Below, piece after piece: positions 1-64,000 of a stretch of 64,000 nucleotides of DNA. Both the position numbers and the translations under genes were made by a program. Positions within the stretch are counted from its first letter, which is position 1; every line of letters starts with the position of its first letter. The stretch comes from Iphione sp. A-MEVVRFRX5 (Eukaryota), in contig OZ320318.1 in the NCBI GenBank assembly GCA_976226885.1, positions 806,001-870,000 on the forward strand, written 5' to 3'. The notes under the pieces were generated by a model. That model searched no databases. It had not been told where the DNA came from and worked only from the letters and a program-made list of their open reading frames with translations.

Positions 1-525
1 GAACCATATGCTGGCTGCTCTCCCCTTTTGTGATGGGCGTATATCTCCGCCACCCACATCTCTCCTTCTATTTCCTCTTCTGCAAGGATAAACCAAACCT
101 ACTTCCTCCTCCTCTACNNNNNNNNNNNNNNNNNNNNNNNNNNNNNNNNNNNNNNNNNNNNNNNNNNNNNNNNNNNNNNNNNNNNNNNNNNNNNNNNNNN
201 NNNNNNNNNNNNNNNNNNNNNNNNNNNNNNNNNNNNNNNNNNNNNNNNNNNNNNNNNNNNNNNNNNNNNNNNNNNNNNNNNNNNNNNNNNNNNNTTCTAT
301 TTTATCCTACCCCCACTGCCTCACACCTCCTTCTGCCTTCACATCATCTCCTCTTGATTGCCTGCATCCTAGCTAACATAGACTTGTCCATGCTGTTACA
401 CTAACTCCCATCCTCACAACCACCAGGATTAGCCGACTTCCTTCATTAGATAGAACTACAAGAGCTTTCCATTACTAAACTACGTAATAACATCTAAATG
501 ACACCACAACTCGTTACCTTCACAG

Positions 526-1510
526 TGAGAACCTCGTCAAAGGTTGCTGTGTATTGGTGTGTGTTATATGGTGTGTGAACCCTGTCATAGGTTGCTGTGT
601 AATGATGTGTGATATATGGTATGAGAACCCTGTCGTAGGCTGATGTGTAATGGTGTGTGATATATGGTGTGAGAAGCCTGTCATAGGTTGCTGTGTAATG
701 GTGTGTGTTGTATAGTGTGAGAAACCTGTCATAGGTTGCTGTGTAATGGTGTGAGAACCCTGCCATAGGTTGATCTATAATGATGTGTGTTATATGGTGT
801 GTGGACCCTGTCGTAGGTTCATCTATAATGATGTGTGTTATATAGTGTGAGAACTCTGTCGTAGATTGCTTTGTAATGGTGTATGTTATATGGTGTGAGA
901 ACCCTGTTGTAGGTTGCTGTGCAATGGTGTGTGCTGTATGGTATGAGAACCCTCTTGTAGGTTACTGTGTAATGGTGTGTGATATATGGTGTAAGAAGCC
1001 TGTCATAGGTTGCTGTGTAATGGTGTGTGTTATATGGTGTGAGAAGCCTGTCATAAGTTGCTGTGTAATGGTGTGTTATATGGTGTGTGAAGCCTGTCAT
1101 AGGTTGCTGTGTGATGGTGTGTGATGTATGGTGTGTGAAGCCTGTCATAGGTTGCTGTGTAATGGTGTGTGTTGTATAGTGTGAGAACCCTGTCATAGGT
1201 TGCAGTGTAATGGCGTATGTTATATGGTGTGAGAAGCCTGTCGTAGGTTTTTGTGTAATGGTATGTGTTATATGGTGTGAGAACCCTGTCATAGGTTGCT
1301 GTGTAATGGTGTGTGCTGTATGGTGTGAGAACCCTGTCGTAGGTTACTGTGTAATGGTGTGTGTTGTATGGTGTGAGAACCCTGTTGTAGGTTACTGTGT
1401 AATGGTGTGTGCTGTATGGTGTGAGAACCCTGTCATAGGTTGTTGTGTTATGGTGTGTGTTATATGGTGTGTGAACCCTGTCATAGGTTGCTGTGTAATG
1501 GTGTGTGTTG
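526..1510. repeat. 48-bp minisatellite, ~20 degenerate copies
   Basis: Unit approx. GTGTGAGAACCCTGTCATAGGTTGCTGTGTAATGGTGTGTGTTATATG. It translates as a 16-aa period in the ORF track. Confidence 0.95.
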
Positions 1511-3808
1511 TTGACTAGCTGATAATTGCTAATCTTACCGCCGCTCTCTCATTTAAACAAACCCCTCAGGTCAGCAGTGGATGCTCTCTTCCCCCCCCTC
1601 CTCCCACTCCATTAAGTCACTGTGTCATGGTCTAATCTTCTCTATAATCCTAATCCTCCTGATTAGGGACCCCTCTTAATCCACCCTACCCCTTTACCCT
1701 AGCACCCCCCCTCCTCCCTTTTCCCAATCCTACCCTGCCCCCCCCCCCGGCCCTCCCCCAGCATTCGAAAGCGGATTTGTAATACGTGATGGGCTGATTT
1801 CAACCGGCAGCAGTTCCCAGGATGGTAGCTAGCCGTTGCTGTGTCTGTACGTATAACATGTCCATGGAAATACAATATACTCATGGGGAATAGTCTGAAA
1901 AACTGCCTTGTGCCTACGTTTCGTGAAGGGTGAAAACATGTAGGTGGAAATCCCGCCCGTGGGTTTTTACAATGGTCAGACAATGAATCGCTGTAGTGGT
2001 GTCACGGGGTGTCAGTTCTACACGTCCAGACTGATTCTAGGGGGGAGGGGGGCCGCATGTGCGCATTGGGCTTTATACACGTTCATCCTTAATCAGTCAT
2101 TTATCCTCCGTCTAATTATACTGATGCCTATCCTGCCTCGTCCTCTCCGTCATGGCAGGCCCGGGGGTCATTCTCCTTCCTCCCCACTACCCCCCCCCCC
2201 CCCGACCTGACCTTCCTGCCCACCCAGCCTCTCACTAGTTTCACTGGGCCGTTTACCCTGACAAGCTTTATTAACCCTGTCTTTCTGTACCTTGTCCTTG
2301 TTCTTTTAGGGAAACGTGGCCTTCTCCCCNNNNNNNNNNNNNNNNNNNNNNNNNNNNNNNNNNNNNNNNNNNNNNNNNNNNNNNNNNNNNNNNNNNNNNN
2401 NNNNNNNNNNNNNNNNNNNNNNNNNNNNNNNNNNNNNNNNNNNNNNNNNNNNNNNNNNNNNNNNNNNNNNNNNNNNNNNNNNNNNNNNNNNNNNNNNNNN
2501 NNNNNNNNNNNNNNNNNNNNNNNNNNNACCTGCCTCTCTCTCCCTCTCTCACTCTCCTTCCCCCTCTCTCNNNNNNNNNNNNNNNNNNNNNNNNNNNNNN
2601 NNNNNNNNNNNNNNNNNNNNNNNNNNNNNNNNNNNNNNNNNNNNNNNNNNNNNNNNNNNNNNNNNNNNNNNNNNNNNNNNNNNNNNNNNNNNNNNNNNNN
2701 NNNNNNNNNNNNNNNNNNNNNNNNNNNNNNNNNNNNNNNNNNNNNNNNNNNNNNNNNNNNNNNNNNNNNNNCTCTACCCCCCCGTAGGACTCCTCCTCCA
2801 TCCCTTGACTCCCAGCATCAAGTAGCATTCTCCACTGCACTTTACCTTACACTTAGTCTGGTACCCAGGCCCTCGTCAGAGACAGGGTACCAGTCTACCT
2901 TACACCCATCTCTTTTTCTTTCTATATCCTCGCATGCGTCTCACCCCTAATCCTTACCCTCTGCCTCCCGTCTTTCCCATCCACCTCGGCCTCCTGGCGC
3001 CCGCCCCCTGCCTCCGGGCGCCCTCACCCCTTCACCCCCGTCACCCCCAGCTCACATGCGGACAGCCAAGAGATCGACCGAGTGTAAACACCATCGCCAA
3101 AGGCACACGGCCGTAAAGCAAATGCCATCTGCAAACCTACTCTCCCCCCCCCCCCGCCCCAACACACACAGCTCAGCTTCCCCTACTCCAGCTACAAGAT
3201 ACACACACACACATACACACACATCGCACTCTACTACCCTACTACCCCCCAGCTTCACAATCACTCACCCAATATAACATATATAACACTCACTAGCAAG
3301 GCTCCCCCACACCTCCTCGCTCCACCCCAACCCCCGGCAGCAGGCAAGCTTCGGTGGTGCAGAACTGTATCGGAAACAAACTCTTCTACCGAAAAACAAA
3401 TCAAGAAAATTATCGCAAAAAGGCTGCCAAAACAGCCCCCTGGCAGAGCAGGGTTTAAATACACCGCGTTGCTCTGTGCCTCCTCAATGTTTGGGAGGCG
3501 GGGGTGTGGGTGGGGATGGTGCTAGCGGAAAGGGAGGTAGAAAAAAAAAACCCTTTTCGTTTCAACAGCTTTTGCTGCGTTGCAAATATGCCTGGCTTGG
3601 TGAGAAGGGATGCACGGATTGCGGCCTGTATTGGCAGGCATGGAGTCCTGAAAGGCGGGAGGAGTCTAATGTAAATACTAGACCCTAGTGTAACCAGAAG
3701 CCGCGGAGGGGCGCTCTCTCCCTCCCCCCACGCGGTTCTCTGGGTGAAGGCGGGAAGAGGGAGGAGGTAAATATACGGCTCGTTTCAGCTGTGCCCCATC
3801 ACACAGCC

Positions 3809-4167
3809 AGAATATACGGTCTGGATTAGAGATGAAGTGGTGTTTTAGGAGGTGATTAATCACATCCTGCGTGTCGGGCTCATATCTCCTTCACCTGAAG
3901 CCGAGACATAACATTCATGGAGTCACATGAAGCCGAGACATGATGTTCACGGAGTCACGTGGTTCAGGCTGTAGGCGTTAGCACTGATTCACACACATAG
4001 AATATACTGTCTGGATTAGAGATGAAGTGGTGTTTTAGGAGGTGATTAATCACATCCTGCGTGTCGGGCTCATATCTCCTTCACCTGAAGCCGAGACATA
4101 ACATTCACAGAGTCACGTGGTTACATGTGGTTCAGGCTGTAGGCGTGAGCACCAATTCACACACGTA
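3809..4167. repeat. Tandem duplication, ~190-bp period, 2 copies
   Basis: AGAATATAC(G/T)GTCTGGATTAGAGATGAAGTGG...GAAGCCGAGACATAACATTCA begins at ~3809 and ~3999 and is near-identical. Confidence 0.9.
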
Positions 4168-5816
4168 AATTCGATTTGGATGTGACTATTGCTCTTACCC
4201 TGGATCCACTTCCTCTCTCCCTTAACCCTTTCCTACGGGGCCTCTCCTCTTCTCCATTACTCTGTTACCCACTCCGGGAAACGATGTTAGTGTTATCTAC
4301 TAGTTTCAGTTTAATTTTAAATGCATTTTTCTTTAATAATTTAAGATTTTCCTTGCATTTCCGGAGAGTGCATGTTGACCTGCGGGTTTTATCCACACAG
4401 TTAAGTTATCCAGCAGACAATCCGGGGACCACCGCCCACCATTAGCACACCAAGTACGGCGCCCGTCACCCTGCCCATACTATCATTTCATCCCACTTTA
4501 CATAAGCATTTCATCTCACCCCCCCCCCCTTCACCACCCCTCACCACCAGGTGCCCCCCCCCCTCCATCACCCCTCACCACCAGGCGGCGGGCTTTATAG
4601 CCTTTGTTGTCCCTCCTTCCCACTGTGTATGACTTCCTATGGTAGCGGCCATTGTTGGTCTACTGGCAGTAGTTTAGTCATCACCTTCCCCTCTCACTCG
4701 CACGCACACACTAACACACTCACACACACGTACACCCGTCCTCTCCGTCTCAGCTACATGTACTTCCAAGGCTCCACTAGGAGGGGTGCCAGTTCGGCCG
4801 CCCCCTTCTCTCAACTCCAAGTACAAGGACTATGGATCGCAGGGCAGACCTGGAAGAAAGGCCAAGTAGAAAGGGGGAAAAAAGAGGACTTAGACATCAA
4901 AAGGTAGTGAAGGGTTATTACAAATGATGGACTAGATAAATGGGGGGGGGTGGAGAGAAAAACGTTTAGCAGTTCAAATGACTAGGGTAAGTTGGTAATG
5001 TCGGTTCTGGTAGTCATAGAGATGAAAGAACCGTTTGTAAATCAATTTCTTTCATCCACCATTCTGTTTTTTGTCATTAAACGGGCGAGGAGGCCTGGTT
5101 TGATATCTATTCATATTATGGACAGGTGTGTCATTAATAAACTGTAATCTGATCGGACAGTGAGCGAGAGCGTTACTCATGGGCTGACTATACGTAATGC
5201 CCTGATTCTGGGAAAGGTAGATTAAAAGATAACAATAACTAGTGAGATATGGGCTCCTTAAAGGTAGCCGTGCTGATTCCCCAAAATAACGGTTTATTTT
5301 CACAAATTGCACGGCTTTGTCTAATAACGTCCATTAACCACCAGGTGTGGTGTGACTCGTGCAGACAGGGTTATCTCTCTAACATGGCTCGAGGTCATAT
5401 TTACATCAGAAGTGACATGATAACTACGTGAAAGGGTTATCTGTTTGTAGATGTTTAAGGAGGTATCGTAAATAAGTCGTATGAAGGTGTTATCAGAAAG
5501 CTACACTGATGGAAACTCTACTCACGTACCCATGTCTAGGTTGTGTCTGCTGAAGTTTTACTGCTTGACTTGTTATTCTATATTTTTATTTCTGAAGAAT
5601 ATTCGTTGCAACCGTTGGTAATTACAAGCTCATTCCTGACTGCTTCCCTGCAGCAGGTGACAGTTGGATATACACATACGGCAAAAGAAAACATTACTCT
5701 GGGTATTATTGATAAAATTACATGATTTCTTGAATAGCCGAGTTTCAACCGTGTCAGACACTGAAATAAAAAGAGGCTCATCACATTCATTATCATCAGC
5801 TTTCTCTCCAAAGTAA

Positions 5817-6124
5817 GGCGCTGTTCACATGCATCCTGACAAATAAGCCGCCCCCGTTTGTGGACACAGAGAAACCCGCTGCAGAGATTGTCAGGTAATT
5901 GCCCACATATGTTAACCAGGTGTTCTTTATCACTGCCATCTATGGAGTCCCCATGCAGACATAGATGAAACCCATCCCAGATGGTTTGACATCCGCACCC
6001 GTGTACTGACACAGAAAAGTCTTCATATATGTGAATGAGTACAATGGTAAGGGAGGCCTGGAAGAAAATCCATCCCCGTGTGCAGATGCAGAATATACAA
6101 ATCAGGATGCATGTGAATGAGACC
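5817..6124. mobile_element. PIF/Harbinger-type (Tourist-like) MITE, family A, degenerate
   Basis: TIRs GGCGCTGTTCACATGCATCCTGA and (rc) GGTCTCATTCACATGCATCCTGA. Flanks are TAA and CAA. Length 308 bp. Internal motif AACCCATCCCAGATGGTTTGACATC is shared with the copies at 32153, 34952 and 49688. Confidence 0.75.
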
Positions 6125-6404
6125 CAAGAGGAATGGTATGCCATGACCGCACCTCCTTCTACTTACAACCAATAGAATGACCTCTTCACAAGGCTTCACT
6201 CACCTTTCTTACATCTACTACTGTGATGGATGACCTGTCCAGTAGGGTTTACTCATCACAACTACTACAGTCACCTTTGAACTAGGTTGTATTACTGGAA
6301 ACCACAATGATATGTTAACTGGATCTTATTGATTACAACTATAACATTGTAATGTTAAGACAGTATTCACATGTGTCCATATTTACTCAAAACATCTAAG
6401 AGGG

Positions 6405-7440
6405 TAAGAAGGGAGAGACTTTAAACCCATGGAGAGGGACCCACGGAGGGACATGAGGGGAACCTGAGAAGTAAGACAGGAGAGACTATCACCTTTAAAC
6501 CCATGGAGAGGGACGTGTGGAGGGACGTGAGGAGAACTCGAGAGGTAAGAAGGGAGAGACTTTAAACCCATGGAGAGGGACCCACGGAGGGACGTGAGGA
6601 GAACTGAAGAGGTAAGAAGGGAGAGACTGCCACCTTTAAACCTATGGAGAGGGACCTGGGGAGGGATGTGAGGAGAACTCGAGAGGTAAGAAGGGAGAGA
6701 CTATTGCCTTTAAACCCATGGAGAGGGACCTGCGGAGGGACGTGAGGAGAACTCGAGAGGTAAGAAGGGAGAGACTATTGCCTTTAAACCCATGGAGAAG
6801 GATGTGTGGAGGGACGTGAGGGGAACCTGAGAAGTAAGAAGGGAGAGACTATTGCCTTTAAACCCATGGAGAGGGACCTGCGGAGGGCCATGAGGAGAAC
6901 CTGAGAGGTAAGAAGGGAGAGACTATCGCCTTTAAACCCATGGAGAGGGACCTGGGGAGGGATGTGAGGAGAACTCGAGAGGTAAGAAGGGAGAGACTAT
7001 CGCCTTTAAACCCATGGAGAGGGACCTGCGGAGGGACGTGAGGAGAACTCGAGAGGTAAGAAGGGAGAGACTATTGCCTTTAAACCCATGGAGAAGGATG
7101 TGTGGAGGGACGTGAGGGGAACCTGAGAAGTAAGAAGGGAGAGACTATTGCCTTTAAACCCATGGAGAGGGACCTGCGGAGGGCCATGAGGAGAACCTGA
7201 GAGGTAAGAAGGGAGAGACTATCGCCTTTAAACCCATGGAGAGGCACCTGCGGAGGGACGTGAGGAGAACCTGAGAGGTAAGAAGGGAGAGACTATTGCC
7301 TTTAAACCCATGGAGAGGGACCCGCAGAGGGCTGTGAGGAGAACTCGAGAGGTAAGAAGGGAGAGACTATTGCCTTTAAACCCATGGATAGGGACCTGCG
7401 GAGGGACGTGAGGAGAACCTGAGAGGTAAGACAGTAGAGA
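6405..7440. repeat. 74-bp purine-rich minisatellite, ~14 copies
   Basis: Unit AAACCCATGGAGAGGGACCTGCGGAGGGACGTGAGGAGAACTCGAGAGGTAAGAAGGGAGAGACTATTGCCTTT. Period checked at 6711 and 6785. Confidence 0.95.
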
Positions 7441-9170
7441 CTGCCGCCTTTAACAGATAAGACGAGAGACTGATGGGCACGTCAGGGCGGCTCTGCGAGG
7501 CAGCCATGCGAGGAACATCCAATCCTTTACATTTGCCGAGCATGAAAAGTCAATTATCTGCTCTCTGCCCTGCCCTGCCCCCTCCCTCCACCTTCATCCT
7601 GGGCTCTTCCCATCATGCCCCTAGGACAGGGCGTCTCCTCCCCCCCCCACACCACCATCACCACGTCCACCTTTCCTTCGTCACCCAGCTAAATCCCTCC
7701 CCTCACTCACCTCCCTCCCTCCCTAGTCCGCCCCTATACCCCAATAGGCTTACACCTGCCTGGCATTAATGGGGATCTGAAAGCTCATAGTGTTGGCCTG
7801 CAGATCTACCTACCACTGCCAGCTACACAGGTAAAGTCGGGTCCCCCCCCCCCTGCCCCCCCCCCTCGTACACCACAGCGCGCTACATCCCTTCAGAGTA
7901 ATGGACTGTGAATGGGGACCACTCAGATAAACATCAGCAAATCATCGCGTCTTTGAAGCTACAGGGCTCGCATGATGATAAAAAACAGAACCTTATTGTC
8001 AGCTGGGAAGCCATCGTGTGACTCTCAAGCCTCAACAAGCTCCCCACCTCAATCATGTGGGGGAGAGATTTCTCTATTCGTAACCTATTACTTTCATGCT
8101 TTAATGGGGCTGTGTTCGTGATCGCTGTCTCCCAAACCAATGATAAATGATGATAAACTCAAACCTTAACGATAAACCAAGAAAGAATTCCAAATAAATA
8201 CGAGTTTCCTGGATGTTTAGAATGGCGGTTTGATGATGTCAGCCAGGTTATACGCGCTAAAATAAGTTTGATGATTTTAATGGCATAATAGATTTATTGT
8301 CAGTTTTTTCTACTGTAAATTTTCTCATTATTTCATAAATAATCCTTTCGTTATTTTTTTTTTAATTTGAAATGCCTGGGTTTGAAAGAGTGAGTTGCAT
8401 TTACAAGATTTAATACATTACGCGATTTGAATTTGTTGGTGACATGGTGATTTCCTAGCCCCGGCATGAAATACTTTACGTGGCAATGTCCTAACGTGAT
8501 AAACTATCTGTCTCTCTGGCTCACCAGAAGTCCAACCATCGCACATGTTTTCTACGGGGAGTCACGTTAAATGGTATCTACTAGCAGGTTGAAAGCCCAT
8601 TCTACGGCAGTGTTAGCCTCCAAGTAAAAACCCTGGTTTAAAACTAAACAGATGTGAGGTTAGCCATTAACTGCCAGTTTGTCAGCAGTGACAGCATGTC
8701 TTCTGTCAACACCTAGTTATTGGCCCGAGAGCTGATGGCCGAAACTTAGGCAGTCTTTCCATGTTTGCATATTCACGCATTTTATATGGGAAAAACCAGA
8801 CACGGACCTTTGCTATGTTCCCTACCCATGTGTCTGGACATCACCCATAGAGACGCACATTCAAGAAGCTGTAGCCAATCACTGATCGGCACAAATACAG
8901 ATGCATGGCCGGGATGGGTGATACGCTGACAGCTGTCATCAGGGTGGCCCCCAGGGGTCGCTTCATCTATTGTAGTGGATGTGTGTACATGTAAAGGACA
9001 ATGATCCAAACCATGTGTTATGGCTACATTTCTGACACTATATTGTACGTATATGTAGAAAGATCACCCTCATACTGAAAGGGTGTGTCCCAGGGTTCGG
9101 CTGTCCAGAGGCAATGACCTGAGTTATACGATCACTCCTTGTAATTGTCCTGATCTACCCCCCTACTCAG

Positions 9171-9186
9171 CAGCCCCCTGGTGGTG
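9171..9186 (-). promoter_or_regulatory. CTCF-like motif
   Basis: The minus strand reads CACCACCAGGGGGCTG, matching the CTCF core CCACCAGGGGGC. Motif match only. Confidence 0.45.
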
Positions 9187-9264
9187 AATTATTTAACAAA
9201 GTCAGTCGACACGCCAGCGCCGATCTATCACACAACCAGGGCAAGGGAGGCAGTCTGGACTGGC

Positions 9265-9850
9265 GGTGGGTGGGGGTGGGGGGAGGGTTGTAGGGGGTGG
9301 GTGATGGATGGTGTGGAAGTAGTGGGAGAGTTGTGGGGAGTGGGTGATGGGTAGTAGGTGGTGGGTGGGGGCGGGTTCTTGGTGGTGGGTGATGGGTGGT
9401 AGGTGACGGGTGGGGGTAGAGGGTTGTAGGGAGTGGGTGATGGGTGGTAGGTGGTGGGTGGGGATGGGGGCGGGTTGTAGGGAGTGGGTGATGGGTGGTA
9501 GGTGGTGGGTGGGGGCGGAGGGACTGTTGTAGGGAGTGGGTGAATGTGTGGTGTGGAAGTAGTGGGAGAGTTGTGGGGAGTGGGTGATGGGTGGTAGGTG
9601 GCGGGTGGGGGCGGAGGGACTGTTGTAGGGAGTGGGTGAATGTGTGGTGTGGAAGTAGTGGGAGAGTTGTGGGGAGTGGGTGATGGGTGGTAGGTGGCGG
9701 GTGGGGGCGGAGGGACTGTTGTAGGGAGTGGATGAATGTGTGGTGTGGAAGTAGTGGGAGAGTTGTGGGGAGTGGGTGATGGGTGGTAGGTGGCGGGTGG
9801 GTATTGAGGGACTGTTGCAGGGAGTGGGTGAAGGTGGAGTGTGGAAGTAG
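9265..9850. repeat. G-rich 96-bp tandem array with degenerate sub-repeats
   Basis: GCGGAG anchors at 9515 and 9611 give a 96-bp period. The plus strand has dense GGG tracts. Confidence 0.9.
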
Positions 9851-11077
9851 GGAAGGGTTTTGTAACACAGTACCAGATTGAGTTAAGACTATATGCATGA
9901 GAAAAGGGTATACTGTGTTGTGTATAGTGTACAGATATACGTGTTAAAGTAGAGCCTTTTACTGGAGACGCAGTTAAAATTTTCGCTTGGCGTACGTGAC
10001 GCCAAACTTGTAAACAGGTTGTTCCTTATCTTGTTAACGAAGTGACCATTACAATTAACGAGGTATTATCAGTTGAGGCACGCGGTATTGTTGCTAGTTG
10101 GAGTCGACACAATGGGTGATCAATCGTGTGCTGTCTAAATGAGACTTCCGCTGCTGATAGCGCGGCGGGCTTTGCATACCTTCGTAGCGTTGTTTACGTC
10201 ACTGTTTGGTATATAAGGAAAGAGTTGCGCGTCCTTGCTGGGACCCGCCAGAGACGACCGTGTAACCTGTGATGCAGCTTCAGAAATAAAGGCTGGACGA
10301 TTGAAGAACCTGCTCGTGGTGTCTTTTGTTACAGTTTAGGGGAGTGGGGAATGGGTGTTAGGAGGTAAGTTGAGCTGACGAGGGCTAAAGGTGTGTTATG
10401 AGAGTTATAGAGAGGACAGCTGTCTTTGTCTCTCATCCTGGTTGTGTCTGTGTCTGTCTCTTTTCTAAAAGCAGTCTTCCCTGAATCTGTGCTGTTATCG
10501 TATGATTTATGTATGGTATCAGTCTTGATCTGCAACACATGAACAATACGTACCATAGATATTGTCCACACCCTAAATACAACCACAAATATGTAAAATA
10601 CATTTTTCCGCCTCAGTAGCGAGGCAACGACTGACATCTCCCCCCCGCCCCCTCTGCCACCATCTCCATCCATCCCAACCCCCTCCCCCCGAACTCACGG
10701 TCCCGTCTGTATACAAACTGTCAGGCGGACAATCAGATCTTCTCATTGAACTGAAATGAGAGACGCATAAATGGCGCCCTCTTACGGGGAAATCATTAAA
10801 AAAAAAACCGCAGAGATTTGGACAGAGAGCTGCATTGTTGACTGCGCCCCCTTCACCTGTTACATATAGAGTGTCTTGTATCTTGGTCCCCCTCCCTCAC
10901 TGCCGCGGGCTCCATTCACATAAATAACCTTTCACTATGCCACTCGTCACTGAAGTCTAGATCATGTTCCTAACGTCACTGTATAGACATATGGGGAAGA
11001 GGACACCTTAGGCTTAGTTTCCTTCTACACATTCCGGTATATGTATATGTTCCTGTGTGCATTAAACCTGTACCCCA

Positions 11078-11180
11078 AACATGTACCCTAAACCTGTACA
11101 ACAAACCTGTACAACAAACCTGTACAATAAACCTGTACAACAAACCTGTACAATTAACCTGTTCAACAAACCTGTACACC
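11078..11180. repeat. 13-bp short tandem repeat
   Basis: (AAACCTGTACAAC)n with variants. Confidence 0.9.
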
Positions 11181-11372
11181 GAACCCTACCCACGTAATTG
11201 TTCTAACCCGTTTTCTAACGTATGGACATATAACTCGTGGCTGTGAGTATATATGCAGAGTGGAGCCCTGTCGTGTTTCTGCATCTGGATTCGGTGCCTA
11301 ATATCAACATTACTGAAATAAGTTGTTTAATGACAAAGACAAGACAACGTCTACCTGTAGGTATGAGGACAA

Positions 11373-11965
11373 AATAACCAACATCAGCTGCTATATGGAT
11401 GTAGGTAAACATTACATCCGTCTACACAGGTAGACATGTATATATATTCATGGTGTCAGATACATAACCATAATGTCAGTAACAATTTATAAAGTATTTA
11501 CCACCTAGACACTTCCATTGTGCCCATTCATTACACATACAGCTGTATAACCTCAAGCACCACTCCAATAACCAACATCAGCCGCTCTATGGATGTAGGT
11601 AAAGATTACATCCGTCTGCACAGGTAGACGTTCCATGTACACATCTTTATGGTGTCAGATACATAACCATAATGTCTATAACAATCCATAATGTAACGGC
11701 CACCTAGACACTTCCCATGGCCCCATTCTTTACACATACGGCTCCATAACCTCAAGCGCCACTCCAATAACCAACATCAGCCGCTCTATGGATGTAGGTA
11801 AAGATTACATCTGTCTGAACAGGTAGACGTTCCATGTATATATATTCATGGTGTCAGATACATAACTATAATGTCTACAACAATCTCTAACATATCTAGC
11901 ACCTAGACACTTCCCATGGCCCCATTCTTTACACTTACTGCTCCATAACCTCAAGTGCCACTCCA
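11373..11965. repeat. ~195-200-bp tandem repeat, 3 copies
   Basis: AATAACCAACATCAGC starts at 11373, 11567 and 11766. The units carry a GGATGTA-N9-TACATC(C) inverted repeat. Confidence 0.9.
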
Positions 11966-36719: not shown

Positions 36720-39617
36720 CCAGCAGGAAAAGCAACATTGAGACTAAGGCTGCTTCTACGCGCATGCTTTGACTTTCACATTGAAAATTGAAATCTGCTT
36801 AATTTTAAGGTGGGTCTGCATGACATAATGAGAAGCAGATGTGTATGGTGAGGAATGTACTATAAAAAGCTATTGGTTATGCATCCATTTGCATTACAAC
36901 CCGTCACAGACATGCGGTCAAATGCAACTGAATGCACAAGCAGGATAAACTGATGCATGTAAAAGAGCTAGTTGAATTTAATGTCCGCACGGTAATGCAG
37001 TCATGACAAGGGAAGCGGGAGCAATGGATACCTGTAAAACCCAGATTCGTTTGAATAGATTAAAATACCTTGAGATAATCAGTAGACAGAAAATCAATTA
37101 TTTAGTTTTTGATGAAGTCTGGCACTCATGAGAGCTCCTCCCCATGGCCGTACTACTTTCAGGCGATGTTTTATATAGGTAGTGTAAAGATACCTTTGCA
37201 CTTAGGCACAGTGTCTGCCTGTAGCTTCATACTTGTATAGATCCATAGTGTGGTGTGCATCATGATAGTATATTAGGGTGAATACAGGTGGTCACTGCAT
37301 GATATCCTCCACTGCTTTATACGGAAAATGTGTCCATTGTGCATCAGTCTATCAGAGATACGGATGGGAATGAATGATATTGATGGATCTGTCCATATAT
37401 AAACAGATTGATTCATGCTGTTGTTGTAGATGTAAGAGTATTGACCTAAAATGCCTTTTATAAACGAATTGATTCACTTTTGCCGCTAATACTAATCCCC
37501 CTCCCGCCTTCCTGCTAAGCCCCACAGTCGCGGGCCCCCCGTGCCGTGAGTTCTCCTCTAGTCGCCGTCTGTGGTGGCTCAGTGGTTGGTGGGTCGCGCT
37601 CGTTCACAATATTCTGCTCTAACTCCTAATCTGGTCGGCAGTAACCAAGGCAATCCCGCCTCCCCCCTCCCCCCCCTGCCCCCCAGAGAAACCCTGGGGA
37701 CTATTGTTTCTTATCGTTGGCCGTAGGATTCTCTGCCTGGGAGATGGGTGGTACGGGGGGCGGGAGGGAGGGGGTCGGGGGAGGGGTGGGGGGAGGGGGG
37801 CGGTGGGGAGGGGGGTTGCAGCTCTAGATTGAAGCCTCCCGGACGGGCCAGGGAGGATGAAGCTGACAGAATCTGCCCGGGTAAATATCAAATAGAAAGA
37901 GACAGGTTTGAAGCCAGAGAGGGAACGCCCCCCCCCCCCCAATCCTGTCATCTCCACCCCACGGAGACATGGTGGTAGGCGATGCCCAGAGAGGAGAGCG
38001 ACGAAATGACAGAATACCATTCAGATCTGTATAGATCACGGCCGAGCGAAAGCTTGATTTACTGAGGCGCGCGCCGAATTAGATGAAGCGAACTGGAGAC
38101 GAATGAGGCATAACGCCGGGTGCTGCCGAGAGAGGGCGCGGTTGGGCTATGTGGAGGGGGGCGGGGGGGTAGGGGGGGCCCACAGTGTCAGGAGGGATCC
38201 AACTTCCACAGCGTTCTGTACAAATAAGGGTGTATACTTTTACTATGTACGTATATGCTGACGGAGGGGGGGGGTCGACAATATGATACTGCGATTTATT
38301 CTACTGTGATTCTCTCATGAAGGCCAAAACAGTTTCTTAGAGGGTGTGTTAATCTATACTGCAAGTGCTCTTAGCTTAGTGCATAAAAAAGGAACAAATT
38401 ACAGAATTGTTACATGCTAATTTCATACTGCGATAAAAAGGTATGTGATCATCCAAGGCAGATTCTATCAATAATATAACATCTCAGTGAACGAATCACT
38501 GGACAGGTAGGAAATCAGTTAGGGGAAATTAGGGGAAGACCATCATTAACTAAGGTCATCTATGTGTGGACGATATCTGTTATATGAATATATTTAACAA
38601 CAGTATCTCAGCAAATAAAGCTACAGAAATGGTTAGGAGGATCCAGCCATCAGAGATAAGTACGATGTCCCAGGTTTCAGTTCTGGGTCAGTTCTGTGTG
38701 TGGGGATGTGAGACAGGGAATGAGAGACATGCTTGTAAATGATTCTTTTATATGACCTCTTATGTTACCAGGCGACCTGGCTGGGAGGGAGGTGTGACCT
38801 TTGAGCAGGTTCTTCATCGGGATGGATGTACGCAGGAAAGGGTTAACTGGATAAGTACGGGGTTTTGCCTGGATTGGAGAAGCAGGTTATGGTGATACAT
38901 TGGAGAGAAGGGAGGTGGAGGTGAGTGGTGGAGGGAGCTGGGGTCGACATGCTACTCCATCTTGAAATGGGTTTCACATTGTGCTGCCGGCAGTAGTAGT
39001 GATTAGAGGAAGGGGGAGGGGGTGGGAGAGAGGATGGTGGGGCGGGATGGGGGGTTCTCCGGGGGATAATGTAGTTAGGAGGTGGGCACGGGTTGATGGA
39101 AGGAGTGAGGGAATGGACATGAATTGAGGAATATATCAAATGAGGAATGAGGAGGATGAACGCCATGNNNNNNNNNNNNNNNNNNNNNNNNNNNNNNNNN
39201 NNNNNNNNNNNNNNNNNNNNNNNNNNNNNNNNNNNNNNNNNNNNNNNNNNNNNNNNNNNNNNNNNNNNNNNNNNNNNNNNNNNNNNNNNNNNNNNNNNNN
39301 NNNNNNNNNNNNNNNNNNNNNNNNNNNNNNNNNNNNNNNNNNNNNNNNNNNNNNNNNNNNNNNNNNNAAAAAAGGCCGAAGAGGCAACGAAGAAGGAGAA
39401 GAAGAGGAACAATAGAAGGACTACGAGAAGGAAAAAAAAAAGGGTTTAAAATACAACACAATGTGAGAGCAATACATGTGGACAACCACACACACGCGCA
39501 CAACCACACACACACACACCCTCAAACGCCCACAGGGACAGTGGGAGAGGTAAAGAGGGAGGAGGCTGATGGAGGTGAACATGCAGAAAGAGGCGTATTC
39601 AGTCAGCCCTGGTATGG

Positions 39618-39664
<47 letters not shown>

Positions 39665-39826
39665 AGTGTGTGTGTGTGGGAGGGGGTGGGGGGGGGTGAA
39701 CTGAAGTACTTGAGCTCGGATGGTCACCGCCTCCTCCTCCTCATTTGTCAGCGTCAATCTGGCAGCGCCCTCTACCGGGGCCTAATCTGACCAACTTAAT
39801 AACAAGACGGGGCGGCGGGCCGCGCG

Positions 39827-39842
39827 TCCGCCAGGGGGCGCC
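39827..39842 (+). promoter_or_regulatory. CTCF-like motif
   Basis: GTCCGCCAGGGGGCGCC in a CpG-rich patch. Confidence 0.5.
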
Positions 39843-40289
39843 TGTTATCATTCAGCGCGTGTACGCAGCGTTCCGGCGAGCGATAATAGAGGCAGCCAGC
39901 AACCCAAGCAACGCCCAACGGCACACCCCTCCACCTCCTTCTCCACTCCCCCTCCTCCTCCTCCTCCTCCTCCTCCTCCTCCTCTTCCTCTTCCTCCTCC
40001 TCCTCCCCCTCCCCCTCCACCTCCTCCTCCTGCTCTTCTTCTTCCTCCCCTCCTCCTCGTCCTCCCCCTCGTCCTCTCTCTCCTCCTCCCCTCCTCCTCC
40101 TCTCCTGCTGTCCCAACATCTCATATCAGCTACTTACACTTACACATGATTCCTCTTTCCCTCTTACCAGTCCACTCACTGTGTCTTGCCTCATGCCATA
40201 TTCCACCCCCCCCCCCTCCAAAACTACCCATCTTCCCTATACCTCCATATCCAGCTTATAACCATTGAGTCTCCACAACTCTCCACCTA

Positions 40290-41010
40290 TATAACTACAC
40301 AGTCTCCCGAACCTCCACATTTATAGCCACCCAGTCTCCCAAACCTCCACATTTATAACCACCTAGTCTCTCAAACCTCCACACCTTTATAATAGATCAA
40401 ACCTTTATGTCTAAAACCACCCTCTCCTGTAAACCAACACCCCCATTTCCAACCGGTCTCCCCAGCCTCCACCATTATAACGATGGAAACCCCCACAACT
40501 ATAACCACCTGGTCTCCCCAACCTCCACCATTATAACCATGGAAACCTCTAACTTTATAACCATCTGGTCTCCCCAACCTCCACCATTATAACCATGGAA
40601 ACCTCTACCTTTATAACCATCTGGTCTACCTAATCCCCACCATTATAACCATGGAAACCTCCACCTTTATAACCACCTGGTCTCCCCAACCTCCACCATT
40701 ATAACGATGGAAACCTCTACCTTGATAACTACCGAGTCTCCCCAACCTCCACCATTATAACGATGGAAACCTCTAACTTTATAACCATCTGGTCTCCCCA
40801 ACCTCCACCATTATTATCATGGAAACCTCTACCTTTATAGCCATCTGGTCTACCTAACCTCCACCATTATAACCATGGAAACCTCTACCTTTATAACTAC
40901 CCAGTCTCCCCAACCTCCACAATTATTACCATGGAAACCTCTACCTTTATAACCATCTGGTCTACCTAATCCCCACCATTATAACCATGGAAACCTCTAC
41001 CTTTATAACC
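40290..41010. repeat. 56-bp minisatellite
   Basis: TATAACCATGGAAACCTCTACCTTTATAACCATCTGGTCTCCCCAACCTCCACCAT. CCATGG anchors at 40537 and 40593. Confidence 0.93.
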
Positions 41011-41082
41011 ACCCACCATCTACCCTGTCTCCACCCCACGTATTCAATGAATTTTGGACACACACTGAGCAGACCCCCTGTT

Positions 41083-41096
41083 GTTACCATGGGAAC
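41083..41096. promoter_or_regulatory. RFX X-box-like motif at the edge of a CpG-rich patch
   Basis: GTTACCATGGGAAC, two mismatches from the palindrome GTTGCCATGGCAAC. Confidence 0.35.
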
Positions 41097-42119
41097 GTGA
41101 CGACATACGATGGTGACCCCGGATTTCTCCTCTTCGTCTTCCTTGCTAGTCGCCTTGGCTTCCGGAACCCAGCGGTGTTCCTTGATGGATTGACGTATTT
41201 AGCGTTGTTTTCCTAATCAACATGACATCAAATGACTGCTGAAAGTCGCCCTGAGGGTCGAAGAAACCCGAATTTCTACATATATCTCATTGCATTTATC
41301 ACAATAATGATCTATTTAATTGCATTAATCGCATTTGGAAGGGGTGAAAATTGTTCCAATAAAGAGTTTTCTAAAAACAAATCCTACAATAAAGCCTCTA
41401 TAATGCAAATAGAAATAGAATTGGGATTTGATTAGAATTAACCATTAATTACATATTATCATAAGAAGCTTCACTTCTCCAGTCAGGTTGGCCTGTGAAA
41501 ATACGTGCCTCCATGTCATAGGCGTATCTTTCACATTTTGTCTTGTATATGTTTATATATGACTTATTGCTGTCCTTTTTCTATATCTGTTAAAATCTCT
41601 TAATTTTTACAGCTGTCTCAACAACAAATGCCTTGCGCTTACATTATCAAAAAGATAAAGATGGTCGTTTACTGTGTTTGAATAGGTTTGGGGTGTGGTC
41701 CAGTTTTACTTGTGGGCAGCATTTATACCCAGGACGGTTAAACGTCTCTCCAGGTAGAGATGTGGTCATGGATACCCCCCCCCCCCACTGAATCTCCAAC
41801 GAAGCTGCCATTCTGCACAGCTTTTGTGGCCTGAAGCCATATTTTACTCACCTGTTCTAACAAGAACTGATTGAAAAGCACTGAGATCAGTGAAAATATA
41901 TACTTTCACATGGAGAAAAGATTCGGTTTATAAACTTTATGAAACTAAATAACTATAGAAATTCACGAATTATCTTATACAGCATACATCTAGTGTATTA
42001 AAGCGTTACGTGTACAGCAATAAGGTGATTTTATGTGACAGGATGTGGATATACGTCACCGTAGCCAGTGTCAGCCTATAAGAGTACGTGCTCCGCCATG
42101 AGACTGTCCCGCAGCATCG

Positions 42120-42300
42120 AGCGTAAACGTTGGTGATTGGTTGGTTCTCTGATCGGCGCAGGTCGAAGGTCGTCACCTCCTGTCATGTGACATCGGGGCC
42201 ATGTCATGTGACGGCCAGAGGTGGAGGTCCTAGAAACCGACGCTAGAGGTCAGGTCATCCGACGGGGGAGCGGGCAGCGGTCGCCAGAGGGAGCCTGCAG
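42120..42300. promoter_or_regulatory. CpG-rich regulatory patch with CCAAT, twin E-boxes and a CTCF-like motif
   Basis: GATTGG at ~42135, TGTCATGTGAC at 42181-42191 and 42202-42212 (21 bp apart), and TCGCCAGAGGGAGCC at 42281-42295. Confidence 0.45.
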
Positions 42301-45300
42301 GCGATGGGGGGGGGCAACTGCTGGTTGAGAATTCTCTTTTATATCCTCCTCGGCCAGCGAGGTGAGCGAGCCTCTGTAGAGTGAACGGAACGGGGAAAAC
42401 GTCCTGTTACGTTGGGGGCGGAAAATTACTGACCAGCGTTCATGTCACGTTCAGAACAATTTCTAATATGAATGTAGTTTTTTTGTGAGACGAGGAGGTA
42501 TTTTATACTATGGACAGAGGGCGCTCCGTACAGTATGTGCAGTATGTACAGCAACATAGCCATTATAGTTATTACACAACACTCCCAGTTCTATCCTCCC
42601 CTTTCTTGTTCTTAAAGTAAATGCACTTAATAGCTTAAATAGAAAGATCATTAGAAGCTTGAGCATGGGTTTCCTTTCCTTAAGGCATATAGGCGATAGG
42701 GACGAATAGATATATAATCGAACTGAGCGCGAGCAATTAAAGGGAGGGACAATATATGAGATATAAACTCATTTAAAATCCTGTATCACCCGCTCTTGAC
42801 CTTCATTTTATGATACTGACGGTTGACACATGAATAAAACTGAAATATGTATAAGCGGCAATGACTCGGATCATATGAGATATCTGATTAACAGGATCGC
42901 CAAGCCCCTCGTCATCAATCAAAGGGTTAAGAAGGACAAGCAGTTCATTTCTCCTACTCAACCACTTTTCAATGTTCATATTCTGATGAGCGATAATACA
43001 GTAGTTTAGGAATGAGCGTCTCTCCTCTGACGTCGCTTGGAGGATCAGACAAAAACAGCGGCGTTTCATTGCGCCGTAAAGAAGAGCATTAGTTCGGTGG
43101 TCGCCGTACAGTATTGTATTCGAAGTCTGTAAAAGGAAGCCAGACAAAGGGATGTTTTTCTAACGCGAGCCGAGAAGGAGGGAGAAGGTAATAACAGATA
43201 TTTAAACACACGGGCGACGTAACGGGAGCGGCAAGCAACTGATGCAAACACACCGACCGACTTTCCTGTAAGAAATACGTGTTTGCTGTTACACATCGAA
43301 ACAAACAGACGTAAATGTTCAACCTTGTTACTCTATACACACACAATGTTTGCGGAGGCCTACATCACAGACGTACTCCTGCATGGANNNNNNNNNNNNN
43401 NNNNNNNNNNNNNNNNNNNNNNNNNNNNNNNNNNNNNNNNNNNNNNNNNNNNNNNNNNNNNNNNNNNNNNNNNNNNNNNNNNNNNNNNNNNNNNNNNNNN
43501 NNNNNNNNNNNNNNNNNNNNNNNNNNNNNNNNNNNNNNNNNNNNNNNNNNNNNNNNNNNNNNNNNNNNNNNNNNNNNNNNNNNNNNNNNNNNNNNNNNNN
43601 NNNNNNNNNNNNNNNNNNNNNNNNNNNNNNNNNNNNNNNNNNNNNNNNNNNNNNNNNNNNNNNNNNNNNNNNNNNNNNNNNNNNNNNNNNNNNNNNNNNN
43701 NNNNNNNNNNNNNNNNNNNNGGCAGGAGGAGGAGAGAGGAGGAGGCNNNNNNNNNNNNNNNNNNNNNNNNNNNNNNNNNNNNNNNNNNNNNNNNNNNNNN
43801 NNNNNNNNNNNNNNNNNNNNNNNNNNNNNNNNNNNNNNNNNNNNNNNNNNNNNNNNNNNNNNNNNNNNNNNNNNNNNNNNNNNNNNNNNNNNNNNNNNNN
43901 NNNNNNNNNNTAAATAGGAAGAACAGGAGTGGCTGAAAGACCGCGATAGACAATACCAGAAGAGAGTAAACCCGTAGAGAATTGAAGAGACAGAAGGCGA
44001 GGCAAAAAAAAACCAGCGGCAAGTCAAAGAAGCCATTCAGTCTGAAGCCATTATGGGCGCGAATGAGCAGCGGCTGAAGGAGCCGGCCGGTCGGCCGTGC
44101 TCGGGTGGAGCTTTATTTATATTCCACCCACGGTCAGTCTCCCCCACCGGTCGCTTTGTGGGCCGGGCTGGCGGCCAAGTGGGCTTCTGTCACAGAAGAC
44201 TAATGTCAGCGACCTCCGCCGGGGGGAGCGCATGAAGGGTAGATCACGTGACAGTTCTGTGTCAGCGCCTGGGCGGCGGTGTCCCCGGACCTCCTACTAC
44301 ACACACATACACACACACTCTGACAGTTACTACCCCCTCCCACTCTAGCACCCGCCCTCCCAGTCATTCACTTCCTGCTCCTTCACAAAGACCGTAGCAG
44401 ATTCAATTGCAAATGATGTCCTTTTGTTACCTTTCCACATCAAAAAGACAAATGTTTATGTAGTAGTTTAGGATTTGTGAGAAAAAAAATCCAGAAATGT
44501 CAACACACCTTTATTTTATATAAAAATGAAGTTCATAACCTATTATCAAACACCTAACAATTCCTGTCATACTAGATCCACTAAAATGTAACAATTTCCC
44601 GTTTTACGGGCAATAACTGAAGATTGCCAGTCCCTGTTTATATGACCTTGTTTCTCACTAAGGAAGTCGTACCTCTGTAACCTTGAGATCCTTATCAATA
44701 TTTTGACACCGAGAAAGGCGCTGTTTTCTAATACACGAGAGAGCATCCATCATACGTTATGCACATTTTTACGTGTATAAGAAGACAGGGGAAGATAGGA
44801 CGTGATAAAGATAGAGAGAACACATTTCAGGAGCATGAGGAGCCGGAGTGGGAGGAAGAGAGGGAGGAGGTGGAGGGGTAACAAAAGGAGGAGGAGAAGG
44901 AGGAGAAGCAGGAGGGGGAGGAAGAAACAGGAGGAGGAGGAAGAGGAGAAGGGCATGAATAGGAGGAGGGGAGGAGGAGGGAATAAAGAGGAAGAGGAGG
45001 AGGAGGAGCAGGAGAAGGAGGATGGAGCAGGAGCAGGAGGAAGAGGAGGAGTAAGGGGAGGAGGAGCGTGTTAACGAGGCCTCTGTGTCTGGCGGTGACC
45101 ACCATCCGCTACCATCAGTCTCCGGCCCACAGGCTTAGATATGGACACTAATATATAGACATAAATATATGTCTATAAGGGGGGGGTCGTGGCTAGTTCT
45201 CCTCCCTACTGAATAAATATATATCTTTATATCAGCGGCTGAGATGGTCCCCATCGCGTAGACGGCTTTATATCCGCCTCGTCCTTCCCCAACCAACCGC

Positions 45301-45919
45301 TCATTCCCAAGCCTTGCTCAAGTTAACCGTGAGAACCCTGTAATGACAACAGGTTGCTAGCATGTGTTATCACTCACTGAGTGGAAAGATCCTTCTACCT
45401 GCCGGGAATTCCAGTGGTGTGAGATCTGTTGTTGATGCACTGAAAAATGCTTGTCTAACCTCACTTTACACCTGATTTGTTGTGGTCAGATGTAAGTAGG
45501 GCGGATTATATAAAAGCAAGGAAACCTGATTAACATATTTACGTTTGCTGGAACCTTATTCGTGTATGGGCCTTTTTCAAACATTATTTCAAACTACAAA
45601 GGCTATAATACCCATCAGAACTTCATGATAATGTAAGTTCATATACATGGTTGATAGGCAAATGCGGCTGAATTTGCTGGAAACAGAATATTCGCACTGG
45701 AATCATGGTTCACTATCAGGAAAACCATCACCCCGACAACGTCGGTGCCTCTTCTTGTGCTCGAGATAATTTTGGTACGTCGAGTAACAACACAGGCACT
45801 AGCAATACGACCAATGTAGCGCATTCAGAACAAACTGCCTTCCCAGAGACAATGTACAAAATCTCATATGTACTGTGCTGGAAGTGGGTTGGGACGTCAC
45901 CAGTTGTAGATAGAATAAC

Positions 45920-46250
45920 ACCTCATCTGCTGTACCCTCACAACTATGGTCAACTGGCTACTGCGGCCATCTTTATAATGTTTATATACAGGGAGAGACA
46001 ATGTACAATCACTCACACTGCACTGGAAGTGAGCGGGGACATCAATCATGGAGAATCACCTCATCTGGTGCACCCTCAGAACTACGGTCAACTGGCTACT
46101 GCGGCCATCTTTATAATGTTTATATACAGGGAGAGACAATGTACAATCACTCACACTGCACTGGAAGTGAGCGGGGACATCAATCATGGAGAATCACCTC
46201 ATCTGCTGCACCCTCAGAACTACGGTCAACAGGTTACTGCGGCCATCTTT
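45920..46250. repeat. 138-bp tandem repeat, ~2.4 copies
   Basis: CTGCGGCCATCTTT anchors at 45961 and 46099, with a third partial copy near 46237. Confidence 0.93.
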
Positions 46251-46896
46251 AGCTCGGAGTGGCGGGTGACCATATTGTCGAGGTTGTACTGTATGTTGCC
46301 TTTATCATAGTCCTCCCACATTATACAAACATTCACTTTACAAAGTGTCCTCATACTGACCCATTTCATACAAACGCACTCATCATAGACTCTCGTATTT
46401 AAACAAAGGTCTGCACTGAATGACAGAAAACGCACTTAGTTCAGATAACGTGGGCAGACTGTAGTAGCTTTCCTTATTTCCAGTAGTTGATTAATGTTCT
46501 GTTAAATTCCCATCCTGAGTCAAACGTCATCCAGGAAACCTGGTTTTTCCATCTAATTCCCCTTCTCTCCATTAATTCCCCTTCTATTTCTCCTCAGTCT
46601 GCGCTCTCCTCCCTCCCACCCCCGTCCCTCCCCCCGTTCTTTAGGACTTTCCTACTCTGAATCTAATTCTCCACAAAGCGCCTCAGCAGATCCAGTATAC
46701 AAAACATCGCGCCAGTCAATCTCCAACACAGGGCCCCCTCACCACGGCTGCCCCTTCATCTCCGGCTGAGGTCACTGTGATGGTGTTCGTGATGTCGGTG
46801 GTGCTGGTTGCGGTGTTGGCTTCCCCCCCCCCCCGCCACCCTTCAGATATTCATGTGGCTTCCTTGTGGCTTCTTATACAAGCTGAGAGGGCTTAC

Positions 46897-46944
46897 TGAT
46901 CTCCGCATAGCTTCTGACGCTCATGAAGGCAAACGTAGTCTTCT
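46897..46944 (-). CDS. Candidate 48-bp symmetric internal exon of an unidentified host gene
   Basis: Minus strand: TTTTGTCCACCAG|AGAAGACTAC...GGAGATCA|GTAAGC. Two frames are open (KTTFAFMSVRSYAEI or EDYVCLHERQKLCGD). No homology recognised. Confidence 0.2.
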
Positions 46945-47652
46945 CTGGTGGACAAAATAGGACCATTAGGATGACAACCTCCCTCACTGCATCAAGGCAT
47001 ATGCATATACAAACATATTAATATATAGAAGGACAGGTTTGGCTGGTACTTATGGTAGGGAGAAGTCTGGCAGGTATTAATGGTATATTTTCCACAATCT
47101 GACAAAGTCAGGTAGTAAGGCGATAAACATACGATCACAGGTCATTCTGTATGAAGTGAAGGGACTGTATCCATGAATAAGTAATTTAATTGCAAAACTA
47201 TTAACTGCTTTTTGATAAATAGTGACAATAAAAGATTCAAGGCCGAGTGAAAGTTCACATTAGAACTATTCTATTCAGACCGCATTAATAAGATGCACAA
47301 CTACCAAAAGGATATAAAACAAACTTTAACAATGTAATGTACGTGTACGGTGATAATAATGAAATATATCGTGCTTGATGATAATAAACAGCTCTAAAGG
47401 AATGTAGACTATTCTGACCCTCGGACAAGCACGTGATGGACCTTGGGATCACGTGAGTGTAAGTTTGGTCTTTGCTCATATAACGCCTCATAATAACTAA
47501 GTATTTAGTGGGGAGTGGCTTCGCATGATACCGGGGCTTGATGGGAGTGTTTTAATTGTTGCCAGGAGCGCCCTTTACTTGGCCACAGGTACACTAAAAT
47601 CGAACTGGGAGCTGCTGAACTAGCTTAATGGTTACTAACCACACGAAGCTAG

Positions 47653-47670
47653 CACCGCCATCTGGTGGCG
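47653..47670 (-). promoter_or_regulatory. Strong CTCF-like motif
   Basis: The minus strand reads CGCCACCAGATGGCGGTG. Confidence 0.55.
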
Positions 47671-49687
47671 ATAGCCTGCAGTTAAACGAGGGACGCTCGT
47701 AGTTTAATTCCGATCTATGTCAGGGACGTGTCCAGCTTCCCACTGGCTTTATTTATTTCTAACAGTCGGACATATTTTTTGCTGATCATGCATTCTATTT
47801 AAATCCTTGTTGTAATAAAACCATATCCGATGGCGTTTTCTGCCTTCCTAATCCATTCGTTTCGACCCTCTACGCCCGGTTTTTGCCTTTCATTATATTT
47901 CTTTTGTCACCTCACGATGATTAAGGGATCGTTATGTAAGTATTCTTCGTGAAGTGTATAAATGAACACGTGCTCTTTTGAAAAAAATAGACTTCTCCGC
48001 AGTTTTATTACTGACGACGTGACAAACTCGTGTTAAGTCATATCGCGTAGGGATCAGGAAAAGAACTAAACTCAGAAGTAGTAAAACGGTAGCGTATTAT
48101 AGGTTTATTGAACCAATCAAATGAGAGGAAATGAGGTCAGATTATAATTTACTCAAAGCTATTATAGAATACGTGTTTAATGAGGTGTATTTAAAAGTCA
48201 AGGTACCAGATTACAGCGTTTTGCAGGTTTTGCCTCAGGGGATACCTACCTCTGATATTTTTTAAAATTCTCCCTCTCTTTATCTGAGTATGTCCTCGCC
48301 ATACCTTCCCCGCTTCTGTGGATGTCCCTGTTTCTAATTTCTGCCTCCTTTTCTGGGCTGTATTTCTCTCCTTCCTCCCTTTCTGTTTTCTTTCTGAATC
48401 CCTGTCTCCACTCTCTTTCCTCTCTCTCTATGCCTCTTCCTGCTGTCTCTCTCACTTGTTCCCGCTCCCTCCTCTCCCTCGTATTCTATCCCTTTGTCCT
48501 TCTTCTTCCTTTCCGTCTCTCTGTGTCTCTCTCTGTTTCTCTCTGTCTCACTCTCTTCCCCCTTCTCCCTCTCCTTCCTTTACCTCTCTGAGCTCTCTAG
48601 CCCTGTCTCTCCTCCTCCCTCTCGCTCTCTATCGCGATCATTACCCAGTCCTTTGACTCCCTAGTACACGTGTCTGTGTCATCCCCTCCACCTTAGCAGT
48701 ATCTGATCTTAAGCCGGTGTCATCTGCACTGCAGTTGTAAGTAAGTCGGTTGATTATTGCCTGGCAGGACCCACCTCCCCATAATAGATGTCCAGGCCAC
48801 CCACGCACCTGGGCGCTGTATACACACAGACACACAGACATCCCTCAAGGAGGCACAGACAGAAGGATATGTTAGAATNNNNNNNNNNNNNNNNNNNNNN
48901 NNNNNNNNNNNNNNNNNNNNNNNNNNNNNNNNNNNNNNNNNNNNNNNNNNNNNNNNNNNNNNNNNNNNNNNNNNNNNNNNNNNNNNNNNNNNNNNNNNNN
49001 NNNNNNNNNNNNNNNNNNNNNNNNNNNNNNNNNNNNNTGGACATATTGCACGGCTTCCCGCATTCTTTCTCGTGAAACCAATTGACCTATAACCACCGAC
49101 CACCAGCAGCACCGCACCCCAACCATTATCCTCACCCCCATCACACCTACAACCACTGGCAGGAGCTCCGTGACCTCGCCCTCTGACCCCTGACCCCTGC
49201 TTCCGGGAAGTGGGGGGCGCCAATCAGGTTGCTGACATTCATCCCAACCCACAAACCCACCCTTTAAGTGTAGACATATATAGTACACTGGGGGCTCTTC
49301 CTTCCTTTATAGATAAGGCTCGGTTTCTATTTAAGTGTGTATGTGTGGCTGTGTTTGTGCAGCTCTTTCCGATTATCCTTTTTTAATCCGCTAACTGCTG
49401 CATAGACACTGTGAAGCATATTTTCACTATATTTAGGTTTTTACATGTCTACCCCCAATGAAAGTAAAAAAAAAACGTGCTGAAACATGCATCACTTTCA
49501 TGGCAAAATAGGGCATGTTCCTTTCTGAAAGCGTGGCACACACATACACGTTATATATGATATAGTGTACACACACATGTACACACTCACATATATTCAT
49601 ATATTCCAAAACACATGCTGCAAACACACCTACAACCAGCCTGCATGGAAACCGAACCGACTGGGATTTTGTATTATTCAATAGTTA

Positions 49688-49994
49688 AGCCATGTTCACA
49701 TATAACTGGATGAAAATCCATCTCCGGACGTGGGTGCGGATGATACTCCCTGCTGAGATGGTTGTTAATTGCTTTTACATGGGTAGCAGATGTCTTTTAC
49801 CATTGTGTTCTATGGAATTTGGGTCCGGGTCCGGAGAAAACCCATCCCAGATGGTTTGTCATCTGCAGCCGTGTCCAGACACGGATATGTCAGTCTGTAT
49901 GTGAATGCCTATTATGGGAACACCACGCTGGTTAAATATCTGTCCCAGTGTACGGGTGTGGTCCATAAAAATCAGGATGCATGAGAACAACCCC
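49688..49994. mobile_element. PIF/Harbinger-type MITE, family A, degenerate
   Basis: TTA|AGCCATGTTCACAT ... CATGAGAACAACCCC|TTA. Length 307 bp. Internal AACCCATCCCAGATGGTTTGTCATC. Confidence 0.75.
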
Positions 49995-50439
49995 TTAATG
50001 TTGATTTTACATGCACTATGTTGCCCACACACTTTGCTGCATTGATGTGAGTGCTTGTGAATGGATATTGACATTACCTGAACTATTCATATGTGTCTAA
50101 TCATAATGCACCCAAGACACATAACAGTAAGCAAACACATGCAAGACAGGTTGTAATGCCAATGTATGCATCATTCAACACATTTCTATAGTATCCTCTC
50201 CAACCTGGGCTAATGCAGACTCGTCTGAAAATAATATTTTTAAGGATTTTTTTTATGACAGACATCGTGTGGATGTAAAAGTGGCCTAACAGTCTATATC
50301 TGCTGTGGAATGTGTATTTTTAGAAGAAGTGCTTGTTTCAAATGGTTGCTGGTCAGAGGTTGACTGAAGTCTCAGAGTAAACAGTTGAAGCCAAAGTTTA
50401 TCTTATACACATACATTCCCCAACTGTTATATAAAAGTA

Positions 50440-51370
50440 TACGTCTCATACACATACAACCCCCGACTTTTCTATACAAGTAAACCTCTCATACACATAC
50501 AGCCTCTCACCCTTCTATAGAAGTATACGTCTCATACACATACAGCCCCTGACTTTTCTATACAAGTAAACCTCTCATACACATACAGCCTCTCACCCTT
50601 CTATAGAAGTATACCTCTCATATACAGCCTCCGACTCTTCTATATAAGTATACCTCACATATACAGCCTCTGACTCTTCTATACAAGGATACCTCACATA
50701 TACAGCCTCCGACTCTTCTATAGAAGTATACCTCTCATATACAGCCTCTGACTCTTCTATACAAGTATACCTCTCATACACATACAGCCTCTGACTCTTC
50801 TATACAAGTATACCTCTCACATACAGCCTCCGACTCTTCTATACAAGTATACCTCTCATACACAGACAGCCTCTGACTCTTCTATACAAGTATACCTCTC
50901 AAATACAGACAGCCTCCAACTCTTCTATACAAGTATACCTCTCACAAACAGACAGCCTCTGACTCTTCTATACAAGTATACCTCTCACATACAGCCTCAG
51001 ACTCCTATGTACAAGTATACGTCTCATATACAGACAGCCTCCAACTCTTCTATACAAGTATACCTCTCATACACAGACAGCCTCTGACTCTTCTATACAA
51101 GTATACCTCTCACATACAGCCTCTGACTCTTCTATACAAGTATACCTCTCACATACAGCCTCCGACTCTTCTATACAAGTATACCTCTCATACACAGACA
51201 GCCTCTGACTCTTCTATACAAGTATACCTCTCACATACAGCCTCCGACTCTTCTATACAAGTATACCTCTCACATACAGCCTCCGACTCTTCTATACAAG
51301 TATACCTCTCATACACAGACAGCCTCCGACTCTTCTATACAAGTATACCTCTCATACATATACAGCCTCA
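50440..51370. repeat. 39/45-bp minisatellite, >20 copies
   Basis: ATACAGCCTC(T/C)GACTCTTCTATACAAGTATACCTCTCAC, with 6-bp insertion variants. Confidence 0.95.
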
Positions 51371-51669
51371 CACTGATGCCTGATAATAAAATACAGTTGG
51401 TCAAGTTGTTCAGTGAAACCTACCCAAGGGCTGCTTTTAATGTATGTATAAAACCAAGAGGCCAGGCATTCTAGTGGAAATTTATATAAAAAAGTGTTTT
51501 TACTTCATATGTTTCCAGTGAATTCCTTTAAAACATTGTTTGATAAACGTGGCTCCAGGCAAAAATATTATTTTTGCATACATCATGGCAATGCATTTTC
51601 ATTATCAGAGACATAATCATTGACCATTAATGAGTCTCGCATGATGTGTTCATTATATAGAGACTTCAT

Positions 51670-52330
51670 TCTCAGGGGGTTCATTCAGATAGGTATGATT
51701 GTATTATTTTTGATAATCTGAATTTTCTCTCGTCAATAGAAACAGAGGTGTCCTGTTTTCAAGGTTTGAATGGACCGTCAGATGTCCTGGAGTTTTGAAG
51801 CATAGTGGCATTCTTAGAGGATTCATACTGATAGGTATGACTGTATTATCTCTGGTAATCTGTATTTTCTATCTGTAATAGAAACAGAAGTGTCTTATTT
51901 TTAAGGTTTGAATGGACTGTCAGATAACCTGAAGTTTTGAGGCAAAGCGGCATTCTTAGAGGAATTATGCAGATAGGTACGGTTGTATTATCTCTGGCAA
52001 TCTGTATTTCCTATGTGTAACAGAAACAGAAGTGTCATATTTTTAAGGTTTGAATGGACCATCAGATGTCATGGAATTTTGAGCAGACTGGCATTCTAAG
52101 AGAAGTCATTCAGATAGATATGATTGCATTATCTCAGATAATCTGTATTTTCTATTTCTAATAGAAATGGAGGTCTATTTTATATGGCGGCTTATATAAG
52201 GGCTTCATTTTCAGAGGGTTCATTCAGATAGCTATAATCATACCATCTCTGATGACCTGTATCGTCTATCTGTAATAGAAATAGAAGGTCCATGTTGTAT
52301 GGAGGCTTTTATAGAGGATTCTCATTGGAT
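51670..52330. repeat. ~142-bp diverged tandem repeat, ~4.5 copies
   Basis: AATCTG anchors at 51715, 51857, 51999 and 52140. Shared block AATAGAAACAGAAGTGTC...TTTAAGGTTTGAATGGAC..TCAGAT. Confidence 0.88.
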
Positions 52331-53289
52331 GAGAGGTATAATTGTGTGTGATAATCTGTAGTGTTTATCTCTAATTTTATTGTTCCATGGTTTGGATCGA
52401 CCATCAGATGGCTTGGAGGTTTAAGGTGGGGCAGCATTCTGAGAGCTCGATGCCCACTTGGGCAAGGAACCACAAAGGTCTGAGGAGGACATAAATACAA
52501 GCAGACATGATTGTCCAATCGACCAATCGCCAAATAACATCATTACGACGCAAAATTAAGTAAAACAGGAGCTGTCTTTCTAATGCAAAAATACCTGGTT
52601 CTAGTTGTCTGATTTTAATAAAATTTATATCAAATTAAAGCCAGGGATCTAAGGAGGAAGTTCCTGTTTGTCTTTCTATCTTATTTACAATAGGAGTTAC
52701 TGCCTTGTAAAGTTTTTCCTCGATCTCGCTATGTAAATGATGTAATTTTAACAGTGAATGTAAACAACGTCATTTTAAGGCAAAATGACCTAAAACGGCG
52801 ATGGGTCAATCGCTGCATTACGTGATAATGTCAGAGTGATGTTACGATGGTGTTTAGACTTTGCTTGGGGAGAGTGAGGAAAAGGTAATAGCATTGTGTC
52901 AGGTTCAGATTATTCCTACTGGTAAGCACTCGGACAGTTACCTGCACAACTAGTGAAGAGAGGAAACCAAAATGGCACAGAGTCATGTTAAGGTTATTCC
53001 TTCTGGTAAGCATTCGGACAGTTATCTTTGCATTCTTGTTGATCAGTATCCCCCAAGGACAATAGGAAACCAAGCCACTCCTCCTGCTACTTGAGTGTTA
53101 ATTTACCGCAGCGCAAACGATGTTAATAATACATTAAGCAACTGGCAGGCACAACCTTAGCTCAAACACGCAACGACCACCCACATTGGTTCAGATCTAG
53201 TTTCAATCACTTACAATTATACCATCACTACCACCCCACTCTGCATGCTAAATCACTAGCACCTTTCCCCATTTGCCATTATCCCCTCC

Positions 53290-54310
53290 ACCCACTTCCC
53301 CCTCCACCATTCCCAATCACTGCCACAATTCACCATCATTCACCATTTAGTTTTGTCCAGTATTCCACCCTCTCCACCCTCTCTGCCCCGCCAAAGATTT
53401 CCAATCACCACCACCTTCCACCAACCTTCCCCATTTAACACCAATCTCTCTCGACCCAAACACCTACCACTCACAACCACCATTCACCATTCATGATTGA
53501 ACATGGTCCACCATCCTCCACACATGAACTCTCGCCCCCCTCTACAACCTGGATCAACACCTACTACCATTCACCATTTAACACCAGCCATTCTCCCCTG
53601 CACATTCCCAAACACCACCACCATCGACCACCATGATTGAACATGGTCCACCATCCTCCCCCCCACTGACCCCCCCTCCTCTACAACTGACATCAAGCAC
53701 CATTCCCCTTCCACATCTTCGATCACCACCACCTTTGAGCACCATTCAACACTATCCACTCCCTTTCCCGCCTCTCTATCCGCAATCACCAGCATGAACG
53801 ATCCTCATCAACCAATTAACACCCCCATGTCCCTCCCACCAATCACTCCCCCTTCCACATCCCTATACCATTACAACATTCAATCACCATTCACCATTTA
53901 ACACCCTCCACAGTCTCCCTCCGCCCCATCTCTCTGCCCCCCCCCTTCTCTATCCATTCCTCTACCTTACTATTCTCAATGCTGGGTGTTATCAGATCCC
54001 TCCACTCCCTCCCACCAATCACTACCCCTTCCACATCCCCAATCATTACCATTGTCAATCACCATTTAACACCGTCCACCATCCCACTCCCCTCCGCTCC
54101 CCTCTCTCTGTCCCCCTTCCCTATCCATTCCTCTACCTCACTATTCACAGTGCCGGGTGTTATCAGATCCCTCCACTCCCTCCTACCAATCCCTCCCCCT
54201 TCCACATCCCCAATCATTTCCACCTTCAATCACCATTCACCATTTAACACCCTCCATCATCCCCCTCCGCCCCCCTTCCCTCTCTGCTCCTCTACCTCAC
54301 TATTCTCAGT
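53290..54310. repeat. Degenerate C-rich repeat tract
   Basis: Recurrent CACCATTCACCATTTAACACC, CATGATTGAACATGGTCCACCATCCTCC and GGTGTTATCAGATCCCTCCACTCCCTCC blocks. Confidence 0.8.
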
Positions 54311-55039
54311 ACCAGGCACATCAGATCAATCTCACTATGTTAAAGAGTTGCCCCCCCACACTGCCTCCTACTGAGTAGCACATGTAATTAATCCACTGAA
54401 GATTTAATGCCCTCCCATTAAAGACTTCAATTGCCTGCCCGTTTCACCACTGTAGCCTCGCATCAGGCGGAGGCGCCGAGCCGCCCCGCTCAATGGCCGA
54501 CTTACTGATGGCCGCTGTTAAGGTGCAGAGAGATAAACACAAACCCATCACCAGCCATCAGAACACATCAAACATTGATACCTCCAAATGTAATTAAATT
54601 GACTTCCCTGTTTGCAATGTTTAAAGTGCGAGGATTGTTGGTGGAAAGTAGGACCAAGCCAAAATATCGGTAACCTAATTCTTCATGTCATTTATCAAAA
54701 TAACACTTGCCTTAACACTTACTACCGATAATGATGAATTTCTGTCAAATGTAGATTCAGTGGGCAGTAAGTTGATAGTAGATTTGATTTCGCATTTCAT
54801 ATTTACCCTAGACAAATATGACTGGGAATATGAGTAATTATATTGTCAAGCATCAGTTTTAAACACCGCTTTTTAAAACTGGCGGCCAGAACTGATTTCC
54901 GGAGCACTTCCCTTCCCATGATCCTCACACACCTGGGGCTCACTCAGGTTTTATCATTGTTTTCATATCTGCTCCCATTTACAAGAAAGGGAGGCAAAAC
55001 ATTGTTTTGTGTTTGTTAAAGCAGTATTTTGTTACATAC

Positions 55040-55086
55040 ATGACAAGTCCGGTGCAGTACCCCAGTATGACTGTGCTCTTCCCTTC
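55040..55086 (-). CDS. Candidate 47-bp internal exon of an unidentified host gene
   Basis: Minus strand: TTTAATTACTGCCGTTACAG|GAAGGG...CTTGTCAT|GTATGT. Reads EGKSTVILGYCTGLV in phase 0. No homology recognised. Confidence 0.2.
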
Positions 55087-56990
55087 CTGTAACGGCAGTA
55101 ATTAAATAATTAAAGAAGTACACGTAGTGTGTCATGTAAAAGACAAACAGACATGTATGGCCGTAGTTTCCAAGAAAACCTAACGCAGGTTCCTCAAAGT
55201 CCAAAGGGATCTGCCCACGTTGCTCTTTTTTAGCTGTTCATCCAATCTGATAGATATGAAAAACAAATCATTTACAAAAGGGAAAGATGAGAGTCACAGG
55301 GTCAGTGAGCGAATGGGTGATAGAATGTTCCCTGAGGGTGCGAAAGGCACTTGTTGTAATATCTATGATAAAAGGTTTGATTTTTTTCAGGTTGTATTTT
55401 TTAACCGGTGGATGTCTGTAACTACCAATATACGGGGAGAGGGGGCCCCGGTCCAAGTGCCTCGTAAAAGGGTGGTCATTAAATAATACAACAACTAAAC
55501 TCACTCAGATGAGAGAGGACAGAAAGAAAAACACTTGCCCTTATGTAACTGTCAATCGATAGTAAATTAAGTAATGAAGTGTCAATAGAATCTTCTCTAT
55601 GGGAATTGAGAAAATCTACGTTATTTTCTCAAATAACGTCCGGATGTTTTAAGTTGCTAAAGATTTAAATGAAATCGTTCATGTTTTTTCTATGTTTAGG
55701 TGGAGGTGGATGTTGTCGATACCGCCATGTTGAGAAACAGCAGATGTAAAGGTGAAATACGTAGATAAGGAAACACTACATAAAGAAAAGGCAGGTTTTT
55801 CATTTACACATAAACAATAATGCAAATGTATGTAATAATGTTGGATACAAAGCCACATTTTCCTGGTAATATTACTTATTGCTTTTCCATGTATAGTAAT
55901 CAAATATAACAGACAAAGCGACCCCTCGGGGCCAACTAATTAGCAGATTGTTGAAGTGTCAATGACACTGTTACAACACTAATGTTTACTATTTCTTAAG
56001 ACAATGTCTGGAAAATAAGCAAGCTGATTGGTGAAAGCTCTATTATAAATATCACAAATAGTAAAAAACAGTCCGTTGTAATGGCTTCTGGCAATACATT
56101 AATTGTGCACCTTGCTTATGTATCCTTATCTGGTAAAACCCAGTGACTCACAGATCCAGATGCATGATGTTAGGACACATGGGAAACGGGTACTTTATAT
56201 GCCTTTGTCCTTCGTCATCCCGCATTTGACGCCATACCTACAAGTACATGGAAAACACACCTAACACACACAGAGGTCCTATATTTGACACCTGATGTAT
56301 GTATACCTCTCAATGTATAAAAGAAAACAGGCACCTTTTCCTCCTGGTGACCCGTCACCTCTCACTTCACCTGTGCTTCCCCCACCTTTGTTGTCAAGGT
56401 GACGAGTATCTGTAACCAAGATAACAGGTGTATATAGGTTAGACAGGTGAGCTTTGTCTGTTGTAAGCTTCACGTTGGTCCAAGTGAACAGACGAAAGGT
56501 CGTTATGTTGTATTCTCGAATTATTCTCATGAGGCATAAGACTGTTTATCTCTTTAGTTTATAAGAAGAATTCAATAAATCATTAGTGGGAATAAAAAGG
56601 TCTTTTGTTAATTTCTGTCAGAAGAATGATGAGGAATATGATGGTTTGTTTTGTTATGAGTTATATTTAACTAGTGCTCTCTACCCAGTTATGATTATTT
56701 TTCTATTTATCCCATGATGCATCAAATCAGCATCAGTGATGCTTATGTATAAAATGATGCACTATTTTACATAAAAGCATTAATACTTACAGGTCATGAC
56801 GAAATGTGTTCCAGATCATATACAGAGATAAACTAGGTATTAAAATAGTGGAAATCACCTCCTGACCCTGTTCTTAATTGAACATTTTCTTCTGGGAATA
56901 ATATTTTTCAAAGTTTGCATTCCAGTAATGTAAATCAGGATAAACTAGATGTAAATCTTCTAAATTATATCTTACTTTGAACCATGTTTT

Positions 56991-57004
56991 GTTGCCATGG
57001 CAAC
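56991..57004. promoter_or_regulatory. Perfect palindromic RFX X-box
   Basis: GTTGCCATGGCAAC. It could equally be part of an old repeat. Confidence 0.45.
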
Positions 57005-57252
57005 CAAATAAACAAAAAAAGAAATTTTCAAAGTAGCATGCAATTCAAGGGCTTTCACTTGATAATACAATATTACAAAGTATCTCCTGCATTAAACCCT
57101 ACAGCTAAACTTGATGTATGGAACAGCAGTTACCACTTTCAAAAACATTAGTTTTGTTAGTGAGTAAAGTGTTAAAGTCTGGTGTTCTGGAATCTTGATG
57201 TCCGTGTGTGTTAGTAAATCATAAGTAGTGTAGGGGGAGTGGGGTTCAGGAG

Positions 57253-57376
57253 GAGTTTTCAAGTAGGTCAGTGGTTGGTCACGTGACAAGGTCTATGTCA
57301 AAGGTCACATGACTGAGTTTTCAAGTAGGTCAGTGGTTGGTCACGTGACAAGGTCTACGTCAGAGGTCACATGACT
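57253..57376. repeat. 62-bp tandem duplication in the putative terminal repeat
   Basis: GAGTTTTCAAGTAGGTCAGTGGTTGGTCACGTGACAAGGTCTA(T/C)GTCA(A/G)AGGTCACATGACT at 57253 and 57315, with 2 substitutions. Confidence 0.95.
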
Positions 57377-57514
57377 GAATAAGGACGATTGAACAAGGAC
57401 GTAAACAAAGAAGGAGGCAGTACTTCGCATGGGAACTGGTATGTATTGAAGTAGGTTAATGATAGGTTAATGGTTACTTACATGGGAGGTAGAATAAAGG
57501 AAGTAGAGATGATT

Positions 57515-57820
57515 TTAGAACAGGATATGAGTATGTTTTCGAAAGGAGGAGGAGGAGGTATGTTGAGGGATTTTTGAGTGTAGGCGTTGAAGCGTGTTTT
57601 TAGCGATATCGTGTGAGGGAGTTATAGTGGAAGGAATGCATGTGAAGCGTAAATGGGATAGGGTCATATCTAGAGGATGAAACAATAATATTGAGAAGAC
57701 AGAAAGAGATAAGGAGAAGTTAGAAGTAAGGTCTAATGGATGAAAGTATGTAGGTGAAGTGGTAAAAGGTTCGAGACGTTTTGTGGCGAACGTGAGCATG
57801 GAGGTGCAATAACCTTTCAT
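57515..57820 (-). CDS. Hypothetical 101-aa protein or terminal exon near the element end
   Basis: ATG at 57820, 47 bp from a palindromic TATA. FHPLD occurs twice in the frame. A strong acceptor (CTTTGTCTCCTCTGTCCAG, exon start 57833) suggests it could be a downstream exon. No homology recognised. Confidence 0.35.
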   Translation of the reverse strand: MKGYCTSMLTFATKRLEPFTTSPTYFHPLDLTSNFSLSLSVFSILLFHPLDMTLSHLRFTCIPSTITPSHDIAKNTLQRLHSKIPQHTSSSSFRKHTHILF

Positions 57821-57864
57821 GGAATCAACAAAGCTGGACAGAGGAGACAAAGGTAGGTGGGAAA

Positions 57865-57882
57865 CCTATATATATATATAGG
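57865..57882. promoter_or_regulatory. Palindromic TATA element CCTATATATATATATAGG
   Basis: Perfect 18-bp palindrome between divergent ATGs at 57820 (-) and 57975 (+). Confidence 0.45.
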
Positions 57883-57974
57883 AAAGGAGAAGGTCAGTGT
57901 TAGGTGAAGAGCGCTAATATTTGCTAGAGATTGTCTTGTCGAGAGCGGTTTGGTGGCTACCCAAGAGTGAAGGT

Positions 57975-59148
57975 ATGGAGGCAATTTCAGATAACGTGTC
58001 AGTTGAAATGATAGAAGGATATGTGAAGATGGAAAGGAGGCGAAATGGAGAGATGGTGAGGAAATGGAGAGTTGCTAAGGAGTTGTTTGAACAAGCAGGG
58101 AAGCGATGGACGAAGATTTTGCGAGGCGAGGAATGTAAAGTGGTCGTTCAACATAAACAATGGTGTATGCAGCTGAAGACTTACACTGGGAGAGAGTACG
58201 TTTCTTTTGCACGATTGGGAGTTTCGGGAGATAGGCTTACGTAAGTATAAATTGAAATGACATGGAATGTTGGTAGATTAATGTATGAGATTGTGTGTAT
58301 TAGTGAGAAGTATGGGTTTTTGTGGAAGTATACGTTTGAAAAAGGTAAATTTTATGTATGAAGGAAGAAGCACCAAGAAGTAATACGCAATGTTATTATT
58401 TTTGTATTGCAGCTACGATTGTTTTAATGTCACAGAAGATGAGTTTCACGAGGTATTAGAGCGGGTGAAGCAGTCTAGAAAAGATGAGAAGAACAAGAAA
58501 GAGACAGCTGAGGAAGCAGATAGAGGAAGTGATGATGAGGAGAAGGCAGAGGAGGAGGAAGAAGAGGCCTCAAAAGCGAAGAAGAAGAAGGTGGAGAAGC
58601 AGATACAGTACCAGAGGTCCTGGTACCAACATGTTTCAGCCGTCGACGGGTCAATTAGAACGAACGGTGTCTTGTTCATTCAGAATGCTCTTTGTGTTGC
58701 TGAAGGCGAAAACCATCAGTCTGAGAATGAAATGGTCGAGTACGGGAGGCAGGAAGGACTGACCATCACGGTAGGCGAAATCTGTGAGAAAACATATCTA
58801 TATATGCTACGTGATGGCTATAAGATGCTGATAAAGAACTGGTGTGAAGGTTGTCGTGTGAGAGCAGACGGGCAGGAAAGGCACATTCCAGGTTGTGTGG
58901 AATTGCCTGAAATGGTTGATTGGAGCGCAGTGCATGCTGCTCATATCAGAATTTCACCCGCACGATTGATGGAAGGTACAAAGTGTATGGTGAAGGTGTA
59001 TTTGGATTGTGATAACATTGAGGATGCTGATGATGTGCAGGTGGATTTAGATATGTGCAGGGATGTCATCAAGAGAGGAGAAGCCAAAGGAGACGAGTTT
59101 CTGTGTGTGATTCTTGAAAGAGACTATGATGTGTTGAAGAGGAAGTGA
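57975..59148 (+). CDS. 2-exon 333-aa protein: PC4-like region, acidic/basic linker, C-terminal CxxC-x6-Q-x2-H-x2-GC putative Zn-binding motif
   Basis: Exons 57975-58240 and 58413-59148 (1002 nt). The intron is GTAAGT...TTGCAG, phase 2, and joins in frame to give KTYTGREYVSFARLGVSGDRLT-YDCFNVTEDEFHEVLERVK, a strand-strand-helix pattern resembling PC4. Start context GGTATGG. Motif CEGCRVRADGQERHIPGC. Domain calls are by eye. Confidence 0.75.
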
Positions 59149-60121
59149 GATTTCGGGCTCCATGTGACATGGTGTGTGTTTACAAATAAGAAGAAATGTA
59201 TGCCTTATTAACACTCTATTTATTTAGTACTAGTTCACATACATCAGTTATATAGGAACTCAAAAGTAGTTATATATATCCTAATAGCAACACTTGTACG
59301 AGACATACATATCTACGTTGTTTGAAAATGCTATACAAACTATATGTAGTGATTTATATATGTTCCTGAGTTAGTATATATTGTATAATGATGTAGCATG
59401 AATTATAAGGACGGAAGTCAGAGATTATAAGTAAGATTAATATTATGGTGTACATAGGCATAGGCAGCATGCAATGAGTACAATGTAATATGTTAACATG
59501 ATGTCTACATGAATAAACTGTCCTTATAAACTCAATGGATTTTTGTGTGTGTGTGTGTGTGTTTTTCAACTACCATCAAGAACGAGAGTAAATATATCTT
59601 AACTATAATGAACAAAGTATACGTAATGTTTTTCTACGTAATAATATACCGATATGAAGATATTACTGAAACTGAACCAAACTAAGCTGAATACAGCGAA
59701 CTATTTGAGAGTATATATGGATATATTGTTAAGTATTTTGGATATGTAAGATGTTATAAGTAGACGATCATAAGTATAAATTTAATATGGATTTAGTTCA
59801 ATAATATGTGTTATATCAAAAAGCATCTGGCGACAGTGAAGAAAACATCAAATATCAGATAACCATCCTATCATGAACTCAAAACAGATCTATCCTAAAA
59901 GAAAACATGGTAAGGCACAAGTCGCGCAGTTGTTGTAATAAAAGACACGTCATAATATAGGAGATATATGCAAGTAAAATGTTCGATGGAATTCTCAAGC
60001 TGCTTTGGCTGTGAACAGCCATAAGTTGCCAGCATCATGTGTATGTGTTACGTCGTAATAAAAGATACATTATGATATAGAAGATATATGCAAGTAAAAA
60101 TCCGCAATGTTCAAGTTGGTA

Positions 60122-60136
60122 TCCGCTAGATGGAGC
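60122..60136 (+). promoter_or_regulatory. CTCF-like motif inside the element
   Basis: TCCGCTAGATGGAGC lies between convergent 3' ends. Confidence 0.4.
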
Positions 60137-60222
60137 AAGAGTCGGTGTAATGTGGTTGGAACCAAACAAGAGGGTGACGAAAACCAATACATAGTTTTCA
60201 AGTCCTGTTAGGTTGGGATAGG

Positions 60223-60717
60223 TTATTCCGCGGCATCAGAGTCACTGTCATATGCAAGAGTAGCTACCGGTTCTCGTTTCCAAAACTGCGGGGGAGGAGA
60301 AGGACTGGTGCTGCTCGATGGATCAGGGTTAGGATCGGTGCTGGTCGATGGGCCGGGAATAGGATCGGTGCCGGTTGATAGGTTGGGAGTAGAATCTTGT
60401 TCACTTGGTTGAGACACAGAACATCCTTGCACGGGCGACTGCGGAGGTGAAGCATTCTCTTCAGGCAACTGTAAGAGAAGTAAGAAGGAAAAAAAAGAAT
60501 AGCTGAATGAGACATGATGTTCATAGCACAGAGATATATATCATGGTTAAATATGGTAGATGAAGTAGGTTAAATGATTTATAGGTTAGTTTAAAAAGAG
60601 TGGGGGTGCCTTAAACATGTAGCGGGGAGATTTGGATGAACAGATACATATATATGTATGCATGGCACGCGTGCATGCGTGCGCACACACGCATGCATGC
60701 GTGTGTGCGTGTGTGCA

Positions 60718-60748
<31 letters not shown>

Positions 60749-63129
60749 AAAAATTAGAGACACATACATCTGTTATCTTGGGTGTTGACTGGACACGGTT
60801 TAGGACTCTAATCGATCGGCGCACAGGCTGAGTTGCTGTTGCAGAGTCGTTTTTTGAGGTTCGTCGACGACAGGTTTTGCCGGCAGGTTCTCGTCCTCTT
60901 GGTGAGGATGAAGTGGCTGTAGATGTGGTTGAAGTCTTCGGTTTCACAATCATGCTCTCTTGTGTAGGCGTGTGGTCAAAAGTTGAGGACGTTGTGGTAG
61001 TGGTGGTAGTTGTGGTGGAGTTGGTCGAAGGACGTATGGGCCGTCTAGTTGATGAATCAGTAGTGACAGCGGCAGAAGTAACAGTGGAGAAAGCAGAAGA
61101 ACCAGTAGAAACAAGAGGTTGAGATGAAGAATGAGAGGGATGGCATTGCGGAGGATAGAGCATGATGCCTTGAGAACGAGGAGGTGGCAGGGGCGGCCGT
61201 GGTCGGGGTGATGAGGTAAAGGACGAGCAAGAAGTGTACAAGTTTGGAGAGTTTGAAGATGAAGAAGGGGAGAGGATAGGGGCATGGACAATGGGAGTTT
61301 CAGTTGATGTGGTGGAGATGGGCGGTGTAGTGACGGGAACAGAGTGAGATAGAGATGAAGCAGTTGTCAGTGCTGGGAGAGAAGAAGACAGGGAAGCAGG
61401 TGGGTCAGTATGTTCGTTCTCAGGGCTACGGCTATGAGAATGGTTGGAGGGAGTCAAAGTGGTGTGAGGTATGGAGCGTGTAGATGATTCGAAAGAAGAG
61501 ATGTAATCTGCGAGGGATGTGCCGCGAGGAAGGGAAGCAGTGGAGGGTCTATAGTCAAAAGGAGATGTAGTGCCATGTTTATGTCCAAAGGATGACTGTA
61601 AGAAAGGGTTAGTGTTTGGAGGAAGATCAATGCTTGCTGGTGGATGCAAGAAAGGGGGATGGCGAATAGAGGTAGATGGGGTAGAGGCGCATGTAGGAGA
61701 AGATGAGATAGGGGGCATGGGTATGAGAGGAAATCTAGATATGTAGTCACCAGAAGTGATTAAGGGAACATCGAGTGAAGATGAAGTAGGTGTGGAAAGA
61801 TCATCAAGGGGGATGGACTCAAAAAGTGCGGGTGAGAGTGGTTGAGGTGGACGAGAGGGGCGAGGTGGAGGGTGGGGGCGTGTCGAGGGTGAAGTAGGGG
61901 AGTATGTAGACTCCGAGGAGTGGTTGTGACTGTCATGTTTGTAAGCAGCTTTCTCATCAGTGCTATAACATAGAACAGTAGGCGCAGAAAAATGAGCAAG
62001 GGGGATTACCAAATGTTTCTTTAAAACTTATATATGAGGTAATGAATGAGAGAACAATATCATATGTACACACAGGAGTAACAGGGACTTAGCAGAGGGT
62101 ATAGTCACGGAGAGAGCATTAATGCGTAGAAAGGGGAGACACATGGATGTTGAGCTTACAGTTTAGTGAGCAAAATATGGCTATCAATTTAGACCTTTTC
62201 GACTTTGTGAAAATATTCACAGTTCAAATAATCAGGATATTAATAATAACAATAATGATATATGAGGGAATAAATAATAGAAGAAATATATTTGACAGGA
62301 TAATGTATAAGTCAGATGATGATGTAAAAGAGAGATTTATAGGTTGTACTTACCTGCGAGTAGGCGGTGGAGGGGTTGGAGGCGATGGAGATCTAGTGGT
62401 TGGAGATTGTTGTGATGCAGAGGATGCCGGTGATGGTGGTACGAAGTATGGATGTCTGCGCATCAGTGCAGAGTACCACTTGAAACGCACACATGGCACC
62501 ATAAGTGCCGCAATGGTGAGGAAAAGCAAAACTGTCCCAACACAGGAAAGTATAATGACATCCGAGTTGGTGTATGTGCGAATGTATTCTGTCAGAGTTG
62601 GAGACGGATAAGTTGGCACTGATGGGCCGTTGTCATCAGGTACTGGATGGATTAAGACAGGTTCTACTTTTGACTGTGTCATGCTTTCAATCGGGTCCTC
62701 GGCGGGGGTTGCTGCAATCTCGGCTGTTGCAACAGAATATGCAGATGGCGGGAGTTCGCCTTCAATGTTATCACTGCTGGCAATGGAATGTGGATTGATC
62801 GGTGGTGATATTAGTTTAATTGTTGATGTTGGGATATATAGCAGACGAAAAACAATGTTCATGTCAATGTCCACCGCTTCAACATACCGTAGATTAGGGA
62901 AGACTTCGCGCAGTCGATCACGTAAACGCACCTCTGGATCCACGATATGTGGTGCATTCAAGTAAAGTCGGTAAAAGCGTGGGTACACATGGTGTAGTGA
63001 GTAAAAAAAGGATGTCGCCACACTGTTGCAATGAACGGAAGTCTGTAGACAAACACATCGTCTGCATAATATGTCCTCACTGAAGACAAAGTGGATGAGA
63101 AGTAATCCCAAAAAACTACGTAAAAGCAT
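60223..63129 (-). CDS. 3-exon 738-aa type I membrane protein: signal peptide, LRRNT-like Cys cap with degenerate LRRs, S/T/P stalk, TM, ~520-aa disordered tail
   Basis: Exons 63129-62354, 61962-60768 and 60468-60223 (2217 nt, 739 codons). Intron 1 is GTAAGT...TTATAG (phase 2) and intron 2 is GTATGT...TCTCTTACAG (phase 0); both join in frame. Start context GCCATCATG. Hydrophobic N-terminus at aa 1-17, CRRCVCLQTSVHC, TM at aa ~191-214 followed by RFK. Confidence 0.8.
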
Positions 63130-63690
63130 GATGGCAACGCCGTCATCAGATACCGATGCAGAGGCTGACTACGGGGCTGGTTTTCAAATCCCGCAGTGTA
63201 CCGGGTAATGGGTGCATGCACTATAAAATGAACTCGACCATTGTCGCAAAGTTTAACAAGATTAATTAAAATGTAATAAAAATGTGGTTTTTAGTAGTCG
63301 GAAAGATATGAAGAGCCAGTCCTAGAACGTTCGATGAAGAATTACCAATTAATGCAAAAAGCATGTCAACATTATCGGAAAATGGACTGGTCCTTGTAGG
63401 AGTATCTAATGGGGAGGGGGCACTTCGCGGTCGCGGGGTGATAAAGTAGCCGTAAACATTTCAGCGGACACCTCTGAAAGCACAGAAGGCAAGATAAGAC
63501 GAGAAAAGAGGACGAAAGGCTCGTAAATTTTATTAGCAGAGGGGGTGTGCTGGTGGACAGTGCAAATCTCATAGCCGTTTTCAGACACAGGATAGGCGCC
63601 AAGCAGGAGACCAGGAGGACAAAACGGTGTAACAGGAATATACACAGAGAGAAATCAGCGGGGTATTTGCAGACAGGAAATAGCGCCGAA

Positions 63691-64000
63691 ATGTATCAGA
63701 AGTTTCTCATTCTGCTTGTTTTAGTGTTTATTGTGACACTAATTAAGTCGGAATGTCCTTTGAGGTGTGGTGGATGCAATCCACCCTTGATGAGATGTAG
63801 AGGAGAACTTGATCCGTTCCTGGTTAACTTTCGGAGAGATGAAAGGATGAAAGGACTCGATTGGGGAGGATGTATGATCAGTGAGATCAGACCTGAAGTG
63901 TTTGAAATATTTGAGAATGTGGAATTTCTGGACATTAGACATCAAGGAATTGAATTTAAGTGCTGGTCACTGCGGAAAGTACCAGCACATGTAAAAGTGT
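63691..64000 (+). CDS. 5' part of a secreted or membrane mini-LRR protein (no stop in window; absent from the ORF track)
   Basis: MYQKFLILLVLVFIVTLIKS-ECPLRCGGCNPPLMRCRGELDPFLVNFRRDERMKGLDWGGCMISEIRPEVFEIFENVEFLDIRHQGIEFKCWSLRKVPAHVKV. It has a signal peptide, a 4-Cys LRRNT-like cap, and two LxxLxLxxNxI-type motifs 24 aa apart (M53, V77). Confidence 0.8.
   Translation, partial: MYQKFLILLVLVFIVTLIKSECPLRCGGCNPPLMRCRGELDPFLVNFRRDERMKGLDWGGCMISEIRPEVFEIFENVEFLDIRHQGIEFKCWSLRKVPAHVKV

What the first reader, a model, noticed from the sequence alone, without database searches (positions are those of the whole stretch)
57224..64000. Predicted end of a Polinton/Maverick element, with a testable target-site duplication
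Seen: repeat-rich, gene-poor host sequence changes at ~57224 to tightly packed genes. The segment starts AGTAGT and is preceded by ATCATA (57218-57223). Established: Polintons have long TIRs, 5'-AG termini made of 1-3-bp tandem repeats, and 6-bp TSDs. Inference: this is one TIR plus the accessory-gene arm, and the core genes lie beyond 64000. Intact reading frames and splice sites suggest a young copy.
Basis: partly seen in the sequence, partly recalled or inferred. Interest (0 to 1): 0.72.

Follow-up and report, generated by a model that had tools for sequence, protein, structure and literature searches.

The report
Probable left end of a Polinton
The last 6.8 kb of this animal DNA stretch look like one end of a Polinton, a known kind of virus-like jumping element, carrying three accessory genes, but the other end and the core virus genes lie outside the stretch and could not be checked.

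Summary
The observation largely holds. AGTAGT starts at 57224 after ATCATA, inside a sharp composition change point (57139-57228); that motif falls in such an interval about 2% of the time. Two 62-bp repeats follow. The segment has a G-over-C strand skew in spacers, introns and silent sites of genes on both strands; the 2.9-kb flank has none. Three genes: A (spliced, 333 aa) belongs to an unnamed family whose N-terminal domain is predicted to have the PC4/Pur-alpha single-stranded-DNA-binding fold, a fold also annotated (MOSUB) in adintoviruses; B (3 exons, 738 aa) is a predicted membrane protein; C is an LRR-like secreted or surface protein cut by the window end. No core gene, inverted repeat or second target-site copy is in the window, and no genome, run or related locus was available, so the defining tests are open. 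Polinton-family end: about 0.8; with core genes downstream: about 0.55; core-less derivative: about 0.25. 'Young copy' is not shown. Most likely an ordinary new member of a known kind.

The parts
57218..57223 (.). Six host bases before the end motif (ATCATA): the predicted target-site duplication, second copy not seen
   Evidence: Sequence; motif ACTACT followed by these bases is not in the window
57224..57229 (+). (AGT)2 end motif, inferred left terminus
   Evidence: commonest vertebrate Maverick end motif per PMC8097293 section 7; chance 2%
57224..57860 (.). G-rich non-coding terminal region, candidate terminal inverted repeat (length unknown)
   Evidence: G 213, C 60 on the top strand, skew 0.56; no inverted copy in the window
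57253..57376 (+). Two tandem 62-bp subterminal repeats (2 mismatches), each with a GTCACGTGAC palindrome, a GTCACATGAC variant and two AGGTCA boxes; possible host-factor binding sites (factor names E-box and nuclear-receptor half-site are recalled)
   Evidence: no stable hairpin (z -0.85)
57865..57898 (+). Candidate core promoter of gene A: TATA run (18-bp palindrome 57865-57882) and TCAGT about 30 nt downstream (initiator-like, recalled)
   Evidence: Sequence; inference
57975..58240 (+). Gene A exon 1: most of a two-repeat PC4/Pur-alpha-like domain
   Evidence: HMM from homologues only ranks this frame first of 1567 window peptides, E 9e-6, next best E 1.8; collinear with P0008 from residue 4, pairwise E 0.003, not with P0003 (E 0.14); fold of homologue P0008
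58241..58412 (+). Gene A intron, 172 nt, GT-AG
   Evidence: profile positions stop at 86 in exon 1 and resume at 96 in exon 2
58413..59148 (+). Gene A exon 2: last helix of the PC4-like domain, acidic/basic linker, C-terminal domain with C-x-G-C-x9-H-x2,3-G-C-x15-H motif (metal site inferred)
   Evidence: 12 hits at E <= 0.001, best 8e-17; motif in 21 of 22 sequences; model pLDDT 89
62354..63129 (-). Gene B exon 1: hydrophobic N-terminus (signal peptide by eye), cysteine cluster, Pro/Ser/Thr stalk, one transmembrane helix (about residues 191-209)
   Evidence: ORF; hydropathy peak 2.7; donor GTAAGT at 62353; no homologue found
60768..61962 (-). Gene B exon 2: Ser/Pro/Thr-rich tail (S 21%, P 16%, T 15%)
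   Evidence: 478-codon open frame; longest in 500 base shuffles 254; splice phase fits
60223..60468 (-). Gene B exon 3 and stop
   Evidence: Pyrimidine-rich acceptor at 60469 gives 738 aa; an alternative at 60457 gives 734 aa
63691..64000 (+). Gene C, cut by the window end: hydrophobic N-terminus, cysteine cluster, leucine-rich-repeat-like stretch
   Evidence: Hydropathy 3.1; TLR3 ectodomain E 7.8e-5 summed over weak stretches, none significant alone; no Pfam LRR hit

Best explanation
57224 is the left terminus of an integrated Polinton/Maverick (adintovirus-type) element in an animal genome, and 57224-64000 is its terminal repeat region plus an accessory arm; polymerase, integrase and capsid modules lie beyond 64000. 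Shown: end motif, subterminal repeats, strand skew, three gene models, the gene A family and its predicted PC4/Pur-alpha fold. Inferred from family knowledge: an integrase inserted the element after ATCATA and duplicated it; the (AGT)2 end is the origin for protein-primed strand-displacement synthesis; host RNA polymerase II and the spliceosome express the accessory genes. Inferred function: protein A binds displaced single-stranded DNA or melted promoters (replication or transcription cofactor); B and C are surface or secreted cargo acting on the host cell or its immune recognition.
For: End motif inside a sharp change point; (AGT)2 ends, 6-bp duplications and accessory regions flanking the core are described for vertebrate Mavericks (PMC8097293). 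G>C skew in all six non-coding stretches tested (0.19-0.69, each p < 0.001) and at four-fold sites of B (minus strand, 0.38) and C (plus strand, 0.62; A 0.28, p 0.08), none in the flank (-0.01): a history unlike the adjacent host DNA. Homologue model matches Pur-alpha (Z 10.5, rmsd 3.7, 117 residues) and PC4 (Z 6.4); in the viral fold library MOSUB of Branchiostoma lancelet adintovirus is rank 2 (E 1.7e-3, probability 1.00); a MOSUB label stands beside an ITR label in the text of Fig. S2 of PMC8502044. Intron-bearing cargo next to the left TIR is reported for nematode Mavericks (10.1101/2022.07.12.499685). Full-length homologues (312-337 aa) are single open frames, 8 of 12 representatives on contigs over 100 kb.
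Against: No core gene in 6.8 kb, longer than the 2-5 kb cargo region reported in nematodes. The MOSUB match is fold only (10% identity, TM 0.38 on the target), and phage proteins at ranks 3-5 score alike. No homologue could be placed in a Polinton: no locus was returned. The best change point is 57156, 68 nt left of the motif, and counting all three published motifs the chance is 8%. The skew shows no significant fall with distance from the end (Spearman p 0.28) and A exceeds T, which simple deamination of a displaced strand would not give. Gene B exon 1 has no skew at silent sites (0.06).
Confidence: 0.55

Rival explanations
1. It is the end of a non-autonomous Polinton derivative: real (AGT)2 terminus and cargo arm, but the core is deleted, or the element is a mirror-image (palindromic) copy of this arm that borrows polymerase and integrase from a helper Polinton.
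For: All evidence for the terminus applies equally. No core gene in 6.8 kb. Microsatellites and a 1-kb spacer inside. 96% of vertebrate Maverick loci are degraded (PMC8097293). Unchecked notes of this scan describe such derivatives in other animal genomes, leads only.
Against: Three genes with open frames and consensus splice sites; no inverted repeat of the arm begins within the window, so a palindrome would have to exceed 13.5 kb; vertebrate elements of up to 24.6 kb leave room for such an arm plus core.
Confidence: 0.25
2. It is another kind of foreign DNA (an endogenised larger DNA virus or a giant cargo transposon); AGTAGT near the junction is chance.
For: Skew, CpG content and compact genes show foreign origin but not family. 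PC4-like folds occur in many viruses. Spliced genes and LRR-like proteins are common in large DNA viruses (recalled). A published motif falls in the interval 8% of the time.
Against: AGTAGT itself has a 2% chance and is followed within 30 nt by a perfect-looking subterminal repeat pair; no transposase or large-virus gene in the segment.
Confidence: 0.12
3. These are ordinary host genes (a lineage-specific PC4-like gene and two surface-protein genes) in a gene-dense patch.
For: Canonical introns, TATA-type promoter, microsatellites. Bivalves carry expanded PC4 sets, up to 18 genes, some intronless (PMC9223095 passages; that paper does not mention Polintons).
Against: Abrupt orientation-independent skew; no Pfam match in 87 host frames of 75 aa or more from 1-57223, then three genes in 6.8 kb; very short introns against a repeat-rich background; the PC4 expansions may themselves be element-borne (inference).
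Confidence: 0.08

Closest known systems
Vertebrate Mavericks/Polintons (Barreat and Katzourakis 2021, PMC8097293; passages and section 7 read)
   Same: 5'-(AGT)2 end motif; accessory region between the terminus and the core; length so far fits 12.7-24.6 kb elements.
   Different: Genes here have introns (the paper saw none in intact elements' genes); TIR, 6-bp duplication and the eight core genes are unseen here; host unidentified.
Adintoviruses (Starrett et al. 2021, PMC8502044; section 3.2, passages and machine-read text of Fig. S2)
   Same: A PC4/Sub1-like gene (MOSUB) is annotated in this group, labelled next to an ITR in one map; gene A has that fold and is the first gene after the terminus; paired-cysteine accessory proteins are described.
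   Different: Gene A is 333 aa with two PC4-like repeats and an added Cys/His domain; MOSUB A0A5H3CIS2 is 203 aa and matched by fold only; no LxCxE motif in the exon 2 domain or its homologues, so not an Oncoid by that test; which virus the map row belongs to is unclear from the extracted text.
Nematode Mavericks with cargo (10.1101/2022.07.12.499685; passages read)
   Same: [quoted passage not shown]
   Different: Cargo there is 2-5 kb of wasp proteases or krma kinases; here at least 6 kb of a PC4-like gene and two surface-protein genes.
PC4-like superfamily, type I domains: Pur-alpha repeats I-II, MRP1/2, Whirly (PMC7549692; passages read)
   Same: Two beta4-alpha repeats in one chain, Z 10.5 to Pur-alpha 3k44.
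   Different: No sequence similarity (8-15% identity; no PC4 or PurA Pfam hit in 17 of 17 members); fused to an unassigned Cys/His domain; binding untested.

Membership tests
Polinton/Maverick | 5' end motif (AGT)2, (AG)3 or (AC)3A | tested here: met
   AGTAGT at 57224 within the change-point interval; motifs from PMC8097293. Left end only.
Polinton/Maverick | Terminal inverted repeats | not testable with these tools
   Right end outside the window; no genome; no inverted copy of 57224-57900 inside the window.
Polinton/Maverick | 6-bp target-site duplication | not testable with these tools
   Only the left six bases are visible.
Polinton/Maverick | Protein-primed B-family polymerase and retroviral-type integrase | tested here: inconclusive
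   None among 24 frames of the segment scanned with Pfam; expected beyond 64000, which cannot be read.
Polinton/Maverick | Major and minor capsid, packaging ATPase, cysteine protease | tested here: inconclusive
   As above.
Polinton/Maverick | Dispersed copies and empty sites | not testable with these tools
   No genome; no second copy in the window.
PC4-like superfamily (gene A) | beta4-alpha repeat fold, two repeats per domain | tested here: met
   Predicted for homologue P0008 (pLDDT mostly 82-94 over residues 1-120, one block 62), Z 10.5 to Pur-alpha; window exon 1 tied to it by HMM, E 9e-6. The window's own N-terminal domain was not folded.
PC4-like superfamily (gene A) | Binds single-stranded nucleic acid | not testable with these tools
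   Needs a binding assay.
Leucine-rich repeat proteins (gene C) | Repeated LxxLxLxxN units with cysteine caps | tested here: inconclusive
   TLR3 E 7.8e-5 from summed weak stretches; no Pfam LRR hit; only 103 residues visible.

The most novel reading that the evidence does not exclude
The element carries its own single-stranded-DNA-binding protein of an unnamed family (Pur-alpha-like domain plus a Cys/His metal-binding domain with no assigned fold) that serves strand-displacement replication as the adenovirus DNA-binding protein does, together with a spliced receptor-and-decoy cassette (membrane protein B, LRR-like protein C, divergent from one spacer) that works like an adenovirus E3-type host-modulation region (both analogies recalled). 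The element-wide skew would then be a replication footprint that reverses in the right arm.
Probability: 0.25. Interest if true: 0.55.

Novelty: new member of a known kind. Interest (0 to 1): 0.3.

Why it matters
One more Polinton end in an animal genome is ordinary. The added value is the accessory arm: a PC4/Pur-alpha-like gene family without a Pfam model or names, a candidate for the single-strand-binding factor that strand-displacement replication would need, and spliced surface-protein cargo that hints at how these elements deal with host cells. The window also gives three sharp predictions (right end ACTACT plus ATCATA, inverted 62-bp repeats, reversed skew) that one look at the assembly would settle.

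Tried and rejected
No whole genome is held. DNA patterns from the subterminal repeat found 0 matches in viral contigs and metagenome contigs. Protein-based locus scans returned no locus: viral contigs (one search reported 1 relative among 4 candidate stretches but gave 0 loci), prokaryote genomes, metagenomes; phage records gave no match. Word-based protein searches found nothing for gene A exon 2 or the gene B ectodomain; the ESM Atlas gave no usable hit. Gene C was not searched in the large protein collections. P0005 (933 aa, repeat protein, 32-residue match) was dropped from the 12 hits as chance. The C-terminal domain of A has no clear fold match (best Z 6.5 over 46 residues; viral library best E 0.03); this does not show a new fold. 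B and C are not detectably related (E 0.30). Rfam matches at 60636-60767 are far below gathering scores and sit on the GT microsatellite. The terminus forms no unusual hairpin. A simple deamination gradient was tested and not supported. My recalled idea that the C-x-G-C motif marks Polinton accessory proteins could not be tested. Paper searches pairing Polinton or Maverick with PC4, SSB or Sub1 listed no paper describing the link in the rows shown (20-25 of 30-160); in PMC11662393 PC4 is a cluster label; 10.1101/2024.03.25.586562 has no such term. The library lacks most subscription papers, and Fig. S1 and S3 of PMC8502044 could not be read, so the family may be described elsewhere. Look-ups of earlier findings by place and sequence were empty.
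Full report
Question. The window is animal-like DNA rich in tandem repeats; no Pfam family matched 87 open frames of 75 aa or more chosen from 1-57223. No genome is held, so nothing beyond 64000 could be read.

The boundary. ATCATA (57218-57223) and AGTAGT (57224-57229) are as stated. A two-segment composition fit puts a strong break at 57139-57228 (gain 69 log units; 30 shuffles reach at most 9.8), best point 57156. AGTAGT lies in 1.9% of 5443 host windows of that width, any of three published end motifs in 7.8%. (AGT)2 is the commonest end of vertebrate Mavericks (PMC8097293 section 7). Thirty bases in, two 62-bp repeats with 2 mismatches follow, each holding a GTCACGTGAC palindrome and AGGTCA boxes. 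Repeat density does not change at 57224: the last host tandem array ends at 54273. What changes is strand skew (+0.39, against -0.28 to +0.16 in 17 host windows of equal length) and CpG o/e (0.79 against 0.32-0.70). The skew holds in six of six non-coding stretches and at silent sites of genes on both strands, though not in gene B exons 1 and 3, and is absent from the 2.9-kb flank. One intron value is inflated by a GT microsatellite. I read the skew as the mark of DNA with its own replication history; a simple deamination gradient was not supported.

Gene A (57975-58240, 58413-59148, plus strand). A TATA run and a TCAGT box precede it. Splicing a 172-nt GT-AG intron gives 333 codons without stops. 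Exon 2 found 12 proteins at E <= 0.001 among 1.84 billion; 11 are true relatives and one was dropped. A C-x-G-C...H...GC...H motif is present in 21 of 22 sequences, the miss being a 90-aa fragment. A profile made only from the homologues picks exon 1 first among 1567 window peptides (E 9e-6) and resumes in exon 2 where exon 1 stops, which confirms the splice model independently. The model of homologue P0008 (pLDDT 82) matches Pur-alpha over residues 1-124 (Z 10.5, rmsd 3.7, 117 aligned), PC4 over 63-125 (Z 6.4) and MRP1/2 and Whirly proteins: a type I PC4-like domain, a class that binds single-stranded nucleic acid and can destabilise duplexes (PMC7549692 passages). Among viral models, rank 1 is a poor superposition (rmsd 21.7), rank 2 is MOSUB of Branchiostoma lancelet adintovirus (E 1.7e-3, probability 1.00, 10% identity), and phage proteins follow with like scores. 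The machine-read text of Fig. S2 of PMC8502044 shows MOSUB beside an ITR label. This ties the fold, not the family, to Polintons. The 12 representatives are unnamed; 11 come from ENA assemblies and one from Logan, 8 on contigs over 100 kb, and P0001 has three 98-99% identical relatives on other long contigs, which may be copies, haplotypes or separate assemblies. Their neighbourhoods could not be read.

Genes B and C. B (minus strand; 63129-62354, 61962-60768, 60468-60223) splices to 738 aa: hydrophobic start, cysteine cluster, stalk, one transmembrane helix and a tail of about 525 Ser/Pro/Thr-rich residues; its second exon is a 478-codon open frame against a maximum of 254 in 500 shuffles. 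No homologue was found. C (from 63691, plus strand) starts with a hydrophobic segment and a cysteine cluster and resembles TLR3 leucine-rich repeats weakly. B and C diverge from a 560-nt spacer. Coding density of the segment is 52%. No polymerase, integrase, ATPase, protease or capsid frame is present.

Mechanism. Shown: a terminus-like junction, a subterminal repeat pair, a skewed segment, three intact gene models. Inferred from the family: integrase-made insertion with a 6-bp duplication (PMC8097293; 5-8 bp and 13-25 kb in PMC10748475), protein-primed replication by a polymerase with strand-displacement activity (PMC5499653 passage), and host transcription and splicing of accessory genes, as for the intron-bearing cargo beside the left TIR of nematode Mavericks. 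Protein A would coat displaced strands or act as a transcription cofactor; B and C would act at the cell surface. None of these functions was tested.

Weighing. A Polinton-family terminus is likely (about 0.8). Whether core genes follow is open: 6.8 kb without one exceeds the nematode cargo length, and unchecked notes from this scan describe core-less and palindromic derivatives in other genomes; I give 0.55 to a complete element and 0.25 to a derivative. Another foreign element gets 0.12 and host genes 0.08. Youth is not shown: open frames may reflect selection, and no pair of terminal repeats or copies could be compared.

Verdict. Observation partly confirmed, interpretation partly supported; membership is not established because terminal repeats, duplication and core genes are untestable here, and no defining feature was tested and failed. 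New member of a known kind, interest 0.3; the unnamed PC4/Pur-alpha plus Cys/His family is the part worth following. Papers were seen as passages or named sections only, as marked; PMC9223095, PMC11662393 and 10.1101/2024.03.25.586562 as passages. Unreadable supplementary figures of PMC8502044 may bear on whether the gene A family is already named.

Noticed in passing
window 59932-59979 and 60052-60099: Two 48-bp imperfect repeats (88%) 120 bp apart in the A-B spacer, each with AATAAA and a TATA-like run; only frames of up to 47 codons nearby. Possibly remnants of small duplicated genes or 3' signals.
   Followed up: partly
window 57224-64000: G-over-C and milder A-over-T skew on the top strand regardless of gene direction; predicts a mirrored skew in the right arm.
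   Followed up: partly
window 54300-57223: AT-rich, repeat-free, unskewed 2.9-kb flank between the last tandem array and the element, with a perfect 14-bp palindrome at 56991 (RFX-box-like, recalled); it may be regulatory DNA or another insertion.
   Followed up: partly
window 1-54273: Dense minisatellite arrays with units of 43-322 bp, such as 48 bp at 525-1509, 74 bp at 6419-7453, 56 bp at 40455-41013 and 43 bp at 50394-51369, and 13 runs of N; no Pfam match in 87 frames.
   Followed up: no
proteins P0001-P0022 (not in the window): An unnamed family, PC4/Pur-alpha-like domain plus Cys/His domain, with no Pfam model; several members are called as N-terminally short forms, as expected if some have introns like gene A.
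   Followed up: partly
window 60646-60748: Purine-pyrimidine repeat and GT microsatellite with a 28-nt palindrome inside gene B intron 2; gives spurious Rfam microRNA matches.
   Followed up: yes

Follow-up and report, generated by a model that had tools for sequence, protein, structure and literature searches.

The window, by which we mean the whole 64 000-nucleotide stretch that was analysed, contig positions 806001-870000, ends within a Maverick/Polinton element and includes its left 6.8 kb. Two genes of this element diverge from a common spacer. Gene A is contained in the window and gene B runs out of it. The features are listed below with position in the window and strand (a dot where strand does not apply).

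57224-64000 (.), left 6.8 kb of the 21-kb Maverick/Polinton, whose protease, capsid-like, integrase, ATPase and polymerase genes are outside the window
57224-57274 (+), left terminal inverted repeat, starting AGTAGT; target site duplication (TSD) ATCATA just before it at 57218-57223
60223-60468 (-), gene A predicted exon 3, 81 aa and stop; unconserved between subfamilies
60469-60767 (-), gene A predicted intron 2, phase 0, with a CA microsatellite inside
60768-61962 (-), gene A predicted exon 2, disordered tail
60804-60821 (-), RRSIRV; family motif RRSxR[LIV], HMGN/Dsup-like
61032-61046 (-), RRPIR; family motif RR[PA][LI]R, 11/25 tails, 7/15 held-out tails
61725-61748 (-), DYISRFPL, conserved only in the subclade of the window's protein
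61806-61823 (-), FESIPL, conserved as F-x-[ST]-[IV]-[PS]-L, LIR-like
61963-62353 (-), gene A predicted intron 1, phase 2; if retained, the donor gives an in-frame stop
62354-63129 (-), gene A predicted exon 1: signal peptide, folded mini-ectodomain, stalk, transmembrane segment (TM) and start of the tail
62491-62559 (-), single TM with a conserved Pro-Cys at its end, then basic residues
62560-62820 (-), variable Ser/Thr/Pro stalk
62821-63078 (-), folded ectodomain, likely a degenerate mini-LRR: CxxCxC..C LRRNT-like cap and short parallel strands
63079-63129 (-), predicted signal peptide, residues 1-17, from hydrophobicity by eye
63130-63690 (.), spacer of 561 bp, flanked by the start codons of the divergent genes A and B; homologues have about 450-700 bp here; likely a shared promoter
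63691-64000 (+), 5' part of gene B, which runs beyond the window: signal peptide, mini-LRR, stalk and TM; this copy is frameshifted outside the window

The bounds of the element were set by comparison with three other copies. Its terminal inverted repeats (51 bp, 88 % identity) have AGTAGT ends, and the 6-bp TSD, ATCATA, is found on both sides. The integrase (rve, E 5e-9) and the ATPase (Pox_A32, E 3.8e-5) score over their cut-offs, and the cysteine protease matches the ASFV S273R protease (E 1.8e-8). The polymerase frame of 1671 aa matches DNA_pol_B_2 (E 1.5e-5) with 24.5 bits, slightly below the cut-off of 25.8 on a fragment, and was accepted as the polymerase. The capsid-like frames are conserved and in the expected places, and have no Pfam or PDB sequence match; by position, they are candidates for the double jelly-roll major and minor capsid genes. 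The element that hosts gene A is a Maverick/Polinton, and an earlier sequence-only reading of this DNA was right to regard the gene as element-encoded.

Several further features of the element were recorded. Its capsid-like gene is split over two frames (L012:1867-3317, - strand). Outside the window, the polymerase has a C-terminal NADAR domain (Pfam E 1e-17; L012:7193-7650, - strand) and N-terminal C2H2 zinc fingers. A second two-exon gene near the left end (57918-58240 and 58413-59148, + strand) joins in frame across a phase-2 GT..AG intron and is conserved in many elements. Its first exon looks PC4-like; Pfam and Atlas gave no support for this. A second Maverick, about 75 % identical and in the same orientation, lies on the same contig at about 886200-908000 (L013-L015, L041), separated by about 2 kb from the first one's right end, and contains its own gene A homologue and a broken gene B.

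Exon 1 of gene A is present in eight copies at 95-100 % identity in the 1.18-Gb host genome. A search with the A ectodomain gave 534 candidates, and the 150 of them that were scored all have E <1e-23 and, in 149 cases, no stop codon; the ATPase search gave 1333 first-look candidates, of which 150 were scored. These candidate totals are not copy numbers, and we count at least 150 A homologues in the genome. The Maverick expansion is large, with hundreds of copies. For 19/20 distant A homologues, the 8 kb upstream contain two or more core genes. Forty A loci were fetched, and 25-28 were used after near-duplicates and copies broken in exon 1 had been removed.

The sequence-only reading had joined the open reading frames 62350-63129, 60591-62012 and 60223-60468 through canonical introns, and such a frame is indeed present. 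In a junction test on the sequence, the exons 63129-62354, 61962-60768 and 60468-60223 form one frame of 738 aa, interrupted by an intron of 391 bp (GTAAGT..TTATAG, phase 2) and one of 299 bp (GTATGT..TTACAG, phase 0). Eleven nearby junction combinations give an open frame, and the 738-aa one is the only one with GT..AG at both introns. All three exons are open in five of the seven close copies, and the other two have stops and frameshifts. In the five intact copies, 9/9 indels are intronic, and there are 46 synonymous versus 29 non-synonymous substitutions, counted against the window and not independent of one another. For 26 diverged homologues, a generic splice score places the best intron 1 donor in phase 2 in all 26 and the best acceptor in frame in 21 (binomial 9e-7 at an expectation of 1/3, the loci being related). 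In this scoring, the end of the TM was mis-called in at least two loci, so that non-homologous donors were scored there, and in 16/26 the stop that set the limit of the search comes from the donor itself. In one clade, the intron 2 donor directly follows RRSxR, and the best acceptor then restores Leu/Ile after this motif in 7/8 loci, often giving RRSARL. The same restoration was found in 11/11 loci (about six distinct subfamilies) of a held-out set, whose elements were picked by their ATPase and not by gene A. Because the indels are intronic, the intron 1 acceptor is in frame and the split RRSxR motif is restored, gene A is predicted to be spliced into a single protein of 738 aa. Exon 3 is low-complexity, and the acidic end that it encodes here (YDSDSDAAE), included in the earlier list of motifs, is not shared: the predicted exon 3 of homologues is short (2-50 aa) and dissimilar.

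The gene A protein has one internal hydrophobic segment, residues 191-213, and none past residue 220, and type I topology is predicted. Its ectodomain had been described as tiny; corrected, it is about 173 aa, with a folded part of 86 aa followed by a stalk of 87 aa. The four Cys of the N-terminal cap are invariant in 28/28 sequences. From residue 34 to the TM there is no Cys, nor is any conserved in the alignment, and a C-terminal Cys cap (LRRCT) is thus lacking. The ectodomain model has a pLDDT of 81 and weak fold matches (Foldseek E 0.3 at best), among which LRR proteins recur. It aligns end to end with chain 8wfs_c of GPIb-IX (VIA Z 4.8, rmsd 3.8, 67 residues aligned, 19 % identity), a match that is not significant and stands below the top one, an unrelated methyltransferase (Z 5.6). 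There was no LRR profile match and every structural Z was <6. Judged from the model and the Cys pattern, the domain is likely a degenerate mini-LRR. Pfam contains no family matching exon 1 or exon 2, and a viral fold search returned nothing at E 0.001. A PDB profile match to GABA receptors (E 0.06) was dismissed as chance.

Gene B, which does not figure in the sequence-only reading, parallels A in plan, with a signal peptide, small Cys-capped domain, stalk, TM and basic tail. By profile and by model, it is an LRR protein. Its profile matches TLR3/7/8/4 (best whole-sequence E 1.5e-10, for TLR3, summed over repeats), and its model (pLDDT 88) retrieved hardly anything but LRR proteins with Foldseek, at E 0.04 at best. 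A direct profile comparison of A with B gave no match (probability 1.8 %). Gene B lies upstream of A and divergent from it in 20/20 loci selected by A. Among 20 elements selected by their ATPase, 16 have A and B together, 15 of them in the fetched stretch and one with the pair displaced by an insertion, and the remaining four are rearranged, deleted or repeat-filled. One of these, L103, was considered as a subfamily without A/B and rejected, as it is a single rearranged copy with two siblings that carry both genes. In L097 and L103, a long tandem-repeat tract replaces A/B in one, and a second polymerase arm, closed by a terminal inverted repeat, is found in the other.

Mean pairwise identity over 16 elements is 0.54 for the A ectodomain, 0.62 for the B ectodomain and 0.67-0.73 for the capsid-like protein, integrase and ATPase. 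In these elements, A distances track those of B and of all three core genes (Mantel p 0.001-0.003 for the core genes), and B distances track the ATPase poorly (p 0.10). We infer that A and B are co-expressed from the common spacer and that their products associate. In the window's element, gene A is intact and gene B is split over two frames (L012:3-685, + strand); four sibling copies that were checked have a continuous B frame of 316 aa. The tails of B homologues (L027-L069) have an Arg-rich stretch and then W-x-D-x-x-x-[YF] followed by a phase-0 donor, and because of this donor gene B is likely spliced too.

For the A ectodomain, dN/dS is 0.06-0.10 in 3/11 pairs; the other eight pairs are saturated at synonymous sites and have pN of 0.09-0.26. 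The tail is under moderate purifying selection, with dN/dS of 0.24-0.61 in 8/10 pairs and 0.73 and 1.09 in the other two.

The tail is 525 aa long and 52 % Ser/Thr/Pro, and has no Pfam family, exon 3 being low-complexity; the earlier description of a Ser/Thr/Pro-rich tail without a catalytic or TIR domain stands. In homologues the tail frames are about 300-1100 aa, with breaks in several sampled copies. Motifs were counted in 25 tails against 200 shuffles, using patterns picked by eye from those loci, and were then checked in 15 held-out tails. All of the motifs listed in the sequence-only reading occur in the protein, and aligning homologues, as it had proposed, retained few of them. Only its RRSIR patch is conserved across the family: RRSxR is present in 16/25 tails (shuffles 0.7) and in 10/15 held-out tails (0.36), with Trp or Cys at one Arg position in three homologues. 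Its duplicated DYISxF survives in part, since the first copy (DYISRF) is kept within the subclade as Y-x-[ST]-R-[FY]-P-L (9/25, shuffles 0.0; 0/15 held-out), and the second is not conserved. Its NPF occurs at chance level (3/25, shuffles 2.2; 2/15 held-out), and class I SH3 motifs fare no better (17/25, shuffles 15.4). Class II SH3 motifs are in 23/25 (shuffles 15.7, maximum 22). The 660 PxxP found versus 372 in shuffles are expected from proline runs. Patterns for ITIM, YxxPhi and dileucine signals showed no excess over chance in the 25 tails, and PPxY and PTAP-type motifs are rare.

A conserved motif that the sequence-only reading did not mention is FESIPL. Its strict form, F[EDN][ST][IV][PS]L, is in 20/25 tails (shuffles 0.0), but the strict FExIPL pattern drops to 4/15 in the held-out tails. 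The relaxed F-x-[ST]-[IV]-[PS]-L, a pattern set after those sequences had been viewed, is in 10/15 and absent from 5/15. The [WFY]xx[LIV] core is present as FESI at residue 306, in a disordered region and at a position kept in homologues. Just ahead of the Phe, the window's protein has Ala-Leu, which is non-acidic and misses xLIR, where most homologues are Ser/Thr/Glu-rich; xLIR counts in A tails are not above shuffles. RR[PA][LI]R has a shuffle expectation of 0.1 for its 11/25 tails. A second Arg motif, [YH]-x-L-R, precedes RRSxR in 9/15 held-out tails (shuffles 1.8). The fifth-position Arg of RRSxR is kept in the window's protein (RRSIRV), and the trailing SA of HMGN is absent. FESIPL as an LIR and RRSxR[LIV] as an acidic-patch motif are best treated as leads, that is, as candidate resemblances in sequence. 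A PP1 RVxF motif was considered for the family (12/25; shuffles 4.6, maximum 12) and rejected as a subclade feature, being in 4/15 held-out tails (3.1) and absent from the window's protein; in one subclade, RVxF is followed by D-T-V. Two patterns set after viewing L094-L112, and absent from the window's protein, are DS[IV]VT[VM] in 12/15 and N-x-TDF in 7/15 of these tails (shuffles <0.1 for each). The suggestion of a motif-driven scaffold is plausible because the tail stays open, is under moderate purifying selection and keeps short motifs, but most of the motifs on which it was built are unconserved.

Homologues outside the host genome were sought in collections that are mostly microbial. A word search found none for A (229-2000 aa) or B (162-2000 aa), and the A profile found none among 1.84 billion protein representatives, a set poor in animal genes; two profile hits there were rejected as unrelated repeat proteins scoring by summed repeats. 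Viral contigs gave no homologue, and metagenomes gave two weak short matches (33 % over 50 aa; 14 aa). A Maverick/Polinton membrane-protein pair of this kind was not found in open-access text from studies of adintovirus accessory genes (PMC8502044), coral polintoviruses (PMC11131425), animal viruses (PMC11071296) or nematode Mavericks (bioRxiv 2022.07.12.499685), nor in a wider search of open-access literature, though supplements may annotate such genes. The string 'RRSxRL' had no match in open-access literature. The A/B module appears to be undescribed in the databases searched.

Gene A is found lineage-wide in this Maverick/Polinton and is under purifying selection, and its pairing with B, its intron positions and two tail motifs are conserved. 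Our preferred reading, to which we give a probability of about 45 %, is that gene A encodes a membrane-anchored adaptor that works with B and re-routes host membranes or receptors in the manner of adenovirus E3 RID. A and B would be expressed together from the common spacer and enter the secretory pathway, where their LRR-type heads, small, disulfide-capped and carried on mucin-like stalks, would pair or bind a host surface or luminal protein. The long disordered tail would serve as a tether. A trafficking factor, of the Atg8/GABARAP type or another, would be the partner of the F-x-[ST]-[IV]-[PS]-L motif, and the terminal RRSxR[LIV] patch would bind an acidic partner or serve as a switch operated by a basophilic kinase. 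Overall, host membranes or receptors would be re-routed in the active phase of the element, as with adenovirus E3 RID-alpha/beta. This reading is supported by the element context, the A-B pairing, purifying selection, the conserved motifs, the TLR3 match of B, the FIP200 LIR and the RID precedent. It is weakened by the fall of strict FExIPL in held-out tails, the post hoc nature of the relaxed pattern and the Ala-Leu before the Phe, and also by the two high tail dN/dS values, the weak fold match of A and the frameshift of B in the window's element. Strong ectodomain conservation also counts against it, as it is more typical of structural genes than of immune-evasion genes.

Other readings explain parts of the same evidence. 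That the exons are never joined, so that exon 1 ends at the donor stop as a short-tailed protein of 259 aa, with the frames further downstream either independent or untranslated, gains something from the donor stop in 16/26 homologues, through which a retained intron would yield a clean short isoform. It is very unlikely given the in-frame acceptors (21/26), the confinement of all nine indels of the five intact copies to introns, the restoration of the motif split by intron 2 and the tail dN/dS, mostly <0.61. The resemblance of B to TLR LRRs, together with a tail that lacks a TIR or other Pfam domain and varies from about 300 to 1100 aa, would suit TIR-less decoys of host LRR immune receptors, in which the ectodomains act, the tail being for the most part a neutral linker that has kinase sites. 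We regard this as quite improbable, because the tails remain open reading frames for hundreds of codons, their motifs are far above shuffles and the ectodomains show no rapid diversification.

It is also unlikely that A and B serve an enveloped Maverick particle as its envelope or attachment proteins, the basic end of the tail then holding on to the capsid or core DNA in budding. The two genes adjoin the protease and capsid-like genes and are conserved nearly like core genes, and nematode Mavericks have acquired a fusogen with signal peptide and TM (bioRxiv 2022.07.12.499685). However, the folded ectodomains are <90 aa, unlike a gB-like fusogen, A and B are predicted to be spliced whereas core genes are intronless, and the tails have few PPxY or PTAP-type motifs. 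Finally, A could be an inner nuclear membrane tether, whose RRSxR[LIV] grips the nucleosome acidic patch and whose LIR-like motif brings Atg8 membranes, aiding nuclear docking or exit of the genome or particle. HMGN (RRSARLSA) and Dsup (RRSSRL) bind this patch (PMC12487698), and the anchor Arg is kept in the window's protein. The restoration of Leu/Ile by the intron 2 acceptor (7/8 and 11/11) and the preceding [YH]-x-L-R motif fit as well. Against this, a tail of 525-1000 aa must traverse the nuclear pore, three homologues have Trp or Cys at an Arg position and the 11 held-out cases come down to about six subfamilies. RRSxR is, moreover, a common kinase site and basic patch, and we consider the tether rather unlikely. 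Its fuller form, a heterodimeric mini-LRR complex in the nuclear envelope that would combine an HMGN-like Arg anchor on nucleosomes with a FIP200-like LIR and so mimic a nucleophagy receptor for Maverick docking or exit, is improbable.

How animal Mavericks interact with cells, leave them and protect themselves is an open question, and few accessory genes are known. A lineage-wide and strongly conserved LRR-type pair, predicted to be spliced, provides two proteins and two motifs to test. The element resembles the adintoviruses/eupolintoviruses of PMC8502044 in its AGTAGT terminal repeats, 6-bp TSD, length of about 21 kb, pPolB, retroviral-like integrase, A32 ATPase and cysteine protease, and differs in having these two LRR-type single-pass proteins. 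That paper names PLA2X, GasderminX and a cupiennin-like gene as membrane-active accessory genes, and the words 'transmembrane', 'leucine-rich' and 'splic' are absent from its main text. In nematodes, too, there are Mavericks with a TM protein and with genes that have introns (bioRxiv 2022.07.12.499685): close to the left terminal repeat, as here, the MFUS-1 element has intron-containing genes and a protein with signal peptide and TM. However, MFUS-1 has a large gB-like ectodomain and a short tail, whereas A, with a folded ectodomain of <90 aa, does not qualify as a class III fusogen, and the cargo of nematode elements varies, in contrast to A and B, which are fixed in this lineage and follow the core genes.

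Platelet GPIb-beta/GPIX shares with A a small Cys-capped ectodomain (a putative mini-LRR in A), a single TM and occurrence as a pair. A differs by its stalk, its very long tail and the lack of a C-terminal Cys cap, and the structural match is not significant. In a Toll-like receptor the tail would include a cytoplasmic TIR domain, which A lacks. Resemblance in sequence alone links the tail to two further systems, in both of which the motif is not, as in A, in the tail of a membrane protein. The LIR of FIP200 is FETI followed by Pro, which favours GABARAP (PMC7297954), and A has F-E-[ST]-I then Pro. In the acidic-patch motif of HMGN and Dsup, the fifth residue is the arginine anchor (PMC12487698), and A has RRSxR[LIV] with this Arg. 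The parallel with adenovirus E3 RID-alpha/RID-beta is drawn as an analogy: these, too, are two small membrane proteins, encoded by a related DNA-virus lineage, and short motifs in their tails let them act on host traffic (PMC8156722). Unlike the long tail of A, those of RID are short, and the Tyr and dileucine signals that they use occur no more often than by chance in A. On our preferred reading, the A/B pair would be a Maverick counterpart of the adenovirus E3 region.

What the first reader, a model, noticed from the sequence alone, without database searches (positions are those of the whole stretch)
60223..64000. Head-to-head pair of mini-LRR cell-surface genes carried by a probable Polinton/adintovirus-like element
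Seen: two divergent genes with ATGs 561 bp apart (63129 minus, 63691 plus). Each encodes a signal peptide, then a 4-Cys cap (C-x2-C-x-C-x6-C and C-x3-C-x2-C-x6-C), then only about two LRR-like units. Established: a Cys cap plus 24-aa LRRs is the architecture of extracellular LRR receptors (Toll/TLR, VLR, LRIG types). It is not among the defined Polinton core genes (pPolB, integrase, major and minor capsid, ATPase, protease). Inference: this is a co-regulated two-component surface module, such as a receptor plus partner or decoy. An endogenous virus-like element might use it for immune mimicry, signalling manipulation or superinfection exclusion. I know of no characterisation of such a pair, but I could not search.
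Basis: partly seen in the sequence, partly recalled or inferred. Interest (0 to 1): 0.85.

Follow-up and report, generated by a model that had tools for sequence, protein, structure and literature searches.

The report
Orphan surface genes in foreign-looking DNA
Two intact back-to-back genes for secreted or cell-surface proteins with no relatives in the databases searched sit in a block of DNA that looks like the end of an inserted virus-like element, but neither the identity of the element nor a partnership between the two proteins could be shown.

Summary
The two genes are real. Their ATGs are 561 bp apart, and each has a hydrophobic leader and a four-Cys cap starting at residue 22. Gene A (minus, three exons, 738 aa) looks like a type I membrane protein with a 523-aa Ser/Pro/Thr tail and no TIR match; its LRR claim is unproven (970 of 2000 shuffles score as well). 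Gene B has two 24-aa LRR-like units (5 of 2000 shuffles; weak TLR3 match) but is cut by the window end at 103 aa. No homologues were found for A, B or the neighbouring spliced gene C. No Polinton core gene lies in the window. The genes do sit in a compositionally distinct block, 57.1-57.2 kb to the window end: one-sided G>C skew regardless of gene strand, the Maverick end motif AGTAGT at 57224, and a 62-bp tandem repeat behind it. Best reading: an intact, intron-bearing accessory or cargo region at the left end of a Maverick/Polinton-like element, with gene A a signalling adaptor (about 0.5).

The parts
57100..64000 (.). Compositionally distinct block, putative left part of an inserted DNA element; left edge between about 57100 and 57250, right side runs off the window
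   Evidence: G-C skew +0.356 after repeat masking, 26 of 26 bins positive; 101 overlapping host segments of equal length range -0.179 to +0.078. Change point 57146 (57105-57169) by G versus C and 57203 (57187-57378) by a Markov-2 model.
57224..57229 (+). AGTAGT, candidate Maverick-type 5' terminus
   Evidence: Only AGTAGT on the plus strand in 56900-57500; 0.14 expected by chance in 240 nt; 0.63 nats from the best Markov boundary. Motif defined in PMC8097293 section 7. The window has 17 plus-strand copies overall.
57253..57378 (+). Two tandem 62-bp copies (96-97% alike) with E-box-type CACGTG/CACATG words; candidate terminal-repeat interior
   Evidence: No inverted copy in the window.
57515..57820 (-). 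ORF D, 101 aa, doubtful
   Evidence: Open frame not beyond chance: 218 of 2000 resamples; no family.
57865..57880 (.). Palindromic TATA run between ORF D and gene C (second head-to-head layout)
   Evidence: TATA matches on both strands.
57975..58240 (+). Gene C exon 1 (spliced product 333 aa, orphan)
   Evidence: In-phase GT-AG intron of 172 nt, donor ranks 35 of 757; open frame 13 of 2000 resamples; no homologue. PC4-like by eye only; profile test not significant.
58413..59148 (+). Gene C exon 2: acidic/basic linker, then a Cys/His-containing domain; no integrase match
   Evidence: 0 of 2000 resamples; no homologue among 959 candidates; no usable Atlas hit; no Pfam integrase match at E<=1 or E<=10.
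60223..60468 (-). Gene A exon 3, end of cytoplasmic tail and stop
   Evidence: Phase-0 acceptor behind a long pyrimidine tract.
60768..61962 (-). Gene A exon 2, Ser/Pro/Thr-rich cytoplasmic tail with PxxP motifs and tyrosines
   Evidence: Stops by frame 22/0/7; 0 of 2000 resamples; motifs; no Pfam family.
62354..63129 (-). Gene A exon 1: leader (about 1-18), Cys cap (22-34; 63028-63066), about 65 aa of possible degenerate LRR, Pro/Ser/Thr stalk, transmembrane helix (about 191-215; 62485-62559), basic residues after it
   Evidence: no homologue in 1.84 billion representatives for residues 1-120.
63130..63690 (.). 561-nt spacer between the two start codons
   Evidence: one consensus TATA at 63222 on the plus strand, 13 plus-strand and 7 minus-strand ATGs in the spacer; CpG observed/expected 0.97.
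63691..64000 (+). Gene B, first 103 aa only: leader, Cys cap (22-36; 63754-63798), two LRR-like units of period 24 from residue 53, possible start of a C-terminal cap
   Evidence: no homologue among 39 longer candidates.

Best explanation
The genes are the intact accessory (cargo) region just inside the left end of an integrated Maverick/Polinton-like linear DNA element whose core genes lie beyond 64000. SHOWN: three intact coding frames (A and C with in-phase short introns, B cut off), packed tightly on both strands in a block whose base composition differs from the flank; A has leader, small Cys-capped ectodomain, stalk, one transmembrane helix and a 523-aa low-complexity tail; B begins as a short LRR protein entering the secretory pathway. 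INFERRED: (a) the block is an element end, and the one-sided loss of C reflects the strand displaced during end-primed replication; (b) the genes are transcribed and spliced by the host nucleus; (c) A works as a non-enzymatic receptor or adaptor: its small ectodomain binds a host or element protein, and its tail recruits SH3- and SH2-type host proteins through PxxP motifs and acidic-flanked tyrosines, changing signalling or adhesion of the cell that carries the element; (d) B is a separate small LRR binder, secreted or anchored. They most likely act as independent host-interaction genes; I put direct A-B binding at about 0.2.
For: Block: skew +0.356, 26 of 26 bins, against -0.179 to +0.078 in 101 host segments; present in all 6 non-coding stretches tested (0.57, 0.69, 0.17, 0.36, 0.31, 0.22; highest near the left edge) and at four-fold sites of genes on both strands (A exon 2 G77:C18, B G13:C3, C exon 1 G9:C2). 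Boundary estimates bracket AGTAGT at 57224, the commonest vertebrate Maverick end motif (PMC8097293 section 7). A host-type dispersed repeat lies at 55970-56105, left of the boundary, with a copy at 24937; tandem and N masking covers 9% of the block against 28% of the rest. Mavericks have accessory regions flanking the core, and nematode Mavericks carry intron-bearing cargo genes in a 2-5 kb region inside the left TIR (bioRxiv 10.1101/2022.07.12.499685, passage). All three proteins are orphans, as fast-evolving accessory genes often are (own knowledge). A's anatomy and tail motifs. B's LRR signal.
Against: No core gene: none of 29 ATG ORFs of at least 120 aa is long enough for pPolB (longest 375 aa); 0 pPolB motif matches in six frames; no Pfam family at cut-off for 35 frames scanned. 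The region seen is already 6.8 kb without a core gene, longer than the 2-5 kb nematode cargo region. Intact vertebrate Mavericks were found intronless in their genes (PMC8097293 passages). The G-versus-C change point (57105-57169) lies 55-120 nt left of AGTAGT, and AGTAGT has a 0.14 chance of occurring there anyway. Simple deamination of a displaced strand predicts T>A, but the block has A 0.314 > T 0.259; A exon 1 four-fold sites show no skew (G28:C25). Gene C failed my PC4 profile test (56 of 1000 shuffles as good) and shows no integrase match. The tail motifs of A are short and common in Pro-rich sequence; no ITIM, PPxY or TRAF6 motif was found. No expression data.
Confidence: 0.5

Rival explanations
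1. One reading: Polinton-borne A and B are co-transcribed from one bidirectional promoter and form a two-chain surface receptor (B the ligand-binding or decoy chain, A the signalling chain), used for immune mimicry or superinfection exclusion.
For: Head-to-head starts 561 nt apart; both enter the secretory pathway; both caps start at residue 22; a 14-residue stretch aligns at 7 of 14 identities; A has a signalling-type tail but a minimal ectodomain, which a partner could complement (inference; LRR co-receptor pairs such as TLR1/TLR2 and GPIb/GPIX are known, own knowledge).
Against: The A-B similarity is not significant (E 0.55). The spacer has no symmetrical promoter; one TATA on B's strand with upstream ATGs behind it. 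A second divergent layout exists in the block. B's C-terminus is unseen. No second copy of the pair was found anywhere.
Confidence: 0.12
2. The block is a different kind of mobile or viral DNA (Helitron-type rolling-circle element with captured genes, another large cargo transposon, or a fragment of another endogenous DNA virus); A and B are its passengers.
For: Single-stranded intermediates of other elements also give strand bias (own knowledge); introns are common in captured genes; the earlier change point (57105-57169) does not coincide with AGTAGT; no Polinton gene is seen.
Against: No significant hairpin at the boundary (z -1.19 for 57100-57260, -1.01 for 57224-57400); no transposase, helicase or viral family match in the frames scanned; AGTAGT plus internal tandem repeat fits Mavericks better.
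Confidence: 0.2
3. An ordinary, fast-evolving host cluster of small LRR and mucin-like membrane genes (animal genomes hold many orphan LRR-transmembrane genes), with no mobile element.
For: Spliceosomal introns, one holding a GT microsatellite like the flank; intact frames; LRR cap plus short LRR plus stalk plus transmembrane helix is a common host architecture; Atlas neighbours are animal host clusters.
Against: Skew is independent of gene strand and starts abruptly; introns of 172-391 nt and tight packing contrast with 57 kb of repeat-rich flank in which no gene family was detected among the 27 flank frames scanned; conserved host genes would be expected to have relatives among 1.84 billion representatives (0 found).
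Confidence: 0.18

Closest known systems
Intron-bearing cargo region of nematode Mavericks (wasp proteases, krma kinases; bioRxiv 10.1101/2022.07.12.499685, passages read)
   Same: Spliced, poorly conserved genes placed just inside a putative left terminus, ahead of any core gene.
   Different: Cargo here is secretory-pathway proteins, not proteases or kinases; at least 6.8 kb rather than 2-5 kb; core genes and TIR pair not seen.
Vertebrate Mavericks with accessory regions (PMC8097293, passages and section 7 read)
   Same: AGTAGT end motif at the boundary; accessory position at the flank.
   Different: Those elements' genes were reported intronless; no LRR or transmembrane term found in the one supplement searched; no core module visible here.
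Adintovirus accessory genes (PMC8502044, section 3.2 and text labels of Fig. S2 read)
   Same: Host-interaction and membrane-active accessory genes; map labels include MOSUB and SSDBP, which may denote PC4-type ssDNA binders of the kind gene C resembles by eye.
   Different: Listed accessories are PLA2X, GasderminX, Cupiennin, Oncoid, Bcl2, IAP and others; 'leucine' 0 times in the main text and LRR/leucine/Toll 0 times in the readable part of the supplement; gene C's PC4 likeness was not confirmed.
Animal extracellular LRR proteins (TLR3, VLR, LRIG, GPIb/GPIX type; architecture from own knowledge)
   Same: Leader, four-Cys N-cap, 24-residue repeats in B with a weak TLR3 match; A has the stalk-transmembrane-tail layout.
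   Different: Only about two units; no TIR, Ig or kinase match in A; no N-glycosylation sequon in A's exon-1 product or in the seen part of B; A lacks C-cap cysteines and fails a repeat-consensus test.
EPCIP/C21orf62 (PF15137) clusters
   Same: Nearest ESM-feature neighbour of A residues 1-120 (0.85, 139 of 256 features).
   Different: Below the 0.9 and 170-feature levels that mark family membership; no Pfam match to PF15137.
Adenovirus E3 region (recalled, not looked up)
   Same: Spliced, lineage-specific type I membrane proteins of a linear dsDNA virus that modulate the host cell; a functional analogy only.
   Different: No sequence link; E3 proteins are Ig-like or CR1-type, not LRR.

Membership tests
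Polinton/Maverick/adintovirus | Protein-primed type B DNA polymerase | tested here: inconclusive
   Absent from the window, but the block runs off the right edge.
Polinton/Maverick/adintovirus | Retroviral-like integrase | tested here: inconclusive
   Gene C exon 2 gives no Pfam integrase match, no homologue, no Atlas hit; the rest of the element is unseen.
Polinton/Maverick/adintovirus | Major and minor capsid, packaging ATPase, cysteine protease | tested here: inconclusive
   No such ORF in the window; the one Walker A-like match in the block lies in A's low-complexity tail.
Polinton/Maverick/adintovirus | 5'-(AGT)2 or (AG)3 end motif at the terminus | tested here: met
   AGTAGT at 57224, within the Markov boundary interval and 55 nt outside the G/C interval; chance expectation 0.14. 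Weak on its own.
Polinton/Maverick/adintovirus | Terminal inverted repeat pair and 6-bp target-site duplication | not testable with these tools
   The right end lies outside the window; no inverted copy of 57100-57500 inside it.
Polinton/Maverick/adintovirus | Intronless genes (reported for intact vertebrate elements; cargo of nematode elements is an exception) | tested here: not met
   Genes A and C need GT-AG introns. Not disqualifying for cargo.
Extracellular LRR protein, gene B | Leader plus four-Cys N-cap | tested here: met
Extracellular LRR protein, gene B | LxxLxLxxN/CxL repeats of about 24 aa | tested here: met
   Period 24, 5 of 2000 shuffles; TLR3 E about 1e-5 summed; no Pfam LRR family.
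Extracellular LRR protein, gene B | LRR solenoid fold | tested here: inconclusive
   Single-sequence model pLDDT 46; best Foldseek E 1.9, best Z 3.6.
Extracellular LRR protein, gene B | C-cap and membrane anchor | not testable with these tools
   Gene cut at 64000.
Extracellular LRR protein, gene A | Leader plus four-Cys N-cap, single transmembrane helix | tested here: met
Extracellular LRR protein, gene A | LRR consensus repeats | tested here: inconclusive
   970 of 2000 shuffles score as well; 0 PDB and Pfam matches; LRR clusters among Atlas neighbours at 0.79-0.82.
Extracellular LRR protein, gene A | LRR solenoid fold | tested here: inconclusive
   Single-sequence model pLDDT 50; no LRR chain among the rows listed; best Z 7.0 to RNA polymerase alpha-type folds, a level that is common by chance.
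Toll/TLR | Cytoplasmic TIR domain | tested here: not met
   A's tail (exons 2 and 3 scanned separately) has no Pfam TIR match and is 52% Ser/Pro/Thr. B not testable.
PC4-type ssDNA-binding protein, gene C | PC4 domain | tested here: inconclusive
   No Pfam or PDB PC4 match for exon 1; an 11-sequence phage/bacterial PC4 profile scores the spliced N-terminus at 1.8 bits, 56 of 1000 shuffles as good. A eukaryotic profile was not available.
Helitron | 3' hairpin and Rep/helicase gene | tested here: inconclusive
   No significant hairpin at the boundary; no helicase match in frames scanned; other end unseen.

The most novel reading that the evidence does not exclude
An animal Maverick/Polinton carries a spliced, bidirectionally transcribed two-chain mini-LRR receptor, a short LRR binding chain plus a transmembrane chain with a long Tyr/Pro-rich signalling tail, that rewires signalling in, or shields, the cell hosting the element. 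It would be a surface-receptor module of a virus group whose entry and host interactions are almost unstudied.
Probability: 0.12. Interest if true: 0.85.

Novelty: new variant of a known kind. Interest (0 to 1): 0.45.

Why it matters
Whether animal Polintons behave as real viruses that manipulate host cells is open. Intact, spliced genes for surface or secreted proteins at an element end would be concrete, testable host-interaction factors, and LRR-type cargo did not turn up in my literature searches. The strand-independent skew plus end motif is also a simple way to spot such element ends when no core gene is visible. If the extended contig shows no core genes, what remains is a small cluster of orphan membrane genes of modest interest.

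Tried and rejected
Homologue searches found nothing: A residues 1-120 against 1.84 billion representatives, 0 at E<=0.001; B among proteins of 182-2000 aa, 0 of 39 candidates at E<=0.1 (lengths near B's own were not searched); C exon 2 ORF among 138-441 aa, 0 of 959; C exon 1 among 155-2000 aa, 0 of 26. Pfam, PHROGs and NCBIfam gave nothing at cut-off; one search covered 35 frames, 8 in the block and 27 in the flank, chosen by eye, mostly from the 115 listed. Rfam: 0 matches. Both single-sequence AlphaFold models were low-confidence (pLDDT 50 and 46), so the five fold searches, none of which listed an LRR chain, neither support nor refute an LRR fold. An element end at about 54385 was considered and dropped: skew there is 0.01 and a host-type repeat lies at 55970-56105. 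Gene C as a degenerate integrase (my impression by eye) found no support. Gene C as PC4-like was tested with a profile from 11 phage and plasmid proteins and was not significant. Terminal hairpins were not significant. Literature: (Polinton + LRR + transmembrane + signal peptide) 0 papers; 0 papers; 1 unrelated paper; 1 paper, where PC4 is a table label; 16 papers, none of the 15 listed about animal Polinton LRR genes; one search showed no paper on Polinton strand skew among 20 of 58 listed; one search was uninformative (none of 25 listed mention adintovirus). The library lacks most subscription papers.
Full report
OBSERVATION. Both products begin with a hydrophobic leader and a four-cysteine cap whose first Cys is residue 22. 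Of 99 ATG-started frames of at least 80 aa in the window, 12 have such a leader, 4 such a cap and 3 both: A, B and a Cys-His microsatellite frame (thresholds chosen after seeing the genes). The frames are open beyond chance: 0 of 2000 first-order Markov resamples for A exons 1 and 2, 3 of 2000 for B, but 301 of 2000 for the short A exon 3.

GENE A. Exons 63129-62354, 61962-60768 and 60468-60223 join in phase through GT-AG introns of 391 and 299 nt into 738 codons with one stop. The first donor is the best of 441 minus-strand GT sites in 54400-64000 and the second ranks 24th. The protein has leader, cap, about 65 further ordered-looking residues, a Pro/Ser/Thr stalk, one hydrophobic helix near 191-215 followed by basic residues, and a 523-aa tail that is 21% Ser, 17% Pro and 14% Thr, with 10 tyrosines, one class I and three class II PxxP matches, and no ITIM, PPxY or TRAF6 match. 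No Pfam family matches any exon at cut-off, TIR included. The LRR claim for A is unproven: 970 of 2000 shuffles reach its best two-unit score, PDB gives 0 matches at E<=10, and 0 of 1.84 billion representatives match residues 1-120 at E<=0.001. The Atlas feature search puts EPCIP/C21orf62 first (0.85) and shows LRR families in 7 of 10 rows at 0.79-0.82; by the tool's own calibration this is a lead only. The single-sequence model (pLDDT 50) is too poor for the fold searches to count either way.

GENE B. Only 103 residues lie in the window. Two units with period 24 start at residue 53; 5 of 2000 shuffles score as well. phmmer finds TLR3 at E 7.8e-5, or 1.4e-5 without the leader, summed over several repeats with no single stretch significant. 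The last residues align weakly to TLR3's final repeat and the start of its C-cap, which fits a short stack. Pfam finds no LRR family, the model is poor (pLDDT 46), and no homologue was found among longer proteins. Whether B is anchored or secreted cannot be told. A and B are not detectably related (best E 0.55).

SURROUNDINGS. No Polinton core gene is in the window: the longest of 29 ATG ORFs is 375 aa and belongs to A, pPolB motifs have 0 matches in six frames (motifs recalled), and none of 35 scanned frames reaches a Pfam cut-off. A third spliced gene, C (57975-58240 plus 58413-59148, 333 aa), faces A tail to tail. It is an orphan. By eye its start resembles PC4-type ssDNA binders, and adintovirus maps carry the labels MOSUB and SSDBP (PMC8502044 Fig. 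S2 text; MoSub1 is called a PC4 orthologue in the abstract start of PMC4350104). My test with 11 phage and plasmid PC4 proteins (T5.115 confirmed as PC4) was not significant: 1.8 bits, 56 of 1000 shuffles as good. So gene C does not identify the element.

EVIDENCE FOR AN INSERTED ELEMENT. From about 57.15 kb to the window end the plus strand has G far above C (0.297 against 0.130). After masking, skew is +0.356 with 26 of 26 bins positive; 101 overlapping host segments of equal length range from -0.179 to +0.078, the most one-sided having 17 of 23. The skew holds in all six non-coding stretches and at four-fold sites of genes on both strands, except A exon 1. Two boundary estimates give 57105-57169 and 57187-57378. 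AGTAGT, the commonest end motif of vertebrate Mavericks (PMC8097293 section 7), lies at 57224, with 0.14 expected by chance, and a 62-bp tandem duplication follows at 57253. A dispersed host-type repeat lies just outside, at 55970-56105. Against: A exceeds T, which simple deamination of a displaced strand would not give; the two boundary estimates disagree; no second terminus is visible; intact vertebrate Mavericks were reported intronless. Nematode Mavericks, however, carry intron-bearing cargo inside the left TIR (bioRxiv 10.1101/2022.07.12.499685, passage). I put a Maverick/Polinton-type end at about 0.6, another element at 0.2 and host genes at about 0.2.

IS IT A MODULE? The spacer has one consensus TATA, at 63222 on B's strand, with plus-strand ATGs up to 63409 between it and B; the minus strand has ATGs at 63146, 63217 and 63241 ahead of A's start. 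That fits two separate core promoters as well as one shared promoter. A palindromic TATA at 57865-57880 sits between gene C and the doubtful ORF D, so divergent layout recurs in the block. No second copy of the pair, no expression data and no co-fold are available. The two-component reading is therefore possible but unsupported.

MECHANISM. Most likely these are accessory host-interaction genes of the element, spliced by the host. A would act as an enzyme-free receptor or adaptor whose disordered tail recruits host SH3/SH2 proteins; B as a small LRR binder. The anatomy is shown; expression, topology, partners and purpose are inferred. Overall confidence 0.5.

LITERATURE SEEN. PMC8097293: passages, section 7, one supplement searched (0 hits for accessory, leucine, LRR, PC4, transmembrane). 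PMC8502044: passages, section 3.2, supplement part 1 of 400 and term searches; its slide files were unreadable and the archive was cut, so LRR-like accessories could be described there unseen. bioRxiv 10.1101/2022.07.12.499685: passages only; supplements closed. PMC11662393: passages. All others: search listings only. Adenovirus E3, TLR/VLR/GPIb architecture and Helitron features are recalled. Searches that found no description of LRR membrane genes in Polintons.

VERDICT. Observation partly confirmed; interpretation partly supported. A real cluster of intact orphan secretory-pathway genes at the probable end of a Maverick-like insertion: a new variant of known accessory or cargo regions if the element is confirmed. 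Interest 0.45; the receptor-pair reading has probability about 0.12 and would deserve 0.85. The host organism was not identified.

Noticed in passing
window 57975-59148 (+): Spliced orphan gene C, 333 aa, with a PC4-like start by eye, an acidic/basic linker and a Cys/His cluster; sits nearest the putative terminus. Profile test for PC4 not significant.
   Followed up: partly
window 57865-57880: Perfect palindrome around a TATA run between ORF D and gene C; looks more like a bidirectional core promoter than the A-B spacer does.
   Followed up: partly
window 57376-57481 (-): A strong minus-strand splice donor at 57481 (rank 3 of 441) and a pyrimidine tract ending near 57378 suggest ORF D may belong to a spliced or decayed gene.
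   Followed up: no
window 59185-59225: Poly(A)-type signals for the converging genes C and A may lie close together just behind C's stop (minus-strand AATAAA at 59219; plus-strand AATAAA at 59512).
   Followed up: no
window 5814-6117, 32152-32462, 34959-35260, 49693-49987: Four copies of a 200-300 bp dispersed repeat, 68-72% alike, overlapping open frames of 84-194 aa; no Pfam match in the four frames scanned. Probably a decayed transposon.
   Followed up: partly
window 24937-25070 and 55970-56105: Two copies (74%) of a short host-type dispersed repeat; used to place the element edge to the right of 56105.
   Followed up: yes
window 55019-55504 (-): Two adjacent open frames of 73 and 78 aa that read like pieces of one decayed coding sequence with a His/Cys cluster; left of the block, no skew.
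   Followed up: no
window 59932-59979 and 60052-60099: 48-bp direct repeat (88%) 120 bp apart in the 3' region of gene A.
   Followed up: no
gene A tail, residues 332 and 412: The four-residue word DYIS occurs twice in an otherwise low-complexity tail; candidate repeated phosphotyrosine site.
   Followed up: no
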